A stretch of 61,012 nucleotides of DNA, counting the filler, from Collodictyon triciliatum (lineage: Eukaryota), in the NCBI GenBank assembly GCA_043381765.1. It is 3 parts of 3 records of this genome, joined end to end, with 100 filler letters (N's around TTAATTAATTAA, not from the genome) between each part and the next. Parts side by side here need not be neighbours in the genome. Positions count along the whole stretch, not along the records: positions 25,026 to 49,900 come from JBHJMP010001065.1; 2 more parts are not named here. The stretch is one strand, 5' to 3'. The notes beneath the pieces were generated by a model. The model did no database searches. It was given only the letters and a program-made list of their open reading frames with translations, and had not been told where the DNA came from. The first letter of the stretch is position 1. Each line of letters begins with the position of its first letter. Below are positions 1-61,012 of the stretch, one piece after another. Made by a program: the position numbers and the translations under genes.

Positions 1-205
1 TTTGTTTTTTGTTTTGTTTGTTTTTTGTTTTGTTTGTTTGTTTGTTTGTTTTGTTTGTTTGTTTGTTTGTTTGTTTGTTTTGTTTGTTTTTTGTTTTGTT
101 TGTTTTTTGTTTTGTTTGTTTTTTGTTTTGTTTGTTTGTTTGTTTGTTTTGTTTGTTTGTTTGTTTGTTTGTTTGTTTGTTTGTTTGTTTGCTTGCTTGT
201 TTCTT
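1..205. repeat. (TTTG)n / T-rich microsatellite
   Basis: Direct reading; the F/V/C/L-rich ORFs here are repeat artefacts. Confidence 0.95.
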
Positions 206-1694
206 GTTTTAAAAAACCAAGCGACTAATAGGTTGTGGTGAAGTCAACTTTCAAATATGTCGCCGTTGATGCTATGTGTTACCTTTATCGCCTCGTTCTA
301 ATGGTGCTTTTGTTGCAGGCTTCTTCGGGCTGACTGGTTGTTCTATTGCTATTTTGCATATACAAGCGAAGAAAAAAAGGATAGAAAGAAAAAGTTCAGA
401 CCGAGGTGGATCGGGGAGTAACCCGGACTGAAGCGACACAAAGTAACGACGACGTATATGATCTGCAACCAAAGGGAAAAAAACCTTGTTCTAGTGACTC
501 AAACAGCAAGGAAAGCTCGGCATCCATTTCAGTATCGGGTCTTTGTCTCGGTAGAATACGAATCCTATGTCAGAGAATCTGCCTCAACTATACAAGCATC
601 AAAAGAGAGATCGAGAGATTGAAAGAGAGAGAGAGAGAACCCCCCTAATGAGTCTGGCATTTCTCAGTGCAGTCAGCTCACAAGCCTGTCCTGCATGACA
701 ACTGCCTTGCCTTACGACCTTTTCTTCAGCCTCCAACTGTCTTCGGCTGAAGACTATTTCTGCCTCTCCCACCACGCCCGTTGCCCTTCTGGCTTGTGAT
801 CCATGAGTCACAATGCACCCAGTCACCGAACAGCTTGTTTGATTGATCGAGGGCGTACCTCACAAGACTCTGGGGTTTGTGGTAGACAGAGGCGCCAATG
901 TCTCTTCGGCCTCGCAGAGGCTTAACCCTGGTGGAAGGGGTTTTCTTTTTATTTATTTTTTTATCTCCTCCTACCCCTTTTGATTCGAAGAGCGCTGCCT
1001 GGCGGCCGGAGTGCGCCTCCCACTCAACTATATCCGAGATAAGATATCCTGGTGACCCCAACCGAGAGAGCTCCGTGGCGCAGTCAGGCCATAACCTAAA
1101 ATCCCCCTCCATCCCCTTCACAGTCTTGCTCTTGTTCTTATCCATCTTCTGACTGTATCACATCTCGTGCGTGTCGCAATAGTTCCGTCGCCCGGCGTGT
1201 TATCTTTAGAGGAATGTTAATAGTCATTAAAAAAAAAAAAAGAAATCCTCCCCTTATTTAATGTGGGGTCATCTCAAAGGCTACGTGCGGCCAGATGTTT
1301 TTCTATTTCTCTCTCTCTCCCCCTCTTTCCACTCTCGCATTCCCGCTTCTTTCTATGACTGGCCCATCCCGCCGTCACAACTCGCACCACCCCGACCCGC
1401 TGTCAGCCATCATGTCCATAAACTCATCCTCTTCACGTTGCTGCTGACGTGTGCGTATCTTTGTCCGCACAAGGCCAAGCAAAGCAAAGCTCAAGAGAAA
1501 AGAGATTGGCACCAGGACAAGGACAGCAGGGAGGAAGGTTTTTTTGCGAGTGTTGTGGTGGTGGGGGGAGAAAGAAGAGAAAGAGATGCAGAGAAGAAAG
1601 GCACCCTCAATCCTGGCACACATCCGTCCATCATGAATCAATAGATTCTTCAGCACACAAACCTTTGCTACTACAAAAGTTACTGTGGCAACTA

Positions 1695-2690
1695 AATTGA
1701 TGTTTGGGATGATTTATAAATCCACCGAGACTTTTTTAAGGAAAAGTTGAAATCTGTGTCTCGGCGGTCTGTGTCAGTGGCGAGGGTGAAGTGTGTATAA
1801 GGGGATTGAGTGGGCAAGGGAAGGAGGGATGTTCGTGAGTAGTCTGTGTGTATGGTGTCATTTGGGTGCCCATGGGATTTAAGCAAGGCTATGGCCTTTT
1901 TCCATTTTTTACTCAACATCTTTCTCTTTTTCCACTTCATTAGAACTGTAGGATAAGAAGGCCAAGTAGGCCGACATTATTCTGTCTTCAGTGAAAAAGG
2001 ATAGATGGGTGGAATCCCTCCCTCTCATTTGAGCAATGTCAGCCTCTTATCCAAGAGTAGTTTGGCTTTGAGAGGGAGAGGAGGAACAACACGATGGGAT
2101 TGACTTCTTTTTTTTTAAAAAAAAAAGGCGGGTAGTTTGTGCTTAGCGGACCAACAAAACATACTGTGTTGGAATCCGAGGCAACCCACAATCAATACCG
2201 CATTGGGTTTACGTTACAACCCCGGGTTTTTCTTCTCGTGTACCCATCCCAATTTCACAAGTGCCATTTTACATGATACCAGCGGCACTTGCGTGACCCA
2301 ACCCACGACTATCACAAGGATTCATTTTCTTGAGAGAGAAAAGAGTGTTAGTTAGGTGATGAAGATACAAATTATAAAATTCTGTATGTAGTATGCATCA
2401 AGTAGGTGAGTATAGATAGATATAGTATTTGAAAAGGAATTGTAAGGGATATATCATGTCAGACGTAGAGGTAAGGAAATGAAATCAAAGGGAACGACTG
2501 GGGACGTAGCAGAGCTCTCGCAGGAAGTAAAATATGAAATTTGGGTTAATCCAAGATGAATGCACGAAAGAGGCGACTTGAGGATGATGTAGGGCTGACG
2601 CAGATGCAGAAGATGATAAATGAATGATAGAGAACCAAATGAAACTGTGAGCTGAATTGGGACCACTGTGGAGTAATGCAGAAGTTGCTC
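1695..2690 (+). mobile_element. Highly decayed non-LTR retrotransposon reverse transcriptase fragments
   Basis: Stop- and frameshift-riddled RT-like peptides: IDVWDDL*IHRDFFKEKLK (~1696), MGFKQGYGLFPF/LLNIF (~1872, GxxQG..SPxLFNI-like), PLIQE*FGFERER (~2043, QFGFR-like), DDVGLTQMQKMINE...LNWDHCGVM (~2583-2678). Confidence 0.3.
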
Positions 2691-2949
2691 ACCAGTCTGC
2701 CTCTTTCTTTTTTTTCTTTTGATAGTCAATCTAATGGCACCTTTTGATAAGCAAATTTGGAGGATGCACTTTTGAATCCTATGCTGGGCGGTGTAGAGCT
2801 AATTATACCAGGTGCATGTAAGATGCTTATCCCAAACATGACTAGTAGGAGGTAAGAAAAAGTACTTTTTTTTTGTTTAGCAACATAGGTGGTCAATCTT
2901 AAGCTGAATTGTTACTCTCGGAGACAGGATGAAATGAAAATCAGATGAT

Positions 2950-3560
2950 TTCGTAGTAGCAGTAGCTTCGTTTTCGAAGAAAAGATTTTCTGTGAATATC
3001 TCCAAAAGACAGAACATCTTCGATTTGCGTTGATACCAGGAGGTTGGAAGTGTCGCTCTTGTCAGGATTTCTCGTCTGAGTGAGATTCAGGGATAGAAGT
3101 AGGTCTGCAGCGTATTTGAAAAAGTTGATGAGAAAGGACTCACGAGAAAGACATAGAAGCCACAAGATGGGTGCAGATGGTTCACAAGGTAAATAACGAA
3201 AGGCAAAGGTGCCCTCATCAGCCTGATACCAGTTCGGTCGGGTCATCAAGGAGACGAGAGCGCCCTTATCTAGGGTAGATTTGACTTGTGCTTCTGACAA
3301 TAGGAAGCTGGCGGCGTTTAGAGAACCGTAAGATAAGGTCTCCACCAAGCTGAAGGGTTAGGCGGAAGGGTGCTGATTATGCCCATCCTGGACGCACACA
3401 AGTGGGCCACGAGTGATGAGCAGGCGTTTGAAGCAGGACAGAAGCATCCCAAGTAACGCGGTGCTATATGATTTGTTTCCGTTCATATAGTCACGCACCC
3501 AACCATCCAAATTGACAACCAATAAGCCATAGAGAAACATCTGAATTGCCTCCTCCAACA
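2950..3560 (-). mobile_element. Decayed L1/Tx1-like LINE reverse transcriptase relic
   Basis: Collinear RT-like blocks across two ORFs: GWVRDYM...STALLG...F..ITRG, (V)RPGWA*SAPF/SLVETL, WYQADE (YADD position), FFKYAADLLLSLNLTQT (GLxLNxxKT-like). Confidence 0.4.
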
Positions 3561-3704
3561 AACACCCTTGCTAGTGCAAGAAAGAATTATGGAGAAAAAA
3601 AAAGGACTTGGAGAATATCCTTGGCCAGGAAGGGTGTCAGAAGCAGAAAGGCAAAGCATACACGAGCATGTATGCGCGTGCCGCCCACGAGGAGACGCCG
3701 GGAG

Positions 3705-5144
3705 CTATGCGTTGGTATGGACCACGGACTGGGCAGCAGCCACATGCGTGGAGTTGTGTTTGGACATAGCGGGGTCATTGTGGGGCACGGGCTGGTTGTG
3801 GTTGTGGTTGTGACTGTCGATTTCCAGTTGGCTGAAGGCTTTGTTGCGAGTGTGGCTGTGGTTGTGGCTTTGTGGCTGGGTTGGGGTGCGGGGCTTCTGG
3901 GGGGCGTTGAGGGGACCCTTTGGCGTGGCGATGAAGGCGGCGTACTTGCTGACCGGCTGCGGGCCGCGGGGGGAGGCGACGCCCTGTGCGGCAGAGAGCG
4001 TGTGGTCGCTGTGCTGCCGCTGCGGCGTGCGGGGAGGCGGGGCGTGCATGTGCGCCGGGGTGGAGTGCGTCCGCTGCAGCGCCTGTGGCTGTGGCTGTGG
4101 CTGCGGTGCCTTCTTTGTGGCGGGGGTGGTAGGGGCGGGGCGTGTCTGCGGCTCGGCGCAGTCAGAGTTGGACGAGCTGGAGGAGGTGCGGGAGTCGTAG
4201 TGCAGGTTGGCGGGGTCTGTCGACCGCTGTGGCTGTGGCTGTGGCTGCTTGCGCGATTGTGGTTGCGGCTGTGGCTGTGGCTGTGGCGTGAAGGGGGCAG
4301 ACTGGGTGCGCACGGGGGTGAAGGGGGCGGCGCCGAGGCTGGGGTCGGCGGAGACTGTGCGGGCCAGCGGGGAGGCGACTGCGGGCGTGGGCGTGGGTGT
4401 GGCTGTGGCTGTGGCAGTGGCAGCGGCAGCGGAGGCGGCGAGGCGGCGGCGGTGTGCGGCGACGCGGTCGGAGTCCGGGCGGAAGTGGGCCCAGTACTTT
4501 GAGACGACGGCGCAGGCGCGCCAGGGCGGCATGGACATGTCTGCGCTGGTGAAGCTCTGGATGATCTGGGAGGTCAGCTCGGCAACCATGCGGTGGCACT
4601 CGGCCTGGGTGCCGAGGAAGATGGTGGGCAGGCGCTGCAGGTACTCGGCATACGCGGGGGTCGGGCGGGCAATCTCAAAGAAGCCCTTGTAGAACGGGTC
4701 GATCAGCACGGCTCCCTCGCCGTCCTCGGCCGCCCCGCCGCCCGCCTCCTCGGCCCCCGCCACGCTCACAAAGTGGTGCTCCACCGGGCGGCTGGGCCCC
4801 GGGGCGGTGCGCATCAGCGTTGCGGCGTAGCCCTTGGCCTGCAGCCACACGGTCAGCCCCACCAGGATGCTGAGCTCGCTGACGGGCCCGCTGCCACCCC
4901 CGCACAGCCCCCCCGGCGCAGACGACAGGGTGATGAAGAACTCCTTGACGCGGCTGAACAGCTGGCTGCGCACGTCCCGCCCCTCCCCTGCCCCTGCCCC
5001 TGCCGCCTGCCCCAGTGTGCGCGGCTGCAGCCCCGGCGTCAGCGGCAGCGTGTGCGTCGTCCCTGCTCCCGTCTGGGCCGTGCTCTGCGTCCGCACCAGC
5101 CGCTGTGCCTGCGGCGTGCTTGGCGGCCCCGTCTGCTGCCACAT
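3705..5144 (-). CDS. DUF506 (PDDEXK-like, plant-type) domain protein with a long Pro/Gln/Thr-rich low-complexity tail; single exon
   Basis: 479-aa ORF containing VLIDPFYKGFFEIARPTPAYAEYLQRLPTIFLGT...MSMPPWR, matching the DUF506 signature (D..F...FEIARPT..Y...LP..FVG...PPWR). Confidence 0.8.
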   Translation of the reverse strand: MWQQTGPPSTPQAQRLVRTQSTAQTGAGTTHTLPLTPGLQPRTLGQAAGAGAGEGRDVRSQLFSRVKEFFITLSSAPGGLCGGGSGPVSELSILVGLTVWLQAKGYAATLMRTAPGPSRPVEHHFVSVAGAEEAGGGAAEDGEGAVLIDPFYKGFFEIARPTPAYAEYLQRLPTIFLGTQAECHRMVAELTSQIIQSFTSADMSMPPWRACAVVSKYWAHFRPDSDRVAAHRRRLAASAAAATATATATPTPTPAVASPLARTVSADPSLGAAPFTPVRTQSAPFTPQPQPQPQPQSRKQPQPQPQRSTDPANLHYDSRTSSSSSNSDCAEPQTRPAPTTPATKKAPQPQPQPQALQRTHSTPAHMHAPPPRTPQRQHSDHTLSAAQGVASPRGPQPVSKYAAFIATPKGPLNAPQKPRTPTQPQSHNHSHTRNKAFSQLEIDSHNHNHNQPVPHNDPAMSKHNSTHVAAAQSVVHTNA

Positions 5145-8100
5145 CCCGGTCCTCTCTCTCTCTGCTCTTGGTGTGTCCGGTGTTGCTGCGGGCGTCTCCC
5201 TTCTCGGGTGCGTCTCTCTGCTCTTGTGGAAGGTGGAAGGGTGGAAGGGTGGAAGGTTGGAAAGTTGGAAGAGTGGAAGGGTTAAACGTTTGGAGCCTGT
5301 GCGCGGCGGTGGGTTAGTGGAAGGGGGATTATTGCTTGCTCTCTTGGGTCTGGGTCTTGTGGGTTTGGCTCATAATCTGCTGTTTCATTGACGGTTGGGG
5401 CGTGGTGGCAGGCGGAACCGGGACCAGTGTTTGTGGGGCGGTGGTTGCTGCTGTCGTTGTCTGTGTGGGAGAGAGTGCTTGGTTGTTAGGTGAGAGGCTG
5501 GAAATGGCCGCGTTGTTTGGTGCAGTGTCTGTGGAGGCGGTGTCTTTTGTATGGTATGTGTGTGTATATATGAGTAGTGCTGCACTGCAGACCAGCGAAA
5601 CAGGCACAGGCGAAAGGGAAGCCTTATTTTATATAGTGCTGGTCAGTTGCATTTGTGCGGATGGCCGCATTCCTCTTTCAATTCCTTCTTAAATAAGTGC
5701 TTTTCTTCCATCTTTCTTTGCGGGAATTTGCTCGAACATCGTGAATAACAGCAGTTCTAGCTCTATTTGGTTTGTATGTTTGTTATCGAGACCTCTCGGT
5801 AGTGGTGCCCAAGATCGGGTGGAGATGGGTGAAGGGCGAAGAGTCGGAGAGAGGGGACAGGAGTGGTGACAACGGTAAGAAAGCTCTGCCCTCTGGGTTG
5901 AGTAGTCTGCTTCCCGTGTTCATATGTTGAGATGCTTATGTTCTGGGAATAGGGCGAGGTAAGAGCCCCGCTTGCAAAGGCACTCGTTCTTGTTTAAAAA
6001 AAAAAAGGAGAGGGGAGAGGAATTCGTGCGCGTTGAGTCTGCCTCCTTTTGCTGGGTAAGAGCTGTCGAGGGTCTGGGGTTTCTCGAGAGGTTGGACGAC
6101 TGAGATTAATGTGCGGTCTTCCTTGTTGAAGCGAAAGGCTCTAAGACTTTGAAGAGACTGCCTCGATCGAAGGCGGAAGCGACGTGTCTTTTCTCTACCT
6201 GGAGCCCTTGCCAGGCTGGGAGGGAGAGTGGACAGCTTTCTTTCGCTTTGAACTCTCATGCTTTGATTATTTCTTTCCAACAAGTCACCCACATCGCGGA
6301 AGGCTACCGGGTGGCAAGCAAGGCAAAGCAGGCAGAAAACGAGACAACAAGCATTGCGCCAGCCATAAAATGACCACATGGCCAATATACATTCTCTCGT
6401 CTCTTTCATAGGTTGCTTGTGTTTGTCCGTCGGTTACGAAATAGACACTAGCTTTAGATTTTCCAGTAATATACACATTCCTTCGAAATTCAGCCCGCAA
6501 TGGGTTTTGGCTGCATTCAACATATGTTCGAGCGAATTCCCCACAAGATTCATGGCTGCCACGTATACACATGCAAGTTTGCAATATATTTATATTCCGC
6601 GGCTCCCAAGGTCTGTTCCTGAAAATTATAGGGTGTGATTGTCTCTGTCTATGCACCTGCATCCTGCCATCATTTGCCCTGCACCACGGGATTTACAATA
6701 TTCCCTGATTTTTAATAGGTTTGGTGCAAATGTATATTTTCTTTGAATCTCTAAACAGAATGTCTTTATTTGTTGATTTTTAATGAAAACTATTCGTTCA
6801 TTTCTCGGAAAGTCCTTTTCATTTATTCTCCATTTGTGGATTATATATAAAATATTAAAATATTTGTCAAATCGATGTATAATTATTAATATATTATGGA
6901 TATTTACTGTAATTATATATTAATAAGTTGATTGATATGAATCAGCAGAAATGCGCGTGTGAGGTTGCAAGCTTAGTTGCGCCCATACCGTAACACAATG
7001 CCGCTACATATGCCCTTTTAATCAATCTTATCCACATTTGGCACAATATTATATGCACCACTTTAATCGAAATTACACATAAATGGTATAATATTAAAAT
7101 ATCCACATTTGGTAAAGTATAGTGCTAATCGGGTTTGGGCTGTCTGCAACAAAGAAACAAAACAGAACAAAAAAGCAACTCGCGAAGCAAATGGAGGCCG
7201 GATGTTGAAGAATTTCCATTAATCGTCACAAGGTTTCCCTAAAACTATGCGGTGGTATGGTTCGGCGCGGTTGTGATAACATATTTTGTTTGGCAATGGC
7301 ATCGGCAAATTCTGATCGTGTACCGCAGCGCTGCTGTCTTTTGAACAAATCTCTTCGCTTTGTCTTTTTTTTTTTTTTTACTTTTTTTATTTTTTTATTT
7401 TTTATTTTGCTTCGTCTTCCTGCCCTCTATTTACCCGACCCTGTGAGAGGATACATGCGGAAAGAAGCCGAGAAAGAGACAAAACCTCGTCTTGCCTGTA
7501 TCATGCCAGCACAATACCCTGGATATAGAACAAAGCGCAGGGTGCAATACCGGACTACCGACTACTTCACCACCACCTGGCCGTCAAGTAGCGCCCATAC
7601 AAGCAAAGGCTAGCAGCCAAGGCCAAAACCTCCACTATTTTGCACAAATTAACAGGAAATTAAGGGATTATATTTCTACAACACACCAAACATGATGAAA
7701 TATGCACAGGAGAATGAGTCGCTTCTCAACAGAGCAAAGTCGTGTTTACAAATATGTTATGAATTCTGACATAAAAAGCCATACCTACTATCTTGTACAA
7801 ATTGAGAATAAAAAAAAAGAAGAGATACAAGTTTTCTTGCCAGATTTGCTCATATAGGGATACACAGTACCAAGATGCTGAGACCAGGGTGGCGTAAATA
7901 TAGCAGAGAGCGCAAATAATTTGTTGCTTTCTAATCAAGGCATTCAGCTTCTTACACTCCGCGGCATCATTTTTATTATTAGTACGGCATATCATAACAT
8001 CACACAAAGAAAAAAACAATATCAACTTTTGGTTGGCTAAAGGAGTCATTCTTGCCCCACGGAATCGGAGCTCATTGCACCAACAACTTGAATTGAGATA

Positions 8101-8176
8101 AAATACGATCTCATTTGATTACCTGAAAATCATTTGATTCCAATATTTACCTCTAACATTCTACGATGTTTCCTGT

Positions 8177-8688
8177 NNNNNNNNNNNNNNNNNNNNNNNN
8201 NNNNNNNNNNNNNNNNNNNNNNNNNNNNNNNNNNNNNNNNNNNNNNNNNNNNNNNNNNNNNNNNNNNNNNNNNNNNNNNNNNNNNNNNNNNNNNNNNNNN
8301 NNNNNNNNNNNNNNNNNNNNNNNNNNNNNNNNNNNNNNNNNNNNNNNNNNNNNNNNNNNNNNNNNNNNNNNNNNNNNNNNNNNNNNNNNNNNNNNNNNNN
8401 NNNNNNNNNNNNNNNNNNNNNNNNNNNNNNNNNNNNNNNNNNNNNNNNNNNNNNNNNNNNNNNNNNNNNNNNNNNNNNNNNNNNNNNNNNNNNNNNNNNN
8501 NNNNNNNNNNNNNNNNNNNNNNNNNNNNNNNNNNNNNNNNNNNNNNNNNNNNNNNNNNNNNNNNNNNNNNNNNNNNNNNNNNNNNNNNNNNNNNNNNNNN
8601 NNNNNNNNNNNNNNNNNNNNNNNNNNNNNNNNNNNNNNNNNNNNNNNNNNNNNNNNNNNNNNNNNNNNNNNNNNNNNNNNNNNNNNNN
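8177..8688. other. Assembly gap (512 N), probably hiding the 5' end of the thioredoxin reductase gene
   Basis: Run of N. Confidence 0.99.
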
Positions 8689-10590
8689 GCTCGCGTGGCT
8701 GTATTTGACTATGTGCACCCGTCCACACAAGGCTCGCGCTGGGGATTGGGCGGCACTTGCGTGAACGTGGGCTGCATTCCAAAGAAGCTGATGCATCATG
8801 CGGCGCTCTATCGCAGGGAAACCCACGACAGCCCCGCCTTTGGCTGGAGCGCAAAGGGCTCTGCTGCCCCGACAGACGAGAGTCATGAACATGGCATCGA
8901 CTTGCAGCATGACTGGCTTGCCCTTGTCCAGAACGTTCAGAACCACATAAAGTCTCTCAACTTTCAATACCGTACACAGCTTCAAACGAAAGGCATTGAC
9001 CTCCACACCAGGGCGCCAGCTCATCTGTTACCTCGGAACGGCAAGTCTTTTCTTCTCTCTCTCTCTCTTTTTAAAAACAACAACAACAACCCCATTGTTT
9101 CGGTTATGCTATTTTGTTTTATTCTTCAAATGTGATTATTTCCATTCTCTTCGTTGTTCATGAATGCCTTTGTTTTGCTATGTGAATGTATCGATGTGTT
9201 CTTTTTTTTTTTTTGCGTTACTTTATTAGTTCGACGAATTAACAAAAACATTTATGTTCTGATCCATAAAATACAAATTGTTTACATTTCTGATCTTTGT
9301 GTTCATATATGACGGATACTTTATTTAAGCCTTTGGTTTATTTATATATGGATATGAACACTTCAAACCTGTATGCCCTACTAATACACGACGATATCTT
9401 TTCTACTAGACTTATCACAGCCGTGGTTGATTGAATGCGGTTCGGTTCCACCTGTTGCTGCAAGGAATGTTCTCATCGCAACCGGTGGGCGACCAAACAT
9501 TCCATCCGATATCCCTGGTGCACTGGAGTTTGGAATCACATCAGACGATCTTTTCTCACGGCGCATTGTTCCTGGGCGCACCCTCTGCGTTGGTGCATCC
9601 TACATATCTCTTGAATGCGCGGGTATATTGCATGGTCTTGGTTACCCTGTCCATGTCGCCGTGAGATCCAAGGTTCTTCGTGGTTTTGATCGTCAATGTG
9701 CTGACTTTGTCGCACAGCTCATGGACGAGGAAGGTGTCGACTTTTTATGGCATACAACCCCACACAAAATAGAAAAGACACCTTCTGGTTCCTTGCTGGT
9801 TACTCTGAGTGAAGCTAATCCAGAAATTGTTAAAGAATCAAAGACGAAGCAGGTGGAGTTTGATACTGTACTTTTTGCTACAGGAAGAAACCCTGATTTG
9901 CGGGCCGTAAAAAACCTCGCTCCATCCACGGCCATTGGATCTGCTTTAAAACTAAACACAGAGACTAAGCGCATGGAAGTGGATGCTTGGGGACAAACAT
10001 CCCTGTCAAATCTCTTTGCTGTTGGTGATATCGCCCACGGGTTTCCTGAACTTACTCCCGTCGCCATTCGGCAGGGTGAAATCCTGGCAGACAAACTATT
10101 TGGGCCTGCTGGAAGTGCCACGCCTCTTCAAAATGAGAATATTCCAACCACAATATTCACCCCTGTCGAATATGGCTGCATCGGCCTCAGCGAAGAAGCC
10201 GCGTATGTCAAATATGGACAAGACAACATAGAGGTATACTTGAGCCAATTCTCGGGGCTCCAACAGCAAGCAGCCCACCGCAAGAAACCCCTCAGTCGTC
10301 GAGCCGGTGAATGGGATGTCGATGCAACTCCGTCTTCCTTGGCCAAACTGGTGTGTCTCAAAAGTCAAGGGAATCGTGTGGTTGGGTTCCACTATGTTGG
10401 TCCAAATGCCGGGGAAATCACACAGGGATTTACTTTAGCCCTGCAACTAGGGGCGACCAAAAAGGACTTTGACAATTTGATGCCCATCCATCCAATCGAT
10501 GCCGAAGCTTTTGCTCAGCTTTCTGTAACACGCTCATCCGGATTAAGCTTCCTTGCCAAAGGTGGTTGTGGAGGCGGGAAGTGTGGATAA
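8689..10590 (+). CDS. trxR: High-Mr thioredoxin reductase, non-selenocysteine type with C-terminal CGGGKC; 5'-partial; exons 8689-9040 and 9410-10590
   Basis: WGLGGTCVNVGCIPKK redox motif, IATGGRP, VGASYISLECAG, ELTPVAI, GPNAGEITQG, HPIDAE, C-terminus AKGGCGGGKCG-TAA. Confidence 0.95.
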
Positions 10591-10845
10591 TAACTTTTTA
10601 TTCAAGACTGCGCAAGGTGTTCAGGTGTCACTGGTTCTATCTGAAATAAAGCTTATGGAAGTTTCAACAATATGCTTTCGTCATACCCATAAGAGATAGT
10701 TGAGGAATAAATAAATAAAGAATGCATTAAAATAAAACCGAAAAATATCCGTTGTAATAATCCCAAGAAAAATGTTCACAAAACGTATGATTCAAGTTGA
10801 AACATGTTTGTAAGATTGAGGCGTTTTTTATTTCACAAGATGTTT

Positions 10846-12365
10846 TTATGCAGAATAGGAGTGGACGTTACCATGCATAGACAACAACGAGAAGACAGAG
10901 AAAGTATACAAGAGAATCTGGTTGGTTGGTTGCCATGCGTCGACATCACGCGGGCATATAAGGCCCAAACGAATCTCGTAAGCCAAGGAAAGTATGTCCG
11001 CTGCAATCTCAAACCCCAACTGAATAAGTATCTGATACACACACTCTCGAAAGGATAGAATCAACTGGAATAGCGTCTCTGGGGTGATGGGATGGAGGAA
11101 GTACATTAACAAAGGGGCGAGGAAAAGAGCAAAGATTTCCGAGGCGATGTCATCATATATCTGTCTGGCTCGAAATCTTATGGACATCTCTACGTGTGCA
11201 TTTTCATCAAAGTTAGCGATTCTTGTATCGTGTTTGTGATTTCTCCTATGGGAACGACGGGAAAGATCCTTTTGCGTTGCAGAATTTTTACAAGGTGGCT
11301 ATACTTTTCTTCCAGAACTCCATAAAATCTGTATGTAAATACCATCCTGCGTTTGAAAGTGAGAACTGAAAGATTTTCAAATATCGCCGTCGCGAGGTTC
11401 ACCATGACAAACTGTATGGAAGTGGCACTGCTTGTGGACATGTTGGATATCAGTATCCTCCCCACAAATTGGATGTAATGATTGCAAATTTTATTGGTTA
11501 ATAGTCTTTTGTCAGTGCCATCCTTTGGTAGATTAAAAATTACTCTGAATTGAAACCATCTGGAGAAGGCAAGGCACAATGGAAATACAACAAAACGTAG
11601 GAATAATTGCGTATAAAATGGTGAGACTAAATAAATCCGGAGTAAGAAAAGAATAACAACAAAGACTACAAACACGTAAAATCCTACCAATCTCTTAAAT
11701 AAAGCCATAGGAGTCCCATCCTTTGTTAGTTGGTAGCACTTTTCCCCTTCAGCATCTGTATTTTCGAGCCTTTTTGCATTTCGAACAATAAAAAGGCCAA
11801 AGCCAAGAAAGAAAAGGCTGCAAAAATTTATTACGTGTGACACAAACCAAAGAGCTTTGACACTTGGCAAAAGATACATTAGTGTATTGATGATATAAGC
11901 AGGGACCAACGCAAACATGATGGCATACTTTGCATATTGGAAACTGAATATATGAATACCAACAATCCCCACGGAGACCCAAAATGACAACATCAATAAA
12001 ATGTTTAAAGTGTCCTCATAGATAATGCTATTGACCATATCCAACATCGTTTGTGGTAAAATTATGCCGGGTATGTAATAGAACCATATAGTCAGGATGT
12101 TCGCCGCAAGGACAAAAGACATTTTCAAAAATACTTTCCACCAAACTGTAGCGGCTGAAATAAATGCCCTTGTGTAACTTAATGTCTGGCTCGTGCCACC
12201 AACCTCCAAAGGATGCTTGCTGTCTGCATTCGGGCTGCCTACCATTAGCTCTGGGGGCTCATTCTCTTTGCCTTCTGTATCAGCCCGCTCGATCATATGG
12301 TTCTTGGATAGACTAGAAGGTGGGCAAGAAGGCTTTGCAGCAGCCTCAGCATCAGTTTTGTCCAT
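10846..12365 (-). CDS. Multi-pass membrane protein of unknown function (two ORFs joined by a probable 59-nt intron or a frameshift near 11250-11305)
   Basis: 396-aa ORF with many hydrophobic helices followed immediately by a hydrophobic 113-aa ORF in another frame; a GTATAG...CCCATAG intron joins them in frame. Confidence 0.6.
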
Positions 12366-13051
12366 TGTTGCAAACTGCAATCGAAGGTTTGATTGACATA
12401 AAGGAAGTTCTTATTATTCATGATTATCTTTTCCACGTCATGTTCTTTGGAGCGAATAAAGGAAAAATAGTCTTTATCATGCCATGTTCACAGGAATAAT
12501 TTAAACACTCAAGTAATAAGAAAAAAATAGTATCGAAAAGAATAAGCGCGACATGCAAAGAAATAGTGTTTTTAGAAAGAAAAAAAGGAAGTGAAAAAGT
12601 AATTGAACTCTGCTTGATCGAAATGGTGGATGCGCGCTTTTGCATCTCGCATTCGTGTGGTTATGAAAAGGGTAAGCTTAACTCAAATACGCTATCCTCC
12701 CGTTGTCGACTCCGAAATCCACATTTGGGCAAGGGTGATTGCACTCGCAAGAGCCTGTGCTGTGATGTTGCCCTTGAGCAAAGTCCGATTCGATAGGCGA
12801 AGGTAGAAGGACGAAGAAATGAATATTGCAGAATAAGTCGATGGTTAAGGATTCTTATTAGCACTGTTTCATATAAAGCAGCAAAAAAAATAAAACAATT
12901 GTGATTTGGTGAAATCCTCGTAGTGCTATTGTCTTTAAAGGCACTACGCTCTTTGTGACGTTTTATTAGTTTGGGAATGGCCTACTTCTGTAAGCAGGTT
13001 CCGTCATTTTTTTGAGCCAAGAATGAGCAAAGGATGAGACAGATTTTACGT

Positions 13052-16633
<3,582 letters not shown>

Positions 16634-16675
16634 TCTTTCCTGGTTTCCAGCAGCTAAGACTATCGTGAATAAGAC

Positions 16676-16850
16676 AGAAAGAAAAGAAAAGAAAAGAAAA
16701 GAAAAGAAAAGAAAAGAAAAGAAAAGAAAAGAAAAGAAAAGAAAAGAAAAGAAAAGAAAAGAAAAGAAAAGAAAAGGAAAGAAAAAGAAAAGGAAAGGAA
16801 AGAAAAGAAAAGAAAAGAAAAAGAAAAGAAAAAAAAGAAATAAAGAAAAG
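16676..16850. repeat. (AAAAG)n microsatellite upstream of the PTPDC1 start
   Basis: Direct reading. Confidence 0.95.
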
Positions 16851-17745
16851 GCTGAAACGTTCTTGTCTTGGTGGGGTTGTGCACAAATGCAAGTTCACAC
16901 TTTATCGTGCTCGGTCAGAACACTGAGGGGTGGCGCAGGAGACAACAAGGAGAGATGAGTTCACGGAGACTATGCCGAATGAGAGAAGAAAACAATGGGG
17001 CATAAATGGGTTCGTGGAAAGAGATGAACGAAGAAAACGCAAAGTTGGCCGCGTGGCTGACTGCATGGTTGTCCTTTCCTGGTTTTGTTGATCCGTCTTC
17101 TTGCCACTGAAGTAACGATGTGTGGGGATAATAATACCATATAATTATCACGATGACATTTATTTTGCGACGTCATTCCTTTTTAGACTTCAAGAAGTTT
17201 TCGTTCGTATTGGTTACCGGGTTGTCTTATTTTGCTAATCGCACTTTCGTATACTATTGCCTGCATCCATTGGGCCCTTCTCAATATCCTATTGCACAAT
17301 GCTCAGCTCTTGGGGAATGTAATCTGTCGATAGGAATATCTTTTTTTGACGTCTCATTTTAATGGCTTGCCTCCAGCTTTTATTATCTGGGATTCGTTTC
17401 GGGAATACCTTTTCTGTAAAATAAATCAGGCAATTGAATATTGCCAGCGTTTGCCATGCATTTAGGGCTGTGTACCTTCTATCAAAAAAAAAAAAAAAAA
17501 AAAAAAACACACAAACACAAACACAGTTTTTTTACATTGATAATCATGGGCACAGGTTCGCATACCCCTCGTTTATAATATGGATTTATATACAGTTAGA
17601 AGCCCTTATTTGATAAATCGAGTAAATCCAAAATCAGGAGATTGATGTATCGTCATTTTCCTTTCCTTATTTTTTTTTCCAAAGAAAAATCTTGAGTTCA
17701 ATCACGTAATTGCAGTACATAACAGTGCGCAGTTTTGGTTTATTT

Positions 17746-20700
17746 TTAACCCCACTTTGTTGATTCCATATTGCGGTCGGTTGTTTCGTGCCGGCTTCCT
17801 TCTCCAGTGAGCTGAAGTACAGTCTCTCTGTTCTCGAGCGCATTGCCAACCACGAATTTGTAGGTTGCGCGGTATCGAAAAACAGATGACGGTTGAAATA
17901 GAATCTGGATGGAAAAAAAATTAATCGACATTGCATGGCTAAGGTAATCGTTGAATTGTAATTGCTGGCAGGGGATTAAGTTCACAAAGTTCAGCCACTG
18001 CTTCGTGTTCAAACTTCATGCTAAAGTAAAAGAAATGTATATATGAATGATTTCTACCTTGACCGGAGTGGGCTTGGGTCGGATTCCAGTGTGTGCTGGG
18101 AGAGTTCCTTGCATTGTAGAGAAGGTAAACGTCGGCCTTTCGGGATTGTCGCTGCAGTATTCGTAATTATTTTCAAAAATCAATTAAATAGTAAGCGTAA
18201 GAATAAGACTGAAAGAAGCGCAACATAACTAAAACAAAAGGCGAATGGCTAATCATCGATTTTATTTTGGAAAAATATGTGGTATTAATGAGAACAGTTT
18301 TAAAAATAAATACTGGGAACAAAGTAATGAGATAGTTTGCCCTTATATTTTACATATAAAAATAATATACAATTGGATAAATGTAAAAGATAATCTTTAA
18401 GTTTGGTTGTTTATTTGTGGGATGTGGTAAGATGAATTCATTTAATAGAAATAATATTGAAGTAACACCCCTCGAATATATTTGGAGCATGAAAATTGAA
18501 TTGCTCACTTGGACGAGGTTTCCACAGGAATCAAAGCCCATTTAGCATCAGCATACCCGTAATTTACAAGGTTGATGGCTGCATCTGAGACACAATCAAC
18601 ATGTATTGTACCAAAGTCCCATTTCGTTGGTGACACGACGAGGAAAGGGAAGGTAAGCTTGGCACGAAGCGGGAAATTCTGTGGCATGAAAGAATGAGAT
18701 GTATGGTTCAGCCGTGCATAGCCAAAGCAAAAACTTGTAAATTCATGTAATATAAATATATAGCATTCTCCAATAGTAAGCGAAACGGGTAGAAAAACAA
18801 ATATATATACGGAAAGGACATGTTGATTATGTAATATCAATTAGGTTGCAAGGGTAGGACATCCTTCCATTTAGATAATATCACGAAACCTGTTTTTGCC
18901 CGTTCTGGTAAGTGACATGTAGTACACCTTCAACTTGATATGCGTCTCGTCCTTCGACTTTGCAATTCCCTTTAGGGATGGAAGATGGGGATGCATATGC
19001 AATTTCCACTCTAATACTCTCTCTTGGTTGTAAAGCATTTTTTATTTCTCCGTTTCCATCGCTAATAAAATAAAAATTTTGGAAGTGAGAAAACAAACAA
19101 TTAAAGAGAAAAAAATTACTTAGAAAGGCAAATGAAATAGTTATACATGCTGAAAGTAGAATAAAGTCTTGACTCACACTTTCGTTTTGAATGACCCTGT
19201 TTCTGATAACCGTGTCATTCTGGTAATAGAAAACGGAGATTGAATCCTACATTGGAAATGTTGGACTGCTGGCGAGTGGTTCGAGATGATAACACTTTTT
19301 TCAACGTTTGCGCCAGGTGTGTATGAACTTTCGAACATGACAATGTCTTCAGATTCATTCATACTCAGCCTAAAGCAACAGAATGAATAATATGCCAGTT
19401 AAACTAATAAAGTTATGAAGAAGAACAGTAACCTCAACATGTAAACTATGGATCAAGAGGTGGGAAAATATGGGTGTTGGACGACCGAAAGCTCTTACCC
19501 TGCGTCCGACGCAACTGCGTTTAGATCAATGTCCATAGATGGTTCAATATGATGTGCTGCAAAGTTGCCCGTAGGTAACTTTACTTGACCATTAAGCATA
19601 CGAATGTCTCCATGAAGAGGAACAGTATGAATGCCTTCCTTTTCGGCCTGGAATGTCAGAGTGAAAGTGGCCACGGAAAGGGGCGGTATAGAACTAATGA
19701 CAGGCGAGATTGTGAATGGGACTTGTCCTTTGTATGATACTTGAGCTGGTAAACTGGCCTGCGAGTTGCTATTCATTGCTTTGGATGACTCATTCTCTTC
19801 TCTAGCAGAATCACTGTAAGGGGGAGTAGACCACTTGACCTCCATGTTCACAGAGCCACGATTCACGACCTTTAATTGTCTAGTAACTAATGAACAGAGA
19901 TAAATAGAAATTAAATGAAAAGAAATATGTTTCGTTCATTTCAAGGAAACCGAACCAAGAGAATCGTTTACCATTAGTTTTCATACAACTTATTTCTTTT
20001 TTCTTTTTTTTTAAAGAGCAAATAAGACAAAGAAGCAAATCGGTATGAGATGGAAAAATAAATATATCAAACTTGAATCTCCGTTAGTGAGGGTGGAACC
20101 AAAGTGCAGTTGTGGTGGGTGCATTCTTGCTCTCAATCCGAGTGTGTTGGACAGGATGTATACAGGATTTCCAGTGACTGTGACTCGAATCGGGACTCTG
20201 GTTGTGGGGAAATCTTTGATACGGCAGATGATATTGTCAAAATATGTTCCATATACATCACCATGGCAAGTGACAAAGATTTCCATCACCGAGTAAGGTT
20301 CAATCGTTCCATACTGCTGTGAAAACGTAAAGGCAACTCCCTGTATAGACACGTTTATTTTCTGAGAAAAGGCTTCCCTTTCAATTCAAATACTTCATTG
20401 CATTCAATATATGTGGGTTATATTCCAATAAGTGGATTACGTATTGATTCGTAGAAAATTCGTGGGGATTCATTAAGTCATCGTAGCTAATGATGAAAGG
20501 GGAATCCTTGGTATCTTTTTTGGATTTTGACAAGGCCCAGAATTTGAAAGACCTTACATATGTTCACCAAAAAAAAAAAAAGATTAATTATTTAATTGTG
20601 ACACTTGAAAATATTATATGAAATTATCATGAGCACATAAATGCTCATACATAAAGTTTTTTTCATTTATAGAATTTCCTATGCTTACTTTGTTGTTGCC

Positions 20701-23700
20701 TGGTCTGTATCTTTTTCTTTAAAACTAGGCTGTTCTTTAAAGAATTCCATATGAAGTTTGAAAGTGATTGGGACTGCCGCATGGTTTTTAATCACAAAGC
20801 TCTTTGTGGCTTTACTGAATAGTGGGAATGAATCACCAAAGTCGATTGTAGGTACAGATATCCCTGATGCATCATCTTCGGGTGAGATGGTCTGAGCAGT
20901 GTTTGGTCGGTGACTCCATTCTGTAAGTCTTTCTTCATTCACGAAATTATCCGGGGATAGGTTGGTCTGAATATTAATGGTATTAAAATAAAAGGCTGAA
21001 AGTAGATATATTGAAATGAACGGAATTGAACAATAGTAAAGCGGAAAATAAAAAATCTGATCATTCTATTGATTAGTAATCAGATCTCCCCAATGTAAAA
21101 ATAAAATAAAAATACGGAATATATACCAGGAAAGTTCAAAGTCAATCAAAACAAACAAATTGAAAGAAATAAAAATAATAATAAAAAAAGAATCAATCAA
21201 GGCAGTATACCGATTCGGCCAACATTTCATCTTTTGAACGATGGCTAAAAATTTCAGGAGTCTCAACTCCTTCGCTCTCCTCAGCATCTAGGCGAATTAA
21301 AAAAAAAAAAAGGCATGATGCTGTTGTCTTTGGCTAATCATTTATTACTTGTAAATAGCAATGTGTTTTGTAAAAATTAAAGTGGCAATAACAATAATCA
21401 TGATTAGAAAGGCACATATATATATATATGTGTGTGTGTGTTCAATTTTCTTGTAGAATACATTCATGCATAGGAATAATTAATATGAATACTTTTGGTT
21501 TCTAGTCTAGGATCTGAATCTGTATGAAGATTTTCAATGGCTTCCACAATGGAAGTGTTTTGGGTGGATTCATCAGGAAGACAAAAAGATACTCGAAGTC
21601 CGTGAACGATAGATTTGACAGAAAATCCAATTGGTTCTAACATTCCCTCAAGAGTTCCAAGAAGAAACCTTTCTACGTTTCCGATGGCTTGGGATACGAA
21701 TGATATATCAAGAGCCAATTCTTGCCTGGGTTAATGTAAAGGCAAAGTTCGTTGATATTGATCAGATATATCTCATCAGGAAACAAAACGAAATGAAAAA
21801 TATTTAGGGAAAAGGGACAAAGGAGAAAGAAAAAAGGAAAATAGAAAAGAAAAATCAATGGAGTGCTTTTATTTCTCTTTGAATTAAAGGGGAATGTGAT
21901 ATAAAAACCTGGCCTCTAAAACACCCTCAAACTTTGATAATGTAATTATGTCATCCTCGTAGTAAAGACTCTTTTCATCGAGGTCAAAGAAATGCCATCT
22001 AATCATAATTATTTCAGAAGAGTGTGAGGATGGGCTTCGATAATCTCGAATTTGAAGAGGACATCCCCAATTCAATCAATCATGAACAACACTATTCAGC
22101 ATACAACTTACTTAAATGCACAGTTAAGTCTGGTCTCATTCTTTATTATAATTTGCTTGTGGACCTGTTGGTTGAAGGAATATTTAACACCGTTTGATTT
22201 TGATGTCATGAAATAAGTTTCATATTGCTTTACCATTTCATATCTCTCGAACAATTACATTTTATATTCAATGTTTAATGATCTTTTTAAAAGAAGAAGA
22301 AGAAGAAAAAGAAAAAAAGAAAAAAAGAAAAAGAAAAAGAAAAAGAAAAAGAAAAGAAGGAAACCTGCTGCCCTATGTAAGTCACTCCAAAGTTACATTC
22401 GTACTCACTCAGGGACACGCGTGGGAACTCAGCCTGTCGATGTGAGAGAGTTAGAGATGATCAAGAACGAAAGAAAAGAAAGAAAAGAAAAAATAACTCA
22501 TGTATTAATACGAGATACAGCATTAATGGGAAAACAAGAAAGGCGTATAGGAAACGTAAATTAAACTAATATCAAATGTACCTCTCCTTGGACTGAGAGG
22601 TATTTCGGGCAGTCATTATCCACTGCAATCTCAAGAATTTCTCTCCAAAAAAACTCTTGCATAGGCTTGAATCGAATTATAATATCCTAAGAAATCAAAT
22701 TTCTTCTTAGGTCCCGTCTAAGTTCAAAGATGTATAAAGAAAATACCAAAAATACACTTGCAAATAATCTCACTTGCGTAGAATACGGTTCAATGATATC
22801 ATCATTCATCTCTACAGAAAAAGGAATCAGTTGATCATTTGATTCGCTCTTTGCATCTAAAAAGCTTGCTGAAAAGTGAGCGGGCGTTTCTGAACAGTTT
22901 TCCAAAACGACACGTAGTTCGTTTTCCAGTCCACACCTAAAAAAAACCCCCCATGTATTTGGTACTCATTCATTATTCTTGCTCGATTTTCTTTTCTTTT
23001 CTTTTGAACTTCTACAAGGAAGGACGTAATTGAAAGGAAAATTAAAGCAAAATGTATGTATAATTGATTGCACTACCTAATTAGCCCGAAATCAAGGCCT
23101 GGTTGGTGAACGAGCACTTTAGGTCCTCCAACGTTGGCCTCGATTGGAAGGATGATATCCGGACTATGCCCAAAAGAACATGATATTTCACGTCGGATGG
23201 GGGATATGATGTGAGGTGAAACAGTCACTTCAAATGGCTCCTCTGATTGAGGTTGGATAACACCCCTAGGAGGGTTCACTACGACCTGCTTTGTATCCTC
23301 CGTCTGCGAAACGTGCCATTCAAAATCAATAGGAGCATCACTACGGTTTTTTAGACTGAATTTCTTTGTGTAAGTCTGACCAATCAACAAGGTTCCTGGG
23401 AAGGTTATGAGACATGGGTCTATGTGGACCTAAAATTAAAAAAAATATTCACATAAATCGACCGTTCCAGAGCCCGAAGAATAAGAAACTAAAAAATAAA
23501 AATAAATCTATGAGGATGAATCCAAAAAATAAAATAAAAAAATAAAAGCAAAAATAAAAAAAAGGTAGATAGAGATGAAATCGATTGAATGCTTTTGTAT
23601 CAATTTACTCAATATTACATCTGTTGTTATCCCCTTCCCATCCAGTTTGACTTGCAATCCAGTGAAGCTTTCAGATACACTTGTGACCACCCCTGAACCA

Positions 23701-24712
23701 ACATTTTCTGAGGTGTCTTGTTTTGTCTTTTTATCTGAATAGAATGCAGCAGATAATGATGGGACGCTATCTACTACCAGTTTCGACATCTGCTCATATA
23801 ACCCAACCCCACGTGGTTGGTAATCGAACGCAAATTCTACCATCTCGTGAGCACTGATTGCGCCAGATGAAGGGGAAACGAAGAAAACAGCATCCTAATT
23901 GTGATTAATATATATATAAAGACGGAATAGGAAGAGCGTTAAAGTTCAATGACAAAAGTATTGTTTAATTCACATTTATGTATTTTTCTTTTCTCGGTAT
24001 TTCAACAACACTAACAAATTTTGAATAATAATGGATTTTTGATGAAAAGAAAACGTTAATTTTAAATAGTATGGTTTTTAATCCAGAGGGTACACGATAG
24101 CCTATGTTGCTTAATAATTGGTTATGTTTTCGGGAGGATATTGGGGGAAACCTTCTCTGAGACGAGTTCCTCTGCCGGAGGTGACAGAGGAGGAAGAATA
24201 CCAGGTAGAAATGACAGGTTGGGTTTGATAAAGGGAATGTAATATGTCTCCCAGTGGTAAGGTAAATCAACACCTACACGAAAGGCTTGTTAATCGAAAA
24301 GAAGCATCAGCTGTAACTATTTTGCAGGGTTTTTTTTATGGTTTTGAGAGAAATCAATACAGGAAAAGGTTAATGTGCAAACATTCAAGTCTTTATTAAA
24401 CGGTTTTAAAAAAGAAAACCTTTATAACCCAGCAAACAATAACAATAAAGAATTACATACCAGTCACATTTTTGACACGTATCTTTTTCCTATGAACAGA
24501 GCCTGGGCTGTGGTCTCCAAATGATATTTGGCCTGCATGAGACTGGCTCTACGAAACAAGTTTGTATTCATATTGTTGATTTCACGATTGAGTAATCTCA
24601 TCATACATTACTCTCAAGTTTGTATTAGATTTTTACTTTGCCTACAGGATATCCTTCAACGTCATATATCTCAACTGCTGGGACACAACCATGGCCAGAG
24701 AGAGAAAAATAT
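17746..24712 (-). CDS. DLEC1: DLEC1/CFAP81-like ciliary protein with ASH/Ig-like repeats; multi-exon; 5' end cut off at the contig linker
   Basis: Exons such as KFSLKNRSDAPIDFEW...VNPPRGVI...GPKVLVHQPGLDFGLIR, GVAFTFSQQYGTIEPY...GDVYGTYFDNIICRI...VTGNP, WDFGTIHV and C-terminal LQLTGEGSRHE match the DLEC1 architecture. Confidence 0.8.
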
Positions 24713-24769
24713 CTAAAGTTGGTTCGTTAAGTAAACAAGGCTACGGAAGTAATGATACAATACAGAGAG

Positions 24770-24925
24770 AAAGAGAAACAGAAACAGAAACAGAAAGAGA
24801 AACAGAAACAGAAACAGAAACAGAAACAGAAACAGAAACAGAAACAGAAACAGAAACAGAAACAGAAACAGAAACAGAAACAGAAACAGAAACAGAAAGA
24901 GAAACAGAAAGAGAAACAGAAAAAG
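24770..24925. repeat. (GAAACA)n microsatellite at a contig end
   Basis: Direct reading. Confidence 0.95.
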
Positions 24926-25025
24926 NNNNNNNNNNNNNNNNNNNNNNNNNNNNNNNNNNNNNNNNNNNNTTAATTAATTAANNNNNNNNNNNNNNNNNNN
25001 NNNNNNNNNNNNNNNNNNNNNNNNN
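24926..25025. other. Artificial contig linker: 44 N + TTAATTAATTAA + 44 N
   Basis: Palindromic six-frame stop 12-mer at 24970-24981 inside a 100-nt spacer; identical linker at 49901-50000. Confidence 0.95.
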
Positions 25026-25175
25026 AAAAAGAAAAAGAAAAAGAAAAAGAAAAGAAAAAGAAAAGAAAAAGAAAAAGAAAAAGAAAAAGAAAAAGAAAAA
25101 GAAAAAGAAAAAGAAATAGAAATAGAAATAGAAATAGAAATAGAAATAGAAATAGAAAAGGAAAAAGAAAAAGAG
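25026..25175. repeat. (GAAAAA)n/(GAAATA)n microsatellite
   Basis: Direct reading. Confidence 0.93.
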
Positions 25176-25341
25176 GGAGAAGGACATAAATAGGGACAGA
25201 ACCTACCACCAAGGAGATTCCATCCTTTTCTGTTATTTGCATTATTTTTGAAGCAGTGCGACTCGGTATTTTAACTGCCAGGGAGCTCCGAGTAGAAATC
25301 TGGCGTTTAAATCTTCTCATGACTTCATTAAACTCGCAAAG

Positions 25342-28300
25342 ATGTGCAGTCTTCGCGGACTATGGATTATGGGACACGATGGCCATGTTGTCTTCTCCAG
25401 GTCGGGAGACCGAGCCTACTCCATAATCAAAATATACAACAATAATAAATATCATTCCAAATCATCACAATAATTTTTTTTATTGCTTTCTTTTAAAAGA
25501 AAGAACACATGCATTAATCTTCGTATAAATGAAAGTCTACATCCCAACGCTATAACCTCCTAATTTAGACATAAGGACATAAGGAAAAGGAAAAGTAAAA
25601 ATGATCAATTACAGGCGATACCCAACTGTAGAGAAGCGCTTCTGCTCTCGAGCAAAAGATGCATTGCCTCTCCCGCCTGACACAAAGATAGCTCAGGCTG
25701 CCATCACAGAAATCTTTCACGGGAATACAGACCCTACACTTGAGAAACCAGACTCGGCTGTTGATGTATTTGGGCCTTAATTCTACATTTCATATTTAAT
25801 GGGGAAAAACTTATACTCTTAGTGATAATTTTTTTTTTACTAAACATAACATTGTAAAATACCTAATTTCATGACGATTGTGAATACATATGCAATTCAG
25901 GTTGAAGCTATGTTAGAAAATACAGAAACAATCATACTGGACTTACCATACATTCGGGCCCCTGTATATTCATTATTGGAGGGGAAGTTATGGCCTGTAG
26001 TGATTGTAAAGAAACAGGTATTAAATCCCATAACGAAGGAATTTTTTTTTGCAGGCCCCTTTCGTCAAAAATGAATAAATTTTTTTTTTGTTTCTCCAAC
26101 CTGCACAAAATTGAAAGGAAGAATAAAAAAATGTGTTTCTCTAAAACGGGTTCTTTAAAAATCAAAATAATAATAGTATCGAAGCGTTACCAGGAGAATT
26201 ATCAAAACAAATAGAAATATACCAATTGATATTTAAATATCATATTTAGACGTGGTTATACCTAGCAATACCAGAAGTCAGAGAATTCGGCGCCAACCAC
26301 AGCAGGGACCATAATCAGTATATAATTTTTTTTGGTTGCTTACGTCTTCGATGATATAATTCTCTGTTGAATAAAGTTTTGTAAAATGGTAAAATACTTC
26401 ATAAATGAAGGCCTTTCATCACCGCCACAATCGGGTTTCTTGAAGTATTCAGCGATCTTGCTCAGCCTCTAATTGAAAAAAAGGTAACAACATTCCCATG
26501 AGGTATATAGAGATAAATTATATAAATTTGTCTACTAAAGCACACAATTATAGGATGCACAAAGTACTGCAGAGTTGACGTCCTTTTTAAATTCCATGGC
26601 ACCCTTTGGTACACCGATGGAAACAAGTATTAATCAAATACAATCGATTATGAAGACTTCATATCCAGAGGGAAAATTGTCACTTGGTGCCCAGGAGAAA
26701 GTAATAAATTATCAATTCAGTGGGATGGTCTACCTGTTCATCATTATAATATGATGCACAAATACACATCCATATATCCTATATGTATGCATATCCCTTT
26801 TTCAAATAATCACTACATACAGCAACCGTCCTGGAAGCCAATCCTCCATAAAGGAAGACCAAAGTAGATTCCATTTTTATTTTAGTTTTATAGTTTTTTT
26901 TTATTAATAATGTATGAATAAATATGTTTAAACAATAATAATGTTTTCATTTTTCTATCTTTTAGGATCGATTTTACCATCCGCGAAGAAATACGTGCTT
27001 GTCTATATGGTGTTACTGGAAAGAGCGATTTATTAGATGTTCAGGGAATCGTTTTTTGCAAGGTTCTTTTTTCCTTAGACCATTTTATTGAACAAAGTCA
27101 TTCTTATTTTCCTTCGTTATTTGTTCATTCCAGGCTGAAATCGAGGGACTCCCTGATATTACGCTGTCTCTTAGCTCTCCGAATACAATCACATCGATTA
27201 CTGTTCACAGAACGTATTCATTTATCTATGTGCATAAAAAACATAGATGATATTTAAGACATTTATAATATACATAAATGAACATAACCTAAAACACAAG
27301 TGACACATAGCGTTCAGTTTCCGGACAGTATAACAAATCCTGTGTTGTGTTTCTCCCCACCATTGACACCTTTTCAACTTTGCCGCTATTCAGTTGCGAC
27401 AAAAGCGAAAAAGTTCCCCATATATGTTTCGTATCAAATGAGGGTAAACATAAATCGATGGGTTATATCTGTGTAAACTTGCCAATTTTTCTAGATAATA
27501 TTTCGCGGACGCGAATAGCCAATCATATTATGAAATCTGAAACCATAAATTGTTATCTGCAGCTTCATAATTTCAATACACTATGCATAGGAGCTATCCC
27601 CATTATCCGTGAGGGTTTCTTTGACAGTGCAATTGGATGAGAGTTTACATGGAGGTTTGCAGTATTGCGACGTGATTGTGCCGTTCTTTACTAGGTTAAA
27701 TATATTCTTTTATTCTTTTACACGTCCTTTCGGTGCACATTTAAGTTTATATACTGCAAAGGGCTGCTAAGCATAGGTAAGAATGATTATTTTGAACAGA
27801 AATGATTTTCTTCATTAGAACACCTGTTTCTCGAATCGAAGGAAATCCAACGATAGGAGTATCCCGTTTCTTAAGTAACAGATACGGAATGTTATGGGAA
27901 ATAGGTATCACAATAACGCGCACAAACAAAAGTTTTTTTTTAATTCAGTACAGAGTCATGTTATAGCTTGAGCCGATGTAATGTATGATTGATATGCTCG
28001 GCAAAACAGGAGAGCAAATCCCTGTACGAGGTCGAGAAACATCCGCTGTATTCATTGTGCACTTTGAGGCAACTGGAAAACCGCACTCTGTCGACCCATT
28101 CATAACAGGGCCAAATAGCTATGCAGAGGCAAGAAACTTCTATCTCAACACGGCACTCTTTGTTCAGTTTGCGTATTATCATACTCCAATTGAAAATAAA
28201 CGCCAAATTTACTTATGCAGAATTCATTCTTATACAAACAAATATAGGTTCGGCTTAAGACAAAAAGCACTTTTAGTGGGATGAATATCGACCCAAAACA

Positions 28301-28442
28301 AGTTCAAATATATCCGGCTGTCAACCCAGCCACCAACATTGAGTGCGAGCTGATAACCTCCCAGTATATTGTGTGGAACTCTCTTGGAGATTCGATTTCT
28401 GCCTACACGCCGCCCACACTGGAGGGTGTTTTTGCCTCATGA
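25342..28442 (+). CDS. AP5M1: AP-5 complex subunit mu (MUDENG), multi-exon
   Basis: First exons MCSLRGLWIMGHDGHVVFS/RRYPTVEKR, internal LWPVV, MAPFGTP and AEIEGLPDITLSL, last exon ...YIVWNSLG...-TGA at 28440-28442. Confidence 0.87.
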
Positions 28443-28865
28443 CTTGAGGATTTTCTTGAGGTTAAAAAAAAAACCTGGGTTAAATACCACCAAAATCTTA
28501 AAGCCATCAGAAGACAAACGAGAAAAGGCAGACACGCTATCATACTATATGTGGAATATTATTATAATAATTTATTGATTTGCAATTTATGAATTAATTA
28601 TCTAAAAAAGGCAAATTATTGCACTATAATGTATATACATACGTCAGTGAGATATAATTTTTATTTGCTTCCAATAACAGGTTTCCGTTAGCACCCGTTT
28701 GGAGTTGGGCTAATATGTCGTCCACGCACATACACCATGTTTCAATCCAACACTTCAAAAAAGAAGAGTCTGCCGTACCTGCACGCACGATCAAGAAAGG
28801 AGCCAAGCGAGCCGAAAAACCATCTCAAGAAGGCGCCAACCACTGAAAGACAAGGAGAAAAAAAG

Positions 28866-29379
28866 ATGATGACTCCGAATATCACTACAAGCTATCTCAA
28901 TCAGCACCGAATCCTTCCACTTTTCCAGGTACAAAGTTACACACTTCCCTACCGTTCAAAAAACAGAAAACAAACAAATAAGCAAACAGAACAAACAGCA
29001 TCTTTTACAGTCCTGCCACTCGTGAATACTAGAATCCAATGGCCAGCACAAAATAAGTTCCTGAAAGTATGATTATGACACGAAGCATAGTCTAACCGAT
29101 CGTGTTTTAGGAGCTGACGGCTCTCCTAGTGTACGTCCAACCAGCCAATCCGCGCCAATTCCTCATCGATTCGTTGGAGAAGATCAAGCAAAAGAATGCC
29201 TTCCCATACCGCCCACAAGACATGGAGTTTCTCTTCCCGGCCCTAACAAACGTAAACCCCATTCCTTGCATTTCTGTTGTATCTATTTTATTCCCTTATG
29301 TTCTCCTTTATACTTTATTATTATTATTACTATTATCATTATTATCATTATTATTATCATTATTGTCATCATCATTATC

Positions 29380-29411
<32 letters not shown>

Positions 29412-30693
29412 AGTCGTGCCTTCCATTCGACCTTGCCCAAAATCTCCATCTCATTTAACGAGAAATATTCTAAGAACGAACATATTTGTACCGAGAACAA
29501 GATCATCATATCCATGATACCTCTAACAGGCCACCGAAGAGCGGACCTCTGTACAATCCAAGCCCTTCTCGAGCAAAGGAACCAGCACCCCAGAGTCCCC
29601 ACCCAAGAAGGCGCCAGCTCAGGTACCCGGCAGCAAAGCAACACAACCTCCGATGGCTGATGAAGAAGAAGCAGCAGTGAGAATCCAATCGGTTTACCGA
29701 GGGCACAATGTTCGCAAATCAAAGAAAAAGAAGCAACACAATGTCAGCTTCAACCCTGAAGACGAAGAAAAAGCCGCCACTCGCATTCAAAGCATGTATC
29801 GTGGCCATCGTGTTCGAAAGTCAATCTCAAGCGCGCCTGGTGAGGACGAGAATGCCAATGCCACACACTCTGATATTCAAAGAGCACCTGACACGCCCCG
29901 AAGCCCAGCTGTTGACGAGGCCGACGCAGCTTTGAAAATACAGTCTGTTTATCGAGGCCATCGTGTCCGTAAGTCTGTTTCCCACGGCTCAGGCGATGAA
30001 GCAGCCGCACACCGACCTACTTCAAAGGGCAAAAAGGCTCCATCCACTCCACCGATGCCGGCTATCGACGAGGCTGACGCAGCTGTTAAGATTCAAAGTA
30101 TGTATCGCGGTCATCGCGTCCGCAAGTCCAAAAACCATCCCGCACCTCAAGAGGAAGAAGAGCCCAGCCCTCAGCCACAGTTTTTGGCGCCTCCGAAAGG
30201 CGACTTCAATGAGGCTGATGCGGCTGTGAAAATACAAAGTGTATATCGCGGGCATCGCGTCCGTAGGACAATGCCACAGGGCTCTTTCAAGGCTGGCGTG
30301 TTGTTGCAAGGGCAAAGCCCCGAAGAAGCTGTTGCTCGGGCAATCGACCACTCCAACGCTTTGCAAGCAGGACGGGACGACGAGGACGACCAGGAGCTCA
30401 GCAAGGCAGCCGTCAAAATCCAGAGTCTGTATCGCGGCCACATTGTTCGCAAACAAATGGGAGGTATCCCAGAAGAGTCAGAGGACTTGGTTCCCAAGGA
30501 AGACGGTGAGGTCTTGGAGCAGACAGACAATACACCAGGGCTTGTAGTTGATGATGTGGACGACCCTGAGCAGGCTGAGCGCGCCGCTGTTCGGATTCAG
30601 GCTTCTTTCCGCGGCTACCAAGCTCGCAAGGAAGTCAAATCCATGCGTGGTGGACAGGACGAAGGAGGCAATGAGGAGCCTGCCGGTGAATGA
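28866..30693 (+). CDS. Protein with an N-terminal RIIa/Dpy-30-like docking domain and seven IQ calmodulin-binding motifs; exons 28866-28928, 29111-29251, 29530-30693
   Basis: YLNQHRILPLFQ/ELTALLVYVQPANPRQFLIDSLEK (D/D-domain pattern) splices in frame via GT-AG introns into an ORF with 7 x AAxxIQSxYRGHxVRK-type motifs. Confidence 0.8.
29315..29410. repeat. (ATT/ATC)n intronic microsatellite
   Basis: Direct reading. Confidence 0.9.
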
Positions 30694-31171
30694 GCCCGTG
30701 AGAGAATATATGAAAGAGAATGGAAGGCATTAAAAGAATCAGAATAATTATCGTAGCCGCTCACTCGCCACATTGGCTCCTCTATAGAAAAAGCCTAGCC
30801 TTGTTCCCAGCCTTGTGTTGTGTTATGTCTTATAACGTTATGTTATGTAATGTGGAGTTCTGTGTGAAGAAATCTACCAAGTGGTTGCGGTGCTGGTTTT
30901 GGTGGCTGTTCTCAGTGTTGCGACGCACTCCACCCTCGGCGTATCCCGGCTTTGACCTTTTCCACATTTGCTTGATTTCCATTACATTGTTCTGAGAAGA
31001 AAATTCCAGATATGGACAATGAGATGCGAAGGTATAAATATAATCGGATGGCTTCATTTCATTAACTGGTTTTTCCATTAGTCGTATAAATTCTGCTGCA
31101 AAAGGGTCAGAAGAGACAGCTGCCAAAATCACACCAGAGCAAGTGAAACTAATGACTCTGTTCTGAATCCC

Positions 31172-32044
31172 ATGTCCTCATCGCATATCCTTGATGTTGT
31201 TAGAGACACAAAAAGAGACATGTCGAAAGAGCAGCCCCAACCGTCGGAGAAAAGCGCTAGTGCAGCACCCACACAAGGAGCATCTTCGACGCAGACGTTC
31301 ACAATCACTTTTGGAGATCAAGCCGAAAATCATGTAGGAATGCAGAAAATCGGATCTATGGCGCCCTCTGGACTTACCTTGGCAGACCTGAATCAGGCAA
31401 AGAGCTGGTTTGAGAGCCATGGGACCGTATGTGAGTTGATTGAGTTGTCATATGAAGACTGCAAAGGGTATGTCCTCGTTGCTAGGAATGGCCTCAAAGC
31501 CGTATTGAATGACAGCGAAACCGCAGAAAGGGATTTCTTTTCGGAACAAGCAACACTGCCCAAGGATACAAAGGCGTTCATGTACGGACGGGTGGTTGAA
31601 AAGCACGCACGATACAATCTTTGTTTTTCTGAGTTTGACCAAGAGCCAAACTACGAATCCGGGAAAGGCAGGATTGTATCCTTCGCAAAGTCACCCCTTC
31701 TGAAGCAAGTCAGAGAAAGCCTTCCGATGATCTTTGGAGAAAAGACTCGAAACTTGCAAGCAGAAGGGAACTACTACTATGACGTTAAAAAGTGCGGAAT
31801 CGGCTTCCATGGAGACACAGAACGGAGACTGGTGGTTGGGGTGCGTGTGGGCGCTGCAATGCCTCTCCATTTTGTCTGGTATTTACAGAGCAAACCAGTT
31901 TCAGGACCCACAGTCATCAACCTTCGGGGCGGCGACCTGTATGCGTTTGAGGAGAAAGCAGTGGGCCAAGATTGGAAGAAGAAGATAATCCCCACCTTGC
32001 GGCATGCTGCCGGCTGCCTGAAGTTCCTCCAAACTAAAAAATGA
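31172..32044 (+). CDS. Intronless 2OG-Fe(II) oxygenase/AlkB-like protein resembling a giant-virus (NCLDV) family
   Basis: 290-aa ORF with EGNYYYD..CGIGFHGDTERR (HxD), GDLY and distal LRHAAG His; N-terminal TITFGDQAENHVGMQKIG and KHARYNLCF motifs recalled from NCLDV proteins. Confidence 0.75.
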   Translation: MSSSHILDVVRDTKRDMSKEQPQPSEKSASAAPTQGASSTQTFTITFGDQAENHVGMQKIGSMAPSGLTLADLNQAKSWFESHGTVCELIELSYEDCKGYVLVARNGLKAVLNDSETAERDFFSEQATLPKDTKAFMYGRVVEKHARYNLCFSEFDQEPNYESGKGRIVSFAKSPLLKQVRESLPMIFGEKTRNLQAEGNYYYDVKKCGIGFHGDTERRLVVGVRVGAAMPLHFVWYLQSKPVSGPTVINLRGGDLYAFEEKAVGQDWKKKIIPTLRHAAGCLKFLQTKK

Positions 32045-32700
32045 ATAAAGTAATCCAGGGTTTCTTTCATATTAAGTGTGTTTGTGCGCTCGTGTGTGTA
32101 TGCATATATGCGCTGTATCTGCTCAGTTTCAATGGGTCCGCGAGTTGAAACAATGGTGCGTCGGTGTCTTTTGAGGTGATATTGTGCCGTGATGAAAGGC
32201 CGCGCTGCACCCTTTCTGGTTATTCTGGAAAATATGCACGTGTAAGTTTTTAACTCTATATTCTACCCGGCAGTCATCGCAATTAGCAGTAAAAGTCGAT
32301 TCATATTAGTGCTTGGTTATTGGTGGTATTGTTATGGATCACGGACATTGGAGCAGAAATAAGAAAGCATATGCAGAAAGGCCTTTCCTCACCCAGAAAT
32401 CAGAAGAGACTAATCGCCAGCAAGCGTTTTGATCGTCCAAGTGCGGCAGAATCCTCGCCTCGACTAATCCTCTGGTTACCCGCGCCTAAGCCCCAATCAC
32501 AAAGACACGAATTATAATCCATTCTGCTCTGGAAAACTGAAGCTGCGAAATTCTTTTACACAAAAAACCTTTCTTGCCTTTTGTATGCATAAACGACTCG
32601 CGCTATGAGAGGCGAGTTCTCTTGTCCTTGTTGTCCTGTGTCTCAAAGTTCTGTCGTGGTCCAAACAGTTGTAAAGGAAGTATATGAAGAAAAAAACCAA

Positions 32701-33085
32701 GAGAAAGAGAAAGAGAAAGAGAAAGAGAAAGAGAAAGAGAAAGAGAAAGAGAAAGAGAAAGAGAAAGAGAAAGAGAAAGAGAAAGAGAAAGAGAAAGAGA
32801 AACAGAAACAGAAACAGAAACAGAAACAGAAACAGAAACAGAAACAGAAACAGAAAGAGAAACAGAAAGAGAAAGAGAGAGAAAAAGGGAAAGAGAAAAA
32901 GAAAAAAAGAATAAGAAAAGGAAAAGAGAAAGAGAGAGAAAAAGGGAAAGAGAAAAAGAAAAAAAGAATAAGAAAAGGAAAAGAGAAAGAGAAAGAGAAA
33001 AGGAAAAAGGAAAAAGGAAAAAGGAAAGAGAAAAAGAATAAGAAAAGGAAAAAGGGAAAAAGGAAAAAGGAAAAAAGGGAAAAAA
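32701..33085. repeat. Compound purine-rich microsatellite (GAGAAA)n(CAGAAA)n plus a ~57-bp duplicated A/G unit
   Basis: Direct reading. Confidence 0.95.
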
Positions 33086-33206
33086 ATATGGAGAGAGAGG
33101 GAACATCCAGCTCTATTTGCTTGTACGGCAACTGCTTTTGTTTCTCACTCCTGAATCCCCCTCAAATGGAATCTCTAAGGTAAGAAAAAAGAAGGAAGTT
33201 ACCACG

Positions 33207-35388
33207 ATGAACCTCCTTCGACGCCACTTCAGAACCTCGGCAAGTCTCGCACCAAGGCTTCACAAATCCTTCAGCACCAGCAACGTCTGCAGCATAGAAC
33301 GTACTGCACGACATATTCCTTTATCACAACCCAAAAAATCAAAACAAAACTTCGTGCGTTCAGGAAACGATTTCATATCTCCATTATGTCTGACAACTCG
33401 ACTTGTACAAGAGTTTAATATGAATAACTATTCAAATCGACATTTCTCTTTCAGAAACAATCGAGCAGCACGGCCGTTCTATCTATCTTGACACCCTGGC
33501 GACCTCTGCCCTTGATCCGCGAGTCCTGGATGCAATGATGCCTTTTATGACAGAGATGTACGGGAATCCGCACTCCCGAACACACCACTTTGGTTGGGAA
33601 ACTGCCCACTTTGTCGAGGAGGCTCGCGGGGTAATTCTTTTATTTCCCGTTCAATGTCGCTCACAATCGACGTGTATTAAAGCAAGTCGGCAAGTGAAGT
33701 AAATGGCCCTGTGAAATCTGATAGCACATATCCTTCATTCATAGCTATGATTTCGTTTCTCTAAGATACACTCAATATAAGTTTATCAAAATTATTATTT
33801 GAAATGGATTGTGTCTGTATCAAATCCTATGTATTTCTTGTTATAGAAAGTCGCGTCCTTGATTGGAGCGGATTCAAGAGAGGTGGTGTTTACTTCTGGT
33901 GCGACCGAGTCCAACAACATCGCCATTAAAGGAGTGGCCCGATTTTACAAAGAAAAGAAGAAGCACGTCATCACCACCCAGACAGTAAGACTACGCACGA
34001 TTTCTCCATCATCTCAGCTATCATTCTTAATAACATCGCTTGCCATTATCGTCTATTAGGAACACAAATGCGTCCTTGATTCATGCCGCGCTCTTCAAAT
34101 GGAGGGATTCGATGTGACATATCTCCCTGTGGAAACAAACGGCCTTGTTAATCTGAAGACACTCGAGGAGGCTATCCGTCCGGACACTGGACTTGTATCT
34201 ATCATGGCGGTGAATAACGAGATTGGTGTCATCCAACCTATTGAGCAGATTGGCAAGGTTGAAATCATATTCATTATCGTAACCGAATTGTAATCGTTTG
34301 TAATTGTAATAGTAATAGTAATCACAATCACAATCACAATCATACCTTGAACCACAGCTTACTCGATCGAAAGGCATTTTCCTCCACGTGGATGCTGCCC
34401 AGGCAACTGGGAAAATTCCCATCGACGTTAACAAAATGAACATAGACTTGATGAGTATCAGTGGACACAAAGTCTACGGCCCGAAAGGAATAGGTGCACT
34501 CTATGTGCGACGAAAGCCTCGCGTGCGACTGGAAGCGCTCTTCAGCGGGGGCGGACAGGAACGCGGGTTCCGAAGCGGCACTCTGCCTGCCCCTTTGGTT
34601 GTCGGACTCGGCGCAGCTTGCGACGTTGCAAAGAAGGAGATGGACCGGGATTACAAGAGAATCACCGCGTTGTCGGAGCGTCTCTTCAATGGGGTCACAG
34701 CAAAGGTAGCCCCGCCCCTCATAAGCCTATTCCCCAATGTTTTACATCAAATAAAGAGAAAAGAAGAAGAGGAGAAATAGTGACAAGAACTTATAAATTT
34801 TGATTCCAGCTTTCACATGTGACCGTCAACGGAGACTTTGAGCATCGGTATCCTGGCTGCCTCAACATGTCCTTTGCGTATGTGGAAGGAGAGAGTCTGC
34901 TGATGGCTCTCAAAGGAATCGCCCTTTCGTCCGGTTCTGCTTGCACATCGGCGTCACTCGAACCATCATATGTCTTGCGTGCACTTAAAGTCAAAGAGGA
35001 CCTGGCACACACATCCATTCGCTTCGGCATCTCCCGCTTCACAACAGAGGAGGAAATCGACTTTACTGTGAATCAAGTATGTATTCTGTTGAGTGCATTT
35101 TCTTTTTTTTTCTTGTTTAGATTTGTGTCTCTCATTTTTTACACCTTCCCCCTTCCCCCTTCCTTTTTCCCGTACCCTTGCTGGTATTTGTTACCCGAAT
35201 ATTGGGCTGCGATATGTGGCTTTAGCTCTTCCGGGTCTAGTTTGTAGATTCAATTCGTGGAGGAACTTACCTTTCATACATGGACTTAGATTGTCACCCA
35301 AGTCAGTAGACTTCGCGAGATGAGCCCGTTGTGGGAAATGGTTCAGGAAGGAATCGACTTGGAGAAGATTGAATGGACACAACACTAG
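33207..35388 (+). CDS. NFS1: Mitochondrial cysteine desulfurase (IscS/Nfs1), multi-exon
   Basis: Arg/Ser-rich presequence [52 protein letters not shown] (PLP lysine), [14 protein letters not shown], ends EWTQH-TAG. Confidence 0.97.
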
Positions 35389-35625
35389 CAGCAACATAAA
35401 ATAAAATTTGTTCTCTTCTGTATCCGCTTATTATTAGCTCATCCTATTCGATTGCTACAGGTGTTTGGCTGCAACAAGATATTTTCGAAAGAAAAAGAAG
35501 ACGATTGAGTGAGTCCCATTTGTTCTCCCTCGGAGTTGTGATGAAAATGGTTGTAGAATTTGTATCGATGATTTAATCTTATTCCTACTACACTCAATTT
35601 CATATACAAATTGCTTGCTATTTCT

Positions 35626-37553
35626 TTACGATTCAATTACTGCTACAATTGCGTAATCCACCCACTCCTTTTTGAAGTTTATTTCTGTTGGAAAGATGAA
35701 TGTAGATGATAAAGCTGTGGAGGAACTGAGTTGCTTTTATCAAAAAGAAAAAAGGTTGCATTCACACGTGGGTCTATCACAGTACCAAATGAATCTCTTT
35801 CAGCTTCTGCATGAATATAAAATGATTGTAAAGACACAAAAATAATAATAAAAGAATAAAGAATTGATTCAGAATGCATAATATGGGAATAAGCGAGGCG
35901 ATATTCCCAGATGCGATTATCTGAAAGCCATTCTGAGTCAAAGTCGGGAGACTTGGTTACCTGGATTCCTGACAGGCAATCATTAACCCCGTTCAAAAGC
36001 ATTTTTGTCTCGTCAATATCTATTTCCACAAAAACAAGGATAAAGAACATGTTATGATTTCACAGGCACGGCCCAGGTTTCAAAAATCAAAAGCTGAGAA
36101 AATCAATTTATCTTATTAAGTTTTAATATTTCTCTACAAGAATCGCACATAGGGTTGTGAATCGAAGATATTATAATTATGTATGCACAAGAGGGAATTC
36201 TTCATCTTTAACTTTACAACATGCATATTGACCTTGTGATGAACTCAAATGAATGCGAAGTACATCCAGTTTGGCATAGATGGCGGCGATGGCTGCAGAA
36301 ACAACTTCGCGATGACCCTTCGCGCTAAACTGACTGGTTCCTGGTGTTCCAGTCTGAATCGAGGTTATGGTTTCAGATATTGTTGTTTCCTTTTGTTTAT
36401 GGAACTGAAGGATTGAGGTGTCGATGGAAAATAAAAACAAAACAAAAAAAACCTGGAAAAACCATAGAAATACGAATTATAATTATTTTTTTTACAAGAT
36501 ATTACATGAATGAACGCACTACGCCCTGTAAGCATGTCCTTTCCAGATAAAATTGAGTCCATGGTGTATATTTAATATTTGACTTTGGGAATGTTCCTTC
36601 TTAATCAAGACTTGGATATGGTACATTTCTTGTTTGTGTGTGTTGCCTGATTCATATATAATACAGATGATAGAGAGAACAGTAAATACTGCAGGGTTTT
36701 GGTGTGGCTGTGGCTGTGGCTGTGGCTGTAGCTGTAGCTTTGCTTTTAAGGTTTGGTGTGGTTGCGTTTGTGGATGAAGACTTTCAGCACTCTTTGGTTT
36801 AAAAGGTTTAGGCATTCAATTGCAAACGAAAACGATTTTCAAGTGGATGGAAAATATTATTCCACAATTTAAAAAGAACAGATATACTCTGTGGTTAATA
36901 TGTTATCCAAAACATGTAAATAAATGGAAATGGAAAACCTTTGTCTTGATTTCTGGAATTCCTGTTATTGCGTTTGATTCAACAGGAATCCAGTTATTGC
37001 ATGAAACACAAAACAGCTGGTTATTTCGGTTTTTAATCAACGGCACCTTTGACAGTAAATGTGTTTAGATATATTTCAGATAAAATCTCAGTAAATAGTG
37101 AGTGATTGCTGATCATTTCACTAATTCCTGGGGCATGAATCAATTCAATTAAATAGTTGAACTAAGATTCGTATACCGTGCAGCCCTTGTTTGGACAACA
37201 ATCATTTAGTAGAATCCATCCCTCTAAAAGTTTCTTTGCAATTGCAGCGCTGTGTGTGTCATTTTTCCGACGGCGAGCTTCAATCTGAGTCATTTCTTCT
37301 TCACTGGGAGGTTTCCAGTCTGATGTATATTATATATAGAGAAAAGAAGTAGAATTTTGTTAATCAAAATGGGGAGAATAGGAAACATGCATATATATCA
37401 CCAATGACTGAATCGATACATTACCATCCATGTCGTCATCTTGATATTCCGATGGGGTAACTTTTGACTTTTCTACTGATTGTCATATTTTGAGGACAAT
37501 AAACCCAAAAGATTGAATCCACAGTAACATTAAAGTCGGGAATGTATTTTTTA

Positions 37554-37647
<94 letters not shown>

Positions 37648-38371
37648 CATCATCATTTAAAAAACAATAGGCAAAAATTGGATTTTTCTCTACGAATATA
37701 ATTTTAATGGAAATAAAAACATAATCTTATGTAGCCATATAAACCTGCTTTTGCAGTAGTTTGTATCTCTGGTGCTGCGGCTGGTTTTGGTGAAAGAGAG
37801 GCTGCCGGGAGCTATTCAAATATTGCCCAGACATGCATTAACGATGTAAAATCATAGAACCATGGGTATCTCCAGGAATCATTTTACCACAGTATAAGTA
37901 TCTTCAATTAGTGCCACTGTCTTTTTTCTCACATATCACAGCAACAACATGATAACCCCTTCCAATACAACTATCATACAAACACCACACAAAGACACAA
38001 AAAATAAATATGAAAGTAATATGATACAGACTTGCGAAACTGAAAAGCCTTGTGGAACTTCATTTTCCCTCAGGCAGTACATCTCACACTTTACACAGTA
38101 TATCGCTCCTTGCTTCGATCTGACCAGCGGAATCTGCTCCAGAGTTTGTTAACACACGAAAAGTGTGGCAAAAAAAAAACCTTTAAAAAAGCGAAAGAAG
38201 TGGGGGGAAAAAAGAACTGAAAAAAGGAATAATAAAAAAAAAAGCGAAAAATAGTGTTGTGAGACAATGTGGTACCGTGCAGTTGGGACAGTTGTCTGCT
38301 AAGAGAGCCCAGCCCTCAAGAAGGCGCTTTGAGAGAACTGAGACGTACTTGTCGGACCCGCTGCTGGACAT
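35626..38371 (-). CDS. ZNRD2: SSSCA1/ZNRD2-like protein with two Auto_anti-p27 zinc-ribbon domains; 3' end approximate
   Basis: LSKRLLEGWALLADNCPNCT/IPLVRSKQGAIYCVKC and a second copy IAKKLLEGWILLNDCCPNKGCT/VPLIKNRNNQLFCVSC. Confidence 0.75.
37555..37655. repeat. (TTA)n intronic microsatellite
   Basis: Direct reading. Confidence 0.95.
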
Positions 38372-38526
38372 TCTTTTTCTGCTTCGTCAGCACGAATCTG
38401 GCAGCGGAGTTTGCCGTGAGCAAGAAAGCGAAAGTGGGCTGGGGCCAGTGCAAACAGGACAAGGTTTTCGAGGGCGTGTGTATACTCGTACTTACGCAAT
38501 ACTGAGAAAATGGTTTGTGAAACGCA

Positions 38527-38612
38527 AAAAAAAGAAAAGAAAAGAAAAGAAAAGAAAAGAAAAGAAAAGAAAAGAAAAGAAAAGAAAAGAAAAGAAAAGA
38601 AAAGAAAAGAAA
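38527..38612. repeat. (AAAAG)n microsatellite
   Basis: Direct reading. Confidence 0.95.
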
Positions 38613-38789
38613 AGTCGAGCATTTGTTCATGTTGCCTGGTATAATTACGGATACGAATATATGTATTTTTCATGTTGAGATTTTGGTTTGAAATTGATAC
38701 TCTATTAATAATGAGATGAGCTCGTCTGTAACATTTATTTATTTATTTATTTATTCGATTCAGGTGTCAGTACACCGCACAAGGAGACT

Positions 38790-41700
38790 TCAAGGCTTTG
38801 GCTGCGTAAAAAGACGGGAAAGAATGTGGTTTGTCTTGGTCGGGTCTGCTCGCTGGTTGCTCAGGCGCATTACTTCTGACATAAACACACCCAACAGCTT
38901 CTTTTCTCCTTTAAGGAAGCGCTCCGTCTTTGTTTGCATTTATAAATTAAAAACAAAATAAAATATTGTGCCTCTAAAAAAAAAAAACATTTTCTAACCA
39001 CCAAGAGCGTAAAAGAAAAAGAAAAAGAAAAAGAAAAAGAAAAAGAAAAAGAAAAAGAAAAAGAAAAAGAAAAAGAAAAAGAAAAAGAAAAAGAAAATAA
39101 AAGAGAGATAAATTAGTTGTATGAGATTACTTCGTTTGGATTGGCATCGAAAGCCTGCTGACAGAATTTCTCCAGCGCAATATCATCACTGATAATGGTG
39201 AGTCCTTGTTCCTTTGTAGATAAACAGTGTTACTTGTTGACTCATATATCATATACTGATTCCAGTTCAGAAAGGAATAGCTCTTGGGTTGCTCGAACAT
39301 AGGCAGATGTAATTCAGATGCAAATAAGTTTATATTAATTTATATGAGAAAGCCGCACTGTGGCAATTTGTTCTGGATTTTTGTGTGGCTCTTCAAAAAG
39401 GTGCTCGATTATTTTTTTGGCCATATGGTCTATTGGAAAAAAAAAGTACACGGGTAATCATCAGAGTCATGGCAACATTCAAACTGCATCCTCGCTGGCG
39501 AGAGTCTGACTCTTTTGGGGTTGATTATATCAAATATTGTCTCTTTATGTTGCTTTTGCAATTTTCTCATATATAACTGGATAACTGTCCGACTGAGCCT
39601 AAATAATCATAAAATATATTCAAAACTTACTTGATATCGCTCCAGATTCAATCATAAGTACTACATTCCTTATGTAATCAGCGGGGATGGGTGACTCTTT
39701 AAGTGACTTATTGTCTTTCCTCAAGTACTTGAATATTTCTGTGGTGATTCTATTGGTACCAGTAAATTATTATTTTTAAAAAATAAATAAATAAATTGTA
39801 TGATATAACTTAACACGATGAGGACTTAGGCATTTTCATTAATTAACTGATTTGTGTAACTCACAAGTTCGAAACTATTTTAGGGCTGCATCCAACACTC
39901 GCCTTTGTATTTAGTGGGTTGGCTTCTTATTATTCATCATAGATTTTGTGTAATAAAGGAACATAATGAAAGTGATTTGATCGAATAGAAAAATGCATAT
40001 TGATGATAATGACCTGCTCGAAAAATTCTACGCCCCCATCTTCGTGAAGTAATACATTCGCATCGTAAGGCAGTAATCCGTACTTATTCAACAGTCGTTC
40101 TCGAACAGCGTCTGGTAACTCTGGTAAGTTATTTTTGATTTCGTCGATGGCACTCTGTGTGTAAGTAGAGTGAATCATATTCATTCGATATCATAAAACA
40201 TTGTGTAAAAATCGATATAGTTTTACTCGGATGATAATATCAAACCAACTATATCATTAATTGTTGAATTATTTATTTTTTTTACTTCAATTACCTGCTT
40301 AATTTGTAGGGGCGGAAGGTCAGGTTCTGGGAAAAATCTATATCCAATTTTTTTTTTCATACGAATCTCATGCTAATATTCAAGAATTTGATCTAAAGCA
40401 AACTGCAATAAAAAAATATTCTTCGATAACAAAAGTTGTATGAGTAGTTATCGATAAACAAGTATGTATGCCGATTATCAGAAAAACCAAGGAAGGGAAA
40501 AAATACAAACCGGTAATCTGCCTCTGATTCTTTGTCACGCATCGGTAAGGTTATACCAGCAACATTATCAAACGTTAGCGTTTCCATTTTCACACTCTCG
40601 CCCGATTCAATCAACTTAATGTGCCTCTGAACCTCAAAGTCTTGGGAGTATTTCCCCCATCATTTACCATCAGTTATGAAATGCAACAAATAGAGCTTTT
40701 GTAAGTAAATGAATCCTTTGTCAAAATTAAGTTTCTTTTTAAAAAGAAAACTAAAAGAGTACCAAATCAATAGTATTTGAATACTTCTATAAGTAAAGAA
40801 ATGATGAGAAGGTATATAGCGTACCAATGGCCTTCATCAACGACTTAATACTATTCAGGTTTTTTATTTCTGTCCTGACACCGAAAGCATCCCCTGGTTT
40901 CCGAACAGAAACATTTACATCACACCGCAGCGAGCCCTGCACGATTTCATATACGAGTCAGATACATAACATAGCAAGGCCCATTTAATTTTGTGATAAA
41001 AGATGTGGTAATTTTTGAAGCTACATACATGCTTCAACAATAGTGCATTTGAACTTACATCCTCCATATTGGCTGGGCATGTTTGGATGTGTTTCAACAA
41101 AAATTGAACTTTTCGAACATATTCCCCAGCTTCGGCACTTGATCTGATTTATGTTTAATGTTAACATGGAGATGTTCTCTTTTCTTTTCGTTCTTGGTTA
41201 AGGGACTAAAAATACATGCAAACCACAGTTCAATATAAACATGTACAGATAAATAAATAGTATTATTAGAAAAATAACACTATATACATAAATAGTACCT
41301 CATATCAGCATCGCTTACTATTTCCATCAAAGACATTCCTGCTCGATTCAGATCGACCAAACTAAGAGATGGATGTTGATCATGTATGCTTTTTCCACTG
41401 TCCTATAGGATATTTTTTAAATACATATATAGGGAATTACATAAATGAGCAATATGTGCTAAGTATATTGGTTCAGTTGGTCTCCATTTGTGTGTAAATA
41501 GCTAAATGAAGATGATGTAAGAGAAAATAGGAACCATTTCAAGCTTCAATGCTTGCACTCGCACTTTTCTAGTATACTGGTTAGGCTTATCCATGTGTAG
41601 CTCTACGAATCCATTAGAAACAAGTGGGGCTGCATATGGGGGGAAATTGCATACGAATTAAATAGAAGAAAAAATGACTATTGTCAAAGTGGCTGGTCTA

Positions 41701-42767
41701 TGATGCCGAGAAAATAGACATAATCGTACCAAACTGTTGCGTGATTTGGTATCCATGAGGGAGGTCGAGGTAGAAATAGTGTTTTCTGTCAAACGTCGAG
41801 AAGTGGTTTATTTGTGCATTTAGAGCCAATCCTGTTTTTATGGCTTGTTTGATACAGTAAGCGTTGATGACCTTTAGCGTGCAGAGAGAAAAATGTAGCA
41901 AAGGGTTTAAATCAATGTGAACTAATCGGAAGGGAAAAAAGAGACGCATTTATTTGATGGTGACTGGTTAAGAGAAAATGTAAAATCCTAATATAAATAT
42001 TTTTGGAGGAAAATTTTAGTTTTTGAGATGTAGGAGTGTTAAAGATGATTGATACAAATTCCTCGATGGTAAAGGAGCATACACTAAGCAGTCGAGAGAG
42101 AGAGAGAGAGAGAGAGAAAACAACAACGAAACAGTAAAATGATTTCTAAAATGGCCTAATTTTATTACCGGCAAGGTACCAGGAAGAGCAGCATCGAAGA
42201 ACGAAACTTGTGTGTTCGGAGGAGATGCGAAAGTTGTTGACGAACCTGTTAGAAAAACAATCTTAATTTTTTGTCTAAAAATATATTCGTTCTACATGAT
42301 ATAATAAAATTACCTGCACAGAATTTTGATATTGGATTATGGCGTAAAAAAAAAAAAACTTGTAAGCTTCATAAGAACGTAAAAGCTTTATAAACCATAT
42401 TTTTATCTGTTTAATCATTTCTTCATTTATTAATTTATTCTTTGGTTCATTCATTCATTAATCTATTTTCTACAAAGTAATCATGCGACCAATTTTCTTA
42501 TTTTGAATTAAGTAGAGGGAAAATAACAAATAATTTACTCATCAAATAAGAAGAAAGACACATCATACCGGAAAAAAGCTTCGTCTGCGACAAAACTTGA
42601 GCATGAAGCTCCAAGCCAACAACAACTTCCCATTTCTGCTTCGTCTTTGGTGACTGAACCAGAAGATTAGGGGAGTTATGAACCTTTCCTATTCCCTCTG
42701 CGCTTCTGGAGGTAAACTTCCTTCCAAAGGCGCCAGAAAGCATCGTTCGAGAACCAGACCAAAGCAT
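38790..42767 (-). CDS. GATB: Mitochondrial Glu-tRNA(Gln) amidotransferase subunit B (PET112), multi-exon
   Basis: [71 protein letters not shown], YqeY-like tail ...[10 protein letters not shown]...-TGA at 38790. Confidence 0.95.
39011..39096. repeat. (GAAAAA)n intronic microsatellite
   Basis: Direct reading. Confidence 0.95.
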
Positions 42768-42830
42768 CTTCTTGAAGGCCTCGGCCTATTTCGAGAGAAT
42801 TCACAGTCATTTCCCAGCGGACGTCGCTCA

Positions 42831-42831
<1 letters not shown>

Positions 42832-42892
<61 letters not shown>
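42832..42892. repeat. (AAAG)n microsatellite upstream of the GatB start
   Basis: Direct reading. Confidence 0.95.
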
Positions 42893-42894
<2 letters not shown>

Positions 42895-43289
42895 GACAAG
42901 AGTGCTTCATGTGCAGTTCATCGCTGCTTGGCAAAATTAGATTATTTCTGCCTTTTGGATCTACGCCAAATAAAGGAAGATCGTATATAAGTGGAACATA
43001 TACTATATTGAATATATTGATCGTACAATATTTGATTATTGATATTTTAATACATATTTGGATATAAGTTATCAAATTTCTACACAAGAATAATTAAAGA
43101 GATTAACGCCGTCGAGAAGTGATGCAAACCATTATGCCATTCCATTCCTTCATCATTCCCTGCCATTTCGCATGCTGAACAACTTCGTTACGAAGTAAGA
43201 AAAAAACGTCAAAAAAAAAAGAAAAGAGAATCAACAAAATCAACCAGAATCAATATTTTCAAACAAGGTTCGTGCGCTGACTCTTTCGA

Positions 43290-43770
43290 GCAGGAAGGCA
43301 GTGGTTGGGGTAGAGAGTCGGACAAGAACAAGACAAACAAAGGCCCCCACCCCAGTGTCGGGGAGCGATGATCCCATAAAGTAGTTGGCACTCGCTCTTT
43401 TCCTTCGAATTCTTGTTTATTTTTTTCTTTACGAGTATTGACTTCGCACAACGCGGCTCCACTGGCAAATAAAACTCTTCGCAAGTGCCTTTTAACATTC
43501 GCAAAAATCTCTTTTCTGGTAGGATCGAAAGCATAAAGGCCAAAGATCAAAACACGAAACTGTGTAGACAATGTCCCAGAAAGACATAACCTTCGCTGCC
43601 CACTTTTCCTTTCCACGTTTCCAGTTTATCCCCGCCCTCTCTGGCCACCCGTTTTTGTTTATATTTTTATTCAACACTCCTTTTTGGAATGCTTGATCTT
43701 GTTCGGCAAACATACTTCATCATTCAGACACAGCTCCTCTAATATACAAAAACCCAAAAGAATATAATAG
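43290..43770 (-). mobile_element. Decayed L1/Tx1-like LINE ORF2 fragment (region after the RT domain)
   Basis: Frameshifted peptides YILLGF (YLG-like), WPERAGINWKRGKEKWAAKVMSFWDIVYTVSCFDL (W...LS..GR...K......Y.....L-like) and IIAPRHWGGGLCL (P...GGLG-like), in the expected order. Confidence 0.35.
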
Positions 43771-44057
43771 AAAACTGGATCAATGTGAATCAATATACCT
43801 TTTTTCTTTCTTTTCCATACCGAGTCAACAAAAGAACTTATCAACATAATTCACCTCTCTTCAGTACGTTATATATATATAAAGACGCAAACTCTCACAT
43901 CCACTCACAAAATAATAAAGATCAAGTATTAGGGTGATTGGTTCTGTTTCATTCACCAATACATATTTACTTTACTTCGCTTACTACGACTTTGGAGCCA
44001 ATTAATGAAGCCTTCATTTTACCCTCCATGTTAGAACCCTGAAACAACGGAAGCACG

Positions 44058-46175
44058 ATGGGCGACATCACCGAAGAGGAAAAACTCCGCATTGCCAACC
44101 AATTCATCCTCAACGCTCCACCCGGCGAGTTCAACGAAGTCGTGACTGGTTTGTGCCCACGTTATTCTCTCCCCAACAATCCACAAGACAAACTCATATA
44201 TATATATATATTATAAGCTTAACATCAAGTAATAATCAACCGTCCCTTCTGATTTCCAAACAGATGTCCGCAAAATCCTCAACGACGACGCCCTTTTGAA
44301 TCGCACTGCACTCCAAACCTTCCGTCAACACAACACCGAAAACTTTGCCACTGCGGCTGCTGCGGACATTCCTCACAAAGTAACTATGAAAGTGCCTCTT
44401 TGGACCCACTCTCGGTTTTTTTGCCCGACTGTTCTTCCCTTCATTTCTGCTCTTCCGGTTCTCTTCCTAACAAGCCCCTCTTTTTTTTTTTTTTAAAAAA
44501 AAACAAAACAAAACAAAACAAAAACAAAATACTTACGTATATCTGAAAAGGAAATTAATAGCATATATCCATCTTATTATCTATTATTTTAAATTCAAAG
44601 AAAAACAGTACTCTTTCGTGTTGGCTTATATGATTCGCTATCTTCCTGCATAATTTGTTGTATAAATCATAGGTGATCGTCACAGCCTTCAACGAGGTTG
44701 ACACAAAGCACTACAAAGACTACCGCGCTGGAGTCGTGTTCAAATTCGACCATGTCAAACAGGTTTCACTTCACAGCATGAACCTTTCGCATACTCTTTT
44801 TTGTTTTTTTAAAAAAAAAAGCAATGGCTAAATCAAGAAAATAATAGCATTCGGTCAAGATACAAACTTAATTACTATGAATAGGAAGTTGTCGAAACAC
44901 GCCCCATCGAAGAGAGCGAGCTTGTTCCTGAGGCCGAAGCTTTCCGGTATGTAGCATGCGAATTCTCCTTTCGATTTCAAACTTTTTGCTGGCAGATTTT
45001 TATACTCATTCAAAGGCTAGATAGAAGAAATCAAGTTCGTTCGTTCATTCATTTACGTTCTGACTTACAGCGCCGCCATCGATGCTTCACTGTCAAAGTA
45101 TGTTTACAACTACTACCCTGATGGGACTCTCGGTGTTTTCCCTGTCCGTGTTGATGATGAAATCGAAATGCACATTTGCATTTCTGCTGTTCGCTTGAAC
45201 CCAACAAACTTTTGGTACTTTTTTTTTTTGAAATAACAAATCTGAGCTTGTCTATTTTCCTACATTTATTTGTCATCGTAGATACGAAATCGTGTTAAGG
45301 AATAATTCAAACTTTGATTCGATTGCTTTTCTCAGCTCAAATATTTCTCTCCTATTAGTTGGTTCCTGATGAGTTTATTGTTCATGTTATTATTATTAAC
45401 CCATTCATTAATTTGACCAAGGAATGGACAATATCGTTCCTATTATAACTTCAAGTATCGCCCTGGAGTGGCCACCGCCAAAATGAATGGCCTTATCAAG
45501 GTATCCTTGGTTTATTTCAACCTATGTGGTGCTAAGACACTCCATTGCATGGGAGTCTTGTTGACACTTTTTTGTTTATAAAGTATGACTTGATGGTTAA
45601 GCGTTTTATTTTTATTCTCTGCAGTCACTCGTCCATTACTACGAAGACGGAAACGTCCAGCTGAACACAAAGACTGAGCGTAACGCAGATATCAAAGTGT
45701 CGGTAAGTGACGCCCTCTGTAAAGTGATGAAAGCGAGATATATACTCTAACAAATTAACTTTAACTCATCGTCCAGCTCAGTTGCTTTGCCCTATCTTCA
45801 TAAATGCCTGTCTTCATATCTAACATAAAATATTATTTTTTTATATGTCTATTAAAGGACTCTGGCGCCGCTGACGCCATCACCAAGCAAATTCAGGAGT
45901 GGGAATCAGGCTTCCAAACCGGGCTTGATGCCAGCACCCAAAACCTTCTGGAACTTTCGTTCAAGGTTCTTCATTCACCCCATATTAAATTGTCTGATCA
46001 ACAAATTTACGCTGTTGTCAAAGTCTTGCATTGGAAATATCTTTTCAATTCTGGGTTTAATGAAATACAATCATCCTTGCAGGGACTCCGCCGCAAACTG
46101 CCCATCAGCGGTACGAAGTTCAACTTCAACCAAATCGGCCAACACAAGGTCATTGGAGAACTCAACTCCAAGTAA
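44058..46175 (+). CDS. CAPZA: F-actin capping protein subunit alpha, multi-exon
   Basis: MGDITEEEKLRIANQFILNAPPGEFNEVV, FKFDHVK, NFWNGQYRS, VHYYEDGNVQL, GLRRKLPISGTKF. Confidence 0.97.
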
Positions 46176-47332
46176 AATAATAAAGTACATGCAGCCAGCA
46201 ACGCGGATATGCGATGACGAATGAAAGGGTATTAAAAGACGGACGTACAAGGAGACAGACAAATATGATGAAGTGCTATCAAATGTCAACTGGTTGCTCT
46301 GAATAAAACCACAGCCCCTGTGGATTGTGCTATTATTCTTCCCTCACATACAGTACAGATAGATTTTGCCCAGCACGAAGCCTAGTGCCATCTGCATATG
46401 TTGCATCCATAATCGCCGACGATGGTCACATCCCTCCTGAACAAATATGTAACCAGGAAACTGCGCAACCTCTCCCGATTACGGGCGAGATTGTTGACCT
46501 ATGCTTGTACTGACTCTTTTCGCTAGTGACGCACTCGCTGGAGCGTGTAGTACTCTTGTATTCTTATCTTTACGTTTTTTTTTTTAATTTGTTTTATTTT
46601 GATAGATGATTATTTTAATTTTTTCCCTTTATTCGATTCAAAGTGCAGCGAGGTTATGCCATACAAAGGGGCGGGATGGAGCGCATGGGAGAGAGCAAAC
46701 GCGAGTAGAGAATACAATACCGTGGAGAGACTGGGACTGGAAAGAAGTCAGAGATAGCGAGTTGGTCAGGTGGGCGACCCAACTGGTTGATTGGCTGCGT
46801 GGGTAGCAGGGGTTGGATATGATGTGGGAGATATAGCACGACACATTCCCACATCTCTCTTCGCTTGCGGTCAGAGTAGCAAAGAATGCGAGCGTGTTTC
46901 AGCAGGCTGTTCAGGAAGCTGTATTGCACGAGGCTTTCCAGCCTGGATACATTGATTTCTCACTCGGATGAATCATTAGAGCGAGAGAATGCACGCACAC
47001 TCCATAGGGACCACAGCATATGTCCCCTCGTGACTGTCCAGAGTATTCTAGAGTCAACCTGAATAATATAATAGTATAATTAGTATATACTAAGGTTAAA
47101 AATACTTAATAATCTCATTCTATTCATATTATTAATTTATATTTTATTTTTATATATGTAATATATCATTAAAATTCAAAAATGACAAACAGGCCCTTGT
47201 GTTGGCCCAGACAGAACCCACCCTATAAACTTGCCACCAAACATGCATTTCAAAAAAAGCATACTATCCACACTTGCGGCGGTAATCATGTTGTTTGGGG
47301 CCGATATGTTGACTTTCAGTCGCAATGGCTTT

Positions 47333-49709
47333 ACAGCCGTCCTTTCAAACTCGCCGAATCAGCTCTCAGCGTTTTGTCTCAAATCACTTATAAAAAACTT
47401 TGTGTGTTTGTTTGCCACAAAGCGCATATTTTGAGATTCTTGGTAGATGCTTAATTTTACCTAAATTGATTTTATGAATTTTTTTTTAAACTGGCTAATT
47501 GACTAAAGTTTTTTTAAAATTGAAAACTCGGTATTTTCCTAAAGGAAAAAGTAAAACAAAGACTTTCAGATGAAGAAAAGAAAACGTCTTCAGTCTGGAA
47601 ATATAAAGTCTGTAGAACCAGACAATTGAAATGTGAAAACATCTCTAAAGTCGATTGTAAAGAATGCGAATGACTATTATAAAATCAACGATACGGTTTT
47701 ATTGTGTCATAATTTGGTTACCTACACTTATCTGTTTGCAAGATGTTACATGTTGAAATCATGACAACTCCCAACAATCGATGAAATGTTTTTTTTTCGT
47801 ACGCTTTGAAAACAGTCAGAGTAGTTTCACAAGATAGACTCGCAAGTTTTTTTTTTTAAAAAAATACTAGAGATAAGTAAAGACATGATGACTTTTTATC
47901 TCAATGTTTTTCGATACCTTTTGTCCCGAGAAGGACGCTTTCCGTTGGTTGGATTGTCTCATGTATTACCGTGCTTGGCGAAGCAAATGTTAACAGCTTA
48001 TCATAATAAGATTAAGGAACATTTTGCAAAGAGGTTACTGCGCTTTATAAATCAAACAGTTCCCAAATATGAGAATATGACGGAAGCTGTTAAAAAGGCA
48101 GAGCTAAGAAAGTTAAAAAAGAAGCCATCTTCAAGAAACTCGAAATACCGGAGCAATATAAAGAATGGGCTGCAATACATTTGCATCATATCATTCCCAG
48201 CGATATTGTAAAAGATATCGAATATGACGCCAAAGTCAATCCAAATAAGTACATTCCATGTCTGATTTACATGAATCGCATTTTTGAGGACATTAGAGCC
48301 AAACTGTTTCAACCAATCTCTACAAGAACTAACAATATACCATGTCATGTTACTATAGATACTGCATATTTGGTAGATATTAGTATCAAGTGGAAAAACA
48401 TAATTACTGAAGAATATATCCGGATGCAAAGAGACACTATGGGATGACTTCTTTGAAATGAAGAAGAGAGTCTTTCATCAAAGAAATTACAGTTTTAAAT
48501 ACATGATACAAACAGACGGTAGGTGGTGTCATTATTATTTGAAAAGAAAGGTATTTCATGTTCAAAATCTAAATAAATCAAAAAAAAACCAAGGATATGT
48601 TTATTTAGATTAACTTTCCGAAGAGCAGTTATCTTTATTAGCGACAAAAAATAGTTGGAGTGGACGCAGGCAAGTTTAATTTGGTTTACATGGCGGATGA
48701 GGCAGGTAAGAAATTACTTTACACGGCACACCAAACAAGACATGATAGCAAATCTCCTAAAAATCACAAAATACTCTTGTGCAAGAAAAAAAGAAAAGTA
48801 CACCTATTCAGGGATATGCATGACAACAGATTTACAAAGTGTTGTTTCTTTTGGTCACATGACTTTTGAAGAGAATCAGCGGTTTGGGACATCAAGAGTA
48901 TCTTTAATCGATTTAGAGACAGAACTGGGTAAACATAATTCATCCACGGCCGATTATGAAAAATATAGAAAATAGGTATCTATGGAATCAAGATACCATA
49001 TAGAGTTATCCAGATTTTAGAACAAGTAACTTTTCGAAAGATGAGATGGAGACAGTATGTTAATACAAAAAGAAGAGAACAATTGTTTATGGTCCGAATC
49101 GAAAAGACATTTGGCAAGGATGTTGTACTGGCGAATGGAGACTGGAGCAGAAAATCTCCAATGAAACATTTTAAGCCAGCAATCGGAAGAGGATTACGAA
49201 AAATACTACCCAAACGTTGAAACATTTATTGTAAATGAATTTAGAACCTCCAAGATGTGTTGTAACTGCGAAAAAGAACTGGATTATATGATACTGAAAG
49301 GAAATACGAAAAAAAGTGTATAGATGTCTCATGTGTAAATAATGCAATCGCTCAGAAAGCAAACAAGATGTATTCTTGACAAAGGACTTTAACAGCGCTA
49401 ATAATATACTCAAGAAAGCTCTTTTAATCCTTCGAAAAATGCCTACACCTTCCTAAAAAAATAGGCTGTCGGGTCTTTCCTGGCGGACTTCACCACTACA
49501 CAATCTTTGTGAAAAAAGTGATGAGACCTTGGATACTAGTGCGCTAAGTTTACCAATCTTTCGATTGATATACCCTTTCTAGTAAAGTAAATAAATCATA
49601 AACTATATATGTTAATTACAAGTTTTAGATTTAGGCTTTCTGATATCTATGAACCACGTTTCCCTTAAGAGCCGTGCTAGCGCCAGCTTTGAAATTTTAG
49701 AACGGGTGT
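47333..49709 (+). mobile_element. Putative non-autonomous Fanzor-carrying DNA element with degenerate terminal inverted repeats
   Basis: Left ACAGCCGTCCTTTCAAACTCGCCG (47333-47356) resembles the reverse complement of the right end, ACACCCGTTCTAAAATTTCAAAGCTGGCG (49681-49709); encloses the Fanzor pseudogene; no transposase seen. Confidence 0.45.
47570..49456 (+). pseudogene. Fanzor1 (eukaryotic TnpB-like RuvC RNA-guided endonuclease) pseudogene, full length with stops and frameshifts
   Basis: Collinear motifs MKKRKR..VKTSLKSIV..INDTV; IPCHVTIDT; MIQTDG (48512); RuvC-I KIVGVDAGKFNL (D at 48663); FRKMRW; GDWS (49137); RuvC-II VNEFRTSKMCCNC (49231); CLMCK*C zinc finger; RuvC-III TKDFNSANNI; stop at 49454. 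Confidence 0.88.
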
Positions 49710-49710
49710 G
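49441..49710 (+). ncRNA. Candidate Fanzor omegaRNA scaffold
   Basis: Nested complementary segments immediately 3' of the Fanzor ORF (GGTCT/AGACC, CACT/AGTG, CACAA/TTGTG, TACTAG/CTAGTA, CAATC/GATTG), in the position expected for an omegaRNA. Confidence 0.4.
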
Positions 49711-49834
49711 GCGGTGTGGTTGTGGAGTTGGAATGATACGTTACTGAGGTGACACAAATAATGATTTGCATGCAGGCTATCTCCATGAAAAATGGTACAC
49801 TCGCAACTTCGCCTATTCTACTGCACAGGAATCA

Positions 49835-49900
<66 letters not shown>

Positions 49901-50000
49901 NNNNNNNNNNNNNNNNNNNNNNNNNNNNNNNNNNNNNNNNNNNNTTAATTAATTAANNNNNNNNNNNNNNNNNNNNNNNNNNNNNNNNNNNNNNNNNNNN
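49901..50000. other. Artificial contig linker: 44 N + TTAATTAATTAA + 44 N
   Basis: 12-mer at 49945-49956; flanked by poly(A) 49836-49900 and (TTTTTTG)n 50001-50085. Confidence 0.95.
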
Positions 50001-50494
50001 TTTTTTTGTTTTTTTGTTTTTTTGTTTTTTTGTTTTTTTGTTTTTTTGTTTTTTTGTTTTTTTGTTTTTTTTGTTTTTTGTTTTTGAGGTAAAGCACCGC
50101 ACATTATACAATTCTGGAAAATATAATACTATACAATTATGTATATAATTATGCCCTATAAGTCATATTCATAATCGTATTTATTATATTGATGTAAATT
50201 AAAATTGCTGTATAGAATATATCCTGCAAGTAACATTTCCATGGAAAGAGGGACAACTTTGACCGAACAGCAAACCACCCCAATCACAACCAATCACAAC
50301 CGCCTGCAAATCGCAGCATCCTAGGATCAAAGTGAGTTGCACAATCCGCGAAAGTCTGTGTATTAGTGAATTCGCACGCACCTTGTCAAAAACAGAGAAG
50401 GAGGGTCAAACTAAGGACAGTATTATCTACACTTTTTTCCAAAATGTATTGATGCGCTTTAACCTTCGCACCAAAGAAGCAAAGCGCAAGTGAA

Positions 50495-51078
50495 ATGAGC
50501 TCCACAGATTCGGCTGCGTCTTCTTCATCGTCAGCGGCCGCACCAAAGGCACCAGAGTCTTCAGATCAGGTAGAGTTTCTTTCTTCATTTCTCCAAGCAC
50601 GAGTATTTTATTATATATTGCTCTCTTTTATCCGAATAAAACTCTTTTACATAACTTAAATTACGATTCACACCCCACTTGGGTTTTAGCAAGCCGACTT
50701 TATATTATTGTTTCAAATGAGCTCGTTTCCTCTTCTTTTTTTTTCCTCAGGCGTTCCGTAATAGATACGGGAACAAGTTTCCCTCCAAGAAGAACATGCT
50801 GATCGATCGACACGTTGTGAGTCGCCACGCTTTTTTCACTCGACACACTGTCTGATGCTATTCGTATTGCCCAAACGATTTTAAAGTTCTCTGACAGACT
50901 TATCATACACCAGCAGAAAGGAAAGCAACATTTCGACTCGGCAGACTTTTTTAAGCAGAAACAACAACAACAGCAACAACAACAACAGCAACAGCAACAA
51001 AGTGAGTCTGCCACGGGCCAATCAAGCAGCGAAATCACTCCCGCGCCAGCTTCAGACTCCCAACCGAATGATTCCTGA
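50495..51078 (+). CDS. ENSA: Endosulfine/ARPP19 family PP2A-B55 inhibitor; exons 50495-50569, 50751-50816, 50914-51078
   Basis: Spliced product ...AFRNRYGNKFPSKKNMLIDRHV/QKGKQHFDSADFFK followed by poly-Q; both introns are phase-0 GT-AG; absent from the ORF track. Confidence 0.85.
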
Positions 51079-51529
51079 GCTCACTGCCGCTACTTGTTCT
51101 TTTTCTTCTTTCCAACTCTGAAGTTCTGATCCATGACCTCATTCTTCCTTTCTTCTGCAGCTTTCATTCTCTCCCCCTTCCTCCTTCCTTCCTTTTTTTT
51201 TTCCTGCGTTGTTTTTCTCTCTTCTATTGGCATTTTCTTGGAAAAACAAATACAAAACACAAACTGAGATATGTCTATTCGTCATTCCTTTTTCTTTTTT
51301 TCTTCGGGCAGAAAAGCGAAAAAACAAAAAAAGAAAACAAAAACACCGCTTGCACAACATAGCAAAAGGAATCGAAAACGAGATAGTTTGCTTGCTTTTG
51401 TGCCACTCTTGAAGGATATGAGGACACAAATGACCGTTCTTAAACTCTTTATCATACTGATCCATGGTATATTTCTGATTTTGCTAAGACAATACAGAAG
51501 GAAGAGAACATCACGGTGGGATAAATGAC

Positions 51530-53632
51530 TTATTTCCACTGGGGTTGCATTTTCACTCGCTCTTTGTGCTTCAAGGTGATGTATCTTTGGATTTTCTCGT
51601 CCATCATTTGTGCTTTCGTATCGACAACCGATGAGGCGCACTCTTTTGGCACGGTTGCTGTGTGTGCGTTTGGTGGGAGGGGCACTTCATGTCTTCTGTC
51701 TGCGCGAAGGGAATGTGGTTAGCAAAACATGGATGGCAATCAGAAATTATTACAATAATAATAGATAGGAATATTGTTCCCTGCTAACCTGGTTGAAACT
51801 CAAGATTTTCTGGAGGACAAGCGATTATATTCCCTGTAGGTAAATACGAATGAGATTAATTTTTAATAGCATGAGCCCAATTCCTTCAAATAAATCATTT
51901 TGTCGTCGACCATGGTTAGGAAAATTATGGGGGGTTTTTTAAAAAAAAAAAAAAAGGATGGAAGAGATGAGAGCATAAATATACCGTGCGATCTGGCCAA
52001 GTATTTGCGTCTGGGATGATTCCATTCTCGTTCTGTTTCGGTGTAAATACAATTCGTTGGATTGACCCGGATACCTTTCTTAGCATCAATATCTAATGAG
52101 ATATTTTTAATTAAAATAATCAGGATGAATCGATGATAGATTGGATACTTACAAAAAGAAAAAATAAGCCAGAGGCATTTTTATCAATACATTCAATGAT
52201 TAAAGGAAAATCAAAACGTGCCTCTTGAAGAAGTACCATCTTCAAATTGGTGGTGGGTAATGGTCCTCCGTGTAATCATTCCCCCGTTTCCCTGCACAGA
52301 AATAGTATGTGAATGAGGGCATCCATAAACCCAGTAGCTTTTATGTCAGCGTAAATTTACTACTGAATTAAGAGAGAGAGAGAAAGAAAAAAAGGAAACT
52401 CCTTGAAATTATTTTTCCATCTCGCATAGAAATGCCGACTTAAAAAATTGTTTTCTGCTGTCGATGATATAGTAATAAATGCAAATTTACATGCCCATAC
52501 AATGCAGGTGCTACAATATATAGGAGTTATTGAATGATATGCATATTTTAATCGTTTAAAGAAGGTACATGTCCTAATCGACTTGTGTATGGATATGTAT
52601 CATTATGTACCATCATGCTTCCCTTCCTTATGTATTTCTCCTTCACTCCTGCAGTAGACGTGTAGATAAAATCAAAAAATTAAGCTTGTTATGAAAAATG
52701 AATAGCGGGATAAGATATTACCATGGATTTGCAGGTTTTATTAAGGCGGGTATTGGTTTGATAGAATAGTCAGGCATCTTTATTTTAAAAGAATTCTGAT
52801 GAATATAGAAATATAATGAAAATATCTATCATATATTTAATGATTTAGAGCAAGTTATAGAAAAGTTAAATTTTACCTGATTCGGTTCTCCATATGGGCT
52901 GAATATGTTATTATGTGATGTATGAGAATCCAGTACTGAGATTCCTCTGGCTCGATGCTATAAACAAGTGGGCCATATATACCATTTGATTTCAAAGATA
53001 CCTTGATACTTCCATCACTAGGCATGTTCTTACTCAAAAAAAAAAAGGGGATAAAGTACTTCGAACTCACTTAAAAATATTGGAGAAAGAAAAGATACGA
53101 TACACAATAAAATAAAATATCACAGGGATTTCTACAAACTTTTCCATAATGCTGAGTCCAGGTGATCGATTGGTCGGTTTTTCTCCCGGCAGGATCAGCA
53201 GACGCAGGCTACAAAAGTTAGCCCCAAAATGAATTACTCGGCTCAACATTTTAATCGGTATCTGGTTGTGATCCTCCCTTCTTTTTTTTTCTTGCAGTAT
53301 CCTGCGCCATGTTGCTTATCGAAAAACAAGATCAAGGTTGGGTGGCAACTTAATTCTAGATTTATAAAAAAAATAAAAATAAAAATACCCTGCGGTCTGA
53401 TTTAGAGGAAACGTGCTGCGTTATTGCTGCCATCCTGGGTGACTTTTGCAAAATAGGACGGTGAGATCAGGATAGATCAATCCTCTTTGTAATTTTCATT
53501 AGAAAAAAAAACATGAAAAGAAATAAGACAAGGAAAAAAGAATATGAAGCGAGCAAGAACGAAAATAAGAGAGCAAAAGATGGGACAAATGGAAGCGAGA
53601 ATTACCGACGGTCTCGATCTGTTACGATCCAT
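51530..53632 (-). CDS. Hypothetical multi-exon protein; exon structure uncertain
   Basis: Series of short open segments flanked by AG/GT, separated by AT-rich introns, ending ...ERVKMQPQWK-TAA at 51530; no family recognised. Confidence 0.4.
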
Positions 53633-54246
53633 TGAAATAGTGGGATGGTGGCTGTATTGAAAGGTACCTGCGTTTAATATGCTATGAGACTGATTACAAA
53701 GAGCATTTTATGAAGGCGGCATTGATGAGCAGACTCTGATCGCGTTTGTGTGAACGGAACTGCAGCCAATTGAAAGTCAGTCGACGGACGAGTTATGATA
53801 GTAACGGTCACCAAACATGGTATGTGCGATTAGTGATGAGATAAAAGACATAAGAAATGAGTATCAAACTTATATTACTATCAGATAGATTTATCTTCAT
53901 AAATAAGCTTTTCTAATGCTTTATACACGTCATTATATAATAACTATAGTAATTTCCCATTAATTCCACAAATATCTGAGCACGATACCCTCCTGCCAGC
54001 TTATCTTTCTGTCCGGCTTATCGTGATCACTGTACCCGCGATCTCTTGGTATGCAAGAATTTCGTCACAGGAAGCAACAAAGCAACGATCTAATTGTACA
54101 AGAACCTGCCTCCTGGCCAGAAACGGAGAGACCAACCACCATTTTCATTTTCATTTTCACTTTTTTTTATATTTTTTTTTATTGATGCCACCACTTACGG
54201 CCCGTTTCTTTTCTTTTTCTCTTCCAGCATATCCTCAGTCAGCGCG

Positions 54247-57200
54247 ATGTCCGGAAGCGACGCAAAGTATTTCCAAAGCAGCAAGAAGGGTGAGTGTCCC
54301 CAGCCCCGCCCAGTGAAAGCTTCATAGGCAAAGAACCAACCTGCATCCTCTCCAAACGCTTTACCCTTTTTTTTTTTCTCTCTCTCTGAAGCTCCGTGTC
54401 ACATTTATGCATCGGTTTTGCTGGGTCAGAGGCCACCTTTGCAATACCTTTCAAGCAAACTGTTGACCAGCCGTGTTCTCTTCAGGCGAAATCCAGGAGT
54501 TCCGGGAGGAGCTGCGGATGCCGGCCAAAGAGAAGAAGAAGGAGGCTGTCAAGAAGGTGATTGCGGCCATGACGGTCGGCAAGGACGTCAGCCTTCTCTT
54601 CCCAGATGTCCTCAACTGCATCCAAACGCCCGATCTCGAGCTGAAGAAGCTGGTCTATCTCTACCTCATGAACTACGCAAAGACTCAGCCCGATCTGGCC
54701 ATTCTGGCTGTGAACACTTTTGTCAAGGTAATTCAGGATGCGCGCGGTATGACTTTGTGAAAACCGAGTCAACATCGATCCAATCGAGTGATTTTCTGCC
54801 TTGGGCTTACACCACCTTTTGTATATGTTTTCTAGTTTTAACTTTTGAGAACAACAGCAATAACCCAATGACAAACTCCTTGCTTACTCCTTGGAAACAC
54901 ATTGGACTATGTGTGATGAATGGGCGAATGAATCAGAAGGATGTCTATCACTTCCATTCATGGATCCTTTCTCATTCTCCTTCATCTTCGCTTGGCAACG
55001 AGAACTGAGTAAAATGCGTGCTTAGGATGCTCAAGATCCGAAGCCTCTTGTCCGTGCTTTGGCCATCCGCACAATGGGCTGCATCCGTGTGGAAAAAATC
55101 ACTGAATATCTGTGCGAGCCCCTGCGCAAGTGTTTGAAGGTACCCTATCTTTCCTTTCTAATATCTTTACTTGGTCATTTTCTCTAATATCCAGGTGGAG
55201 AAAGTCTTTCGAATGTAAATTTCTTTTCGGCTTTTGCTAATAACATCTTTGTTTATCATCAATAGAGATTTTTCATCACTTCCTAATTATGTCCATATCA
55301 TATCATTACTGATTTGGAACCAAATACACATTCTTATCTTCCTTCTTTTATTGAATAGGATGAAGATGCTTACGTTCGTAAAACCGCTGCAGTTTGCGTT
55401 GCAAAACTATTCGATATCAATCCTACACTTGTGGAGGACCAGGTACGGTTCTTTCCTAGAAGATTGGATATGCAAAAAATCATACTTATTTTCCTTCCAT
55501 CAATCATGGTGAAGTATAAGGATCTATTATCGTAGGGATTCATCGACATCCTGCGCGACCTCATTTCTGACCCCAATCCCATGGTTGTTGCCAACGTTGT
55601 TTCCTCCTTGACTGACATTGCTTTCGCTTCTGGACGCAGCGACATTTTCCAGCTCAACGCAGTCACTGCGAACAAGCTCCTTACTGCCATGAACGAGTGC
55701 AGTGAATGGGGACAAATCTACATCATGGACGCACTTGCTCGCCACCAAATCTCCGAGCCCCAAGAAGCAGAATCAATCTGTGAAAGAGTCACTCCTCGCT
55801 TGCAGCACGGAAACTCTGCTGTTGTCTTGTCGACCATCAAGGTGACCTAATCCTCCCTTAAATCAACAAAAGTCCTGCGGGGACTGTGCTTGAACTACCT
55901 TGCCGACTCTCAACCTCAAAAAGATCGTCACCCTGCTCTACTCACACAACCAAACAAAAGGTCTTACTTCACTTCATGGACGAAATTGGAAATGAAGACA
56001 CTGTTCGTAGCCTCTGCAAGAAAATGGCCCCTCCGCTTAGTAAGAGAGAAGATCTACTGACGCATCTAATTAAGCTTTATTTATTTGTTTTTGTACGGTA
56101 GTACATATCTCTGTCAGTTACTAAATACTTTGACCAAGTCGTTCTGTTATATCTCCTCTCTGATTTGACTTTATCTGTGCTTATTCCTTTTTAGTTACGA
56201 TGATGTCCTCTCCCGAGCCAGAGATTCAATATGTTGCCCTGCGAAACATTGAAATTATTGCTCAGAAAAAGAATACCATTCTGTCTCACGAAATCAAGAT
56301 TTTCTTTTGCAAATACAACGACCCTCTGTATGTGAAGGTGGAGAAACTTGAAATCATGATTAGACTTGCATCGGAGCGAAACATCGACCAAGTTCTTTCT
56401 GAACTTAAAGAGTAACGATTTTATTGTCTCTTATTCAATTTTACTAATGGGTCAATATCGAGGAATTTCAATACACTCAGAAATGTTTCTTTTAAGTTTT
56501 ATTTGTTTCATAGAAAGGAATGTAACTATACACTTTATAAATTATACTTAGATATGCAACTGAAGTTGATGTTGAGTTTGTCAGGAAATCTGTCCGCTCC
56601 ATCGGCAGATGTGCAATCAAGCTTGAGAGAGCTGCTGTATGACTGACACACATTCCACCACACGAAGCTCTTTCTTTTTTTCAATTTTTGGACATATATT
56701 CATTATATCTTCGTATTCTAACCACACCCTCACGTACTTATTACAGGAAAAATGCATTCAAGCTCTTTTGGAGCTCATTCAGACCAAGGTCAATTATGTA
56801 GTCCAGGAAGTCATCATCGCAATCAAGGTAAAATATACGATATACGACAGAGAAATGAGAACAGATGAATTTCACAATATCTTTATGAGCTCGATGAAAA
56901 TCTTCAGTGATCAATGAGTGATACATTTACATCTTAACTAATAGGATATCTTCCGTCGCTACCCCAACCAATACGAAGGAGTCATTGCTACGCTCTGCGA
57001 AAACCTTGAATCCCTGGATGAACCCGAAGCTAAGGCATCAATGATTTGGATCATCGGAGAGTACTCTGACCGTATCGACAATGCTGGAGAGTTGCTCGAC
57101 TCTTTCTTGGACAGCTTCCAGGACGAGAGCGCCTCCGTAATCCAATCATCTAGACCACCACAACGCCCGTAGCTTATCATCGCCGATGCAATTGAAAAAA

Positions 57201-59817
57201 AAAAATACTCATTAGTCAACGAATACAAAACCAGGTCCAACTCCAACTACTTACAGCCGTGGTCAAGCTCTATCTTTCTAACCCACAAGACAGCCAAGAA
57301 CTGGTGAAAAAACCTTTAAATATTATTTATATTTTTAATTTTTGTTGTTGAAAATTACTAAATTAAACACATATATTTGGGCACATGGTTGTCTGCTTTT
57401 TTCGATTTGGATGATTCATATAATAATCTAAAGAGTAATCTGACTAGGTGCAAAAAGTACTCAACTTGGCCACTCAAGAGGCTGACAATCCAGACCTTCG
57501 TGACAGAGGATACATTTACTGGAGACTTCTTTCCACCGACCCGAATGCTGCTCGGGTATTTTTTCTTCTTTTTTCTGGGGCACCAGCTTGAGAAGCAAAT
57601 ATCGAAAGATAATCAAGAGAAACATGCTTCATCCGTTCCTGTATCCAAACGCGTTTTATTTTCCCCCAGATGCTTTATTATAATTAATATATTACTTTTT
57701 TTTTAAAATTTTTAAGGCCGTTGTGAGATGTGAGAAGCCTACCATCACGGATGACACAAATGTTCTCGAGAGCTCTCTCCTTGATGACCTTGTCCAGCAT
57801 CTGTCGACCTTGGCATCTGTGTATCACAGACTTCCCGAATACTTTATCCCTGGTTCTCATGCTTCCCTCCAGAAGAAGGTTTCGATACAAGAAAACTACC
57901 CATTTGGATATGTGTTAACCCCTTTTTGATTTTTTTATTCTCCTCTTTCATTTCCATTTCCATTTTATTTACTTATTATTGCGTCCATCTTATATTTTTA
58001 TACGCCCGCTCCTAGATATATATATATATGCTATATACCGCATTCGATGTACATAGAAATGTACGAAGAGTTGGGACTAACCAAAATAAATGAACAAACC
58101 AAAGGTTGAGGAAGAAGATGATGACGATGGCGATGGAGAGAATGGAGGCATCGCCGCCGGAAAAGGTGGAGTCAATCTTCTCGATTTGGACGACATCCCT
58201 GGTATCGCACCAACCAACGCCGCATCTGCAGCTCCTGCTACTTCTGCTTCTACGGTACATTCAATGTCTTATATGCGGCACAGTTGTTGCTCAGCGTCAT
58301 AACTATACTAATTCTAGAATACTGAAACACATGATACCTCAGAAGATGCCCTCAATATACTCACAGTTGCATTTGAATCGAATAAAGGGAAAAAAATACT
58401 CACAGTTGCATTACACCACAGTCGATTGCTAGTTCTGGGAATCTGCTTGATGACCTTAGTTTCCTGAGCATCTCGTCATCTGCCCCTGCTGTAGCTTTAC
58501 TCGTTTTTCACACACATAGTTTATTTGTATTCCTGGACAAGTGTTGGTGTATTTGCTCAGTGCTTAGCACTTAGTGCTTAGCGACATATATCTTTTTCGT
58601 GCAGCCTAAACCCAAACCGCTCGTCCTGCCTGCTGACCGCGCTGATGGAATGAATGTATATGCTGCTTTCGCCCGCCGTTCTGGCCAGGTTCACCTTGAC
58701 TTCACGCTTGAAAACACATCAGGCGCGCCACTTCACAGCTTTGCCGTTCAGTTCAACAAAAACAGGTGATTCAGCTTACTTTGAGACACACAACACAATT
58801 TTTATCTTCAAGTTTGAAACTCATTCTCATATGTATTTCACTTCCGCTCGTATGGGTGTTTCTTATCTTGATATTTCTACTGAAAGCTCTTTACCCAATG
58901 TCTCGTCCTACTTCATATATGTATAATCATTCTGCCAAAATAATCTAATATTTTTACTCAAAATGCTAGCTTCAACTTCGTCCCTGGCCCGTTTAATGTC
59001 CCAACCATCAACCCCGGCCAAAAGGTGGATGTAAACCTTCCTATTGGACTGAACGGAGTCAACTCAGGTTCAGCACCTTAAACGGCCCATCGACTTATTA
59101 GATGCCCCATCTCTTTGCTTTTCTTTCCAACTGATTTTTTGAATCATTCAGACGAAGTTTTTTTTTTTTTTAAAAAAAAAAGTTAAAAATAATATGGAGT
59201 ATGTCGTGACTCAAAGCTAACAACAACCACCTCCCTATCCACAAACCCAGGAGCAAACCCACCGCTGCCCGTCGTCCAGATTGCTGTCAAAAACAACACA
59301 CGCATCCACTACTTCCAAGTCAACGTCCCCCTGCACGTAATCTACACCGAAGATGGCCGCCAGGAGAAGCAGGTTTCCACCCATTCCCACCAATACCTTG
59401 CGCACGTCAGAAGAAAAGAGAACAATAAGTCATAAAGACAAAATCCATGCGATTCAGACGTAAAGGCACATCAACTAAATCCTTTTTTTTTCATTTGTGC
59501 AGAACTTCCTCACCCTGTGGCGCACCATCCCGGATGCCACCGAGCGCGTGGGCGTCTTCTCTGGGCTTTCACTCAGCTCGACAGAAGCGACACAAAGCCG
59601 CCTCGAGTCCAGCAACGTCTTTGTGGTCGCGCACCGCAAGAACGAGCAGAACATGGATGTCTTCTACACATCCATGCGCACAACGCTCAATACCGTCGTC
59701 CTTGCAGAGCTGACTGTTGCCGTGGGTGGAGCCCAGGCCCGCGTGGCTATTCGCTCTGCGCAGCCGGAGTGGGCTCCCCTTGTGGAGGCCAGCTACGGCG
59801 AAATCCTGCGCGCTTAA
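54247..59817 (+). CDS. AP1B1: AP-1/AP-2 complex beta subunit (beta-adaptin), multi-exon
   Basis: [80 protein letters not shown], hinge clathrin box LLDLD (58177), appendage domain; AP1B1 and AP2B1 cannot be distinguished. Confidence 0.95.
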
Positions 59818-61012
59818 AACCCCTGCTCTGCTCTGATTTGCTCTGATTTGCTTTGCATGACATCGCATCGCGTCGCGTCGCATGTGTGGCAGTAGCATCT
59901 CCAGGGCAGAGACAAACACAGCGGCGCTTGGGCTGGCCTATCGCCAAGCGACCTTCGCCCAGGAATAAAGCTTCATTCACTCATACCGTTGTTGTGCTTC
60001 GCCGACTTTGTGGCAGAGTTTCTTGTGTGCGTTCGTCTTGTTAATTAACAGTCTTTGTTGGTTCTGGGCCGAGAGTGAGGCACAGCGGAGAGGTAGGGAG
60101 TGTAATTCAAATATGGAATATATGTTATATCTGACTTAACAATCATAAAGAGTAAATATACAGAATAGAAATCGAGCAATATGGATTCGATATATACATA
60201 ATATTATGAATTATGGGTATAATAGATGAATAAGACAATTATGGACATAACAGGTACTAGCTTGCGCCTTTTCTGGACATATAAACTAATATGGCTAGGT
60301 GTAGTGCACAGAGAGGGGTACTAGAAACGAATTTGGATATGCTTCATTCTAACCAAGAGGAGCCTCATTTGGACGAGAGTTCTGCAGCGACTCGAGAGCT
60401 TCTTCGTGGTCTTCAATAATACCGAAATGCGAAAAATCACTGAAAATTCAATCCAACGAAGAGGCTCGTGGCCGGAAAATGGAGAAACGGAAAGGATGAT
60501 TTGCTATGTGTTTCAATTCACTAATGAGTCCAAAACGGGCGAGAGCTTCTGTCCTCGGCCTATATAAAGGGTGCGAGCGCCTGTTGCATGGTAACTTCTG
60601 ATGTTGGATTTCAAAAAGCATTCAATCATTTGTGGCACATGACAAAACCGCCCCGAGCTGCCGACCGCACAAGATCGCTTCGCTTTCGAACATCCCTTGC
60701 ATCCCACAGTTCGGCCATGAAGTCACTACAAAAGATGGGCAGATGGAGAATCGAGCAAGACTCACGCACATACAAATGAGAGCCATGCTTTGGCAATCAT
60801 CATACTTACCCATAGAGAGCGATGCGTTTAACAAGGTCTTTTCTCCTTAGAGCGTCACCCCACCGTGCAACTACACCAGGAGCAGTCTCCAAGCCCCCCA
60901 TCTGGCTCATTCACCTCCCAAGCAAAGAAAAAACAAGACGAAAAACAAGAAAAAAAAAAAAAAAAAGGAGCCCAGACGAACGAGATAAACAGTTTTAAGG
61001 AGTATCAGAAAT

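What the first reader, a model, noticed from the sequence alone, without database searches (positions are those of the whole stretch)
47570..49456. Full-length decayed Fanzor1 (eukaryotic RNA-guided TnpB-like nuclease) hidden across broken frames
Seen: stitching + strand frames gives a ~600-aa intronless protein, fragmented in the ORF track. It starts with NLS-like MKKRKR and carries, in order, VKTSLKSIV..IND, IP.HVTIDT, TDG, VGVDAGK, GDWS, VNEFRTSK-CCxC...CxxC(decayed) and KDFNSANNI. Known: a RuvC-I D, a GDWS block, the catalytic E placed just before the zinc finger (DE.TS..C) and an RD.N...NI RuvC-III characterise Fanzor1 proteins of eukaryotic transposons and giant viruses. All three catalytic acids are still present (D48663, E49237, D in KDFN), but true in-frame stops (47627, 47762, 48973, 49340) and homopolymer frameshifts show this copy is dead. 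Inference: this protist lineage hosts or hosted a Fanzor family, and intact sibling copies could provide an undescribed programmable nuclease.
Basis: partly seen in the sequence, partly recalled or inferred. Interest (0 to 1): 0.9.

Follow-up and report, generated by a model that had tools for sequence, protein, structure and literature searches.

The report
Dead copy of a Fanzor1 nuclease gene
This stretch is a broken, non-functional copy of a Fanzor1 gene, a known kind of RNA-guided DNA-cutting enzyme carried by mobile DNA in eukaryotes; the dead copy itself is ordinary, but it points to a many-copy, uncharacterised branch of the family that has at least one intact member in public data.

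Summary
Window 47570-49529 (+) is collinear with all 648 residues of an intact public protein, P0002. In that alignment 386 of 638 aligned codons are identical, with 12 frameshifts, 8 in-frame stops and no introns.

P0002 matches the three solved Fanzor1 proteins by sequence, with E-values from 2e-28 to 4e-23. Its AlphaFold model (pLDDT 88.7) has all top seven PDB hits in Fanzor1, with TM up to 0.80. The next hit is a Cas12 at TM 0.25.

Four more stops exist. Only 5 of the 12 frameshifts lie next to homopolymers, so "homopolymer frameshifts" is only partly right.

The copy has also lost 7 of 28 family-conserved residues, including the Pro of DPG and the Arg of RD.

Short contigs from four public runs show many diverged sibling copies. 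Some of them lack this copy's frameshifts.

Fanzor1 has been known since 2013 and was shown to be an RNA-guided nuclease in 2023. This is a new member of a known kind, of modest interest.

The parts
47570..49529 (+). Fanzor1 pseudogene, collinear with residues 1-648 of the intact sibling P0002. 386 of 638 aligned codons are identical, with 12 frameshifts and 8 in-frame stops.
47570..47587 (+). N-terminal basic stretch MKKRKR, also the first six residues of P0002. It lies in a low-confidence, probably disordered tip of the model. Its role as a nuclear localisation signal is inferred, not tested.
   Evidence: PMC10530073 passages on N-terminal NLS in Fanzors
48512..48520 (+). TDG block. T312 is invariant and D313/G314 nearly invariant in the family alignment.
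48663..48671 (+). RuvC-I motif. The catalytic Asp is kept at 48663, but the motif reads DAG where the family has an invariant DPG (Pro lost at 48666).
   Evidence: PMC10711439 passages
49137..49148 (+). GDWS block at the canonical RuvC-II position. Gly (G521 of P0002) is invariant, in keeping with replacement of the canonical Glu. The positional equivalence is inferred.
   Evidence: PMC10530073 passages
49237..49239 (+). Alternative catalytic Glu (E555 of P0002, invariant), six residues before the first CxxC.
   Evidence: PMC10711439 passages
49258..49345 (+). Zinc-finger (TNB) region. All 6 Cys codons of P0002 are kept (49258, 49261, 49267, 49325, 49334, 49343), but the stretch is cut by a frameshift near 49306 and a TAA at 49340. 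A fragment gave a weak Pfam hit to Cas12f1-like_TNB (E 0.013).
49382..49408 (+). RuvC-III motif KDFNSANNI. Asp is kept at 49385 and the Asn residues at 49391 and 49403, but the family's nearly invariant Arg is now Lys (49382).
47300..47569 (+). Upstream non-coding part that is also matched by sibling contigs in public runs, so the repeated unit starts at or before 47300. The left end was not found.
   Evidence: tables 2, 8: X2 records 9 and 10 span 47304-47659 and 47358-47654
49530..49594 (+). 3' flank still matched by sibling contigs. Contigs of X1 (2) and X3 (1) run on with letters the aligner no longer matched after 49558. This is a tentative right-end zone and the place where a guide RNA (omega RNA) end would be expected. 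No RNA evidence was obtained.
   Evidence: tables 2, 7, 8

Best explanation
Window 47570-49529 (+) is a full-length but dead copy (pseudogene) of a Fanzor1 gene.

Fanzor1 proteins are the eukaryotic, transposon-borne relatives of bacterial TnpB. They are single-chain RNA-guided DNA endonucleases with REC/WED lobes, a split RuvC domain and a zinc-finger TNB domain. A guide RNA (omega RNA) transcribed from the 3' end of the element directs them.

The ancestor of this copy was an intronless ORF of about 650 aa. It had an N-terminal basic tip, a RuvC-I DPG motif, the rearranged alternative Glu just before the zinc finger, and an RD motif in RuvC-III.

After insertion the copy drifted without selection. 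It now carries 8 in-frame stops and 12 frameshifts, and it has lost several family-invariant residues, so it cannot make the enzyme.

It belongs to a many-copy, diverged repeat family. Other members, at least one of them intact (P0002), occur in public data, including freshwater and lake metagenome runs.

Shown here: homology, family membership of the sibling, the breaks, and the presence of many sibling sequences. Inferred: RNA-guided nuclease activity of intact siblings, the NLS role of MKKRKR, neutral decay, and the type of carrier transposon (unknown).
For: Closest relative.
- a search with the 83-aa fragment 48969-49220 found 3 proteins among 18 candidates, including the intact 648-aa P0002 (67% identity over the fragment).
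- tblastn of P0002 against the window gave linked segments at E 7.6e-111, covering 47570-49480.
- a frameshift-aware alignment covers all 648 residues. 386 of 638 codons are identical and 12 frameshifts are needed.
- there are 8 stops of all three kinds on the alignment path.

Family of the sibling.
- P0002 against PDB sequences gave 7 hits at E <= 10. The 3 significant ones are all Fanzor1 (2.1e-28, 2.7e-24, 3.7e-23); the other 4 are at E >= 0.38.
- the AF2 model of P0002 has pLDDT 88.7 and pTM 0.87. The top seven Foldseek PDB hits are all Fanzor1 (E from 5.8e-28 to 4.2e-23, TM up to 0.75/0.80). The eighth hit is Cas12o at E 7e-7 and TM 0.25.
- 3147 representative clusters match P0002 at E <= 1e-3, and 537 at E <= 1e-30.

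Conserved residues.
- in a 66-sequence family alignment the invariant columns include D364 and P365 (DPG), G521 (GDWS) and E555 (alternative Glu). R603 and D604 are nearly invariant. The window keeps 21 of these 28 positions, including all three catalytic acids and 6 of 6 Cys, and has lost 7.
- window fragments give weak Pfam hits to OrfB_IS605 (E 0.048) and Cas12f1-like_TNB (E 0.013), in the right order.

Sibling copies.
- 179, 401, 13 and 14 short contigs from four runs lie on the stretch at 80-99% likeness. Up to 24 distinct contigs cover one place.
- In the same call, some sibling contigs carry small indels at or near places where the window copy is frameshifted: 48519, 48786, 49019, 49217 and 49308.

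Literature passages read: PMC10530073, PMC10711439, PMC3627910, PMC11423790 and PMC10432273. They state the defining features.
Against: - No reads of the window's own assembly could be found. One search listed no holder with more than 0.08 of the sampled words. The breaks are therefore not checked against raw data, and 5 of the 12 frameshifts lie next to homopolymers of 6 or more, where assemblies can err.
- Fanzor1 membership was tested by structure and by PDB sequence search on the sibling P0002, not on the broken copy itself. On its own the copy reaches only sub-threshold Pfam scores.
- No guide RNA, terminal repeats, target-site duplication or transposase were found. The mobile-element context is therefore inferred from multi-copy presence alone.
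- The host organism was not identified, and its genome is not held.
Confidence: 0.93

Rival explanations
1. The gene is intact, or far less broken, in the living organism, and the breaks are assembly or sequencing errors such as homopolymer miscalls in long reads.
For: - 5 of the 12 frameshifts lie within 15 nt of a homopolymer of 6-11 bases.
- The window is a join of contigs with artificial linkers and gaps, so it is a draft-grade assembly.
- No source reads were available.
- Sibling contigs lack some of these frameshifts.
Against: - 7 of the 12 frameshifts are not at homopolymers, and 8 stops arise by base substitution, which homopolymer errors do not make.
- Family-invariant residues are also substituted: the Pro of DPG, the Arg of RD and 5 more of the 28.
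- Other long ORFs in the same window are open, for example the 401-aa Pyr_redox_2 ORF and the 388-aa IQ ORF.
- In 29 of the 40 best-supported places listed (the tool's pick from 677), every covering X2 contig disagrees with the window. That is what a privately drifting copy would show.
Confidence: 0.04
2. The gene is functional and is read with a non-standard genetic code and/or programmed frameshifting.
For: Some protists reassign stop codons, and in-frame TGA, TAA and TAG are all seen here.
Against: - All three stop codons occur in frame, and 12 shifts of both +1 and +2 type are needed.
- The sibling P0002 is one open frame under the standard stops.
- Neighbouring ORFs of 388-401 aa are open under the standard code.
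Confidence: 0.01
3. It is not a eukaryotic Fanzor1. Instead it is a prokaryotic TnpB, a Fanzor2, or a giant-virus insertion or contaminant.
For: - TnpB, Fanzor2 and Cas12 share the RuvC/zinc-finger core, and the weak Pfam hits are to the shared domains.
- Fanzors also occur in large DNA viruses (PMC3627910 abstract).
Against: - Fanzor2 and TnpB structures score far worse than Fanzor1: TM about 0.2-0.3 against 0.65-0.80, and E 6.6e-5 to 1e-3 against about 1e-23 to 1e-28.
- The scan of viral contigs found no relative.
- The flanks hold eukaryote-type genes, including an IQ-motif protein and split aminotransferase and oxidoreductase ORFs.
- At 648 aa the sibling fits Fanzor1 rather than the 350-470 aa TnpB and Fanzor2 chains listed.
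Confidence: 0.02

Closest known systems
Spizellomyces punctatus Fanzor1 (SpuFz1; PDB 8gkh, 9ceu-9cez)
   Same: - Best structural match of the sibling P0002: TM 0.75/0.80 over 644 alignment columns, E 7.6e-27.
- Sequence match at E 3.7e-23.
- Similar size and the same order of domains: REC/WED, RuvC-I, helical insert, RuvC-II with the alternative Glu, zinc finger, and RuvC-III with Asp.
   Different: - Only about 20% identical.
- The SpuFz1 element has 33-bp terminal inverted repeats and TA duplications (PMC3627910 passage). None were found here.
- The window copy is broken.
Guillardia theta Fanzor1 (GtFz1; PDB 9cer-9cet)
   Same: - Best sequence match of P0002 among solved structures: E 2.1e-28, with DPGK and E..TS..C..C aligned.
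- The GtFz1 locus also lacks inverted repeats and a transposase (PMC10432273 passage), as does this locus.
   Different: - GtFz1 has Asn at the third catalytic position (N658; PMC11423790 passage). P0002 and the window copy keep the canonical Asp (D604 / 49385).
- About 21% identity.
Bacterial TnpB (ISDra2; PDB 8h1j) and Fanzor2 (mimivirus; PDB 9b0l)
   Same: The RuvC plus zinc-finger nuclease core and RNA-guided DNA cleavage. Fanzor2 and some TnpBs also use the rearranged alternative Glu (PMC10530073 and PMC10711439 passages).
   Different: - Much smaller chains, 362 and 466 residues.
- Fold matches to P0002 are only partial: TM 0.19-0.31, E 6.6e-5 and 1e-3.
- They are borne by IS200/IS605/IS607-type elements.

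Membership tests
Fanzor1 | Significant sequence similarity to experimentally characterised Fanzor1 proteins over most of the length | tested here: met
   The sibling P0002 matches GtFz1, PpFz1 and SpuFz1 at E 2.1e-28, 2.7e-24 and 3.7e-23, with two or three matched stretches each that together reach from about residue 4 to residue 575 of the query. The window copy is collinear with P0002 over residues 1-648.
Fanzor1 | Fanzor1 fold (REC/WED + split RuvC + TNB), closer to Fanzor1 than to Fanzor2, TnpB or Cas12 | tested here: met
   Tested on the sibling only. The model has pLDDT 88.7. The top seven PDB hits are all Fanzor1 with TM 0.65-0.80. The next hit is at TM 0.25.
Fanzor1 | RuvC-I catalytic Asp within a DPG motif (near exclusive in Fanzors; PMC10711439) | tested here: inconclusive
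   D364 and P365 are invariant in 66 of 66 family sequences, P0002 included. The window copy keeps the Asp (48663) but reads DAG, so the Pro is lost. This is taken as decay of a member.
Fanzor1 | Canonical RuvC-II Glu replaced, with an alternative Glu six residues upstream of the first CxxC (PMC10530073, PMC10711439) | tested here: met
   E555 is invariant and followed by FRTSKL-CCNC. The window keeps E at 49237 and the same spacing. G521 is invariant in the GDWS block. That G521 sits at the canonical Glu position is inferred.
Fanzor / TnpB | Bao & Jurka motif D-X(125,275)-[TS]-[TS]-X-X-[C4 zinc finger]-X(5,50)-RD (PMC3627910) | tested here: met
   P0002 reads D364, then 193 residues, then T558 S559 K L C562..C565...C584..C587, then 15 residues, then R603 D604. 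The window copy keeps D, TS, all the Cys and the final D, but has K in place of R (49382).
Fanzor1 | Guide (omega) RNA encoded at the 3' end of the element | tested here: inconclusive
   The single-sequence fold of 49380-49600 is no better than shuffles (z -0.67). There is no Rfam match. No sibling DNA with flanks could be fetched for covariation, and no RNA run was listed.
Fanzor1 | RNA-guided double-strand DNA cleavage | not testable with these tools
   This needs biochemistry on an intact sibling. This copy cannot encode the protein.
Fanzor1 | Residence in a eukaryotic (or eukaryotic-virus) genome, usually inside a transposable element and in several copies | tested here: inconclusive
   The flanks look eukaryotic, with an IQ-motif ORF and split ORFs of housekeeping enzymes. 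Many diverged sibling contigs occur in four runs. No transposase, TIR or TSD was found, and the host genome is not held.
Functional gene (any family) | Uninterrupted reading frame | tested here: not met
   8 in-frame stops and 12 frameshifts lie along the homology path.

The most novel reading that the evidence does not exclude
The dead copy marks a Fanzor1 branch that has not been characterised. It is only about 20% identical to the three solved Fanzor1s. It is compact (about 650 aa), intronless, has a canonical D-E-D triad, and seems to lack terminal repeats or a transposase partner. It is present in many copies in a freshwater eukaryote, and some copies (P0002-like) may still be active RNA-guided nucleases with their own guide RNA and target-adjacent motif.
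Probability: 0.4. Interest if true: 0.45.

Novelty: new member of a known kind. Interest (0 to 1): 0.3.

Why it matters
Fanzor1 enzymes are the only known RNA-guided DNA nucleases native to eukaryotes, and they are being developed as compact genome editors.

A dead copy has no use in itself. It does show that this unnamed eukaryote was colonised by a Fanzor1 element, and it led to an intact 648-aa sibling and a large, diverse set of relatives (3147 representative clusters).

If intact copies from this branch are active, they would add one more ortholog with possibly different guide RNA and target-motif needs. That would be an incremental gain rather than a new principle.

As a check on the first-stage reader, this is a clean case. 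It read a gene correctly through 20 breaks from raw sequence.

Tried and rejected
- Own genome: none is held, so copy number and intact copies in the host could not be sought.
- Sequencing runs: no holder had more than 0.08 of the sampled words, so the source reads were not found and the frameshifts could not be checked on raw reads. No RNA holder was listed.
- Read laying: no contig covered 49595-49830. A part without cover proves nothing, so I do not use it as a boundary. In the same call, 'go-back' joints from 49442/49448 to 47847 in X1 and X2 were left unexplained. They could reflect tandem or 5'-truncated copies, or chance joins at A/T runs.
- Metagenome scan with P0002: 184 stretches matched a pattern, but only 1 encodes a relative (L001, 21% identity). 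This is too distant to define element ends.
- Viral contig scan: 36 pattern matches, none a relative.
- Second homologue search with 48094-48447, longer proteins: 80 candidates, none significant. Even P0002 was missed, so this is a limit of the word filter and not evidence.
- Terminal inverted or direct repeats between 44000-47600 and 49480-49660: best score 23 against a shuffle mean of 23.3 and maximum of 29, so none.
- The repeat finder: only A/T-rich low-complexity pairs.
- Self-blastn of 44000-49835 against the window: no second copy.
- RNA fold of the 3' end: z -0.67.
- Rfam: only a chance-level miRNA hit at E 0.97.
- tRNA scan: none.
- Pfam on upstream ORFs: not run. The list of ORFs of 90 aa or more in 38500-47500 shows mostly low-complexity frames and no long ORF, and no family scan was made to look for a transposase.
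- PF26935, precomputed for P0002, is not in the local Pfam copy, so I cannot say what it is.
- Alternative genetic code and assembly-error readings were considered and rejected; see the rival explanations.
- Supplementary tables of the Fanzor catalogues (PMC10432273, PMC10530073) are closed, so I could not check whether P0002 or its host is already listed there.
- Complex prediction, the protein atlas and a family tree were not used. The fetched proteins carry no taxon labels, so a tree would not have named a host.
Full report
**What is in the sequence**

The + strand between 47570 and about 49530 holds a chain of short open frames that switch phase repeatedly.
- MKKRKR at 47570
- NVKTSLKSIV..KIND
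- IPCHVTIDT
- TDG
- VGVDAGK
- GDWS
- VNEFRTSKMCCNC...CLMC
- KDFNSANNI

Scanned alone against Pfam, the fragments give only weak hits. These fall on the right families in the right order: OrfB_IS605 at E 0.048 on the VGVDAGK fragment, and Cas12f1-like_TNB at E 0.013 on the VNEFRTSK-CCNC fragment.

**An intact sibling**

A protein search with the 83-aa fragment 48969-49220, restricted to longer proteins, returned 3 hits among 18 candidates. One of them, P0002, is an uninterrupted 648-aa protein from a 2610-bp public contig. It begins MKKRKR...NVKTSLKSII...KINDTVLLCHNLVT and carries every motif.

- tblastn of P0002 on the window gives linked segments at E 7.6e-111 across 47570-49480, and only noise elsewhere.
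- My frameshift-aware alignment of P0002 to the DNA covers all 648 residues, from 47570 to 49529. Of 638 aligned codons, 386 are identical (60.5%). It needs 12 frameshifts, 10 deleted and 10 inserted codons, and no long DNA-only gap. The copy is therefore intronless relative to P0002.
- Eight stop codons lie on that path: 47627 TGA, 47762 TGA, 47857 TAA, 48401 TAA, 48611 TAA, 48973 TAG, 49340 TAA and 49454 TAA.
- Of the 12 frameshifts, 5 lie within 15 nt of a homopolymer of 6 or more and 7 do not.

**What family it is**

By sequence, phmmer of P0002 against all PDB chain sequences gives seven hits at E <= 10. The three significant ones are all Fanzor1: Guillardia theta (2.1e-28), Parasitella parasitica (2.7e-24) and Spizellomyces punctatus (3.7e-23). 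The rest are at E 0.38 or worse. The printed alignments pair VGVDPGK with the GCDPGK of GtFz1, and VNEFRTSKLCCNC with VPEHYTSQECPSC.

A full HMMER scan of 1.84 billion representatives found 3147 clusters at E <= 1e-3, 1703 at <= 1e-10 and 537 at <= 1e-30. Most are 580-760 aa long.

I aligned P0002 with 65 full-length representatives, picked by length from the 150 listed.
- Invariant columns: T312, D364, P365, Y481, G521, E555, S559.
- Nearly invariant columns include D313, G314, T558, R603, D604, N606 and N610.

By fold, AlphaFold2 on that alignment gave a confident model (pLDDT 88.7, pTM 0.87). In Foldseek against the PDB the top seven hits are all Fanzor1, with E from 5.8e-28 to 4.2e-23. TM is 0.75/0.80 to SpuFz1 8gkh. 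The eighth hit, Cas12o, is at E 7e-7 and TM 0.25. Fanzor2 (9b0l) and ISDra2 TnpB (8h1j) are at TM 0.19-0.31.

**Comparison with the published definitions**

For each paper I saw passages found with the 'find' mode, not whole texts or supplements.
- Bao and Jurka 2013 (PMC3627910) define the shared motif D-X(125,275)-[TS]-[TS]-X-X-[C4 zinc finger]-X(5,50)-RD. P0002 fits it: D364, 193 residues, T558 S559, two residues, the Cys cluster 562-587, 15 residues, then R603 D604.
- Jiang et al. 2023 (PMC10530073) report that Fanzors replace the canonical RuvC-II Glu by Pro or Gly and use an alternative Glu about 45 residues away. They also report that about 60% of Fanzors have a predicted NLS.
- Yoon et al. 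2023 (PMC10711439) state that Fanzors have DPG almost exclusively at RuvC-I, and that the alternative Glu sits six residues before the first CxxC. P0002 has both.
- Xu et al. 2024 (PMC11423790) note that GtFz1 has Asn at the third catalytic position. This family keeps Asp.
- Saito et al. 2023 (PMC10432273) note that the GtFz1 locus lacks inverted repeats and an associated transposase.

**State of the window copy**

Mapped through the alignment, the window keeps 21 of the 28 invariant or nearly invariant positions. The kept positions include:
- RuvC-I Asp at 48663
- the alternative Glu at 49237
- RuvC-III Asp at 49385
- all six Cys codons

The lost positions are:
- the Pro of DPG, now DAG (48666)
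- Y481, which sits at a frameshift
- N145K, R388T, E391D and S500R
- the Arg of RD, now KD (49382)

With 8 stops, 12 frameshifts and about 40% of codons changed against the nearest intact relative, this is an old pseudogene.

**Siblings in public runs**

No run holds the stretch as such. The best share of sampled words is 0.08, and no source reads or RNA holder were listed.

I laid Logan contigs of four runs at 80% likeness or more. Runs X1 and X4 are labelled freshwater metagenome and X3 lake water metagenome. X2 is 'organism A', whose kind (RNA or DNA) is only guessed. The numbers of short contigs placed were 179, 401, 13 and 14.
- Likeness ranged from under 90% to 99% and above. In X2 the split was 34 at 99+, 105 at 95-99, 142 at 90-95 and 120 under 90.
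- Up to 24 distinct contigs covered a single place (48153 in X2).
- The longest pieces are only 150-420 nt, so the presence of the same organism is not shown. What is shown is a multi-copy, diverged family.
- In 29 of the 40 best-supported difference rows (the tool's pick from 677), every covering X2 contig disagrees with the window.
- Some sibling contigs carry small indels at or near places where the window copy is out of frame relative to P0002. These are 48519, 48786, 49019 (3 of 3 X1 contigs and 7 X2 contigs), 49217 and 49308.
- These breaks are thus private to this copy or to its assembly.
- Contigs also match 47300-47569, upstream of the ORF. Some run on with letters the aligner no longer matched after 49558. 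The repeated unit therefore starts at or before 47300 and ends not far beyond the ORF.

**Context**

The window is a join of contigs. Artificial N44-TTAATTAATTAA-N44 linkers sit at 24926-25025 and 49901-50000, and there is a 512-N gap at 8177-8688. The pseudogene lies about 370 bp from the end of its piece, so most downstream context is missing.

The flanks look eukaryotic. They hold an IQ-motif ORF and split ORFs of an aminotransferase and a pyridine-nucleotide oxidoreductase.

I found none of the following:
- a long ORF in the 9 kb upstream that could be a transposase (judged from the ORF list alone; no family scan was run)
- terminal inverted or direct repeats
- a second copy in the window
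- an Rfam match
- a fold signal in the 3' end (z -0.67)

**How it most likely worked**

Intact members of this family would act like characterised Fanzor1s. The N-terminal basic tip takes the protein to the nucleus. An omega RNA transcribed from the 3' end of the element binds the REC/WED/RuvC surface and pairs with DNA next to a short target-adjacent motif. The D364-E555-D604 site then cuts. This is inference from family membership and nothing of it was tested here. The window copy can do none of this.

**Verdict**

- Fanzor1 was described in 2013 and shown to be an RNA-guided nuclease in 2023. Three structures are solved and thousands of loci are catalogued.
- This is a new member of a known kind. 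Its modest interest lies mainly in the intact sibling and the size of the branch it belongs to.
- Whether P0002 or its host already appears in the published catalogues could not be checked, because the supplements were closed.

Noticed in passing
window 24926-25025 and 49901-50000: Artificial linkers of the form N44-TTAATTAATTAA-N44 (a stop in all six frames) join separate contigs. Sequences on either side are not necessarily neighbours in the genome. The Fanzor pseudogene sits at the end of the piece 25026-49900.
   Followed up: partly
window 49836-49900 and 50001-50076: A run of 65 A abuts the linker, about 300 bp downstream of the pseudogene. The next piece opens with a (T7G)n-like repeat. 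Both are low-complexity contig ends. No sibling contig was laid on 49595-49830, so whether the A run belongs to the element is open.
   Followed up: no
window 8177-8688: A 512-base run of N (assembly gap) that creates spurious long 'ORFs' in all frames.
   Followed up: no
window 3708-5369 (-): A 554-aa open frame in a GC-rich island (63.6% GC in 4001-6000, against 31-50% in the other 2-kb bins of the window) carries a PDDEXK_6 nuclease-like domain (E 2.2e-17).
   Followed up: no
window 29527-30690 (+): A 388-aa open frame with seven IQ calmodulin-binding motifs (Pfam IQ, E 1.4e-44).
   Followed up: no
window about 38500-38650 and 42850-42950: Purine-rich microsatellites that translate as (KEKKR)n and (KERK)n in long spurious frames.
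   Followed up: no
window 49442/49448 joined back to 47847 (tables 5c): One contig in each of X1 and X2 joins the 3' end of the ORF back to the T11 run near the 5' end, with 8 or 15 other letters between. This could mean tandem or 5'-truncated sibling copies, or chance joins at A/T runs.
   Followed up: no
L001 2382-4100 (+): A metagenome contig of 5342 bp holds an intact 572-aa ORF distantly related to P0002 (21% identity, E 2e-9), beside a 205-aa ORF on the other strand.
   Followed up: no
P0002: The collection lists a precomputed Pfam family PF26935.1 for P0002. It is absent from the local Pfam copy, so its name and meaning could not be checked.
   Followed up: partly
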